Shown piece by piece: positions 1-64,000 of a stretch of DNA of 64,000 nt (positions are counted from its first letter, which is position 1; the number at the start of each line of letters is the position of its first letter). Both the position numbers and the translations under genes were made by a program. Below the pieces are notes generated by a model, which saw only the letters and a program-made list of their open reading frames with translations, had not been told where the DNA came from and searched no databases. The stretch comes from Eledone cirrhosa (lineage: Eukaryota): assembly GCA_964016885.1 (NCBI GenBank), contig OZ024745.1, positions 48,546,001 through 48,610,000 on the forward strand, read 5' to 3'.

Positions 1-30
1 TGCCAAATAATAATAATAATAATAATAATA

Positions 31-100
31 GGTGGATCTTGCCTCAAGTGGGACAATTCCCGTCCCAGACCTATGCTAGCGTGGAAGATGGACGTTAAAC

Positions 101-131
<31 letters not shown>

Positions 132-235
132 CAGACAAATACATAACCAAAACACTAGAAAATACACGCATAAGATGATGAAAATGATGATGAAGATGAT
201 GATGATGGTGATGATGATGATGATGATGATGATAC
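31..235 (+). mobile_element. 3' end of an RTE LINE or RTE-tailed SINE with (GAT)n tail
   Basis: ATGCTAGCGTGGAAGATGGACGTTAAAC followed by (GAT)n; same terminus as the RTE copies at 4001-4040 (minus) and 60535-60586. Confidence 0.75.
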
Positions 236-561
236 ACAACCAGTGGCATGTCTTGAGAAATATGTTTAGGTAAGCAAATGGAATGTTGCATATTTGAGGG
301 GCAGTGGCATCAGACAGTGATACCACCTCTTTCAAAACAAAATCTAATAGATTAAAAAAAAAAGGTTTATACTATTATTAATTCATTACATGATTCCAAA
401 CTGTTTGTGTCATTATTTAAATATTATGATAATGAGTTTAGTAGCCTATGAAAGTGTGAAAAGAAAAGAAAGTTGAATAATTAAACAAATTATTATTTTT
501 ATAGACTAAGCAATGTTTACCTTGCATCTCAGGAATTCACACTTCTGTGCACAATATTAAA

Positions 562-582
562 AGTAGTAGTAGTAGTAGTAGC

Positions 583-644
<62 letters not shown>

Positions 645-748
645 CAGTAGTAGTAGTAGCAGCAGTAGTAGTAGTAGTAGTAACTGCAGCAGCAGCAGTA
701 TTAGTATTAGTATTAGTAGTAGTAGTAACAGCAGCAGCAGCAGCAGTT
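562..748. repeat. (AGT)n/(AGC)n microsatellite
   Basis: Direct reading; explains the poly-Ser ORF 547..756. Confidence 0.95.
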
Positions 749-845
749 ATTTCTAATTTATATATAGGGCTAGCAATTTGGGACGCAGGCGATAAATGAA
801 TACCAGTTTTTGACTGGTACTTTATTTTATTGGACCTGGAAGTAT

Positions 846-1470
846 AACTAAACCCTATAAAACCAACAGTAACTAACCCCTATTAAACCAACAGAAACTA
901 AACTCTATAAAACCAACAGGAACTAAAGCCTACAAAACCAACAGGAACTAAAGCCTATAACTTCATCTGGAACTAAACCCTATAAAACCAACAGAAACTA
1001 AATCCTATAAAACCAACAGAAACTAAACCCTATAAAACCAACAGGAACTAAAGCCTACAAAACCAACAGAAACTAAACCCTACAAAACCAACAGGAACTA
1101 AAGCCTATAACTTCATCTGGAACTAAACCCTATAAAACCAACAGAAACTAAACCCTATAAAACCAACCGAAACTAAATCCTACAAAACCAACAGGAACTA
1201 AAGCCTATAGAACCAACCAAAAAATAAACCCTATAAAACCAACAGCAATTAAACCCTATATAACCAACAGAAACTAAGCCCTATAAAACCAACAGTGACT
1301 AACGCCTATAACTTCATCTGGAACTAAACCCTATAAAACCAACAGAAACTAAACCCTATAAAACCAACAGAAACTAAACCCTATAAAACCAACAGAAACT
1401 AAACCCTATAAAACCAACAGGGACTAAACCCTATAAGTTCATCTGGAACTTAATCCTATAAAACCAACAG
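846..1470. repeat. 25-bp minisatellite, about 25 units
   Basis: Unit AACTAAACCCTATAAAACCAACAG(A/G) with an interspersed variant AACTAAAGCCTATAACTTCATCTGG. Confidence 0.92.
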
Positions 1471-1479
1471 AATACTGAT

Positions 1480-3110
1480 CAATGAAAAATAGAACCCGAA
1501 CAGCACTACAAATATATAAATATAAGGGAATATGAGGAAGATTTGAGAACAGGAAATTTCAGCGGTGGAGGAAATCATAAACATGACAATCTAAAGAGGG
1601 AAATAGTTGAAGAATTGAAAATAATAGATCTTCTGAAACAATGAAAGTACCATGAAAGAATAAAACTAAATGATTAAATAGCAACTATGATAAAAGAAAA
1701 TGCAAACCTGGCCATCACAGTTTTAATGAAAACAATTGCAAACATAAATATGAGCAGGTTAAATGGAATGATATATGTAGCAACCTTTATAGTTATAAAG
1801 GTAAGTAGATACTCCCTGAGATCTACTTATATTTGAATATAAAAACCCAAGAAAACAATAGGGAAAATATATAATAAAAAGGCAAAAAAAAAAAAAGAAA
1901 ACAGAGAATAGAGAACAGAAAGGAGAAGATCATACAATTCTTCATGAAATTGATAACAGGAAAATCTTACAATACTTACTTTGCCTCTTAGGAATTCACA
2001 CCAATGTACACAGTAAACAGAAAAAAATATAAATAGTCATAGTAGTAGCAGTAGTAGTGGTAGTGGTGGTGGTGGTGGTAGTAATGAAATTTATAATGAG
2101 AAAATCTTACAATCTTTAATAAAATTGATAAAAAGAAGAAACGGGTGAAACACACAAACAAACAAACAAAAAGAGAGATACTCCAGAAATATAACAGAAA
2201 AAAAAGAACTCCTGAAACTAGAGATTTTTACTAAATTGTAAAGAATCTGTCAGGTTGAAAAACGATTCTTAGAACAAAGCAAACAGTTTGACTTCAATCC
2301 AAGGTGTTTCATCAAGAACTATGTAACAATAAAAAAGAGATAAAATACAGCACCAACAACAGCAATGGATGTGGAAGACTTCTATGGAAGAGTATATGAA
2401 TAGCGAAGGAATTACCTTGGATGATATTGTTTAAAACAATGAATATAACACCTGAACAGTAGTGGGAGGCAATAACCACAACACTAATGGCTGACACACT
2501 GAAAAAAAAAAAAAAAATTCTAATTAACATACTGAACAGAACATAGGGGGAGCCAGTGGATATGTTTAACTCTTTATGACCTGGACCATATTAGACTGCA
2601 TAAGCAAAACATTCTTTAAAAAGTACAAAACAGCACTACAACTGCATCATATAAACAATGAAGCCTTTACTTGAATATTGCAAATTTTTGCAACAATCTA
2701 GTAAAGACATGATAAAGATTTGAATTGACAAACCTGTTTTTAGATATTTTCTACTAAACCCTTACGAGATCTTAGTTAAGAAGATACTGTCAAAGCTGGA
2801 GAAAACACTTGACTTGTCTCATTGATGGAGAAAACCATCTTAACCCCTGTCTGATAACCTGCTTCCCTATTACCTACAAAACCTGAACTTCAATAATAAC
2901 ACAGAGAATAAATAAATATCTAGGGGTGAGGGATCAAGTATTTTCAACAAGAGTAGAACAGATACTTCAAAAGCTCATAAAGTTAAAGATGAATTGCTGA
3001 TTAAAAAAAACAACAACATAACCTGCAACTGTAGAAGGATAAAGAATGGCATGGATTAAATACTAGATGGCTTTTGGCAGTATTTCCCACATATTGAAAT
3101 ATTAGACATT
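1480..3110 (+). mobile_element. Heavily degraded R4/Dong-like non-LTR retrotransposon (RT region)
   Basis: Remnant motifs: ITC(F)PITYKT*TSIITQRI near 2855-2910, DELLIKK near 2988, and MAWIKY*MAFGSISH (cf. MAWIDYKKAFDSVPH) near 3046-3090; many stops and frameshifts. Confidence 0.6.
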
Positions 3111-3139
3111 ACACAGTAATCAGAATGGAGGAAGGTGTA

Positions 3140-3500
3140 AAAGACAAACTCGCTATCTTCAATTCAGTATTCACGTCAACCCTTACCAATAGTCATGAAT
3201 CTTGGGTAATAACCAACAGAATATGATCATAAATACATGTGGCAAAAATAGGGTTTCTTTGAAGGATCTTTGGTGTAATGTTACTTGATAGAGTACATAG
3301 TTTGAAAATCAGGGAGTTGCTCCAGATAGACCTGCTATTTCTCTGAATTGAGAGATCACAACACCGATACTATGGACATGTGGTTAGAATATCTAATGAA
3401 AGAATCTCTGGTCAGATTTTACAGGCAAAGCCAACTGGCAGAGGACTCAGGGGTAAACCCCAAGCAAGATGGTTGAGCAATATCCAAAAGCTTGGCTGGG
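3140..3500 (+). mobile_element. Degraded RTE-clade LINE 3' fragment
   Basis: Translates with stops to LAIFNSVFTSTLT.SHESWV...IERSQHRYYGHVVR...KPTGRGLRGKPQARW. Confidence 0.75.
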
Positions 3501-3822
3501 GATCTAGTGGGATAATTTAAAGATGGTTACTTCTGATAGGATTCTCTGAAAGGCACATCTGAGGACACTGGTATAAAGGTGATATACACCAGGAAATGTT
3601 TTGGACAATGACAAGATGACCATAATCTAGCATATGACAGATTTAAAACATAAATTACTAATTCTAATGATATAGAAGGAATGTAATATGCAGTTAGTAT
3701 TCTATATAGTAAGGTTGTGGTGCTGTATAAACAATTTCCTACACAAGAAATTTGTTGGTATTTCTGTAAATTCATCCATACTTTTGAAGTGAAAGCAAGA
3801 TATCTGTATATATGTTTGTGAA

Positions 3823-3954
<132 letters not shown>

Positions 3955-3978
3955 TCTCTTTCTCTCCCAGTATATATA

Positions 3979-6557
3979 TCATCATCATCATCATCATCAT
4001 TTTACGTCCACTTTTCCCTGCTTGCAAGGGTGGGACGGGTCTTATTCAGCACAGCATCTCTCCACTCGTCACGGTCCCTCGTCATCTCCGCCGTGAGCTT
4101 CAATGATCTGAGGTCTGTTCTCACCACCTCCGGCCATGTTTTTCGTGGTCTACCTCTACCACGTCTTCCTTCAACTGGCATTTCCTGGCACTTCTTCACC
4201 CATCGGTCATCCTCCATGCGCATCACATGTCCATACCACCTCAGTCTCCTCTCCCGTACACTACATTCTATCCCTCTCAGACACAGTTTCTCTCTCAACA
4301 CATTTATGCTGGGTCGTTCACGCACATTTACACTGCACATCCAACGGAGCATGCTTGCCTCATTTCTCTCCAGCCGTCGCATATCCTCTGCGGTTGCTGC
4401 CCATGTCTCACTACCATGCAGCATCGCGCTCCTCACACAGGCATCATACAACCGGCCTTTCGTACGCAGGGAGAAACCCTTCTTCGTCAACAGAGGAAGC
4501 ACCTCCCTAAACTTCTTCCAACCCATCCTTATTCTAGATACTATGGCCTCGGAACACCCTCCTCCCATGCTAATCTGATCTCCTAGGTACCGGAAGCTAT
4601 CCACCACTTCTATAGCGCCCTCTCGCATTTGAAAAATGTGTCTATCAGTGCGACTTCTACTGTCTAATTTCCCTGTACATCTACTGCATACATATTTCTC
4701 CCTACCTGTTAGTTTGCCTGCTATCCCGCTACATCTCTTGTGTACCCAGGACCCGCATTGTGTGCATTTTATAGAATTTATGCCAGTTCCTTTTCTGCAT
4801 ATCGAACATGGCCATTTCCCTGACGGAATCAGGGTTTTGTCCTCTTTTCTACTCATCAACACTTTTGTCTTAGCTAGATTTACTCTCAGTCCTCTTGCTT
4901 CCAACTGCTGCTTCCATAGCCGGAATTTATTCTCTAGCTCCTCTACTGATTCTGCTATAAGAGCCAGATCGTCAGCATAGAGAAGTTCCCATGGACAGCC
5001 AGTCTTAAACTCCTCTGTTATGGCTTGGAGGACTATAATGAACAAGAGCGGGCTGAGGACCGAACCCTGATGTACTCCTACTTGTATCTGGAATTCCTCA
5101 CTAAACTCCATTCCTACCCTGACTTTACTGAGAGTACCTCTGTACAAAGTTTGCACTGTCCTCACAAGCCATTCCTCAACACCTAGCTTCCTTAGGGACC
5201 ACCAGATGACAGATCGGGGTACCCTATCAAAGGCCTTCTCTAGGTCAACAAAGGCTAAGTATAGTGGCTTATTCTTCTCTAAGAATCTCTCTTGCATTTG
5301 TCTCACCAAGAAGAGGGCATCTGTTGTACTCTTCCCAGGCACAAAACCAAACTGCATCTCATCTAGTTTGACCCTTTCTCTAATTAGTTGTGCTAAAATC
5401 CTTTCTGCCACTTTCATAACCTGATCTATCAGTTTTATACCCCTATAATTGCTCCTCTCCAAAGCATCCCCTTTACCTTTGTAGCAATTTATGAGAATAC
5501 TGCTGCACCAGTCTTTGGGTATGACACCACCATATATAGCCTGATTGATGATGCGTGCAACCAGTTTAGTGCCCACGTCCCCTGATGCCTTCAGCATCTC
5601 AGCAACTATTCCCGATGGTCAGGCCGCCTTACCATTTTTCATTTCCCTAATCGCCTCTTGGACCCTATATTCGTCAATCTCAATAGCTGGTCCCTCTGTC
5701 GGATCTACCAAGGGTAATTTCTCTCTCTCCCATTCATTCTCCACATTCATCAGTCTCTCATAATGACATTTCCAGGCCTCCTTTTTCTGGTCATTCGTGA
5801 CACTAAGTACACCGGCATCATCCCGGACACATTTATCTCCAACAACATCCTGATTTGCATTGACACACTGCCTTGCAATGTGGAACACCGCACGCCTCTG
5901 ATCTTCCCGTCGCAGAACATTGGCAAACCTCCTACTCTCTGCCCCCCTGCGTGCTAAGTACACCTGACGTCTAGCTTCTCTCTTAGTGGCTGTATATTCT
6001 TCCCTACTCCCACCCTTTTTCCAAGCCTTCCATGCTAGTCTTTTGTCTCTAATAGCCTTATCTACTGTGCTGTTCCACCACCAGGTCACTCTCTGTCTGG
6101 TTGGAGCTCTGCTCCAGCCACAGGTTTCATCAGTAACCTGCAGCAAGTTGTCACGTAAGAACTTCCAGTTATTATCTATGTCATACGTCTCTAAATCGTT
6201 TTCTTTTTCGTCATATACATCTTGAAGGGCTTTCCTAAATTTGTATTTTAGTGAAAGGTCTTTTAGCTTCCAGACCTTTCTTCTCCACACCTTCCTATAT
6301 GTCTCATTCCATCTCTTGCTTACTGAGATATCACTAACAACTAACCTATGCTGTGGGGTACATTCTTCCCCAGGGTATGCCTTGGTATTAGACACGATCT
6401 GCCTGTCCCGCTGCCTAACTAGCAGGAAGTCAATCTGGCTTATGTGCTCACCAGATTTGTAGGTTATTAGGTGATTGGCAGGTTTCTGGAAGTTTGTGTT
6501 GCAAATAGTCAATGTACTCGCATCACAAAATTCAAGAAGTCTCACTCCTTCTTCATT
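3979..6557 (-). mobile_element. Young 5'-truncated RTE-clade LINE (partial APE endonuclease + RT) with (GAT)n tail, inserted in (TA)n
   Basis: ORFs 5619..6545 and 4002..5597 are in one frame; APE motifs (NEEG.RLLEFC, SQIDFLL, QHRLVV); RT motifs (AFVDLEKAFDRV, GVHQGSVLSPLLF, YADD, FRYLG); (CAT)n on + at 3979-4000; (TA)n on both flanks. Confidence 0.95.
4002..6545 (-). pseudogene. RTE ORF broken by a single in-frame TGA at 5619-5621 (KAA*PSG, expected KAAGPSG)
   Basis: Codons 5618-5598 read PSGIVAE and join the two annotated ORFs in frame. Confidence 0.9.
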
Positions 6558-6580
6558 TATATATATATATATATATATAT

Positions 6581-7229
6581 TTGTATACCTATGGTAATTG
6601 TTTTGCGTATGCTTGTGTATGTACGTATTTGTTTGCGTGTATGTATTTATTTAATTTCTATTACTTCTGTATTGTATTTATTTACTTTGTTCTTAACTCT
6701 GTAGCGGAGATTCATTCGGCCTCCTAGTTAGAATTTTAGTCTACGACTTCAGCTATACCATTTACGTGGTTTTGTCTTTGCGTGCAATTGTTCTCCACGC
6801 TCCACATATGACGTATTATCTTCGTTTTTTTCGTTCATTGCCAGAGAACGTCTCTATGCACCACCTAAGAGAACATTAGTCTACAACCTCTTTTATACCA
6901 TAAACGTGGTTCTGTCTTTGCGCGTAATTGTTTTTCATGACGTATTATATTCGTTTTTTCCCGTTCTTTGCCAGCGAACGTTTCCACGAACCAAAGTATT
7001 GTCTTCCTGTCTTCCTCCGGTTGCAACGTTTTTTGAAATATCCAGTTCTGCGTTTACAGATTGACTTTGTTAGTTTCAGAAGATCTCGTTAAGGGTGAAA
7101 GCAGCGATTCTTTACTTAAATTTTAATCTGTTATTTTACTAAATATTTGCTCTACGGTTCTTATATATTTGATATATATTTATCCTTATCGAGCCCTCTT
7201 TGGATTTTAGTCTTCAAATTTATTATTAT

Positions 7230-7233
<4 letters not shown>
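6581..7233 (+). mobile_element. Unclassified interspersed repeat with (TTA)n 3' end, between (TA)n tracts
   Basis: Internal diverged duplication (6738-6862 vs 6877-6993); its end recurs inverted at about 11102-11164; two segments recur inside the Helitron at 40327-40972. Confidence 0.6.
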
Positions 7234-7263
<30 letters not shown>

Positions 7264-7978
7264 TGGGAGAGAAAGAGAGACACAGATGTATGTGAATAAT
7301 TCATATATATTTGTGAGAGTGTGTGTATATATATAATTATGTATGTATATATGTATGATGTATATTATATATATAATATACATCATATATATATACGTGT
7401 ATGTATACATGTATATGTGTATACACATATACATATACATGCATACATACACGCATATATATGTATATTATATATATAATATACATATAATATACATATA
7501 TCATTGTTGTTTAGGTGTCTATGTTTCCATGTTGACATGAATTGTACAGGTCTTTTATTCAGTATATCATTACACATACATGTATATGTGCATGCTCAAA
7601 TATGTGTATGTGCATATACAAGTAATATGTAACCCAACATACATACATACACACAAACATTTTTGTTAAAGTATCATATTTGTCAACGGATGTGTGACAC
7701 TGTCCTAATGGATGAGGGAGTGGTTTCCTGCTAACTTCTCTTGGTAAGCACGAAGTCTTATATCTTTTAGTATGTTTTAGGAGAGAGCAAAAGAAGAATT
7801 GGGAAATGGTTTCAAGTGTGAATAGAAACTGGGTTATGGACTTGGTTCACCAGAAACTTACACAAGCCCACACATATACACCAGACATGTACTAACCATT
7901 TTACATTTATATAAAGACACACAGACACATATATTTATAACTACATATATACAGAAGATATTTATCGTAACACTGATG

Positions 7979-8039
<61 letters not shown>

Positions 8040-8086
8040 TCTCTCCCACACAGACACACACACAAGCATATATCCTCATTATCAAA

Positions 8087-8340
8087 ATCATAACATCATG
8101 GTCATTATTTTAATATCCATTTTTCTGTGCTGCTGGGATGGCTTGTATATCTTTTGTAGATTATCTCTGCGTTCATCTTTATCCTGCCTCATCTTTCTGA
8201 AATAAACTATTTTCAAATCTGTCTTCATCACATTCTTACAGGCTTCCCTTGATATGTGTTTACCCTCTTGTAAATTACTCCCCACACATTTTTCAACCAG
8301 CATGTATTTTTCATTCACTTTACATGTCCATGTCCCCACA
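8087..8340 (-). mobile_element. Degraded RTE 3' fragment
   Basis: Decayed tail CATCAT...TTTAATATCCATTTTTCTGTGCTGCTGG and remnant C-terminal coding sequence. Confidence 0.55.
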
Positions 8341-9824
8341 AACAAGGTCAGTGAATTGTTAGATTTGTAAGAGCATCAGATAGAATCTGTTGTGGTATTT
8401 GTTCCAGCTCTCTGCACTCTGAGTTCAAATCTCACTGAGGTCAGCTTTGCTTTTCATGCTTTTGAGGTTGATAAAATAAGTCCCAGTTCATTACTAGGGT
8501 TGATTCTTCCTCTACATCTCTTTCTCATTTTCTCTCTATCACTTTCTCTTTATCACTTTCTCCCTCTCCTTCTTTGAAAGAAACCAGCCATGTACAGACC
8601 TGGAGAGAAGATGGGACCCTGTCAGGTTTCAAATGCCCAAGACATGCTGTATGTCACTATAGCAGTCCTATAATTACATTGGGAGTTACAGGTCCAGACA
8701 TACATATATCAGCACAGTCATAGCAACCCAACAAGGGATCTTTAATGCATTAGTTCAACCTGCTAGAAATAGCAGTAGTGCCTTTCTCAAATCATAACCT
8801 ACTGTCTTATAAAAAGGAAGGATATATTAGATAACGTAGTGAAATATATACAAAAATACATGATGATTATAGCTGGAATGCTTTTTATCCTAAGTCTATT
8901 TAGCCCCAGTATTAGTTCAGGATCATTTTATTCTGAGTTCAAATCCTGCCATGACCTAGTAGTTACTTCAGAAGGGAGGTAACACAATTGAGTCAACAAC
9001 CATATTTAACCATGAACAGCCTTATAGCAATCCTTGGTATTCAACCTGCTTAGAGCCGACAATACCTGATTATGATGATGATACAAATTATTTTAATATT
9101 AATTTGGTATTCATACCTACTCTTACCTACGGTCATGAATCTTGGGTAGTGACTAAAAAAATACGACCAAGAATACAAGTGACAGAAATAGGTTTCTCCT
9201 TCCCTTACACACTTCATCTGATTCCTCTTATGCCCAGTTTTGCCTTTAACTTATCTATGCTTCATGATGTCCATTAAATGTCCATTTCTCACTACCATGC
9301 AACATCACACATAATAAAATATAATTTGAGGGAGATTTCATCGCCATTTCTAGCACATTGAGCAGCCACATAATGGCTCACTTTGATATATGTTTAATCA
9401 TGTATAGTGATGTGTGCTCTATTTACCAATGCCAAGATTTTTGCTAGTAATAGAAACAAGCTTCCAAATTTACCACCCCCAACTACTGTGGGCAAATAAA
9501 TATATGATGTTGGAGGTATACATAATCAAAGAAAATCTCTCAAGAAATGTAAACAAAGAACTCAAGTGATAATCTATAGAATAAAATGCTATAAAAAAAG
9601 AATTATGGTTGACTAAAAACATAAAGAAAGCTATAAAGTTAAATAAACAAGGAAATCTGTATATAAACAATATAAGTAAATACATGCAGGCACCCTCATG
9701 CTCACACACACATATATATACATACACACACATATATATACATACACACACACACACAAGGCATTCAATACAAATGAAACAATGAAATAATTTGAGTCCT
9801 ATACAAATAATTTCTATCTGATAG

Positions 9825-9931
<107 letters not shown>

Positions 9932-9947
9932 TCTATCAGATAGAAAT

Positions 9948-9986
<39 letters not shown>

Positions 9987-9988
<2 letters not shown>

Positions 9989-10658
9989 TCATCATCATCA
10001 TCATCATCATCAGGTTTAGCGTCTGTGTTCCACGCTTGCATGGGTTTGGACGGGGGTTTTCCCACTTGAGGCAAGAGTGGTTGTCTTGCTCGCATAGGAC
10101 TGTCTGGCGGGTTTTCTACAGTTGGATGCCCTTCCTAACACCAACCACATTTACAGTGTGGGGCTGGGAGGTTTTTACCGTGTTGCCTACACGGCCACAT
10201 TACAGCGTGGACTGTCTGGCGGGTTTTCTACAGCTGGATGCCCTTCCTAACACCAACCACATTTACAGTGTGGGGCTGGGAGGTTTTTACCGTGTTGCCT
10301 ACACGGCCACATTTACAGCGTGGACTGTGTGTTTTTTTGTTGTGACAGCTACACGATCTCATTTGTTTCGGCCTCGATGTTGTGGGACCAACATAACTTT
10401 ACATTGAAAGGGGCGGTGTGGATGGGGTGGAGGTGGTGGGACGGGGGGGGGGGGGGGGTGTTTTGATAGAGATGCCTACTGACTGTAGTAGGTTTTTACT
10501 TTGTATTTAGGTAAGGCGGGTCTTCTCTATTACTGAGTACCGCCAAAGGTCTCGGTCCAGTGACATTGTCTTGGAGAGGTGTAAGCGTGTGAGGTCGGAA
10601 TTTATCAGCTCGTCCCATGTTTTTCTGGGTCTGCCTACTCCGTGGCTACCGTCTATCT
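9987..10658 (-). mobile_element. RTE 3' end with long 3' UTR and an internal ~113-bp direct duplication
   Basis: (CAT)n at 9987-10011; GGATGCCCTTCCTAACACCAAC core twice (10097-10201, 10210-10313); C-terminal GVGRPRKTWDE coding remnant at 10520-10658. Confidence 0.8.
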
Positions 10659-10660
10659 TT

Positions 10661-10716
<56 letters not shown>

Positions 10717-10718
10717 AT

Positions 10719-11069
10719 GGCAGCACATGGCTTAGTGGTTAGAGCATTGACCTTGCAATTGAAAGGTTGTGAGTTCAATTCTCAGACCGGGTGATGTGTT
10801 GTTTCCTTGAGCAAGACACTTTATTTCACATTGCTCCAGTTTACTCAGCTGTAGAAATGAGATGATAGGGAGATAGGGACTGGGGTCCACATCATTGTGG
10901 AATGATGTGGACTCCAGTCCACAAAGTGGTCATGGAAGTGCCACGGCAAAAAACACACCCAGCACTCACTGTAAATGAGGTTGGTGTTAGGAAGGGCATC
11001 CAGCTGTAGAAATCAAGCCAGAATCAGTTCCCGTCCCACCCTTGCAAGCAGGGAAAAGTAGACGTAAAA

Positions 11070-11100
<31 letters not shown>
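10719..11100 (+). mobile_element. tRNA-derived SINE with RTE-type tail
   Basis: A box TGGCTTAGTGG, B box GAGTTCAATTC, CCTTGAGCAAGACACTT core; 3' end CCCGTCCCACCCTTGCAAGCAGGGAAAAGTAGACGTAAAA(ATG)n is nearly identical to the tail of the RTE at 3979-6557. Confidence 0.85.
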
Positions 11101-11101
<1 letters not shown>

Positions 11102-11544
11102 ATAGTAATAATAATAAATTTGAAGACTAAAATCCAAAGAGGGCTCGATAAGGATAAATATATCCAATACAACCCAGGGCTTTCTCACACCTGTTGGAGG
11201 AACCTCTCCCTGGTTGACCTCTATCGCTTTCTGTTTGGTTTTGGTCATGTCAGGGGTATAGCCATACTCAACATGCTTGGCTAATTGCAGGTTGGTGTGG
11301 GTGGCTATTTAATCCATAGTTGGGGTGGATGGCCATTGAATCTGAGGAGTTCATCTGCACTTGTTTTTCATGCTGCTGGGGTTCCACTTACCCTCCTCAC
11401 CACACAAGGGTCTCGTGGGGAAACCAGTTTAGTCACGGGCCAGTCAAAAAACATATAACCTCACATACACACACATATATATACATATATGTATGAGTAT
11501 ATATATATATATATATACACACATATATATACATATATGTATGA

Positions 11545-11603
<59 letters not shown>

Positions 11604-11604
<1 letters not shown>

Positions 11605-11875
11605 AAGACCCCCCTTTGGTCACGGATAACCATAGGATTTGTACCTAGAAATTTTCCCTTCTGAGACACAAGTTCAGGCAAGATGTGTTTTGTGGAAGAG
11701 AGAATAGCAATTGACTATGTATACCAATCTTTCCTCTCCACATCACCGATGTTGTCCAAGGGAAAGGCAATGGCCGATACAGCTTGGCACCAGTGATATC
11801 ACAATGCATTTCTACAGCTGAGTAAACTGGAGCAACATGAAATAAAGCCCAAGAACACAACACACAGCCCAGTCC
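11604..11875 (-). mobile_element. SINE fragment related to the 10719 head
   Basis: CATTTCTACAGCTGAGTAAACTGGAGCAA is the reverse complement of 10831-10859. Confidence 0.65.
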
Positions 11876-11926
11876 AAATATAATTATATATGCATATAGG
11901 CATATGTACGTGTATGTATGTGTATA

Positions 11927-12160
11927 TCATCACTGTTCATCATCATCACCGTTTAACATCCATTGGTTAGACAAGTTGCCCCGTTGTGAAACAAGCCAGG
12001 TCCGATGACTGTGTCTTGTTTATACAAAACTGGTGTTGGCTTGGTTTCTACAGATAGCTGCCCTTCCTAACACCAGCCATAGCTACAGTGGGTGCTTTTT
12101 GTTGTGACACCTACATGACCACGTTACAGTGTGGGCTGGGCTCTTTTTGTTATGAAACCT
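11927..12160 (-). mobile_element. RTE 3' UTR/SINE tail fragment
   Basis: (CAT)n tail and GCCCTTCCTAACACCA core; similar to 14249-14800 and 50277-50480. Confidence 0.65.
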
Positions 12161-12394
12161 ATATATATATACTACACTTATGTAGTGGAGGCACAGTGGC
12201 AATAGGGTTATGGTGCTAGAATTCTTACTGCCAGTAATTGTGTTATACTACTTTTCAACAGTTTTCAACTAACATGAAATATGTTTCACCCTTCACTCTT
12301 CATGGTTGAGCAGGAAGAAGAGTATCCAGCTGTAAAAATAATTGTTTCCATAAATAAACTATCACACGCATGTATTTAAAACCAAGAATTATAT

Positions 12395-12945
12395 GTATAT
12401 GATCAGGGGAGATTGTAGAGTTGCTTGAATAAAAGAAAGTTGATGTATGCTATGTACAATAGACTAGAAGAGACTAGATGGAGGAGAGAGTCAGCTATAT
12501 TCCTTGTGGACAAAAAATGATTCTACAGATTTTTCTGGGTGAGAAATGACAATGGGCTGGGTGGAGTAGAGGTTATGTTAGCAGAAAAATGGGTAGATAA
12601 GGTTATTGCTGTAAATAGAGTGAATGACAGAATCATTAAAATTAGACTAGTACTACATAGAACAATTATGTCAATTATATCTGCTTATGCACAATAATCT
12701 GGTTTACCAGACGTTATAAAAGACAGGTTCTATGAGTCCCTAATGCACACTACTTCCCAAATAAACGGTGGTGACTGCATAATCACTGCTGGTGACTTTA
12801 ATGGGCATGTTGGACAACACTGTGATGGCTATTACAGTATCCATGGAGGTTATGGGTTTCATACTAGAAATGAAGAAGGTTTCAGGCTCCTGGAATTTTG
12901 TGATGACTATGACCTATCTATCTGTAACACAAACTTTAAAAAACA
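12395..12945 (+). mobile_element. RTE APE endonuclease fragment (pseudogenised)
   Basis: GEIVELL..., GLGGVEVMLAEKWVDKV, IISAYA, AGDFNGHVG, GGYGFHTRNEEGFRLLEFCD, ICNTNFKK; stops upstream. Confidence 0.85.
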
Positions 12946-13757
12946 AGACATTAAAAACCTGCCATATTGTTCAGATATATAGAGATATATATGTTCCTTT
13001 AGTAGTTGAATGATGTATATGTTATTGGACACACCATGCTGTTTCAACAAGGACATGTTCTGTATGCTATCTATTCAATATTTCTCTACTTCCAAAGAAT
13101 TCCTTTGATGACGGAATTTCTTCCAATATCGGTTGTCTTAATTTATTGAGATAATTTGTATTGTTTCTTAATTCCATAAGCCAGAATGCTGTTTTCTTGT
13201 AAAATATATGGTAGTTATGAGTAAAACATTAAAATACATTATAGTTTCTCACATATTATAGTTCATCACACATTGTGTGCACACTCTTGATTCTGCTTTG
13301 ATGAGGTAATTTATGGTAGCAGGATGTTATGACTAAAACATTTCTCTATGCCATCTTGCTGCTTTCCTTCTGCTCAAAGTAATTTTTAGTAAGCTGCAGC
13401 TTCTGAGGAATTCAATAGTAAGAATTCTTTCTGTTACTACTTGCTCTACAGTAAAGTTTTCAGGCTCATTATTATCAGTATCACTAATGTTGGTACCAGT
13501 TTTATTCAGTATTGCTAATGTTGGTACAAACATTGATAACACTGTTGGTGTCAATAAAACACCAACATCATTATGAAATATTAACTTTTATAAAAAGATT
13601 GTTTCAGCTGTTATACATGCACACTCATGAAATAGTCTTATCTCTTTCTAATCTCATTGATATCATTATATTCAACATTGTAGTATGAACAAACAATATC
13701 AGATGGACAAAGTTGTGTACAGAATGGAGACTGTTGGGGAGAGGTTGACATCACAAA

Positions 13758-13955
13758 CCCTTTAGTATTTACATTACTCTATATTTACTATTGTATTTTA
13801 AGGTAAACATCTCACATAATATTGAATCTAAGAGATTTTGATATTTATTTTGAGAAAATGCCTCAACATAAGTATGAGCAGCCAGTCATGGCCAGTTTGA
13901 ACAGAAAGAGGTGAGTGAATTCTGGCAGGATATGGTCTGTTTAAATGTTAAAGGG
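13758..13955. mobile_element. piggyBac-type MITE, family A
   Basis: TIRs CCCTTTAGTATTTA / TAAATGTTAAAGGG, TTAA on the right; homologous to 30171, 31864 and 41396. Confidence 0.8.
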
Positions 13956-14248
13956 TTAAGGAAGACTATGAACGAGATTATTGCATGCATGTAAAGATAA
14001 AAACAATTGGAACTAGCTTAGAGACAACTTTGTCTGGCAGTGTGAAGATAATGACTAGTGATGAAATGGAATACATTTAAAATATTAGTGAACATCTACA
14101 TAATTGCTCAATCTGCTATAAATAGCAGCCAATTTTCTCTCAAATCACACCCTATCATCTTAAAAGAAAAGTAATATATAAAATGTGATGGTCCTGACTG
14201 GAATGACTCTAAGAACAGCAACATTTGAGAACATGTGAACCAATATAT

Positions 14249-14800
14249 CATCATCATCATCATCATCATCATTATCACCTCTTTTAACGTCTGTTTTCTA
14301 CGCTAGCATGGGTTAGAAGAGTTGTTCCATTGTGAGGCAAGTCAGTTCAAGTGATCGTGTCTTGTTTATACAGAACTGTTTTGGGCTTGGTTTCTTCATC
14401 TGGATGCCCTTCCTAATGCCAACCATATTTACAGGGTGGACTGGGTACTTTTTCATCGCATCATCAGCACGACCACCTTACAGGGTGGACTGGGTGCTTT
14501 TTCATTGTGTCACTAACACGGCTACCTTACAGGGTGGACCAGGTGTTTTTTTGTCATGTCACCAAAACGACCTCTTTACACTGTACTAGGTGCTGGGGGT
14601 GAGGGAAGTGCATGTATGAATGGTGGGGATTGAAGAGATAGGTCTGTGGTGGGGTACTTAGCTGGTGATGGGTGGAGTATTAGGATATTGGAGGTCTATG
14701 GAAGGAGGTAGGGGAGAAGTGGTGCATACTAGAAACCACAAGATGTTTGCTCCAGCCCATGCACATGGGAAGGTGGGTCTTCTGCATTACTGCATAAGCA
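14249..14800 (-). mobile_element. RTE long-3'UTR fragment with three internal ~49-bp repeats
   Basis: (CAT)n tail, GGATGCCCTTCCTAATGCCAAC core, TTACAGGGTGGAC three times. Confidence 0.7.
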
Positions 14801-15549
14801 GTTAATTCAAAAGAGTTAGGGTTATTGTTTTGTGTCCATTTTTCCATGTCTGCCCAGGTTAGACCAAGCCTGTAATTTATCTCAGCTACTTGGGCATTAC
14901 AGTCTATTGCTGGGCTAATCTCAAACTGCTGCTGATGTTTCTGCTACCAATTTTCACCTGAAAAAGCTGGAGCAATGTGAAATGAAGTGCCTTGCTCAAG
15001 GAAACAATGTATCGCTCTGGTAATCGAACACATGAATTTTATGATCAAGACTCCAACTACTCGACCCCCACACCTGCACAATTCATAAGATAATCTGCAA
15101 CATTGCTAGACTATTGCTGTTCAGCAGCTAAGCATTATTACAAAATTGTTTTCACATGTGAAATGTCATGGAAGTTTATTGTTTTTTCATAATAAAACAG
15201 GAAATTCTTTACTTGACAGTTTCTTTATGGCAGATAATGCTGACTCATTCATAATGAGCTTCTTTTTGTGTTTGGGATGGGGGGGGGGGGGGGGGGGGGG
15301 CATATTATAGGACTTTCAAATTTTATTTTTCACTGTTTTGTCAGAGAGGGAAGGGTTGTAGCAATGACCCCTTTCAGGACTTCTGAGACTGGTGGGAGGA
15401 AGGGAGAAAGGTAGCCACAAACCAGAAATCTGGTTCAAATGTTTGCAACAGATTAGACTCAACTTAAGACATCTAATGGAGTTGGTGTTAAATCAGGCAG
15501 TGGATTAAATCTGCCATTCAATTATATTATAAGTTAATCTCCTTTCCTA

Positions 15550-15785
15550 GTCATCATCATATTTTCAAGTCCATTTTTCCACATTTGCATGTGTTGGATG
15601 GGTCCTTTTCAGCACAGCATCTCTCCACACATCACAATCCTTCATCATCTCCACTGCGAGTTACAGTGATTTGAGATCAGCTCTCACCACCTCTTCCCAG
15701 GTCTTGCGGCTTCTTTCCACTGGGATTTCTTGACACTTCTTCACCCAGCAATCACTATCCATGCACATCACATGTCCATACCAAT
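15550..15785 (-). mobile_element. RTE 3' fragment
   Basis: Clear similarity to 3990-4240 (CAGCACAGCATCTCTCCAC...CACATGTCCATACCA). Confidence 0.8.
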
Positions 15786-17267
15786 GAATAATGTTACAGA
15801 ATATTTTTAACAAACATTTTATATAGTAAGCCAGTAACTATGATACCAGCAAAGCAGTGGCAAAAGCTATATTTCCACTGATAAAGCCTACTAATCCAGA
15901 AACAGTTGGAATTGTCTCCCTTGTTTACTTAAGTAAATGTAATGTTAGTCAACACCTAATATTTTCCCTGATTGTCACATTGAACCATATAGTGGTTATT
16001 TCAGATTTTGAAAACATTAAAAATAATTAAGCCCATCCTTTTACTCTTGAATCAGTTGATTGTCTTCCAGTCAACATCCTTTCTTGGTATTCAATTCCGT
16101 AGTGTAAACAACTTCTGCAAAATATCTCTCATGGGTAACTGGAAATTTAAAGATAATTTATTTATTGTATTTCTTTCTGATTAAACAACATTTTGCTAAC
16201 TGAATTTGAATTTTTTTTTTAAGAACAAAATAATCTATTTCAATTAATTAAGTTTGTTTAGATGCCGGGTATCATCTAAAGTTGTTGAAATAGATTTTGA
16301 AATAAATAAATAAAATTTGAAGAAAATAAAATAAATATTACATTTTAATCATTCTTCATTTATTATCAAATTGAAAGTGTTATAGATATGAGTAAAAATC
16401 GCAATAAATAATAGGATTGTGTCAAAGTGTATACTTCTTTTTTGTTTAGAATATGACTCTGTATTTTCTTTCTAATATAAAATGAAATCCTAATAAAATT
16501 AGTAAAATAATTATGAGACACTTGTTAAGATAATAATAAAAAATACTAATGACAGTTATCTGACTGGAGATTAGTTGAGCTATAACAATAAACAACTGCG
16601 ATAAATTTTACTGTAATTTGGAGACTGCTGACATTTCTCTTATAAATAAGGGCAGTTAAAAGAGTCAGTAAATCATTGATGCAACCAAGTTTTTTAATTT
16701 CCTATAGCTAGAATGTAAAAACTGATAAAGTAAATCTTTTGATATCATTCCACCTGAAATTGCCCCTGGTTTTATAATACAAAACTGTTTGTTTTAAAGC
16801 GTTTATATTTATCTAAAAATCTTCCATCATAATTTTGTGTAAGAACCTTTTTTATGTTTCAAATGCTGAGAAAATTAGTTAAATTACTAAATACCTCCAA
16901 ATTCTTGATTATTTTTGAAATGATTTAGAAATAATAGGTAGTATCTTTCATTAGAAATATTGTAACTAAAAGGTCAAGAAATAGTATTGATTTTTTTTTA
17001 CATAGAAACAATGGCAATTCTTTTGAATGGAAAGGAGTACCTTTAATGGAATCAATGCTGGTATATTACAGCTATGAAATCCTAACCTTTTAACCCTGAC
17101 TTGACATCTGCATGAAAATCACTGAAAAAAAAAATTGACAATGTTCATAGCAATGCCAAGAACTGAAGCTAAAGTAATGATTTAAAATGATTGGTGTTTT
17201 GTGTAGAAAGTGGTATAAATATCAGTAATAAACAGAACTGCATGGTAGAAAAGAATACTGAAAAGGC

Positions 17268-19205
17268 AGGATACAGTTGAACATCAGTGTACCAGGGCTG
17301 GTGGGTTACAGTCAAACATCAGTGGTACCAGGGCTGGTGGGTTACAGTCAAACATCAGTGGTACCAGGGCTGGTAGGTTACAGTCAAACATCAGTGGTAC
17401 CAGAATACTGGGCTGGTAGGATACAGTCAATCATCAGTGGTACCAGGGCTGGTAGGATACAGTCAATCATCAGTGGTACCAGGGCTGGTAGGTTACAGTC
17501 AAACATCAGTGGTACCAGGGCTGGTAGGTTACAGTCAAACATCAGTGGTACCAGAATACTGGGCTGGTAGGATACAGTCAATCATCAGTGGTACCAGGGC
17601 TGGTAGGTTACAGTCAAACATCAGTGGTACCAGAATACTGGGCTGGTAGGATACAGTCAATCATCAGTGGTACCAGGGCTGGTAGGATACAGTCAATCAT
17701 CAGTGGTACCAGGGCTGGTAGGTTACAGTCAAACATCAGTGGTACCAGAATACTGGGCTGGTAGGATACAGTCAATCATCAGTGGTACCAGGGCTGGTAG
17801 GTTACAGTCAAACATCAGTGGTACCAGAATACTGGGCTGGTAGGATACAGTCAATCATCAGTGGTACCAGGGCTGGTAGGATACAGTCAATCATCAGTGG
17901 TACCAGAATACTGGGCTGGTAGGATACAGTCAATCATCAGTGGTACCAGGGCTGGTAGGTTACAGTCAAACATCAGTGGTACCAGAATACTGGGCTGGTA
18001 GGTTACAGTCAAACATCAGTGGTACCAGGGCTGGTAGGATACAGTCAAACACCAGTGGTACCAGGGCTGGTAGGATACAGTCAAACATCAGTGGTACCAG
18101 GGCTGGTAGGATACAGTCAAACATCAGTGGTACCAGGGCTGGTAGGATACAGTCAAACACCAGTGGTACCAGGGCTGGTAGGATACAGTCAAACACCAGT
18201 GGTACCAGGGCTGGTAGGATACAGTCAAACATCAGTGGTACCAGGGCTGGTAGGATACAGTCAAACATCAGTGGTACCAGGGCTGGTAGGATACAGTCAA
18301 ACATCAGTGGTACCAGGGCTGGTAGGTTACAGTCAATCATCAGTGGTACCAGGGCTGGTAGGTTACAGTCAATCATCAGTGGTACCAGGGCTGGTAGGAT
18401 ACAGTCAAACATCAGTGGTACCAGGGCTGGTAGGATACAGTCAAACACCAGTGGTACCAGGGCTGGTAGGATACAGTCAAACATCAGTGGTACCAGGGCT
18501 GGTAGGATACAGTCAAACACCAGTGGTACCAGGGCTGGTAGGATACAGTCAAACACCAGTGGTACCAGGGCTGGTAGGATACAGTCAAACATCAGTGGTA
18601 CCAGGGCTGGTAGGATACAGTCAAACATCAGTGGTACCAGGGCTGGTAGGATACAGTCAATCATCAGTGGTACCAGGGCTGGTAGGTTACAGTCAAACAT
18701 CAGTGGTACCAGAATACTGGGCTGGTAGGATACAGTCAATCATCAGTGGTACCAGGGCTGGTAGGATACAGTCAATCATCAGTGGTACCAGGGCTGGTAG
18801 GATACAGTCAAACATCAGTGGTACCAGAATACTGGGCTGGTAGGATACAGTCAAACATCAGTGGTACCAGGGCTGGTGGGTTACAGTCAAACATCAGTGG
18901 TACCAGAATACTGGGCTGGTAGGATACAGTCAATCATCAGTGGTACCAGGGCTGGTAGGATACAGTCAAACATCAGTGGTACCAGAATACTGGGCTGGTA
19001 GGATACAGTCAATCATCAGTGGTACCAGGGCTGGTAGGATACAGTCAAACATCAGTGGTACCAGAATACTGGGCTGGTAGGATACAGTCAAACATCAGTG
19101 GTACCAGGGCTGGTGGGTTATAGTGAAACATGACTCAGACCAGACACGGAGCTGATGGGATACAGTTAAACATGGCTCAGACCAGAATACTGGGCTGGTG
19201 GGTTC
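17268..19205. repeat. 36/43-bp minisatellite, about 50 units
   Basis: Unit GGTACCAGGGCTGGTAGGATACAGTCAAACATCAGT; 43-bp variant carries an extra AATACTG; degenerate units at both edges. Confidence 0.95.
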
Positions 19206-20808
19206 AAAGAGTTAACCAAGTAAGGAGTCATTGGATTACACAATGTTTGAATAAAAGATGAAATAATCACTGCTTGAACTTCTTTCATCAAAGGTTTTCT
19301 CAATTAGTTTTCACCTTGAGCTAAATAACAATAACAGTAATAACAATAATTGCTATTTGTTTTATTGTTTAGAAGGAAAGGTGTAGTTGATATCAGCAGG
19401 ATTGGAATTTAGAATATATAATGAAACTAAATACTATATTGCATTTAATCCTGATCTCTGCCACTTTCTATCCACCTGTGCTATAATAATTATGTGAATA
19501 TTACAATCTAATTTGTTATGAAGTAACTGAAGAGCAATTATGGGGGTTTCCTTCAGTTTATGATTGTATCTTTGCAGTTGTTAATGGCTGCACCCTGATA
19601 ATAGAGAGATAATATTAATGAAATTAATATACTCTTACTTTTATATAACTCCTATTCAGAGTTGTTTGGATAAGTTCCATATTATAACTCTTTAATTGGG
19701 TGGTAATAGAAGTAAATTAACCAATTGAATCATAGAAAGCAGTGTGAAGTTAATAAAGATTATTGAGGGTGGACTAGTGGGTGTGCCTTTTATAAGTAAT
19801 TTGATCTGTAGATATAATTCTTCCTGCTGATAAAGTTTCATCATGCTGAAAACATGTTTTAAGTTCAAGAAAACACGACCGACAATTATATGGTACAGCT
19901 AGAAATTAAAGCTGGCTTAATCATAATGATAGTTTCATTTTAACAAGTTAGACAAATTTCCATAATTCATGAGTTGCTCACTAGTTTATAACTTTGAATT
20001 TAAACCTTGTCAATAAAATGTTGTGTGGTTAAGAAGTTCATTTTGCAATCATATGGTTCTAGGTTTAATCTTAGTGGGTATTTGTACTTTGGGTAAACAT
20101 CTTGACCTAAACATTGTGATTGAAATCAAATGAGTTGTACCAATTCTTAGATGATACAGCTAATGCATCACCTAGTTTAAAACCCTGGAGAATTTAATGG
20201 GGCCCACTCTGTTACAAGCATTCAAACCAAATCTCTGGTCTAAGTTTTGCTGCTTCTGCTGTATATGACAGCTGTTTTCTCCCTTTCTATCATCAGTTTC
20301 AGAGTTCATGTGCAGTGTTCTTCACCATCTAACTGAACCATAACAAAAACTAGACTGAGATATATAATAAAAATAAAAAGCTACTATATCAGTATTCAGA
20401 TGTATTGAGTTGTCAGTTTTACTAAGCATTCATTTTACTGGTGCCAAGCAATATCTTTTAAATAATGTTTCTTCTTCTTCTTCACCCACTTATTACTGAG
20501 AGGGTCGTGAGGGCAGAGTCCTCAAACACTCCTTCCAGTGGGTCCTGTCAGAAACAAAAATAATGTTTCATATTAGATAACCTAATCTCAGAGATTGTAG
20601 ATCATTTTATTATCCATTATTTTTTTCAATTTCAACTTTCTGGTACTATATGACAGTGTTCACCAGCCACAACAAGGACAATGTAATTAAATTAACAGAG
20701 ACAGTGTTGGGTGATTTATCCATGGCAATAACAAATAATATAATACAAACTTAAGAGAAATCATTTAAGCTCTATTTCTAATACATACTAATATATATTA
20801 AATATAAT

Positions 20809-21328
20809 TGTTTCTATATTTGGCACAAGGCCAGCAATTTGAAGGAGAGGGGAAAGTCGATTAAATCAACACCACTGCTTACTGGTACTTTATTTTATTG
20901 GCCCTATAAGGATGAAAGGCAAAGCTAACCTCGGTGGGATTTCAACTCAGAACATAAAGGGCCATAATTCTATGCTGTGAAGCATTTGGTCTGACGCTCT
21001 ACCAATTCTGCCAATCTATATTGCATTAAATATAATTGCTTCTACTTTTGGCACAAGGCCAGCAATTATCCTGGTGCTTTATTTTATCGACCCCGTAACG
21101 ATGAAAGGCAAAGTTAACCTGGGCAGGATTTGAAATTAAATATAATTGTTTCTACTTTAGGCACAAGGCCAGCAATTACCCAGTGTATTACTGGTACTTT
21201 ATTTTATCGACCCCATAAGGATGAAAGGTAAAGTCAACCTCGGCGGTATTTGAACTCAGATTGTAAAGGGACGTAACTATGCTGGAAAGCATGGTGTCCG
21301 ACCCTCTACCGATACTGCCAATCCACCG
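20809..21328 (-). mobile_element. Three tandem copies of a tRNA-derived SINE with a Nin/Deu-like central domain
   Basis: Each copy has TTGTTTCTA..GGCACAAGGCCAGCAATT and GGATGAAAGGCAAAG or a close variant; each is preceded by an identical ATTAAATATAAT (20797, 21025, 21135). Confidence 0.88.
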
Positions 21329-21934
21329 AATGCAAACTTAAAAGGCCAAAGACTTAAACACATCATTATAACTTTCTATCACCATTAAATTCCCCAAATA
21401 TGTGTTTAGAAACATTGGTAAGTAATTAAACAGTATATTTCAATGTACAAACAAGCAAAAGAACATACTTGTGCTGCTTTACAAGATAAAAGAAGGATTC
21501 ATTACTACTTTAGGGGTTTCAGATTTCATAAATGATATGAAATAGCAGTTAATAGAAAAGTTTAAAATGTCAGACTTCTTGTCAAACCTATTGACACAAT
21601 TGACAAGATGTTATCTTTGTACATGTTAATAGGGTTGCCATATACAGAGTTTGGTAATAAGATATGGGAAATACACTTCACACATGAAATATGTCACAAA
21701 ACAGATACAAAATATTGTGATATCGTGTTTAGAAAATTAAATTGTTTGGTTTGTAAAACTTTTCTGTTACAACTGTCATCAGCCTTAAGTTGTTTACTAA
21801 ATATATCACAGCCACAAAACTTAATATGTCAATAGATGTTACTGGTGATGAAATCTTTTTACAATGTGAATTTATAATAATTTGACTCAATGACCACACT
21901 AGAAGAAGTCATAGATTTAGAGACATTCATGAGT

Positions 21935-22158
21935 ATAATAATAATTGTTTCTACTTTAGGCACAAGGCCAGCTATTTGGAGAGGGAAAAGTCGATTAAAT
22001 TGGCCCCAGTGCATTACAGGTACTTTATTTTATCGACCCCGTAAGGATGAAAGGCAAAGTTAACCTCAGCAGAATTTGAACTTAGAATGTAAAGGGCTGT
22101 AATTCTATGCCACAAAGCATGTTGTCCGACACTAACGATACTCTCAATTCACTGCCTT
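21935..22158 (-). mobile_element. Same SINE family, with (ATT)n tail
   Basis: TAATAATAATTGTTTCTACTTTAGGCACAAGGCC...TCGACCCCGTAAGGATGAAAGGCAAAG. Confidence 0.85.
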
Positions 22159-22159
22159 T

Positions 22160-22197
<38 letters not shown>

Positions 22198-22198
<1 letters not shown>

Positions 22199-23790
22199 AA
22201 TATTAATAAAGATTTCTTTATTAAGCAGAAAAGGTTCACATTCAGAAAAAAACATTCAGGATGACGCAGGACAAAACATTGAATATGAGTGTGTTGGTGT
22301 GTGGACTTTACATGTTAACAGATTTAATACAGGTCTCACTGATGATCACTGATGTTCAGTGACCTGAGGTCATTGAGCAGGTGACCCAGCTTCCAAGGCG
22401 ACCCCAGATTATGTGCATTCACACTGCCTATTCTAAGCAAGACCATGTTTTGGAGAAAAGAAGAAAAGTTAGTTTTGTATTGAAGGGTGGTTTGTCTGTT
22501 CTTCCGGTTGTTTTGGGGTGTTTCCACTAAGTATACACTTGTTGACGTTCCCTTGGAAATCAATTTTCTTTGAGAATTTAGTTTTTAGCTGTGTATGTAT
22601 ATCTTGTGTCGTTTGAATGGTTTGTATGTGTGTAGGTATGGGGATTGTGGGTTATAATATCTGTTTGTTTGATATATGTGTATGTTTGTATGTATTTTAA
22701 GAAGTCTATGTAGCTTGTAATGCTATTTTCTTTACTTTGTGTTTGCTTTTGTTGTTGTTGTGTCTGTGGGTTGAGTTGTATTTGTGGAAGTGGTGGTGAT
22801 GTAGTGTTTGCTTTGTCTAATTTTTGCTTTGCAGTTTTTACTTTTTTTCTCTCGATTTTATGTATGGGTGAGGTTCGTTCGTTAGTTTTTACAGTTTTCC
22901 TTTTCTTTTTTTCCCTTTCCTGTGTTTGCTTATCACTTTCCAATCCTCATCCTGGTTAGACTCACAACAGGTTATGCCTGACCTTTCAGAGTTGGGGAGT
23001 GACATGTCCTCCAATTAAATTGGTTTGGAGACAGGGGGATCTTTTGATGCTGTGGTTGGCACAAGGCCAAATTTATTGGGAGACGGAGAAGGAGAAAGCC
23101 CTATTAAACTGGGCCCCCTCCATAGCCACTTCCCTAAACTATCACTGACTAGTTCTCTTTTTTGGTCTGGTAGACTTCAAGGATTTTTAAATTTTCCTCA
23201 ATGACTACTGTGACTGGAGCAATTAGCCAAGGAATGGCTATTTCAGGCAGTACCTGCTGGACAAGGATCCTTGCCATAATGGTATAGGACAAACAGGATC
23301 TCTTCACTTTGTAGGTGTTTTAGGGAGTGAGATCTTGCTTCCTCTTCTGTCGTAAATCTCACCTACACTGTCCCTTTGTATATAAGTTTTTAGGTTCCAT
23401 ACAAAGCTTAAAGCTTTTTGTATTTGAACCTCTCCATGTTCCTTGTTTTTAAATCAATGTTACCATGTAGCATACTGTATTTTGGATGGTGTCAACTGAG
23501 GTGTTGAGGCTAACAATAGGGCTAGCTCTTTCCACCAGTTGTATAACTTGTACTTCTTCCTCAGAGTAAATTACTCTTTGCAAGAAAGATTTCATAGCCC
23601 TCGCAAAAGATAGCTTACCACTAGTGATGGCATTTTTGGTTGGTTTGCCGGCTGGCTCGTTGTTGATACTGTTGCCACTGCTGTTATTATTGTTCTTGTC
23701 ATTGGTGCTGTTTTCCAATTCATTTTTTGAAACAGTTGTGTTACTGGTTTTTCCTTCATGTACAGGCATTTTCATTTCACCAAATTCACT
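22198..23790 (-). mobile_element. Internally deleted Tx1/L1-clade LINE remnant (ORF1 remnant, spacer, ORF2 start fused to 3' UTR)
   Basis: ORF2-like start MVLLRIGSVNAHNLGSPWKLGHLLNDLRSLNI (about 22446-22350); 3' end AATAAAGAAA resembles 46516-46560; ORF 23449..23856 has ORF1-like SFARA and low-complexity N-terminus. Confidence 0.55.
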
Positions 23791-23806
23791 TGTATTATGA
23801 CTGTTA

Positions 23807-23988
23807 GGGCGGTGAATTGGAAGTATCGGTAGAGGGTCGGACATGCTTTCCAGCATAGTTACGTCCCTTTACGATCTGAGTTCAAATCCTGCCGAGGTTA
23901 ACTTTGCCTTGCATCCTTACGGGGTCGATAAAACAAAGTACCAGTAATGTACTGAGTAATTGCTGGCCTTGTGCCTAAAATAGAAATA
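23807..23988 (+). mobile_element. Full-length young tRNA/Nin-like SINE with 13-bp TSD
   Basis: TSD ATTATGACTGTTA at 23794-23806 and 23989-24001; B box GAGTTCAAATCC. Confidence 0.92.
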
Positions 23989-25245
23989 ATTATGACTGTT
24001 ATTGGTGTTGTTGCAGTTGTTGTTCCTGTTATTATTTTTTCTATTCAAGCAACTTTTATTATTTAAAACCACATTGCTTGAAATAATGTTGATTCGTTGT
24101 TTTCATTTTTGCTACTTTATGTGATGGCTATCAGACACTGTCATCAATAAACATTTTTATCTTGATAGAGGAAACATTGTCCACCTATATATGTGAGGTA
24201 TATCACTCTCTTTTTCTGCTTATAGTATCCTTGCTAAAGTTTTGACTGAGATATAAATTAAATGTTTAAAATCTCGATGTCACAACACATCATAAGGGGT
24301 GTCATTCAAGATAAAACAATCCCACTTGCAAAGAGCTGGGTAGCCCTCCTACAACTTTGTCAAGTTTAAGGACTTCACCAAAAGATTAGGACTGATCAAA
24401 AACAAATAAAAAAATTCCTATAAATTTCAGTATGTTTTTGTTATAGCTCAGTCAAAGGAGAGACACAAACCATAACTTTTGTGTATAGACTCTAAGATTG
24501 ATGATGGAATAAGAGAAAGAAGCTATGACTTATGCAACAGTTAAAAAAGTGAGTTTTTCTAAAGCCTAATATGCTAATCAGGTTAGCTCTTGTCCTGGTG
24601 TTATGTGGTGTTAAGTGACTGAGAGTAAAAGACATCCTGCTGGACAGGTAGGAGGCCAGTCCCTTGCAAGATTAACTCACAACTGCTGCCAGTGCACATA
24701 TTCTTTTTCAGCTGGGTGGGCTGGAGTAATATGAAATGAGATCAACAGTGATATCTTTCATCAAAGAGTATTATTATTGAAGGAAAATGATATTATCTAT
24801 GCTATCTTTTATCAGAGGAAATACTTACAATAAAAGAAAGAATATGATAACCTGAATGAAATTGTTTATATTTTAATAACGTTTAGAGTAACAGATATTC
24901 CTATGAATTAGCTAAGATAGTGTTCATTTGAATGGTGTATAGAGAGAATGAACTCATCATTTGGATATAATTGAGGAAGTGGCTTTTCAAATCTCTTTTG
25001 TTCTTTGTACATATGTAAGCATAATCTAACAAGTATTATCTTTTAATTGCTTAAGACTTCGTCTTTTAAGATTCTTTGTATTAACTGAAATATTTAAGTT
25101 AGGAGTCAACGGAAGAAACAATATGTCACATACAGCATTTATTAACCACTAACTAAAGACATACGTACATACATAAATACATACATACACAAATACACAT
25201 GCATACATATGTATATATGTATATATAGATATGTGTATATATGCA

Positions 25246-25283
<38 letters not shown>

Positions 25284-25650
25284 CCCATGCTAGCGTGGAA
25301 GATAGACATTAAACGATGATGATGATGATGATGATATATTATATATATATACATATACATATACATATGTGTATATATGTGTATACATATGTGTGTATAT
25401 ATACATATGTGTATACATATGTGTGTGTATATATATATTATATATATACATATACATATGTGTGTATATACACACACGCACATACACACACACCTACTCG
25501 TTTCCATGTTCCAGCCGGCAGGCTGAGGCCATGCTTTGGTATGCACTACTTGTAAAATATTCCCAAAATAACTTTCGAAAAACCTTATAGTTTTTAATCT
25601 TTATTACAGGAGTTGAGAAGTTAACTACTAATTAAGAGTAAGGGATAAGA

Positions 25651-28298
25651 CGTTATTCTGTGATAAAACAGACTGAGTCTTACTTTAGCAACAATAATAT
25701 GGGAAGTCAAGACATTGCTCTGTGATAAGACAGACTGAGTCTTGCTTTAGCAGTAACAATATGGGAAGTTAAGTCATTGTTCTGTGATAAGACAGACTGA
25801 GTCTTGCTTTAGCAGTAACAATATGGGAAGTTAAGTCATTGTTCTGTGATAAGACAGACTGAGTCTTGCTTTAGCAGTAACAATATGGGAAGTTAAGTCA
25901 TTGTTCTGTGATAAGACAGACTGAGTCTTACTTTAGCAGTAACAATATGGGAAGTTAAGTCATTGTTCTGTGATAAGACAGACTGAGTCTTGCTTTAGCA
26001 GTAACAATATGGGAAGTTAAGTCATTGTTCTGTGATAAGACAGACTGAGTCTTACTTTAGCAGTAACAATATGGGAAGTTAAGTCATTGTTCTGTGATAA
26101 GACAGACTGAGTCTTACTTTAGCAGTAACAATATGGGAAGTTAAGTCATTGTTCTGTGATAAGACAGACTGAGTCTTGCTTTAGCAGTAACAATATGAGA
26201 AGTTAAGTCATTGTTCTGTGATAAGACAGACTGAGTCTTACTTTAGCAGTAACAATATGGGAGGAGGGGTGGGTTAAGGTATTGTTCTGTGATAAGACAT
26301 ACTGAGTCTTACTTTAGCAGTAACAATATGAGAAGTTAAGTCATTGTTCTGTGATAAGACAGACTGAGTCTTACTTTAGCAGTAACAATATGGGAAGTTA
26401 AGTCATTGTTCTGTGATAAGACAGACTGAGTCTTACTTTAGCAGTAACAATATGGGAAGTTAAGTCATTGTTCTGTGATAAGACAGACTGAGTCTTGCTT
26501 TAGCAGTAACAATATGGGAAGTTAAGTCATTGTTCTGTGATAAGACAGACTGAGTCTTGCTTTAGCAGTAACAATATGAGAAGTTAAGTCATTGTTCTGT
26601 GATAAGACAGACTGAGTCTTACTTTAGCAGTAACAATATGGGAAGTTAAGTCATTGTTCTGTGATAAGACAGACTGAGTCTTGCTTTAGCAGTAACAATA
26701 TGGGAGGAGGGGGTGGGGGTGGGGGTTAAGGTATTGTTCTGTGATAAGACAGACTCAGTCTTACTTTAGCAGCAACAATATGGGAAGTTAAGTCATTGTT
26801 CTGTGATAAGACATACTGAGTCTTACTTTAGCAGTAACAATATGAGAAGTTAAGTCATTGTTCTGTGATAAAACAGACTGAGTCTTGCTTTAGCAGTAAA
26901 AATATGAGAAGTTAAGTCATTGTTCTGTGATAAGACAGACTGAGTCTTGCTTTAGCAGTAACAATATGGGAAGTTAAGTCATTGTTCTGTGATAAGACAG
27001 ACTGAGTCTTGCTTTAGCAGTAACAATATGAGAAGTTAAGTCATTGTTCTGTGATAAAACAGACTGAGTCTTGCTTTAGCAGTAACAATATGGGAAGTTA
27101 AGTCATTGTTCTGTGATAAGACATACTGAGTCTTACTTTAGCAGTAACAATATGAGAAGTTAAGTCATTGTTCTGTGATAAGACAGACTGAGTCTTACTT
27201 TAGCAGTAACAATATGGGAAGTTAAGTCATTGTTCTGTGATAAGACAGACTGAGTCTTGCTTTAGCAGTAACAATATGAGAAGTTAAGTCATTGTTCTGT
27301 GATAAAACAGACTGAGTCTTGCTTTAGCAGTAACAATATGGGAAGTTAAGTCATTGTTCTGTGATAAGACATACTGAGTCTTACTTTAGCAGTAACAATA
27401 TGAGAAGTTAAGTCATTGTTCTGTGATAAAACAGACTGAGTCTTGCTTTAGCAGTAACAATATGAGAAGTTAAGTCATTGTTCTGTGATAAGACAGACTG
27501 AGTCTTACTTTAGCAGTAACAATATGGGAAGTTAAGTCATTGTTCTGTGATAAGACATACTGAGTCTTACTTTAGCAGTAACAATATGAGAAGTTAAGTC
27601 ATTGTTCTGTGATAAAACAGACTGAGTCTTGCTTTAGCAGTAACAATATGAGAAGTTAAGTCATTGTTCTGTGATAAGACATACTGAGTCTTACTTTAGC
27701 AGTAACAATATGAGAAGTTAAGTCATTGTTCTGTGATAAGACAGACTGAGTCTTACTTTAGCAGTAACAATATGGGAAGTTAAGTCATTGTTCTGTGATA
27801 AGACAGACTGAGTCTTGCTTTAGCAGTAACAATATGAGAAGTTAAGTCATTGTTCTGTAATAAGACAGACTGAGTCTTGCTTTAGCAGTAAACAATATGA
27901 GAAGTTAAGTCATTGTTCTGTGATAAGACAGACTGAGTCTTGCTTTAGCAGTAACAATATGAGAAGTTAAGTCATTGTTCTGTGATAAGACAGACTGAGT
28001 CTTGCTTTAGCAGTAACAATATGAGAAGTTAAGTCATTGTTCTGTAATAAGACAGACTGAGTCTTGCTTTAGCAGTAAACAATATGAGAAGTTAAGTCAT
28101 TGTTCTGTGATAAGACAGACTGAGTCTTGCTTTAGCAGTAACAATATGGGAGGAGGGGGTGGGGGTGGGGGTTAAGGTATTGTTCTGTGATAAGACAGAC
28201 TCAGTCTTACTTTAGCAGCAACAATATGGGAAGTTAAGACATTGTTCTACAATACAACAGATTGAGTTTTGCTTTAGCAACAACAATATGGGAAGTTA
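25651..28298. repeat. 62-bp satellite, about 42 units
   Basis: Unit GTTCTGTGATAAGACAGACTGAGTCTT(G/A)CTTTAGCAGTAACAATATG(G/A)GAAGTTAAGTCATT; period checked 25779 to 25841. Confidence 0.96.
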
Positions 28299-28909
28299 AA
28301 AAAGAAACAAGGATCCTCTTGGTTTTTTATTTCCTTCTTTTGTTTTTTCTTCTCATCTTTTTCTTTTTATATTTGTAGATTTTATTTTAGTGTAGTCTCA
28401 TTAGATTATTCAGTGAGTGGTAAAAAATATATTTACCCTGCTAACAACTATAAAGCATGGAAAACAGATGTTATTGAAAAGAATAGTTTCAATATGTTTT
28501 CAACAAAAGAACAAGAAAATAAAATGTATTATATTGTTTCCAAAAGTAAAATTGTTACTATTTTTAGTAACCTTTTTCTCACAATGCTACAAGTGGACAC
28601 ATATGTATACATTTCTATATTTTCTATGTTTTTATTCTGATATTTTTTATTTTAAATTAAGGAACTTTAGTTACTTGAGTAATTATTACAGTTTTATTAT
28701 TCCACTATGTCTTGTCATATTATGAGAAACGGTCTTGTTGCTTACTTTACAAGTTTGTTGAGAGGATGTGTCATATATCAATCATTAAACATGATTTAAT
28801 TGTGAGATGTTTGCAGTAAGTAGTACTAGCAGCATAACGCAAGAATCTCTACAGGTTCATTCAACCTGCTAGAAACAACTGCTAAATCAACCTTAAATCA
28901 TATCCTACA

Positions 28910-29201
28910 TCTATATATATAAATTTGAGCGACTTCCATCCACAACACAATGTGTGTGTGTGTGTGTGTAAAAGGCAGGAAGGGGATGGTGAAACAACTT
29001 TAGCAAAACACCAGCTGGCGTTCCATTTGCTACGCTGTGTGTGAGTGTATGTGTGTGTTTGTATAAATGTATGTGTATTTGTGTGAATGTATGTCTATGA
29101 GTGTGTATTTATATACTCATACATAAAAATCTATGCATATGCACATATACACATGCACACACATATACACATACATGTCAGTGCATTGAAAAACATTCTA
29201 G
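28910..29201 (+). mobile_element. Non-autonomous Helitron
   Basis: 5' a|TCTATATATATAAA and 3' CTAG|t, no TSD; splits an older repeat whose uninterrupted form is seen at about 52950-53030. Confidence 0.7.
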
Positions 29202-29494
29202 TATCTTAAAAATCAAGACACATTGGACAATGTAGCCCTGTGTACAGAAAGAGATAGGATGATTACCATTGGAACATCTTTGACTATAGGTCTGCTTGGT
29301 CAAGGGGGACCCAGGACCAGTGATGGACCTACATTTTGGGAAACTCTGAAGCTTGAATTGTTATGGAGACCTCTTCACAACTGACAATAATAGATCAATA
29401 TAAAAAAAAATGGTTTCTGGAACCCCTCCAGAATTAAGAATCCTAAAGCTTAAGCTTTCTTAATTTCATAGTAGATCTACCATTTAGGTCCTCT

Positions 29495-29920
29495 TGTGTT
29501 GAATAGAACATTGGGTGACAAGCTTCCTCAATCTCGTGATCCTCTCCCATCTGTTCTAAGTGATGATGACAACCTTTAGATCATCTTAAAATGTACACTG
29601 CCAGGTGATCTTCAGTCTGCCTCTTTTCCATTTGTCTCTAGGAGCAATCCAAGTCATTGCTATTCAAGTGTTGATGATTTGGTAGGAGGAGGATGTTGTC
29701 ATTCAGACAGGAACGTTGCTCCATAATTATCTTTTGCAGTAGTCATGACTTTGCTCTCCTCAAGATTTCTTCATTTTAATCCAGTTCACAAGGTGGCCTT
29801 CATAATCCTTCTTAGTCACATTTTTGAAATAAATGCAGTTTTCTATCAAATGTTGTCATGCTTTTCCAGGTCTCACTGGCATAGATTGCTGTAGGGAGAA
29901 TGATGGAGTCATATAGGCTA
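29495..29920 (-). mobile_element. Degraded RTE-group LINE 3' fragment
   Basis: LYDSIILPTAIYASETWK...KRGRLKITW remnant with frameshifts. Confidence 0.65.
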
Positions 29921-30004
29921 AACAACAGTAACAATTAACAGTGTAGTTAAAAATATGTTATACTGAATATTGAATAGTATGTTATATTAGGTTCTATACT
30001 ATAT

Positions 30005-30510
30005 TAGCCACATGGTTTAATGGTTGGGAGTTGAATTTCTGGACCAGGTGGCACTTTGTGCCTTGAGCAAGACACTTTTATTTAATGTTGCTTCAGTCCA
30101 ATTAGCTGACAAAAATGGGTTGTACCTGTAATTCATTGTATCTGCTGAATCTGTCTGAGAACTCTGTTAACCCTTTACCATTTACATTACTCCATATTTA
30201 CTATTGTATTTTCACAGTAAAAGCTTTATCTTACATAATTATCTCACATAATATCGAATCTATGAGATTTTGATATTATTTATTTTGAGAACAATACTTT
30301 AACATAAGTATGAGTGGCTGATTATGGCTGGTTTGAACAGAAAGACGTGAGAGTATTCCGGCCAGATATGGTCAGTTTAAATGCTAAAGAGTTAAGGGTG
30401 CATGTGTTTGTGGAATGTTCAACCACTTATACATTAATTTCATAAGCAGGCTGTTCTGTTGTTTAAGTCAACTGCAACACCCATCATCGGAAATGATGGA
30501 GGATCAACAA
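30005..30510 (+). mobile_element. Degraded tRNA-SINE interrupted by a MITE
   Basis: CACATGGTTTAATGGTT head and CCTTGAGCAAGACACTTT core; resumes after the TTAA at 30392. Confidence 0.65.
30171..30391. mobile_element. piggyBac-type MITE, family A
   Basis: TTAA TSDs at 30167-30170 and 30392-30395; TIR CCCTTTA.CATTTA. Confidence 0.88.
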
Positions 30511-31077
30511 CATTTATATCATAGTGAATGTAAGAGTAAGTTATAACGAAGGCATAACATCAAAAAAAAAAAGAAACTACTGTTCCCAGGTTGCCTTTAT
30601 CATGTACAAATGTACTTACAATAACAGCACAACTTCACAATACATATCATTAATCAGATAATATCAACCATGTTACATCTAAATGTTGTAAAGCACCTCC
30701 TCTAAATATATATTAGGTTCTTTACAGTAACCTACTGTGATAATCTCACTAATTGTTACATAACTACAGATCATATTTATATGGTCTGCAATCACATTGA
30801 CAAAGATTTACAAGTGGGGAAAACAGCATACTACTCTTGCATGAAACTCCTACTTCTGTAATCCAGGTTCTGAGTATTCATAACAGCATTGTTTACATGC
30901 AATGTAGTTAATTGATAGAGTTATTAGGGCATTGGATTAAAAATGCCTCAAGATTTATTTGTTCCAACTCACTGAACTCTGAATTCAAATCTCCTGCAGA
31001 GGTTAATTTTGCCTTTCATAGTTTCCAAGTTGATAAAGTACCAGTTAAATACTAGGGTCAATTCTCCCTCCTCTCTC

Positions 31078-31152
<75 letters not shown>

Positions 31153-31863
31153 AAGAAATCAGCTGTGTTCCAACCTGAAGAGGGATGGGCTCCACCAGGT
31201 TTAAAATGCCCATGACATATAATGTGTCAGGATTGGTCCCCTACAACTCTATCATGAGGAATCCAGAGTTAAAATTGTTGAGGCATTTGTAGTTGCTTGA
31301 CAATGTATCATGTATTAGATAAGAAAGACTATGCATCACAGGTTTATAACTGAAATCCAATATACATCAGAAATCCAATATAAGCAAATATTGAATATAA
31401 AAGCAAGATGTGATTCTCTGATCAGTCAAGACTTGGACCATGATAACCTGTGCAACCCATGCCTGCATGGAAAGTAGACATGAATTGAGATGATGATGAT
31501 GCTGATGATATATAGCATAAGAAAGGTGAGAGAGAAAAAAAGACGGAGGGAGAAAAAGCAGGTTTTTAAAAATGAGGTACAAATAAAAATAAGTTATGCA
31601 ACTTATCTTTCAAATACTTTACAGAATTTAAGTTTGACTCCATAGAAAATCTGTCCACTACTGCACTTGTAAATTATCTGTGTATACAGTTTAGAATAAG
31701 TACACAGTATCCATGCATGTCATAAGAAATAACTAAAGGGGTTAGTGACAGGAATGGCATTCAGACTTAAAACATTATCTCAAACGAGACCTCATGATCA
31801 ATATGAGATCTGTGGCAAAGCCTGCAAGGCTTACCTTGAATTTAGCAAAAAAGATTACCTTAA

Positions 31864-32079
31864 CTCTTTAACATTTACATTACTCTATATATAATATCAT
31901 ATTTTCACGGTAAAGGCTTTATCTCACATAATTATCTCACATAAAATCGAATCTATGAGATTTTGATATTATTTATTTTAAGAACAATAACATCTGTATG
32001 AGTAGTCAGTTATGGCCAGTTTAAACAGAAACAGGTGAGAGAATTCTGGCCAGATACAGCTGGTTTAAATGCTAAAGGG
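31864..32079. mobile_element. piggyBac-type MITE, family A
   Basis: TTAA TSDs at 31860-31863 and 32080-32083; TIRs as above. Confidence 0.88.
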
Positions 32080-32199
32080 TTAATACACTTGTTGGTCGTT
32101 GCACTTATAAATGTTCGATTTTCATATTTCATACTTTGCTGAATGTATTCATTTGACAACATTTTGGAAAATGACAAATAGTGTTAAATATTAATGTGC

Positions 32200-32510
32200 A
32201 GATCTTATACAAGAAGTAGGTAATAAGGAAAGTGATGTTCCATAAATCAGAAATAATTTTCCTGAAGCAAATTAAGGACTTTTTTTGGAATGAACTGAAG
32301 TTGATTCCTTTTTTGCAATATTCTTACATTTTTATTTCTAATTCCTGTACAAATCTTATATAGGAAATAGGAGAAAAATAAGTAATGTGTTGTTCCATAA
32401 ATCAGAATTAATTTGTCAATATTCCTGAAACAAAATAAGGAGATTTTGTTAAAATGAACTGAAGAGTGTTGATTCTTTTATTGCAACATTCTTATACCTT
32501 TAATTCTAAT
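32200..32510. repeat. Diverged tandem duplication, two ~150-160-bp units
   Basis: TGTTCCATAAATCAGAA, TTCCTGAA, ATGAACTGAAG and TTGCAA.ATTCTTA each occur twice in order. Confidence 0.75.
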
Positions 32511-35500
32511 GTTAATAATTAGTATCAGTAGAAATTTCATTTATTAGTCAAAACATTTAAAGTTGAGCCAGTCTAATAATGGTTTTTAATTAAGCCAGAT
32601 GCCCTTCTTGCCACCAACCCTGTTAGTCACCTTTAATGACATGCAGGGGTACAGTGAATGTATTATAAAACCAGTATACACATGGTAGTCATCTATGAAA
32701 AACTAATATAAAATAGTATAAAATATGACAATTGAAAATAAGACTATTTATAAGTCTATAAAAAAAATACTAAGAATTCACTAATCTAAGTAGACCTGTT
32801 AAAAGACTGGCATTCATCAAATTACGAGGTACTTGTGCTTGTAAAGGAATGTCTGAACTTCTTGTTAAATGCTTTTCAACACCGAGGAGAACCTTTTGTT
32901 ATGACAACCTAAATTAACAAGATATACTTTCTAATTTTAATTCATGTATTATTTAGTATTTGAATCTGTAACAGTAAATTCTCAATGTGTGTGTATATAC
33001 TGTAAACTGAAGCTTCAGGGTCCTTGACTTTGTTTTCACAATGATATATTTTTAACTATCCTAGCTAATGTTAGCTTTGTTAGACTTAACCAAAAAAATA
33101 GGACTATTTTAGGACTGGGATTTTTTTTGTATCCCCATTCCTCAAATTAATGGAAATATATTTGTATATTTACAATGACAATGAATAGTTATTATACACA
33201 TATGTATAATGATTCTGAATAGGGAACAGTAAGTGCATGCACCATCTAGGGTGGTCCTTAATTTTGCCTTCTTTCCCTACCTAGAAAAAATACTCCACAA
33301 TACACCTCAAACATACTGAAAAAAAAAGTGCTGCCCAAAATGAACTGTTTTACCTAGATAGAGTGCTGGTGTTATATTCTCCAGTGATGACATGTTTTTG
33401 TATGAATTGTTAGAATGTATCTTAAGAAGTTTTACCTACTATTATATAAATATCATTAGAAATGTTTGCATTTTCTCTCATTCTTGCTTTAAAACTAAAT
33501 ACCGTCATGACTTATAAATGCAAGCATGGCTGTGGTTAAGTCCCATTGCATGACACTTTAGGCAAGTGTCTTGTACCATAGCCACCAGTTGACAAATGCC
33601 TTGTGAGTAAAATTTGGTAGACAGAAACTGTGTATATATGTGTCATCATCATCATCGTTTTAACATCCGCTTTCCCTGCTAGCAAGGGTTAGATGGGTCT
33701 ACATAAACCAAGTCAGTACTGAAGCAGCTACCAATCTCTCAGACAAGCCAGGGATTTGTTGTCTGGCTTATGTATGGCCTCACATTCTATCAAATGCGCA
33801 GGAGAGGTCCTGACTCTTTTCCTATATATATATATATATATATATGCATGTGTGTATATGTTAACTGCTTGTTTATATCTCATAACTTAATGTTTCAACA
33901 GTTTACTAACTGAAGCAAGTCAAAGAATAAAAGAATGACTGCATACACAAAACTTTTATTTTTTATTTCCTGAGAAGTCTCTGATTGTTATTAGAATCAT
34001 CCAATATTTAAACTTTGCATATCTCTTTGGTATTTTCAAATTCTCTCTCATCATCATTACCATCATCATCACCCTTTTATGTCTATTTTCCATGCTTGCA
34101 TGGGTTAGATGGGTTGTCACATTCTAAGGCCACTATTGCCACCTAACAAGGTGATCTGGGTGCTTTTATTGCTTTACCTTTAACAATGAATTAAAGAGCT
34201 TTCAGTTCAAAATTGTGTCTAACTGTCAACAGTAGATAAATCTAGAATCATTTGTCAAGTCATGTCTGGAATGTTTCAAGGAGAGTTTATTTAACTCTTT
34301 TGTTACCATATTTTTAATGAAATATAATGCATATCTGTTTCAAGTAATTTTGAAAATAATTAAAGCTTTGGCGTGGTTTAATGTAACTAACTTTTTCATT
34401 ACTGAACTGGGAATAGGAACCCAAATTAGCAAAAGGTTTATTCATAAAATTATGATGAGAGGTTTAAATTTAAATAGTGACACTTAAAATGAAAGATCTT
34501 GTATCACTGATCCAGGTATGGTCTCAAGCAGGTTAGCATCAAAAGGATTTAATTGAACAGAATCATGCTAAATAGTACCTTTCAATAATGAAGCTTTTGA
34601 TTCTATTTCTCATATGAGATTAATATCTTCATTAGACTTTACCAAATATTGGTCTGTAATTAATGTTATTAAGTAAGTAAGAATGTTTTATCAAATCTTG
34701 TTAAATAAATTAGATGTCTTACCAATAAGATTTATACAGATTTTTTTTTGTTTTCAAAGATCTGAATTGATATGTAGATTGAAGGAAAACGTAATATTGA
34801 TGGAGTACCAATGTTTAATCTTTTTGATACCAAACCACCTGAAACCATCTCTGCTTTTATGATATAAAAATAATAATGAAAATGATTGTGTACAGTGCTC
34901 AGTTGTTTAAATGTTTATATTTATCTAAAAATCTTTCTTCTATCATTATTTTAAGTAAGAACCTGTAATTAAGTTATGCTCCAAACACTAGAAATAATGA
35001 GAAAGTTACTAAATACCTTCAAATTATTGATTATTTTCAAAGTTATTGAAAATCATAGGCAGTGTCTTTCATTAGAAATATGCTAACAAAAAAGGTTAAA
35101 TGAACTGGATGTCTTACTAATAATATTTATTTTAAAGTAAACAAAACTGATATTAGTCTTTTAACACAGTGAGTAGGAGAATATCTATCAACTTTGATGT
35201 TAATAATTTCACCAAAGTCAACTTTGCCTTTCATCCTCTTGAAGTCGATAACATAAAGTAACAGTCAAAGACTGGGGTTGATTTAATTAACTTTGCCCTT
35301 CCCACCAAATTTGTTGTCCTTGTGTCTCAATTAGAAATAAATATTAAGAACATTATATGAATCTTTTTCTTTATTGTTAGTCAAGGAGGGAAGTCTTTTT
35401 TACAGAAAACTATGATGGAAGATGTTTAGATAGATATAAATACTTTAAAATAAACAGCTTAGTATCAAAGAACGAGGGGTGGTTTCAAGCAGTTAGGTAT

Positions 35501-37859
35501 CAAAAGGGTTAACACATATTTTCATCATTAAAGAAAAAAATATATAACTTCCATGTGAAAGAGGAATAAAAACGCCTACAAATTATTTTAATGTGAATAG
35601 TGTTTGGTATATGGAACCACTGAAATATATAATTCTTCTAATCAGCAGTGACCTGAAAATAATAAGTTATTGTTTCGGTTTGATGAGGCATGATATTGCA
35701 ATAAAAATAAGATATTTATAAAAGGGTCTTACCAGATGGAAAATGTAAAATTGCATTAGGAAAAAACACCCCACCTAAAAAAACCCCCAAAAAACCAAAA
35801 CACCTACTTTAAAACAACATTTCAAAAAGCAGAAAACAACAGATCTGATATTGTTCTCTATTGCATTTATTCAAAGAATCTATTATGAAGTTAATATCAC
35901 ATCAACACTTAGTAAGAAAGAAAACGTCTACTACTAACTGGTTATAGACTCTACTGCTGTTATACTTGCTCTACTGCTGTTATATATGCCTTACAGTATT
36001 TACACTTTACATTCTGAGTTCAAAATCCCACAGTGGTCTACATAAATGGTAGACTTAATCATTCATCCAGTCTAACACCATCTTTTCAATGCCTTTAGCA
36101 TGACCCATGTTGTTGCAAGCATTTGAATGAAGTCTTAAGTTTGAGGATACATTCTTGATTCCACCCATCCCATGAAAAGGGGCATAATACTGCCCTTCTC
36201 ACATAGCTAAGCAATTAAAAAAAATAATGTTGACCCCTTACCAAGCTCAAGTAAAACCTACATTGGAGAGGTGTTCATATATTTGTAGAAATGCTGTTGC
36301 TACACATACATACTTCTTAGACCACATCTAAAAGGTTATTTGACAAATTAGCATAAATTCCCTGATCAACTTAATACAACCATTAACTTATGGACACACT
36401 GTGTTTTCTCTCAGTCTCTGACTAACAAAGTCGAAAAATAATATTGTGAACATATTATCTCTCTAGTACATTACTTCAATTTAACAAATGAAATTGTTCT
36501 TCAGATATGTATATAATATGATATAACTAGCACTGATTTGAGTTTAGACTTTGTCTAGGTTTGAAAGGAAATGTTAAGTTGTTGAAAGTTGCAGCTGTCA
36601 GATGTTGTCGACATCTGAATTTCTTTTGTTTTCTGTTAATCTCCAGACTAAAATAACCATCTCTATAACACATGACTTGCTTCTGATGCCAACAACAGAT
36701 TGATGGTAAAAATATTAGAAGAAATGTGTGGAAGCTAAAAGTAATCTTTCTAAATACTCTCTTATTAGAAAATTTTTCTAAAAGCTATCTTTTTTCACAA
36801 TATGGGAAGAACAGGGTTGAGGACAGCTAGGTGATCTTAGCAGACAGTCTATTTCTAATCATAAACCAGGTTTAAGGTTGGAGAAAGTTATATAATTAGC
36901 TGTTGATATTCTTGTAAGAATTGTGGAAATACATAACAGACTTGAAAGAAGAAAAAATATGTAAAGTACTACAGACTATGTGTAGGAGTGAATTATCATA
37001 ATTATTGATGCTGTCATTGTTGTTTTTACGTTCACTTTTCCATGCTGGCTTGGGCTGGACAAGACGTTTTTGAGGCAACTTTTCCATAGTTTTATGCTTT
37101 TCCCAATACCAACATATACTTTATAATTTATTTTTTGACAGTGTAGTATTTAATGACAAGTTTTATCAAAACACTAAGCTGTGGCACATAAATAAACATG
37201 ACCACTTGCTTTAAACAATGTCAATATTAGAACACACAGTGACAGACTGGCACACATGTGCACGCACACACATATAAATATATAATATATTTCTAAAACT
37301 TTGTTTGTGTGTATCTGTCTGTTTCGCCCCCACCCCCAATCTCTCATTTTTATATAACACTCATTTGTACCTTCCCTTCTGACACACTGTGTGTTTTATT
37401 TCTTTTCTCAATACTTATTCACTTTCATTTATCATTTGCTCTCTCTCTCTATTGTTATCTATTTCTCTTTAATATCTCCCTTCTTTCTCACTCTCTTCCT
37501 TTTCTCAGTTGTTCAGTTGTTCACTCTTACTTTTAACAGCTATGTATTTCTCTTTCCCTTTTTTATCACTTCTCTCTCCTAATACTTTGGAACATTTTCT
37601 TTGGTCCACATTTGTCATTTACATAATTTATCATACATCAAATGTTATTTCATTAAAAAAGGCAAACAAAGAAACAGACAACATGTATATGTATGTAAGC
37701 ACATATGTATGTAAATATGTATATTTATGAAAAGCAGATGCATATGTAATATCAAACATTCTTGCTCACACACACATATATTTACATACATTAAAAGGTG
37801 TACGTTCCATGTACTATTTTAAATTCACTTTCATTTTTCTTTTTTTTTTTTGCTAGTTC

Positions 37860-38320
37860 TAGAGGAAGGGGCTATGCTTATGAAGTTTACAGGCCTTTTA
37901 AGGCTATTGATGCTCAGTTTTAATTGATGCAAGTTGATTTCTTTGTGAAAGAATTCCAGTGGGATGACATTTTGGGCAGGTAGAACTGGGTGTAGTGATT
38001 AGTGCAGAGCTTGGGGATATGGACGCAATATAGATGATGAGAGGAGGAGAAACCAGCCAGTTCAGAGGAGCAAATGGTATTGTAGTAGCAATAGAGATAT
38101 GAGCCAGAGGTTCAACAATTCTAAGGCAGAGTTTCAGAGTAAGCACATCATTGTAAACTTTTCTAAATCTGAAGGTGAACCTTTGAAAAATAGGGGTCAG
38201 TGCCATCCAGTGCTCACCATTGGCAATGGATTTGACATAACAACAGAATACTTAATTTTGCCAGTCAATGCATGGAATAGGTGAGATCCCAGCAAATTTA
38301 TAACACAATACATGAAAATG
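37860..38320 (-). mobile_element. Degraded Jockey/CR1-group LINE 3' fragment
   Basis: Remnant resembling FYRYYN..CSSELA and NL.S.K motifs across frameshifts. Confidence 0.4.
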
Positions 38321-39171
38321 CTGAAACTTGAACCATAAAAGTATAAGAGTGTTGGAAGAAATGAGTTAATTTTGTGAATTTACTATGAAGAGAAAGGATA
38401 GAATAAGATAAGATCATGATGAAGGATAGGGATAATTTACAAAGAGAGAAACTGTTTGTAGCTGTTTAGACTCAGGTCAACAATGATCCAGCAGATCAGT
38501 GACATTCTAACTATGACTATCGAGTCTGTTTCTCAGGTGTTGTGTATCTAAGAGTCTACAGTATTCAGTGTGTACTCTCTTTTTAAGATGCTAGAGTATA
38601 TTTCTAGTAGGTTGTGTATCCATGAGGAAGCTTCTCAGTTTGGTCTTTGTCACTAACAGAGGTAGAAACTTCCTAAATTTCATCCACCCCTGTTTTACCC
38701 CAGTTATTTTTACTTCAAGGGAAACTGCTACCCAAATAGGTAACAGAAAGATTTGAACTCAGAATTTGAACCAGAACAAATACTGCAAGGAATTTCATCT
38801 GTCACTAACATTTCTGCCAATCCACTGTCATAAACTAGTATTTTATTTTATTTTATTACGCCCCCCCCCCCCCCCCCCCTCCAAGAATGGTTTCTAATTT
38901 AGGCACAAAGCCAACAATTTGTGAAAAAGGGAAAATTGATTGAGGCCTAAATGACAGATGGCAGTAAAATGACAAGGCTGTATTTTAGTTGGCTTCTGTC
39001 AATAGTAGTTAGTTACTATCATTGTTCTCCACAGACAGTAACTGGAATTAAAGGAAAATATGCATACATACCCAAATAGCAGCCCTGGTAATTTGTTGCT
39101 ATTTTATGGGGTATGTGTATTTTGTTTTGATTTCAGTACTTTGTTTTTGTGTATATATGTCTATAGTCATA

Positions 39172-39206
<35 letters not shown>

Positions 39207-39270
39207 TGTATATATATGCATGCTACTGTACGTCTGTATACATATATGTATGTACGTATACACACATACT

Positions 39271-39333
<63 letters not shown>

Positions 39334-39356
39334 GTCTATATGACTGTAGACATGTA

Positions 39357-39743
39357 CAGTGTAGCCCCACCATTCGTGGCCTCAGTTATTTGCAGAATCT
39401 TCCTTAGGACCTAACTAATAATTGTTCATGGAAATCACTGCATATTCGCGGACTCATAAATATCTTCCACGATTTTTTAATGGCTTTTTTTGTGGCAACA
39501 TATATTTTTTCACTCTTTTTAAATTATTAATAAATTATTAATAAATTATTAATAAATTATTAATAAATTATTAATAAATTATTAATAAATTATTAATAAC
39601 AATATACCATATTTGCTGGCCTATATTTTACATTATGTTTTGACGTTTATAGGTACTTTTATGGACCACGTCCAATATTCATGGTTTTTCACTCTTCGTG
39701 TGAGTTCTAGTAATGTAACCCATGAGAACACCAGAGCACAACT
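39357..39743. mobile_element. Possible Tc1/pogo-type MITE containing an 11-bp array (AATAAATTATT)n at about 39520-39598
   Basis: TA|CAGT...ACTG|TA ends; internal TATTCGCGG motif; TIR match is weak beyond 4 bp. Confidence 0.45.
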
Positions 39744-39813
39744 GTATATATATATATACTATGACTAGTGTATATATGTCTTTAGTCATAGTATATATAT
39801 GTCTATAGTCATA

Positions 39814-39852
<39 letters not shown>

Positions 39853-39932
39853 TATAGTCATAGTATATATATATCTATATATATGTCTATAGTCATAGTA
39901 TATATATATATATATATGTCTATAGTCATAGT

Positions 39933-40209
39933 CAGGGGCCTCGTTTGCCTTAAAAATGTGAGGGGGACAAACCAACATTTGTTGATTCCTAAAGGAGCAT
40001 AAATTGCTTATGGTGCCTTTCCCAGACCCTATCATAGAAGTAAAATTTTACACTAATTAAATTTTATATATTCAAATGAAGTTCAGATATGATAAAAATA
40101 AGCTTAAAAAGAATTTATTATATCAAATAAACAAAAAATAAAATATAGACTCTTGAAAAAGTGGAGGGGGGGACTTGTCCCCTGGTACCCCCCTGAAACA
40201 AGGTCCTTG
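39933..40209. mobile_element. hAT-type MITE
   Basis: TIRs CAGGGGCCTCGTTT / AAACAAGGTCCTTG; 8-bp TSD GTCATAGT (39925-39932) / GTCACAGT (40210-40217). Confidence 0.75.
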
Positions 40210-40326
40210 GTCACAGTGTACCTACCTACAGGTTATAAGGATGAGTGTACTTTATCATAAATACTTTGTAGTTTTCTTCAGTTAACAGAGGAGAGATTGG
40301 ACTCCTAGACAGTGATTTAGGGGTTA

Positions 40327-40972
40327 CTAGCAGAATAGCCCGGCGTTGCTCAGGATTTGCTCTAGGGTTCTTATATATTTGATATTTATTTATCCTTATC
40401 GAGCCTCGTGAAATAAATACGTTTGTTTATATTTTGTTATTGTGTATGCAAAAATATCTGTACATGAATATATAATTATATATATATACATATATATATT
40501 AAAATAACAGATTAAAGTTTAAGCAAAGAATCCCCGCTTTCACCCTTAACGGGATCTTCTGAAACTAAAAAAAATCAATCTGTGAACGCAGAAGTAAATA
40601 TTTCGAAAAACATTACACACTATATATATATATATACACACACACACTATATATACATATATACACACACACATATATAGTGACGTCATAATGTCGTAAT
40701 GCAGACAGCCAGACATACAGACAGATATTATAAGGGCACAACGTTATATCTATGTATCTATCTAAAAAGAGAAAGACTAAGAATTATAGAGAGAGATCGC
40801 TAAATCACCTAATGCGGTCCCTAGGGCATTGAAAATTTGAAATATGTTTTACTCAAAACACTCACAGGACCATAAGTATTACATGTGTAAAGTTTGAAAA
40901 CAATCGGTTGGGTGGTTCTCGAGTTTTAGGGTGTCAGACAGACAGAGACATTTTCTGTTTTAGATATATAGA
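40327..40972 (-). mobile_element. Non-autonomous Helitron
   Basis: Minus strand 5' a|TCTATATATCT, (CTGT)n near the 5' end, subterminal GC-rich hairpin CCTGAGCAACGCCGGG, 3' CTAG|t. Confidence 0.8.
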
Positions 40973-41124
40973 TAATGGTAAATTTAACAAGGCATAGCAT
41001 CACGAGAAATAGTTTTTAACAACTGTTGTTGAGATGAGTTTTGGTTGAATCTTTTGAAAAATAAACCTTAAATTCTATTTAACTTTTAAAGTTCACTATA
41101 TGTTTATAATTTCATCTGTTTCAG

Positions 41125-41354
41125 ATATTGGACCTGTTGTAAAAACCACAGACCCAATAAAGTTCCAAGAAGAGCTACGTAATCTCTATCCACAAGGAGG
41201 AGGGGATTGTCCAGAGATGAGTATTGGTGCAATAAAGAAAGCTTTAGAAGAATCTCTACCACACTCCTTTATTTATGTCTTCACTGATGCCAGGTCTAAA
41301 GATTTTAAACTCACTAAAGAAGTATTATCACTCATACAAAACAAGCAAAGTCAG
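41125..41354 (+). CDS. HMCN1: Internal coding exon of hemicentin (N-terminal VWA domain)
   Basis: (D)[76 protein letters not shown] matches the hemicentin GGGDCPEMS...[12 protein letters not shown]...KQSQ signature; acceptor TTTCAG at 41119-41124 (phase 1), donor GTAAAT at 41355 (phase 0). Confidence 0.93.
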
Positions 41355-41395
41355 GTAAATATCATCAATTTTCTTTACTGTTTGTGCCCCTTTAA

Positions 41396-41587
41396 CCCTT
41401 TAGCATTTAAACCAGCTGTATCCGGCAAGAATTATTTCACATCTTTCTGTTTAAACTAGCCACGACAAGCTGCTCATACTTATGTTAATAAATAATATCA
41501 AAATCTCATAGATACGATATTTTGTGAGATAAAGTGTTTACCATGAAAATACAATAGTACATATAGAGTAATGTAAATGTTAAAGGG
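41396..41587. mobile_element. piggyBac-type MITE, family A (opposite orientation), about 40 bp downstream of the exon donor
   Basis: TTAA TSDs at 41392-41395 and 41588-41591; TIR CCCTTTAGCATTTA / TAAATGTTAAAGGG. Confidence 0.9.
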
Positions 41588-42228
41588 TTAAACATATATA
41601 CAAGCATGTTTTTCTTTTATACCACATAAAGTGTTCAATATTTTCCACTCTATAACTGCTGGAAAATAACCTGAGTGATAGACTTGATAAGATACCCACA
41701 GCCAATTGAGTGGTTGACAGTTCAAACCCTGTCCCCAGCACTGTATTGTTTTTGTGGCTAAGATTCTAACATCCCAGTCCTCTTAGTTATAAATAGATGT
41801 TGTAAGGTAGGAATAACTCACCTTTGTAAGTAGTGGTAGAACTATAAAACAGACTTATGTTTCATTAGCTTGCAATACTGAGTTCAACTGTACATATAGA
41901 TATAACTTGAAAAAAGATAGACACTTCAAACTATACCCATAGCTTGTCCTAAATACACTACACAACCCATACTGTTATGGAACTTGCCATAAATAACAAA
42001 CATCAAAGATTATTGGTAAACTCCTAGAAAGCCAAATTTGAAATGCATCTGACCATAAATGTATATATATATATATATGTAAAGTTATATTTAAAATTGT
42101 TGGGTTACAACTAGTAAATATTTATAACTGATATATTTGTATTTCACTGCTAGAGTAAACCTCTTCAAATGAAGTTGATGTTTATTACGGTATGTCGAAT
42201 ATATTTATCTATAAAACTGTTTATATTG

Positions 42229-42294
42229 TATTTTGTCTGATGAAGGCATAGCATATTGTTAATATGATATCCCCGAAATATATATAATGAAATA
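42229..42294 (+). ncRNA. Minimal type I hammerhead ribozyme motif
   Basis: Stem I TATTTTGT/ATGAAATA; CTGATGA at 42237-42243; imperfect stem II; GAAA at 42275-42278; palindromic TATATA stem III; AUA cleavage triplet. Confidence 0.75.
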
Positions 42295-42332
42295 GATATG
42301 GTTTTATAAATATAGTTTTCCATTTATTTAAT

Positions 42333-42373
<41 letters not shown>

Positions 42374-42379
42374 TTATGG

Positions 42380-42436
<57 letters not shown>

Positions 42437-42535
42437 TATTGAAGTTTCCGTTGAAAATTGAAAAAGTCATAGGAGTGAAGAGTGCTCTATGTAAGTACCA
42501 GAGCTAAATTTAATGTATAATAAACAATACAATAT

Positions 42536-42613
42536 AATTACCTCATTACCAGAGGTTTCCCAAATAAGACGAATACAAGAAACGTCCTTATTCGTTCGTC
42601 AGACAAGGCAATT
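42536..42613 (-). ncRNA. Type I hammerhead ribozyme motif in the inverted pLTR
   Basis: Minus strand AATTGCCTTGT-CTGACGA-stem II-GAAA-CC TCT GG-TA-ATGAGGTAATT (11-bp stem I, GUA triplet); first stem II pair is A.G. Confidence 0.75.
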
Positions 42614-42967
42614 TAAAACAGTGAAATATTTGAAAAATCTCCTCAAGAAAGGCAAAAGTTTGACGGGCAAAAAAATATATAAATAAATATATAAATAAAA
42701 GTATTGCAAGAGATATATAAAAATATATAAATAAATATATAAATAAATATATAAATAAATATATAAATATATAAATAAAAGTAATGCAAGAAATATATAA
42801 AAATAAAATAAGGAAATATCGTTAGGGTATGTGTATAAATGTGTGTATATTCACTCACAAATGTACATATGTGTGTACAAATGTACAAATGCATGTGTAT
42901 AGTGGAAACATGTGTGCGTAAGTACATATATGAGGGCAAGCATATCAGTGTATGTGTGACCACAAAT

Positions 42968-44894
42968 ATGACCGCTTTTGAACTAGACTTAGTTAATTTC
43001 ATCAACCAAATCAAATTCCGTAAGTATTCTAACCCTTTTCAATCTAAACTATCTAACGATATTTCAATATTCAAATCTTCTAAAAATAAGTTCATTTTCT
43101 CTGACAAAACTAAAAACTTATACGAAGTTAATAATAACTTACATGACCAACTCTTAACAGATAACATCACCTCTAAATACCAAATAGCTAATATAAACAC
43201 CTATAATACTATAAATAAGGAAGCTAAAGAATTAGCTAGTTTTTTTTAAAATAGACAATAGAACAGAAAAACTTGCTAAACGTATCACCCTCAAAGATCA
43301 CAAACCTGATTTTATTAATCGTCCTAGTTGTAGATTAATCATTCCAGCTAAAACTGAAATTGGGCTTGCTAGCAAAAAAATATTAAATAATATAAACAAA
43401 CATGTTAGAAGTAAGTCTGAATTACTCCAATGGATAAATAGCTCTTCCGTAGTACATTGGTTTAATAATATTAAAGATAAAAATAGTTCTAGATTCACCC
43501 AATTTGACATTGTAGACTTCTACCCGTCTATTACTCACCCTCTTTTAACGAAAGCCTTAAATTTCGCTAGAAAGTTTATCAATATTTCTGATATTGAAGA
43601 GAATGTCATTTTGCATGCTAGAAACACTTTACTATTTACTAATAATGACACTTGGGTAAAAATATCTAACCCAGAGAACCCATTCGATGTCTCAATGGGT
43701 TCTTTTGACAGTGCTGACGTGTGTGATTTAGTCGGCATATTCCTCCTACACACACTTAAAGAGAAATTCCCTAACCATACCTTTGGGCTTTATCGCGACG
43801 ATGGTCTAATACTTTCCCATACCACTATAGGCCATAACTTAGATAGATTAAGGAAAGACTTAATAAAAACCTTCGCTAATTTTAATCTTAAAATTACCAT
43901 TGACACTAACCTTTCCAATGTTAATTTTCTAGATATAAACCTAGATCTGCCTACTGCTTCTTATAAACCGTACTATAACCCTAATGAAAATTTAAAATAT
44001 ATAAATAAAGGCTCTTGCCATCCTCCTATAGTTTTTAAAAATCTTATCCCTGATATTAGCCGTAGGATCTCCACCCTCTCTTCCTCAGAAGCTATTTTCA
44101 ATAAGGCATCCCCCTACTATAATAAAGCCCCTCAAAATAGCGGATTTAGCGAACTGATTACGTACATACCCAACAATACTAACTCCTTTAAACATAATAA
44201 TAGGAAAAGAAAAATAATCTGGTTCACATACCCCTACTCTTTAGCAGTTAAAACTAATGTAGGCAAAAAATTCCTAGAGCTCTTAGATAAACATTTCCCT
44301 AGAACACATAGATACTATAAGATCTTCAATAGAAACTGTGTCAAAATCAGCTACTCCTGCGGTCCCCCTATTAAATCTTATATCCTCAATAAGAAAATAC
44401 CCAGAGAACATCAAAATTGCTCCCGTAGAGTCAAAAGTGAATGCCCATTACAAGGTAAATGCAATACCAAAGTCATTGTATATGCGGCTAAAGTGACAAC
44501 CACCAGCAACAACCTACCAACCACCAGCGAATGATATGTGGGTATGACACAAGACAAATTCAAAACGCGTTATTACTCACATGTCGCATCTTTCCGACAT
44601 CCTGAAAAAAGATTTACAACAGCTCTGGTTAGCAGAATATGGGATTTGAAAGATCAAGGTATCCAATATAAATTAGATTGGTCAATTTTGAACCAATCTA
44701 AAGAATATGCAAGAGGAACAAGAAGATGCACACTCTGCATAAATGAAAAATATTGGATTTTACAGAACCTTAAATCACCAAAAACCTGCCTAAATGCAAA
44801 AACAGAAATTTTCACTAGTTGCCCACACATGAAATCACACTTGTTTTCCACCTCATATAAACTTAACTCACTTTCAGATAATTATCCTCCATAA
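42968..44894 (+). pseudogene. PLE RT-GIY-YIG ORF with one frameshift (T8 run 43240-43247) and one in-frame TGA (44532-44534)
   Basis: SDKTKNLY, ITLKDHK, CRLIIPAKTEIG, FDIVDFYPSI, FDVSMGSFDSADVCDLVG, LYRDDGL, FLDI, CPLQGKC, IVY...YVGMT...FKTRYYSH, CTLCINEK, LNAKTE. Confidence 0.88.
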
Positions 44895-45340
44895 ACTCTT
44901 GTTCTTCACTTTCCTTAAATTACCCTCTTTACAGACTTCTCTTTCTGATTTACTTTTATTTTTATTTTTAACTTTATTTTTACTTCACATCCACCAGTGA
45001 CCCCCCCCCCCCCCTTGCTTTTTGATTCACTTATTTTATATCTTCACAATTTTACATATTTTACTTCCCCATTCTCTTTCACTACCTGATACCGCATGTC
45101 ACTTGCGTTTTCAAATCCAGATATATTCTGTTGTCTCTCAGCCGCTTTTATGTATGTTTACTTGCGTATAATTTGTACTCATTTATTCATACGTCTGGTT
45201 TTTATATTGTATCTATGCGTGTGAGCATATGTATACGATTGCATTCGTATGTGTGCGTGTGTGTGTATATGCGTGTGTGTATGTGTGTTCTTATATCTAT
45301 GTTTTTTACATACTTATATATATGTGTGTGTGTGTGTATG

Positions 45341-45383
<43 letters not shown>

Positions 45384-46143
45384 ATGTATGTGTGTATATA
45401 TATAGTCGCGTGCGTGCGTGTGATTAGATGTACATGTACGTAGATATATATGTGCTTCGTCTGTATGTATGCGCGCCTTTGTATTTGTGTACGCATGTAT
45501 GTGCTTTTGTCTGTACGTATTTATATATATATTTATATATATATATATATGTGTACGTGCGAACCTATGTATGTTTTCTATTTTTTCTAGTGTTACTTTA
45601 TAATTGATGACCCCTCCCTCTTTGATTTAATTTTTTTATTCTCATATATTTTTTCATTCTTTCATTTTTATATATGTATCGACCTTCAGCCTGACACTGT
45701 TTTGACTTATACACTCCCTTCCCTGTATATATCACTCGTATGTATGTGGTTGCGCATGTGTGTGTGTTTATACGCGTGCTTTCATAGTTGTATGTGTATA
45801 TATTTCAATCCTTAGTACCTGAGTCTCGATGTACGTTAACTTTATTATCTTACAATTTCTTTTTCAACATATATTATATACGTATTTGTGGTCACACATA
45901 CACTGATATGCTTGCCCTCATATATGTACTTACGCACACATTTTTTTACTATACACATGCATTTGTACATACACACATATGTACATTTGTGAGTGAATAT
46001 ATACACATTTATACACATACCCTAACTATATTTCCTTATTTTATTTTTATATATCTCTTGCATTACTTTTATTTATATATTTTTTTGCCCGTTAAACTTT
46101 TGCCTTTCTTGAGGAGATTTTTCAAATATTTCACTATGTTTTA

Positions 46144-46212
46144 AATTGCCTTGTCCGACGAACGAATGAGGACGTTTCTAGTATTCGTCTTATTCGGGAA
46201 ACCTCGGTAATT
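46144..46212 (+). ncRNA. Decayed hammerhead copy in the 3' pLTR
   Basis: Core reads CCGACGA (U4 to C) and the 3' strand of stem I is partly deleted relative to 42536-42613. Confidence 0.55.
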
Positions 46213-46351
46213 ATATTGTATTGATTATTATACATTAAATTATATATATATATATATATATGTGTAAATGAAGTCGGAAAAGTCCAGGAAAAAAGAGTGC
46301 TCTATGTAGGTAACAGAGCTTAATAGTTATGTAATAAACAACCAGGATTTT

Positions 46352-46409
46352 TTCATTCTGATGATTGAAAGCAAAATTTTTTGCTTTTAAGAAACCACTG
46401 GTAAATGGA
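46352..46409 (+). ncRNA. Minimal type I hammerhead ribozyme motif with intact core
   Basis: Stem I TTCATT/AATGGA; CTGATGA at 46358-46364; stem II TTGAAAGCAAAA/TTTTGCTTTTAA; GAAA at 46391-46394; CC ACT GG; GUA triplet; outer stem ATAAACAAC/GTTGTTTAT. Confidence 0.82.
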
Positions 46410-46484
46410 ATAATTGCCTTATGTTGTTTATATATATATATATATATAAACCCATGCTAGCATGGACGTAAAATGGTGATGATG

Positions 46485-46487
<3 letters not shown>

Positions 46488-46515
<28 letters not shown>

Positions 46516-47248
46516 GCTTTCTTTATTAACCACAAGGGTCTACATAAAGTAGACATTAAGGACAGTACAGGACAATACAGGGCGGTACAAATGGGCATTT
46601 CTGCGTGTAAAAAACAAGAAACAGAGGATGTAATAATAGAACAATGAAAAAATTCCCCAATAGAGGGAGACTTCTGAGGGACATTCGTGGAGAAAGACCA
46701 TTAAAAAGCCACAGTGACCCTGACCACCAGGGCAAGTGCCTCCTCCCAGTTTTCCACCTTTAATTTACAGACACATACTCAGAGTAGGCCCATTCACTTG
46801 GGCCATTCTTGCCTCTCTCACCCATCTTTCAACAAAATGCTGGGAAGAGAGCACTTCCTTTTCTACCCTGATTTTCCTTTTTAAATGAAATTTGAAAAAG
46901 TTAATCAGGGCATCACCGAAGAGGCAAGTGCTCGTCTTCAGCCCTTTCAAACGTGTCCACCATACTATCTCTTTCGCCATGGCCACCAGACAGATAAAAA
47001 CTGCCTGCCCTTCCCGGCTAAAGGAAGAGGGCGGGGCAATCCTCACGATGGACTCAGCTGATAGCTGGATCCGTCCTACACGCGACAGCAGGTGTTCGAC
47101 ATAAACCCACAAGTCAGCAATGCTCAGACACTGGACGAGTGCGTGCAGGACGGTTTCATCGCCCTGCGTGCATCTCGGACATGCCCGGCTGACGGCACCT
47201 CCATGCCTGTAGAGTTTATCCCGAACTGGCAAATCTCCTCGGTAGCAC
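46488..47248 (-). mobile_element. Tx1/L1-clade LINE 3' end (zf-RVT region + 3' UTR) in a (TAA)n target
   Basis: YRGDLPVRDKL...CPRC..GDETVLHALVQC...LW CCHC motif, stop at 46765, AATAAA then (ATT)n tail; TAATAATA at the 5' junction (47249). Confidence 0.88.
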
Positions 47249-47829
47249 TAATAATACAGTGGTTGTAGGTGCTCTAGGAATGATTACTTATCGCAAATCC
47301 CAGGAAACCCGCGTATAGGAGAAATACAAAAGATAGTACTAATGGGAACTGCCCATATACTAAGGAATATTCTGTCAATATAAGTACATCACAAGTCTAA
47401 ACACCTAAAGATGCATGTGTGTGTATATATGTTCTTTCTTGAACAAGCCAATGGTATTGCAACCACTGCATATAAAAGTCATTTCATTTTTCCAAAAGAT
47501 TAGAAAGGTCTTATGACTAGAATTAATGGGGGTAAATTGTTGACAGAGTTCAGTCCTAAAACTAACAGAAAAATTCCTATGAGAGACTGCCAGAGTCAAT
47601 ATGGGCTCTCACAGTGGTAGTGACAGCAGTTTCAAAGACTGTGGCAGAATCACATGACCTTCTAAAGTGGAGGCAAATAGAATTCATCCCCTAGGGTTAA
47701 GCACACTGTGGTTAAGCACACGGTGGTAAAATTCAAATAGTTGAATCTGTGCCGAATCTCTCAACATGACTAGTTATGCATATAACAAGGACATAAATTA
47801 TATATATATATATATATATAACAAGGAAT

Positions 47830-48118
47830 CTGAGGTGGTGTGCAGAATAGAAGACTGCCTCGATATATTTGATGCACATGAACAATGACCACTGGGGGAA
47901 GATATGCTAGGAAATCCTAGTGAAAGGAAGCCATAGTAGAGATAGACCAAGAAAGACCTGGGCAGAGGTTGTGAGAGCTGACCTCAAATCGCTGAGACTC
48001 ACAGTGATGACGACGAAGGAACGCAATGAGTAGAAAAATTCCATGCTGAGAAGGACCTGGCCAACCCTTGCAAGCATGGAATAATAGACGTAAAAACAAT
48101 GATGGAGATGATGATGAT
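47830..48118 (+). mobile_element. RTE 3' fragment
   Basis: DRPRKTWAEVVRADL remnant; CCCTTGCAAGCATGGA...GACGTAAAA plus (GAT)n. Confidence 0.8.
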
Positions 48119-49110
48119 ATATATATATAACAGTTTGCCACACAGTTTCCATCTAACACATTTTGCAAAATATTAATCAATCTGTAGCTATAGTAGAAGA
48201 TATTTGACCAAGGTGCTTTGCAGTAGGACTGAACCCAAAACCACAAGGCTGCAAGGCAAACTCCTTAACCCTGTAGCCTTTAGGCAAACATCAAAACTGC
48301 TTGTAGGCAGTCTTGAAAACAGCAGTGGTGTTTTATATTCCCTGTTTTGGTTTTTTTTTTTGGTTTTTCTTTTTTGCACTTATAGTAAAAGAAGCAATAG
48401 TCAACTCAAGAAAGTCACTAACATAACAATTATTTTAGTTGATGCTAAGAAGCTAAAAAAGGAAATATGTAACCAAAATTATTTTCTTATATCAATGTTA
48501 TCACATTTGTACAATTCTTTTAGTGAAATTTTATATAAATTCAAAGTTAAGATTAATAAATAAGTTTTGTTTATTTTAACATGAATATTATTATTTTTTT
48601 AATGTATATATTGTAATTAGTTTATGTCCAATTCCACTTCATTAAGTAGAAAAAACATATTTCTCCTTGGTTACACCCTTAACATGTTACAAATGAGTCT
48701 ACCAGATTTGATATTAACTAGTGCTAACTTCATTGACCTGAAAATACTTGTCCAGCTTTCATAGAGTTATAACAACAAAACATCATGTAGTGTCTTTAGA
48801 AAACACCAGTTTTATTTTGCTTTTATTGACTGTACCAAGTTAAGTGAAGTAAAAGATGAAGGAAAACATTTCAGAAAGCTTTAGACAAATTTTGCTCTGA
48901 CACAATCAGTTACTGTAGAAATTAATACAAGTGTCATTTCTTAATCTCTTATCATAAGGGATATTTTATTTGTCTCATCATCATCATCGTTGTCATCATC
49001 GGCATTTTTACACCAATTTTTCCATTTGTCATAAACTCTTCTCGAAAAGTGGCACTATTTTGAAAGTGTCATTCTTAGAAATAGGCAACAGTTCTTCCTC
49101 ACTGAATTAA

Positions 49111-49351
49111 CCCTTTTGATACTGACCCAGCTGAAGCCACCCATAATTTTATGATATACACTCCCTGTTTTAAAGTGTTCATATCTAAATGAAAAAATTT
49201 CAACATAAATTTATAAAGGGGCTAATTGAGTTGTGTTCAAAACAGCAGCTTAATACTGAAAAAGTTATTTTACTAAATGTTTACAAATTTTTAAGCATTT
49301 TCCAAATTAATACACTTAGTGTATTTCATAAGAAATATGTTCACAAAAGGG
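49111..49351. mobile_element. piggyBac-type MITE, family B
   Basis: TTAA|CCCTTTTG...CAAAAGGG|TTAA; related decayed copies near 16735-16975, 34295-34550, 34818-35097, 55365-55450, 61517-61703 and 63440-63610. Confidence 0.8.
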
Positions 49352-50276
49352 TTAAAAGAAAAATTATATGGAGGCAAATAAATTGAACAATGTGTGAAAA
49401 GTGTGCATTTCTTGGACTAATCCTATAAGTTCTTAATGTTGTTAGTGTTGTTAGTGTTGTTAATTGAATTCTATGTAAAAATATATATTTAAAATTGCTT
49501 TAAAATAATTGGGATGGGGGATAATGACCAGTGGCATAGCAAGTGTTCTCAACATCAGTAGCAAAGGCACTTTTGGTTCCCACACCTTAACTGATATGAT
49601 AGGTCAGATGAAATGCTGTACCTTGTTATGCTCCTGATAATAATTTTTTAAATAATATGTAGTTCTGATAAACAAAATCTAACAATTTTAATCTACATTG
49701 GTCTTATTCAGGCTTGCTGCCATTAGAAGCACATATGTCAAATTGTTGAATGATTAAGGGAAATGTTTAGTGTAGGTTCTGGGAGATAAGACACCTTAAA
49801 ATCTAATGTTTCCTGGGGTATGAACTGAGGTAGAAGGGAATATGGAATTATACATGAGATGACGGGTTAGACTCTCAGGGTATTATTCATGGAGTAGAGC
49901 CCCTGTCCTATCTGGTGATGTATTTACTTGAGAAAACCATTAATACCTCTCCTTTTTAACAAACAATAGTATTACATAAGTGAAAGTGCAACTGGAAACA
50001 GCATGCTAAAGAGAGAAGTGAAATTTGCCTTCTCTTTTATCTGCTTTTGTAATTTTGCTTAAAATGCTTCCTTAACATCTATAGCTGACTTTATCCCTTG
50101 TTAAACATTCCATTTGGAAGATATATTTGGTAGAGCACATCCTTATAGTTATATTGCTTCATATCACACATTATCATACCTTTGAAGATTTCCTAATTAT
50201 TTTTTCAAAGTATACGAGTACAAAATTGCAAAACATCATATTTGCATGTATCAACCAAACTATTATATGTGTGCCA

Positions 50277-50582
50277 CCATGATCATCCTCACCATTTAAC
50301 GTCCATTTTTCCACACTAGCATGGGTTAGACAAGTTGTCCTGTTGTGAGACAAGCCAGGTCAGATGACCATGTCTTTCTCATACAGAACTGATTCTGGCT
50401 TGCATTCTACGGCTGGATACCCTTCCTAACACCAATCACATTTACAATGTGTACTGGGTACTTTTTTTCATGACACCTACATTTAGTGAAGGCACATGGC
50501 TTAATGGTTAGAGCGTTGGGCTTGCAATTGGGAGGTTGTGAGTTAGATTCTTTGACCGTGTGATGCATTGCATTCTTGAGCA
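50277..50582. mobile_element. RTE 3' UTR fragment (minus) abutting a tRNA-SINE head (plus, from about 50488)
   Basis: TTTAACGTCCATTTTTCCACACTAGCATGGGTTAGAC tail; GGCACATGGCTTAATGGTTAGAGCG head. Confidence 0.65.
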
Positions 50583-50938
50583 ATTGTTTTTGCCAATGAA
50601 GTTAAATATCAAACGTTTTTATCTGTTTCTTCAAAGCTACACCAAAACATTTTCTCCAAAGATATTTAAAAGGCATTCTCACTATAACTATTCCATTTAT
50701 CAAACTTTTCAATGCCCAACTCAGTTTACAATAATTTTCCCGAACCATTAAACCATTATATGCATTATACATATTGCATGTATTATATGAAATTTTAAGG
50801 GGACACTCAACTGATGACAACAGGAAATAGTAAAACATTTGGATTTTTTCTGTTATCCTCTTATCAAATTATTTACACATCATTTAAACATAAAAATAGT
50901 TGATGGCAGGCCTATTACTACAATATAAGATGATATGC

Positions 50939-50970
<32 letters not shown>

Positions 50971-52434
50971 CATACATACATATATACACCATCATCATTA
51001 CATCATCATATATATCTGCTATCATAGCATACCCAGCACAATTTCTCATTAAATTAAAAAGAAATAACAGCCCCAATAAACAAATCTGCCCTTTCCCTAT
51101 TCTTAAGCAGGCAAGTCCAAGAAGGAGGCATGTAGGCCAGTTGGCAAGGGTTTATGATTTTAAGGGGTTCTATTTGCTATAAGTTCTAATTTGTTTATTC
51201 TGTTCTATAATGTTTTAGTACATCATGTACCCTACATGTACGTATTGATAATCAATCAACAAGATCCCAGACCTCATTTGCGTAACGAGTAGGGTGGAGC
51301 TTGTCAAATCAGACCAAGGAAACAATGTTTCCATTGGTCTTTGCAATTTCTAATACTATCTGTTGGTCGCAACTCCAGGCATCGCCTGGTCTGGGAATCG
51401 AAATCACAACATTATGATTTCAAATCCACTTCTCTAACCACTCAGCCACGTGCCTTCACAGGTACGTATATATACTCATAACTCATCATAAATCACACAT
51501 ATTTAGCATTGATTACTAAAATATTTAATGAGCAGTTTGAAATGGCGCATACATTTCACATCTGTCCTGGGTCTATTGCCAGTTTGGGGTGGGCTTATAT
51601 TTTACATCTGGCCTGGAAACATTAGCAGCTTTGTACAGGCCTGCTCATAAGATATTATAGAGAACATCAGCTCCTTACCTATGTAACACCCATAAATATA
51701 TATATCATAATTATAATACAACCATTCATTTAATATTATATTAAACCCATATTGAAGACATTGGAGAAAAAACTGTTCTTTGCTAAAGTAAGAAAAATAT
51801 TTCAATTCATTAGATTCACCAACCTTTTTGGTAATTCTGTCTGAGCTCTTAGTTTTTCTATCACAACCTCTGACACAATGGAATCATTCATCTCTATGTC
51901 TTATCTCTAAGAGAGGAAACTACTGATATTGCTAAGAAATCTAAGGAGTTGTAGATAACCATTAATTCTTAACATCCTATATCACATGAAACCCCATTAG
52001 TACAATGTCCTTGTGAGGTATAAAACAGCATTATTAGGGCATCACATTATTTTAGTAAACTACAAATGTTCACAGTGATAAATACTATAAACATCTGAAT
52101 TAACAAACCTATTTTTAAATATATTGTGCTAAATTATTACAGGATGTTAAGAGTTAAAGAGTATCTTATGCAACACTTTGAAATTCTACCTTTTCTTATC
52201 TACACCCATTTATATTCCAAGTAATCATATCCAAAGGTAATATAATTCAAATCATGATTTCCAAATGGTTTATATATTTAAACAATGCTATTAAAATGAA
52301 AATGGTTGCAACCTTCTGAAAGAAAATCTAAATCTAATAAGTTTATACTTGAAGCCAACAATTGCAATATATCTTCTAATGTCAACAGTATCCTTTCAAT
52401 ACTTCCCAACAGCAACTAACTTCTTTTATCCTTC

Positions 52435-52805
52435 TCATCATTAGTTTTATATTTGTCTTTCCATGTTTTCATGGGTGGATGAGTTTTCTCCTGCACAGCT
52501 TTTTTCTCCACATGTGTTCCTTCATCTCTTTTGTGAAGTTCAGCATTCTGAAATCAGCTCTCACTATTTCTGACCAGGTTTTCCCCAGTCTTCCTCTTGT
52601 GTTGTTTCCTTCCACTTAGAACTGCTGGCATTTCTTTACCCAACAATCATCATCCATACACATCACATGTCCATACCATCACAATCTTCTCTCTTGCATA
52701 CTACATCTGATTCCTTATAAGACGAAAGTTGTTCCGTCAACTCATTTCTGCTTCATTATTTAGGTACATTAACATTACACATTCAGCAGAGCCTGCTAGC
52801 CTTAT
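52435..52805 (-). mobile_element. Degraded RTE 3' fragment
   Basis: Similar to 4000-4360 (CATCACATGTCCATACCA). Confidence 0.75.
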
Positions 52806-55651
52806 TTAGTACATTCCATCAAATCTGAAATCCATCTTTATCTGTTACTCATTAATCTTATACACTCCTGTGCAGATAATGCAACAATACATTTTCCCCT
52901 ATCCTTTAAATCAATGAGAGGAACCTCTACAAGGTTGCTCAACATACTTAAAATAACAGCTAAATCTCCCTTAAATCACACCCTATCATCTTAAAAAAAG
53001 GTCACATTGGATAATATAGTTCTAGGCACACTGTATCTAGATAAATGATAAAGTGGTAATAGCTGAAATGTTTTTGACTCTGGGTCTGTTCTATCAGAGC
53101 TGATATGGGTTTAAAAACAACCACAACATCCCACAGTTAGTCCATTGCTAATATGAACAGATCCCACTAGATATCCATTTCATCTTCCATGAGAACCTCT
53201 TTATACTCTCCAACGAGAGTCTGACAATTTGGTGACATTTGAAACCAAAGTACAAATGCTGTTTATTTCAAGGAAGTTTCCATTTCTCACTAATAAGTAC
53301 CAAAGAATTTCAACACATTTCCCTTAAACTTCCAAAGTACAAATTTATCTACACCTCTCACTAGTAATGACTTCAAATTTCAATATTAGAATAACATATA
53401 TTTTTACTCTACTCTATAGGTTCTTTGTAGGAGTTGGGTGGGGGAATTAACAGATATTTTGACTGTAGTGTTGCACAAACAACTCCAAACGCCAGTCATT
53501 AAAGATGCACCTCTATTGATGATATTATATTCAGAGGGGTCAATCTCTCATAGAAGATTCTGATTCAGAACTCTTTTAAAACTTTAACAATGAAATCTTA
53601 AGGAATATTTCCTTCTTGTTTAGCTATCGCTTCATAAAAGTCCAAGAAATTGTCAACTCTAGATTAATAATGTTCCCATATCAAACATTGTAACAAATTT
53701 TATTTTATTAGTAATATTCTAAACTGTATCCAGGAGAAAGCTACCTTTCTAATTGATAATCCTCTTACCAATAGCCTAGGAAAAATCCTTAAGAATTGTG
53801 ATCTATCTATACTGAAACAGGCTAAAGAGCATGCTAGATAAGACATGTCAAGATTATAACATTGAATCACACAGAATCAAACACTGCATTATGAAATACT
53901 TTCTTAAAAATAATAAATATACTTTTAAATGGTTTAGTCAGAGCTTCTGTGACTGGTGGGAGAGGAAATTATTCTCAGACTAATGATCTTGCCCAAATAC
54001 TTGCAATATAGTGAACTCTACTAAAGGAACTCATGGGTCAAGTAATGGTATTAAATCAGGTAAAAGGATTAACTTTACCAGCCAAATCTGTGTAACATTC
54101 AACTGACTATTTCTGGTTCTAGGTTTGTTCAAGGAGAACTAACTGGAGCTTCCCAAAAGTAACAGCTGATCACTGCTAAAAATTGTTATTGCTTGCTATT
54201 GCGATCTTGTGCATTGCTGTGTTTCTTCCGCAGTCTCCCCCCCCCCCTCTCACCCATTTGCACACAGAATCTACATCTACTGTCAGAATCTTACTATCCA
54301 TACTGCTTGTCTTCATAAAACCTACACCAGACATTACAAATAATTCTTCATCTTGGAAACAGCTGCCCTATTTAGTTCCCTTCCCCACCCTATATTCCTG
54401 CAATACACTAACTGTCAATTCTTCAAACTCATTAATTGTGTATATGAAAACATATCTAGTTTTGCTGTAAAGTAATTTTTAAGATAAAAACCCCAACTTA
54501 ACGAAAATGCACATGTTAAGTTGAGAATTGACCTTAAAAGTTATTTATAATAAGATGGAATATGTTTTTATATACAGAATTAATTAATTCATATGCTGTA
54601 TGCTATCTCAAATAACTTTTGTCTTTAAGTTCGATATAATCTATATCAATTACACTTACCTCTTTCTATTTCCCTAGTTTTCAGCAATTATTTCTTTCAT
54701 CAAAAGGGCGATATATAAAAAAAGCAAACTTTCCAGTTACTTGAAATAATTTAGCTTGTTTTAAATTGTTTACTATTAAAATATGCTTTGTCTTTGTATA
54801 AGACTGAATTTTTCAGGTACTTCTTTCAGTAATCATACTTTTCTGATAGTTATAGCCATTTCATATTTTTTTTAACAATCACTAACTAACATTATACAAT
54901 ATATAGCTATCTGATACTGAGTGGTATATTCATACTGTGTTATTTCATAATATACTATATATACTTGTAGATAAATAAGTTGCATATATTTTTACAAAAA
55001 AAAAAAAAAAAAAAAACCCAAGAAAATCAACTGCAAAAAGTCATATGTAACTTATCTATTAAACTTTTTCTTGAGCCTCAAATATTAAATAATGAAGCCA
55101 AAATATATTATAAACACAAAAAGGGTGTGACTTATATCCTAGAAAACATGGTATTTAGTGCTGAAATGCACTTAGTAGAAGCAAATATAATCCAAGAACA
55201 AATACAAACATCTGAACAGATGCAAATGTATAAACTGATGGTGGTATCTGAAATTGTTATCTAGTCAACACTTATTTTTGTTATCTAGTCAACGAGTATT
55301 TTTGTATATTTTCCAATCTTGCCATACACTGTCTTCACAACATGGAACAATGAAAATATATTAACCCTTTCATAACTATATTTCTAATGAAATACGCTAC
55401 CTATATGTTTCCATTAGTTTTGAAAATAATCAAGAATTTGGATGGATTAAGAAATTAGCTATATATATATATATATATTCATTTAGGTTTGTTGGTTCAC
55501 CACTGGATAGAACTGGTCATTCTGTATAGTCAACCTTGATGTAATATTAGGGACAGCACTCAACATAATGCAACTCACCCGTCTTCGTTTGTGTTGTTGG
55601 TCTCTCTGCTTTTTCAGCCCCATGGATTGTGTCTATTATATTCCTTTGTTA

Positions 55652-55836
55652 GGGCGGTGGATTGGCAGTATTGGTAGAGGGTAGGACGCCATGCTTTCTA
55701 GCATAGTTATGTCCCTTTACAGTCTGAGTTCAAATCCCGCCGAAGTTAACTTTGCATTTCATCCTTACGGGGTCGATAAAATAAAGTACCAGTAATGTAC
55801 TGAGTAATTGCTGGCCTTGTGCCTAAAGTAGAAACA
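55652..55836 (+). mobile_element. Full-length tRNA/Nin-like SINE with 17-bp TSD
   Basis: TSD ATTATATTCCTTTGTTA at 55635-55651 and 55837-55853. Confidence 0.92.
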
Positions 55837-55963
55837 ATTATATTCCTTTGTTAAATTTCGAATACCTAATGATGTCACTGGATTCATACTGAACCCAGTC
55901 ATTGAAATGTTCATAGTATAATAAACCTTTAAGGAATTACACCAGTCCAGCCTCCTGTTATTT

Positions 55964-56007
<44 letters not shown>

Positions 56008-56205
56008 GTGAGGTTTCTTTACAAAATGAAAAATAACCGAGGTGTCCTACACAAGTGAAAGTATAAAGAAAAAAAGATGAAATCGAAAATGCAACTGGAG
56101 TCTTATTTTAAAAAAAATATATATATTTATTTGGTTCCTTTACTGGTTTCGCAGTTCTTCTGTTTTTCAAAAGTAGAGTTGAGATGGAGGGTCTGTGGTT
56201 TTTCT

Positions 56206-56249
<44 letters not shown>

Positions 56250-56980
56250 CACAAACAGCATATCAAAAGACTGGAACGATTTCATCAGCAGTGTCTCAGA
56301 AAGATGCTTGGTGTCAAGTGGCAGATGCATGTGAGTGATGTTGAGAGAAGTGAGTGTCGGAGCATTGAAAGTATCATCCACCATTTGCGATGGACTGGAC
56401 ACCTCTGCAGAATGGAGGATGATCGACTATTGAAACAACTTTTGTATGGCAAGCTTACCTTTACAAAGCTTACCATACAAAAGTTGTTTCCAGAGTCGAT
56501 CATCCTCCATTCTGCAGAGGTGTCCAGTCCACTCTGATTAAGTATGTGTCCAGTCACAAACCAAAGCTCTGATTCAAAGATTGTGTAAAGGACTCATTGA
56601 AAAAAAGAGAAACTTGGCGCGGAATGGTGAATGATGGGGTCCATAATTTTGAGGACAGACACATAGAGCATGAGAGGATCAAATGGAATGTGTGTAAGCA
56701 ATGCACTGGTGTCTCTCCCGAAACGATCGGTGTCTGCATTGAATTGGTGTGCCCTGAGTGTGGAAAGATTTACTTGAGTAAATCTGGTCTCAGGAGCCAC
56801 AGTCACAGCCATGTTCAAAGAGAAACAGTGAATTATGATCTCCACGGTATTGTGAAGGTTCACAGGGAACCTGATGCAAGACCTAAGGCCAGGAAGATCC
56901 ATAGTTGTTGTCAATGTGCGAAGGAGTGCAAGTCTCTGGCTGGCTTGAAAAGCCATATCCGAGCGTTACACATATGAATC
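56250..56980 (+). mobile_element. RTE/BovB-like LINE 3' fragment with two C-terminal C2H2 zinc fingers
   Basis: LERFHQQCLRKML, LRWTGHLCRMEDDRLLKQLLYG, FKDCVKDSLK, CPECGK...GLRSHSHSH, CCQCAK...GLKSHIRALH. Confidence 0.82.
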
Positions 56981-57021
56981 TGACAAGCAATTGCAATACT
57001 TTTAGCAAAGTTTACAGCCAT

Positions 57022-57056
<35 letters not shown>

Positions 57057-57569
57057 ACATTTTGTAGAGATTACACATTGTCTGTAAGTTTGTAACAATG
57101 TCAAAAATGTAGTTTTCTTGTTTTATACATTTATATACATTGATGGATACTTACATTTGCAGAAAACCGCCCAGGGAGCAGTATTTCTGCTAGTATATAA
57201 ATAAATATGACACCAATTGTTATCTTGGCATATCCACCACTATCAGGACTGATACCTTCGTAGCAAATGACAACCGCATTGTTGACTGTGGATATGCACT
57301 GTTTTCATATGTGTATGTGTACTTGTGAGAGTGTATTTAACTTGGTTTTTGTGTCTATGTATGTACATATGTATATATATATATATATATATGATGTGTG
57401 TATATATATGTATACATATATGTGTGTATACATGTATGTATATATATATATATATATGTATGTATATATGTGAGTGTATATATATGTATATATATGTATG
57501 TATATATGTGAGTGTATATATGTATATATATGTATGTATATACATATATAAAATATATATATGTGTATG

Positions 57570-57645
<76 letters not shown>

Positions 57646-57775
57646 AGTATGCTTTGAATCAGTGAGCAGGTTTGAAATTAGAAAATAGAATAGCTTTCAC
57701 CTTATTTTTGACTAAAGATATTTTAGTCTGATAATGGGGTTTAGAACCCTCAGATAGATGGAAAAAGATGAGTAT

Positions 57776-57846
57776 TGACGTACATGGGAGTCGAACCCAC
57801 ATCTTTGGTTATCCAGACCACTGTGCTACCATTACACCAACACATC
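57776..57846 (-). tRNA. tRNA-like unit (pseudo-tRNA/SINE head), anticodon position GGA
   Basis: GATGTGT-TG-GTGTAATGGTAGCAC-A-GTGGT-CTGGATA-ACCAA-AGAT-GTGGG-TTCGACT-CCCAT-GTACGTC-A; A and B boxes; T5 nine nt downstream. Confidence 0.6.
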
Positions 57847-57850
57847 ACAT

Positions 57851-57921
57851 GAGGTATTGGTGTAATGGTAGCACAGTGGTCTGGATAACCAAAGATGTGG
57901 GTTCGACTCCCATGTACGTCA
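57851..57921 (+). tRNA. tRNA-like unit (pseudo-tRNA/SINE head), anticodon position GGA
   Basis: Same body with acceptor 5' strand GAGGTAT; A box TGGTGTAATGG, B box GGTTCGACTCC; TTTTT at 57931-57935. Confidence 0.6.
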
Positions 57922-58021
57922 ATACTCATCTTTTTCCATCTATCTGAGGGTTCTAAACCCCATTATCAGACTAAAATATCTTTAGTCAAAAATACGGTGA
58001 AAGCTATTATATATATATATA

Positions 58022-58063
<42 letters not shown>

Positions 58064-58731
58064 ATGTATTTAATGATGTTATCACAAGGTATGTTCATAT
58101 GTGTGATTGTGTATGTTTCTGCTCTGTGTGTGGGTGTGTGTGCATGTGCATGTGCATGTGTTTTGCTGCTGCCAACATCACCACTGCCATTCTCTTTATC
58201 TCTATCACACTCACTCTCTTACCCCACCTTTCCCGCAGGATGATAGACTTTTTACACCACAGATACAACTGCTTTAATACATTAGATATATATATTTCTC
58301 AATACATCTTTCAATATACACACTGTTCAATATTATATAATAATGTAATCAGTATAAGCAAGGGTGTACACCTGAAATACCCTAGGAAGTAAACATATTA
58401 TTCTAAATTAAATTGAATATGTATATTTCCGAGTGCATTTTCATGTGATCTTCACAATAAAAGCACCCAATAGACACTGTAAAATGGTTAAAATTGGTAA
58501 AATGTTAGGAAAGGCATCCAGCCATAGAAGGGCATCCAAACAAGAAGTTGGGAGGACTTCAATTTGTGTCAAAAGACATGACAACTTCTCTGCACTTGAT
58601 ATGTCCATATATAAGCAGGATGCAGAACCCTTGGCCTGTCAGGGAAGTCAGTAGCCCTGCTTCAGCAGTGACTTGGTCTGTGTAGATCCCTCCAACTCTT
58701 GCTAGCAGGGAAAACAGACATATGATGATGA

Positions 58732-58795
<64 letters not shown>

Positions 58796-59295
58796 AGAGA
58801 CACAGAGAGAGAGAGTGAGAGAGAGAGAGAGATGTATATATGAAAAAAGTCAACAGGGAAAAGCAGCACGAAAGTACAATGATATATATTAGATTCCTAA
58901 GATCGAGAAAACTGGCGATATTCCATGATATGAAGAACTCACCATCCTACACAAGCAGAATGAAACAACACAAGGAGGATGGCCCCCACTTGCCAGTATG
59001 CTAATTACCTACCTCCACCCTAAACCCAAAGAAGCAGAGAAGTGGTACAACACTCAAGTCCCACCATCCACATACCAATAACTCCTGAATTCCCAGCTAG
59101 CATGCTTCTGATTCCTTTTCTCCACCTTAAACCCCCAAAAGCAGAGAAATGAAACAACTCTCAGGCCCTCATCAGATTCTTTCACCCAAACCATACTAGC
59201 TTGGAAAGTTAGGATGAACTGTGATTGATTCACTTTCCCTGCTCAACCTTCAGCACTTTCCCAACCCAGGAAAGCCAGGCAGACCCTAAAATAAT

Positions 59296-59478
59296 TGTTT
59301 CTACTTTTGGCACAAGGCCAGAAATTATCCCAGTGCATTACTGGTACTTAATTTTATTAACGGCATATGAAAGACAAAGTTAACCTCAGCAGGATTTGAA
59401 CTCAGACCGTAAAGGGCCGTAACTCTATGTTGCAAAGCATGGCATCCGACCCTCTACTGATACTGCCAAACCACTACA
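59296..59478 (-). mobile_element. tRNA/Nin-like SINE copy
   Basis: TTGTTTCTACTTTTGGCACAAGGCC...GGATTTGAACTCAGA...CCGACCCTCTAC. Confidence 0.85.
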
Positions 59479-59731
59479 CCATCCACTTGCTCCAAGATTG
59501 CCCCCATGATCTTCCTTCCCCTACTCCACTTTTTTCATTTTTAGGGAATTGAGATATTCGAAAGATACAGTGTTTGGTTCTCCATGGGTGCCACTGGCCA
59601 TATTTTTCAATCTCTAGAGGTATTTTTACCCAATTTTCTAAGCTATTATTTATAGCTATTGACTGTTGTTACAGCTATTTTCTGCGTTTAGGTTTCTAAC
59701 ATTTTCAAATTATATAGTATGTATACTATGC

Positions 59732-60586
59732 AGCGGAGGTGGGTGTTCAGAAAGTACAATAACTAGGGTAAGAACGGGATGGAAGAAGTTCAGGGAACTA
59801 CTACCACTGCTAGCTGCAAAAGGCTTCTCCCTCAAAATGAAAGGCAGACTGTATTATGCGTGTATCCGAACAGCAATGTTACATGGTAGTGAGACCTGGG
59901 CGCTGAAGGTGGTAGACTTACATAGATTAGAGAGAAACGAAGCCTGCATGCTCCGATGGATGTGTAATAGTAATACACGCGAACGACAAAGCATAAATGA
60001 ATTGAGAGAGTGACTGAGCATAAGAGGAATCAAATGCTGTGTGCAGGAGAGGCAGTTGCGTTGGTATGGACATGTGATGCGTATGAAGGATGACAGCTGC
60101 ATAAAAATGTGCAGAGCACTAGAAGTCGATGGAAACCGCGGAGTGGGGGAGACCCAAGATGACCTGGGATGAGGTGATAAAAGCCAACCTTAGCCAATTA
60201 CACCTCTCAAAGGCGATGACACATGACCGTGACCTCTAGCGTCACGCAGTAATACAGAGTACCCGATCTCCCATGGGTACAAGCTGAAGCATATAGACAA
60301 TATGCCCTCACACCCTCCCACTGCAAGGTGGTCGTGGAGGTGCCACGGTAAAAAAGCACCCAGCCCACACTGTAAAGTGGACGTGTAGGCGCCACGAAAA
60401 AGCACCCATTACTCACTGTAAATGAAGTTGGTGTTAGGAAGGGCATCCAGCTGTAGAAATCAAGCCAAATCAGTTCCTGTATGAGCAAGGCATGGTCAGC
60501 CGACCAGACACTGCCCACAACAGTACAACCCGTCTAACCCATGCTAGCGTGGAGGAACGGACGTAAAACGGTGATGATGATGATGA
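59732..60586 (+). mobile_element. 5'-truncated RTE LINE (long-3'UTR subfamily) with (GAT)n tail
   Basis: GGGCSES...GWKKFRELLPLL...LHGSETW...LRWYGHVMR closely matches the ORF at 4002-4570; 3' UTR with GGTGTTAGGAAGGGCATCCAGCTGTAGAAA. Confidence 0.9.
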
Positions 60587-61131
60587 CTAATATACAAGGG
60601 CTCCCAACTAGATTTAAATACTTATGATGAAAAATAATTCCATGAATTAATAATAGACAGACTCTGTTTCACACTGGTTGCAGTTGAAACTTCCACAATG
60701 CATCTTTCTTCTGCCAAATTGAGATAAGGGCATCACAACTAAGGATTATTCCCTGTGAGGTTGAATGGCTGATGTAGCAAATATTACTGGCTGTTTTTTG
60801 TGGCAACATTTTTTGCTATCTTGTCCTCAGGGTGGCTGAAGCTGCATCTCATAGGAGATTTGTTAGAAGGTTTAATGACAGAAGCTCCAGTCCTAAAATA
60901 TTATCATTTCTTCTGGTGACAGGGTGCAAGATTTTAAATCAGAATTCCTATAACCAGAACAGTTAGTGCAAGACATTCTATCTATTGGTTTGATGATTCC
61001 AGCAATCCATTGCTTTGGACTCATATTATATTTATTGATCAAGAAAGGATGAAATGCCAAGTTGACCTCAGTGGAGTTCAAACTCAGAGCTAAGAGAGCC
61101 AGAACAAATATTGCAAAGTAATTAATTTAAT

Positions 61132-61316
61132 TGTTTCTACTTTAGGTACAAGGCCTGCAATTGCCCAGTGCAGTACTGGTACTTTATTTTATCGACCCCG
61201 TAAGGATGAAAGGCAAAGTCAACCTCAGCAGGATTTGAACTCAGATCGTAAAGGGACGTAACTATGCTGGAAAGCATGGCGTCCGACCCTCTACCGATAC
61301 TGCCAATCCACCGCCC
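61132..61316 (-). mobile_element. Full-length young tRNA/Nin-like SINE with 20-bp TSD, nested in an older related SINE
   Basis: TSD TGCAAAGTAATTAATTTAAT at 61112-61131 and 61317-61336; older copy at about 61030-61110 and 61337-61360. Confidence 0.92.
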
Positions 61317-64000
61317 TGCAAAGTAATTAATTTAATGCTCTAATATCTCTACCAATCCACCACCTTGGGCTGGTACTTAATTTTATCATCCTCGCAAACA
61401 TGACCATGAAATGTTTTGAACTTGGAATGCAAAGAACTGGAACAATTACATTCTCTAAGTGTAGGAATCTTTCCAACTGTCTCAGGTTAATTTTTCTCTT
61501 GATGATGAACACCTTTAATGCTAAAACACCTGAAACCACTCTTGGTTCTACACGACAAAACTTATATTTTTACAGTATTTATTTCTATATAAAAACTTAT
61601 TAATGTAATTTTAAGTTATGCTCCAAACCCTTCCAAATTCTTTATTCATTCAAAATGATTTGAAAATCACAAACAGTGTCTTTCATTAGAAATATGGTAA
61701 CAATTTTTTTTTTTTTTTGTAATATATATATATATATTTTTTTCCCCGTTTTTTAGGTTTTTTTCTATCTACATATATTAATTTAATTTTGGCAGGATAT
61801 ATTTCTGCTGCAATACTAGCAAAATAAATACAGTAAGAATGTTTGGAAAGCTGAACAAATTAAAAATAAACAATCTATCTTCTTATATTTTCATTAGATT
61901 TCTATATTATTCCTTTTCATCATCCATCTAACACTATGATTTCATATCAGCCATGTTGATTATCTAAGTCTAATAGTTTATTTAAACCTGACAGAAAATA
62001 TAATTTCTCTTCTCTGACAATGTCAAACTCCATTAAACAATGAATGGAAACTGATACTCTGGTAGAATTGACTAGAGACAGTTTTTTTGCAGTTGTTTTT
62101 AGCATTCCACTAACTTAACTTCTGCTTTGTTTCACATACGTATCTACATACACATAAGCTTTATTCACGTTTCTTAATTTTCACACTACACTGAAGAAAG
62201 TGTATCATCTGATATTGTAGAAAGAACTTCAGTTTCATATACCTATAGAAGGATGGATCGAGCATTTAAGAGAAAAGGGGAGAAAAAGAGAAAATGAGTT
62301 AGAGCCATCATTTTTATGTCCGACCTCCCATACTTGCTTGCACAGACTGGACAAAGGCCAGAGCTTATACCAGCATTGTGATGTGATGTTAAGTGATATT
62401 AAGAGACTTCTGGTCCATTGCAAGGCTATTTCCCAACTGTTGCTGATACTCCTTTTCAGCTCACTAAACTGGAGCATCGTGAAATAAAAGGCCTTGCTCA
62501 AGGAAACAATTCCTCACCCAGTCTGAGAATCAAACATGATTTTATTATCAAAAGCCTAACCACAACAAGACATAACGATATCAACAATAAAGTATTTGAG
62601 AAAATATTTTAAATAAAAAGATGAACAGGTGAAAGATCTTTTAGGTAAAAGGTAAATGCTGTTATTTATTAAAAGATGAACAGATAGATGGGTGATTCAG
62701 TATAATTCATTAAAGGTTGAAAGATGATATAAATATTATTCATTTTAAACATGCTATAATATATGTTGATAAATATTTCAGTCTCACAAGTAAAGAATAA
62801 TTCAGTCAAAAGAATAAGCAAAAAGTGTTTTCTCAACTCCACTATACGTTATAACAAAATTAATCCTTTTATGATCATATTTCTCATGGAAACTATGAGT
62901 TCCAAATAATTTTGAATACAATCAAGAATTTGAAGGAATTTAATACAGAGTCTGATGATTTCTTTATCAATTTCCATGCATTCTTTTGGCTATCAGTGGA
63001 CTTGGAATTGTCAAAGGAATTGAGGACAATATTGATTCTTTTGTCTTCTTCCTCTCAATACACTTTTTGTAGACATTGTTGATTTGTTTCTATTTCTGTA
63101 ACCTTAGAGTGTAAGACATTGGAGTGAGCTGCAGTTACAGAGTGCAGTTCTGAAGACAAGATTTTTTTTTTTTTTTGTGTGGGAGGTGGGGTTATATCTC
63201 AGTGCTGATTTATTGGATCATGTGAGATGGAAAGGTTTTATCATGTCACCACAAAGAAGTAGATTGAATGTAGTAGTATTCAGTAGTAATACAGAGCTGT
63301 AATATTTATAAGGATGAATAAGCTGAAGCCTAGGGTCGCTGCTGCAGGAACTAGGTACCCCACAGGAATTAAAGGCTTTACAGAAACTAGGGGTCTATCA
63401 ATTTTCTTTTATTGAAGCACTATACCTGAAAGCCCAAATAATGTAACTAATTTTCTGATAATTAGGCTGGTGCTTGGAATATAACTTAATAAAGATTCCT
63501 ACATAAAATTATGATGGAAGTAGTTTCTGATAAATAAAAACACTTTAAAACTTTATCTTATATTCTAGAACTAGAGGGTGCTTTGGGACGATTTGGTATC
63601 AAATGAGTTAATATAAAAAGAAAATAAATAAATCTAAAAACAAAATTTCCAAATTTAGAAACATTTAACTGAATAAATATAAATAGTGTTCGAAAATTCT
63701 AGATTTAATCTGTTAAGTTAATTATACGCCAGTCTTAAACAGAATAATGTTTTTAATTAGATATAGGAGTTGTAATTAGGCATGTAATTTCGACAGTCAT
63801 GACTTTCTTAAAGACATTTGCCAAGATAAAGATAAATGCTTCAAATGGGAAAATAAAATTTGGGTTACAGACTGAGTTTGTCTAGTAGTTACTACTTACT
63901 CCATGGTTCTTGCTACAACAACAACAATATCAACAATATTATTATTATAATCATTATTATTATTTATTTATATATTTATTTACTTTTTGGCATATAGATA

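Follow-up and report, generated by a model that had tools for sequence, protein, structure and literature searches.

The window analysed here, a stretch of 64,000 nucleotides of Eledone cirrhosa DNA, carries at 57643–58008 an inverted structure bounded by (TA)n-rich microsatellite, at 57356–57642 on the left and 58008–58063 on the right. An earlier note had described it as a 320 bp palindrome with a tRNA-like unit in each arm, and this description holds. The arms, 57689–57840 and 57857–58008, are 152 nt long with a sole mismatch (57702/57995), and the left arm exceeds the right by 46 nt, reaching 57643. ARAGORN calls a pair of cloverleafs whose anticodon triplet is GGA, and the Rfam tRNA model RF00005 places them at 57776–57846 (minus strand, 49.7 bits) and 57851–57921 (plus strand, 49.5 bits; gathering score 29). 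A T5 run lies 9 nt downstream of each. The palindrome is predicted to fold as a long hairpin of −287 kcal/mol; Rfam miRNA matches within it were rejected, being under the gathering scores and reflecting the palindrome itself.

Neighbouring copies reveal that the arm is a piece of a 260 bp unit repeated head to tail. The left arm (57643–57848, minus strand) is a 5′-truncated copy of the subfamily A unit, comprising unit positions 259–260 and then 1–204, and it ends at the second of two preferred sites described below. It contains an intact tRNA-like domain (57776–57846, minus strand; A box 57829–57839, B box 57787–57797, GGA loop), followed by a trailer (57689–57775, minus strand) with T5 at 57762–57766, the 3′ strand of a closing stem (unit 74–92) and two short hairpins. 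The 46 nt 'tail' (57643–57688, minus strand; unit 159–204) occurs on this arm only. The right arm (57857–58008, plus strand) comprises unit positions 7–158, with T5 at 57931–57935, and ends at the first preferred site. The left arm differs from the subfamily A consensus at five positions, two of which are changed on the right arm also.

The tRNA-like domain called by Rfam on the plus strand is family sequence only from 57857, unit position 7. The 5′ acceptor strand of the right unit is replaced by strand-switch junction filler (57849–57856, plus strand), so that the acceptor stem which the earlier note ascribed to the right 'gene' has one strand foreign to the family. The segment 57849–57859 is the reverse complement of unit 70–79 plus one inserted base, and a 12-mer holding it is unique to this place among 149 loci compared. 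The 8 nt between the arms are likely to be filler templated from unit 70–79 in reverse complement, judging from this match. The ACAT previously taken as a spacer is composite: AC belongs to the left arm, where its two bases close the preceding unit, and AT opens the filler.

No host exon was found in the 14 scanned of 44 ORFs (≥70 aa, 46.3–64 kb), which gave only a zf-RVT retrotransposon zinc domain and sub-threshold zinc-finger matches. A decayed LINE-like 3′ part with C2H2 fingers lies at 56112–56977 (plus strand), ~380 bp left of the (TA)n tract; read by eye, this zinc-finger frame near the palindrome appears to be a LINE remnant. Elsewhere in the window are a LINE-type reverse transcriptase frame with a PHD-like finger (4002–6650, minus strand), minisatellite arrays at 17268–19173 and 25656–28299 (36/79 bp and 62 bp periods) and four copies, 91–92% alike, of an unrelated ~190 bp repeat (21139–21328, 23842–23992, 55651–55844 and 61124–61317). 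The last has a B-box-like motif and is likely to be another SINE. At 42435–46250 there is a Penelope-like element (PLE) of an abundant family with inverted ends in (TA)n. Its reverse transcriptase frame (43236–44534) is followed by a stop and then an endonuclease-like part, and a hammerhead-like core is present in the terminal repeat. The protein was not recognised by Pfam or PDB searches; it is assigned from motifs identified by eye and from BLASTP, which matches it to an ORF bearing GIY-YIG (E = 2e-9).

Exact matches to family motifs number 1,073 (23-mer) and 1,973 (22-mer) in this genome of ~3.0 Gb, with none for the reversed controls. These counts are lower bounds because diverged units escape exact matching, and the strand imbalance of the 23-mer (397 versus 676) also suggests missed matches. 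A search with the right arm returned 1,054 candidates, 40 of which were scored and include full-length matches at 94–100% identity. The unit consists of the tRNA-like domain and a structured part of 189 nt. Six subfamilies with units of 260–295 bp were distinguished. In the younger ones (A, 260; B, 290; C, 272; D, 269 bp) the median identity of copy to consensus is 94–97%, and in the older ones (E, 295; F, 286 bp) the identity is 90–92%. The tRNA domain is the most conserved part, with 85–100% identity between subfamily consensuses against 50–76% for the remainder (94% in the sister pair C/D).

We sampled the family by position: from the 1,073 matches the initial 100 were taken, every one of them on contig C1, and with eight duplicate loci removed these gave 83 insertions. 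Diverging outer arms are present in 60 (55 simple, five complex) and a single arm in 23; 62 of the 83 cross a unit junction head to tail, and in 48 an arm is longer than one unit. The arm is thus not an ordinary monomeric SINE elsewhere in the genome, nor is the palindrome unique to its locus, two possibilities that the earlier note had raised against itself. The outer 3′ ends are concentrated: 121 of 142 fall in two windows that make up 38 of the 260 unit positions, 56 at 155–175 (site 1) and 65 at 200–216 (site 2), ~45 nt apart, although the positions are blurred where alignments run into the TA tract and B ends inside the insert of that subfamily map to 215. (TA)n adjoins 110 of the 142 outer ends, compared with 491 of 5,731 background windows (8.6%).

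The two arms of an insertion rarely share a site. Among the 60 two-armed insertions, 38 pair site 1 with site 2, in six both arms end at one and the same site, and the other 16 have at least one end outside both sites; the mixed pairing of 38 out of 44 has P = 4.7e-7. A larger, score-selected set (n = 86) divides similarly into 60 mixed-site, six same-site and 20 with an end elsewhere. The 5′ ends are scattered, and this combination with fixed 3′ ends indicates the polarity of reverse transcription. The centres are scattered as well. Both starts lie within −12 to +15 of the tRNA start in nine of the 55 two-arm insertions, against 4.1 expected if independent, and every one of these nine has a different junction. 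Across the 55 junctions we find an overlap of 1–10 nt in 24, a flush joint in four and extra bases, often copied from the unit, in 27. Fold-back synthesis was discarded as the sole source of the second arm since the arms are often not nested (e.g. L072, L077 and L099). One locus, L004, has a 79 nt GC-rich central filler (1653–1731) that is not from the unit and is possibly a captured foreign template.

The palindrome is therefore one insertion of a dispersed family and a by-product of insertion. The earlier note was right to see a tRNA-derived, non-translational mobile family, here with more than 1,000 copies, that targets (TA)n and is laid out, as PLEs are, in asymmetric inverted form. The head-to-head tRNA pair is not the design of the element, whose unit is 260 bp and whose centres fall anywhere along it. 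That each tRNA-like domain occupies the TFIIIB region of the other is likewise incidental, as so few two-arm insertions have both starts near the tRNA.

The D-arm does resemble tRNA-Gln, with 17 of 18 nt matching the genome's own tRNA-Gln genes. Over the whole domain these genes match at 46–49 of 71 positions and three other tRNA-like sequences at 42–44, so descent from tRNA-Gln rests mainly on the D-arm; two further comparison rows were out of register. A translational role can be set aside, as had been supposed, given that the anticodon loop varies (GGA, TGA and GGC types), position 37 is T and a short variable loop accompanies a Ser-type anticodon. Within the domain most changes affect the loops of the anticodon and T arms and stem wobble positions, a distribution in which shape appears to matter and decoding does not. 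In practice, the family produces many false tRNA-Ser calls. We also noted another multicopy tRNA-like family (L242, L244–L252; Rfam 53–72 bits) with varied anticodons and common flanks, and a cluster of tRNA-Gln genes in both orientations (L319–L348, mostly G000:C1:168.21-168.28 Mb), among which are two distinct sequences with a CTA (amber) anticodon.

The tRNA domain is likely to act as an internal Pol III promoter, as judged from its sequence. The B box is canonical in subfamilies A–D and has two changes in E and F. A T5–T6 run directly after the tRNA is kept in all six subfamilies; such a run would terminate Pol III short of the remaining unit sequence. The retention of this run and the altered B box of E and F fit poorly with a role as promoter only.

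A 19 bp stem is predicted between the 19 nt that follow the tRNA and the 19 nt that precede it, and it forms only across the unit junction. This leader/trailer duplex is predicted in all six consensuses, at −19 to −25 kcal/mol in A–D, −16.6 in E and −24.5 in F. In one E lineage it has one compensatory pair (96 A:T, 5 T:A and two mismatched), scored in 103 of 141 junction-spanning copies. Of five 'compensatory' pairs in a fold of the consensus alignment, three were discarded as a register shift in a T run and a fourth is ambiguous. In 49 aligned copies the cloverleaf and inner stem are 89.7% paired, and ≤56% when slid. Covariation was not above that of shuffles, 493 of 500 scoring as high, in these 49 of the 141 copies with the outer stem half unalignable. 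The non-tRNA part folds at z −3.5 to −5.3; for the whole unit folded as a circle z is only −1.0 to −2.3, and for a 291 nt linear fold −1.37.

No hammerhead core was found on the sense strand of consensuses A–D with one mismatch allowed, and the antisense strand gave four weak matches; a strict hammerhead pattern finds 35 cores in 80 PLE loci. Rfam ribozymes were absent from locus L013 (E up to 5) and from five B–F loci (E up to 0.01). A GAAA-AGCT near site 1 was considered as half a hammerhead and rejected, since it is not kept in C–F. With neither a hammerhead nor an Rfam ribozyme found, and with a promoter-only role fitting poorly, release by tRNA-processing enzymes may be what yields RNA of unit length, with the stem as a splint for ligation, a reading to which we give rather less than an even chance; the unit may instead hold a ribozyme of an unrecognised type. 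The roles of RNase P, RNase Z and RtcB are described in the available part of PMC10275265.

PLEs occur as partial tandems with an inverted 5′-truncated copy and a tail of 30–40 bp at one end, and the available text of that account treats the origin of the tandem and inverted structures as an open question (Craig et al., 2021, PMC8557442). On AT-rich DNA, one PLE protein in purified form both cleaves and extends the two strands, starting at two internal RNA positions that define the tail (Frangieh et al., 2024, PMC11167929). In the portion of that report available, the start site is alike on both strands in vitro, whereas the genomic copies of the present family pair unlike sites. Three control PLE insertions, chosen since both ends are visible, share the pattern of a short and a long end in (TA)n: one end of the ORF-bearing PLE in the window (42435–46250) is 77 nt longer than the other, and the ends of the Neptune-type loci L189 and L191 differ by ~65 nt.

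The genome is rich in PLEs, with 10,595 and 64,781 first-look candidates. The earlier note had proposed a comparison of the arm with PLE terminal repeats (pLTRs), and this gave no homology to 80 PLE loci or to the PLE in the window. Neither blastn nor an nhmmer profile found a significant match between the unit and these elements, which represent few families out of the candidates, except for a copy inserted in L207; in local alignment 93–241 of 500 shuffles scored as high. Assignment to PLEs is consequently by layout. We mention as a hint that 11 of 12 nt agree between site 1 of subfamily E and the end of a Neptune-type PLE, a post hoc comparison involving the distal site of that PLE. The family has the tandem and inverted 5′-truncated layout, the two end sites with a one-sided tail and the AT-rich target of a non-autonomous PLE, and we consider a two-ended insertion of PLE type very probable.

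Our model, to which we incline slightly on the sequences at hand, is that of a non-autonomous passenger of PLEs probably copied from a unit-length circular RNA. A PLE protein would cut both strands of a (TA)n tract, and the two broken ends would each prime reverse transcription of a single RNA, from site 1 (~155–175) in one case and from site 2 (~200–216) in the other. Both cDNAs would stop at variable points, often past the unit junction, and their ends would be joined via short homologies or short templated fillers to give diverging arms and a one-sided tail. In this window both cDNAs would have stopped near the tRNA 5′ end, leaving two tRNA heads face to face. The tRNA domain would supply the internal Pol III promoter and possibly a processing signal that releases unit-length RNA, and the 19 bp leader–trailer stem would keep the RNA ends together for ligation. 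A fuller version, in which the family is a ribozyme-free retrozyme whose 260 nt circle mimics a pre-tRNA, is cut by the host, splinted by the stem and copied by a dimer of the PLE protein from two sites, is speculative and we think it rather doubtful.

That both arms derive from one template is suggested by shared non-consensus bases, which per 100 sites amount to 0.86 between opposite arms, 1.06 between tandem passes and 0.23 between different insertions; the total differences are alike (5.7, 7.0 and 6.2, respectively). Three insertions first typed as mixed-subfamily proved to be intermediate types, and private variants on both arms are plain in L088 and L125. Continuation upstream of the tRNA is seen in 84 of 117 first passes and in 8 of 11 second passes, so the template RNA was continuous across the junction, either a circle or a long multimer. 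Given insertion of PLE type, we lean towards a unit-length circle as the probable template. The other choice keeps the same two-ended insertion and supposes a linear multimer, made by read-through of tandem copies (Pol III past T5, or Pol II), with tandems arising through template jumps and later DNA duplication and the tRNA domain as promoter only. This we regard as possible at less than an even chance.

Several observations bear on the choice. Arm stops show about a twofold excess at −10 to +18 of the tRNA 5′ end (35 in 3,299 nt versus 81 in 12,999, P = 0.007, in a window chosen post hoc), which suggests some linear 5′ ends and suits the multimer. So do variants common to only some passes and the occurrence of mosaic arrays: in 45 insertions with at least three passes, 36 variant sites are shared by some passes, 34 by all and seven show two hits that differ in base. 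It is adjacent passes that share variants in L013 and L035, and part of the tandem structure is not the product of a single-template rolling circle. Multicopy head-to-tail non-autonomous PLEs of Chlamydomonas are described without a circle in the available text of PMC8557442. Against the multimer, arms copied from a linear dimer that renews itself would reach no further than the upstream tRNA, whereas most second passes go through it, the subfamily type is the same across the arms of an insertion, and the leader–trailer stem and full cloverleaf are conserved beyond the needs of a promoter. Nor did the L316 array give rise to the other loci. At 412–7330 of L316 (G000:C1:131458500-131466000) one insertion has grown to ~25 tandem units (6.5 kb), a satellite born of a retro-insertion; the mosaic of shared variants points to likely expansion at the DNA level, and the other 148 loci all lack its private mark. 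There are signs of another long array at G000:C3:271499072-271503969.

In L1 twin priming the arms do not overlap and the true 3′ end is on only one of them. If a LINE (RTE, L1-Tx1 or R4/Dong type) had mobilised an ordinary tRNA SINE and twin priming had made the inversions, the tRNA head with its A and B boxes would be accounted for, and LINE remnants are present in the window. We nevertheless judge this very unlikely, since in this family the arms share overlapping sequence and each stops at its own one of two fixed internal sites, there is no poly(A) or repeat tail and the unit junction is crossed in most insertions. DNA-level elements, whether MITEs with long inverted repeats or rolling-circle units of the Helitron/Replitron type, are also known to have inverted arms, TA targets and tandem arrays. 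Such an origin is highly improbable here, where neither arm length nor centre is constant, the termini are two different sites of one unit and fixed 3′ ends oppose scattered 5′ ends.

It is just as improbable that selection maintains, at this locus or across the family, a divergent pair of Pol III genes or a source of hairpin RNA (an ADAR or Dicer substrate). The long predicted hairpin and the excess of starts paired near the tRNA speak for it, but of the 55 two-arm insertions 46 have their centre elsewhere, the listed junctions all differ, the acceptor strand of the right 'gene' is filler and the 14 ORFs scanned gave no host exon. Double-stranded RNA on which ADAR or Dicer could act would be expected from the palindrome solely if this locus is transcribed. 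A chimeric read or assembly artefact has a negligible chance of being the explanation. The palindrome's own centre is spanned by no short-read contig among those listed, but its arms differ at one site and end at two family-wide sites, and the sampled insertions are mostly inverted with different junctions. Contigs of three public runs (X1–X3), which cover the family deeply, show many arm-to-arm joints at varied positions, in one sample that is possibly the assembly's own.

The family offers many short, fully readable insertions that bear on how PLE tandem and inverted structures form, and they yield a numerical regularity, namely that the two arms of an insertion nearly always begin at different sites of what is apparently one template. 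Should the circle be real, circular RNAs could arise from the genome by a path that needs no ribozyme.

Both LINEs and, through Helenus, LTR elements are known to have SINE-like tRNA passengers. SINE2 families have in common with the present one a tRNA-derived region with A and B boxes, short length, lack of coding capacity and high copy number. They differ in that the unit here is circularly continuous, starts at any phase and has internal 3′ ends, with T5–T6 right after the tRNA, no A-rich or LINE tail and usually two inverted arms. Helenus/TRIMp3 is also a LINE-independent non-autonomous element with a captured tRNA-derived Pol III promoter, and tandem arrays occur; the available account gives it LTRs, PBS, PPT, 4–5 bp TSDs and dependence on an LTR element (Kojima, 2024, PMC10886601), whereas our family has the PLE insertion layout. 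It has no internal region between repeats, its arms are inverted and its ends internal; TSDs are unreadable in (TA)n.

A tRNA passenger of PLEs is not described in the full-text literature searched, a scope outside which lie Repbase, Dfam and subscription journals, and a catalogue entry for the family may exist already, labelled as SINE or as unknown. A recent octopus repeat annotation reports 893 recently active unclassified SINE families, without such detail in the part available (PMC13282606). PLEs and their non-autonomous derivatives share with our family the partial tandems, inverted 5′-truncated arm, tail at one end, two start sites and (TA)n targets, and Naiads also lack hammerheads in the descriptions available. 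PLEs carry an ORF, which this family does not. Non-autonomous Chlamys elements are generally described as sharing 3′ sequence with an autonomous family, and none such was found here among the 80 loci. The tRNA-derived domain of our family is undescribed for non-autonomous PLEs in the available text of PMC8557442 and PMC11167929.

The closest likeness in other respects is to metazoan non-LTR retrozymes (Cervera & de la Pena, 2020, PMC7229834; PMC7761336), which the available accounts describe as non-coding units of 150–400 bp with low GC content, present as dispersed monomers to long tandem arrays, with structured RNA and proposed mobilisation by PLEs. In these the hammerhead cuts and RtcB ligates in vitro (PMC7229834; PMC7761336), and the link with PLEs is argued in bioRxiv 10.64898/2026.07.22.740005, the available part of which makes no mention of tRNA. 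The present family similarly consists of a short non-coding unit in dispersed tandem copies, including one array of 25 units. Retrozymes of this kind have a type I hammerhead and pLTR homology, and their circles have been demonstrated; our family, known from genomic DNA alone, has a full tRNA-like domain, with no hammerhead and no pLTR homology found. It works like a retrozyme or a non-autonomous PLE, and is neither a retrozyme by definition, a canonical SINE nor a Helenus TRIM.
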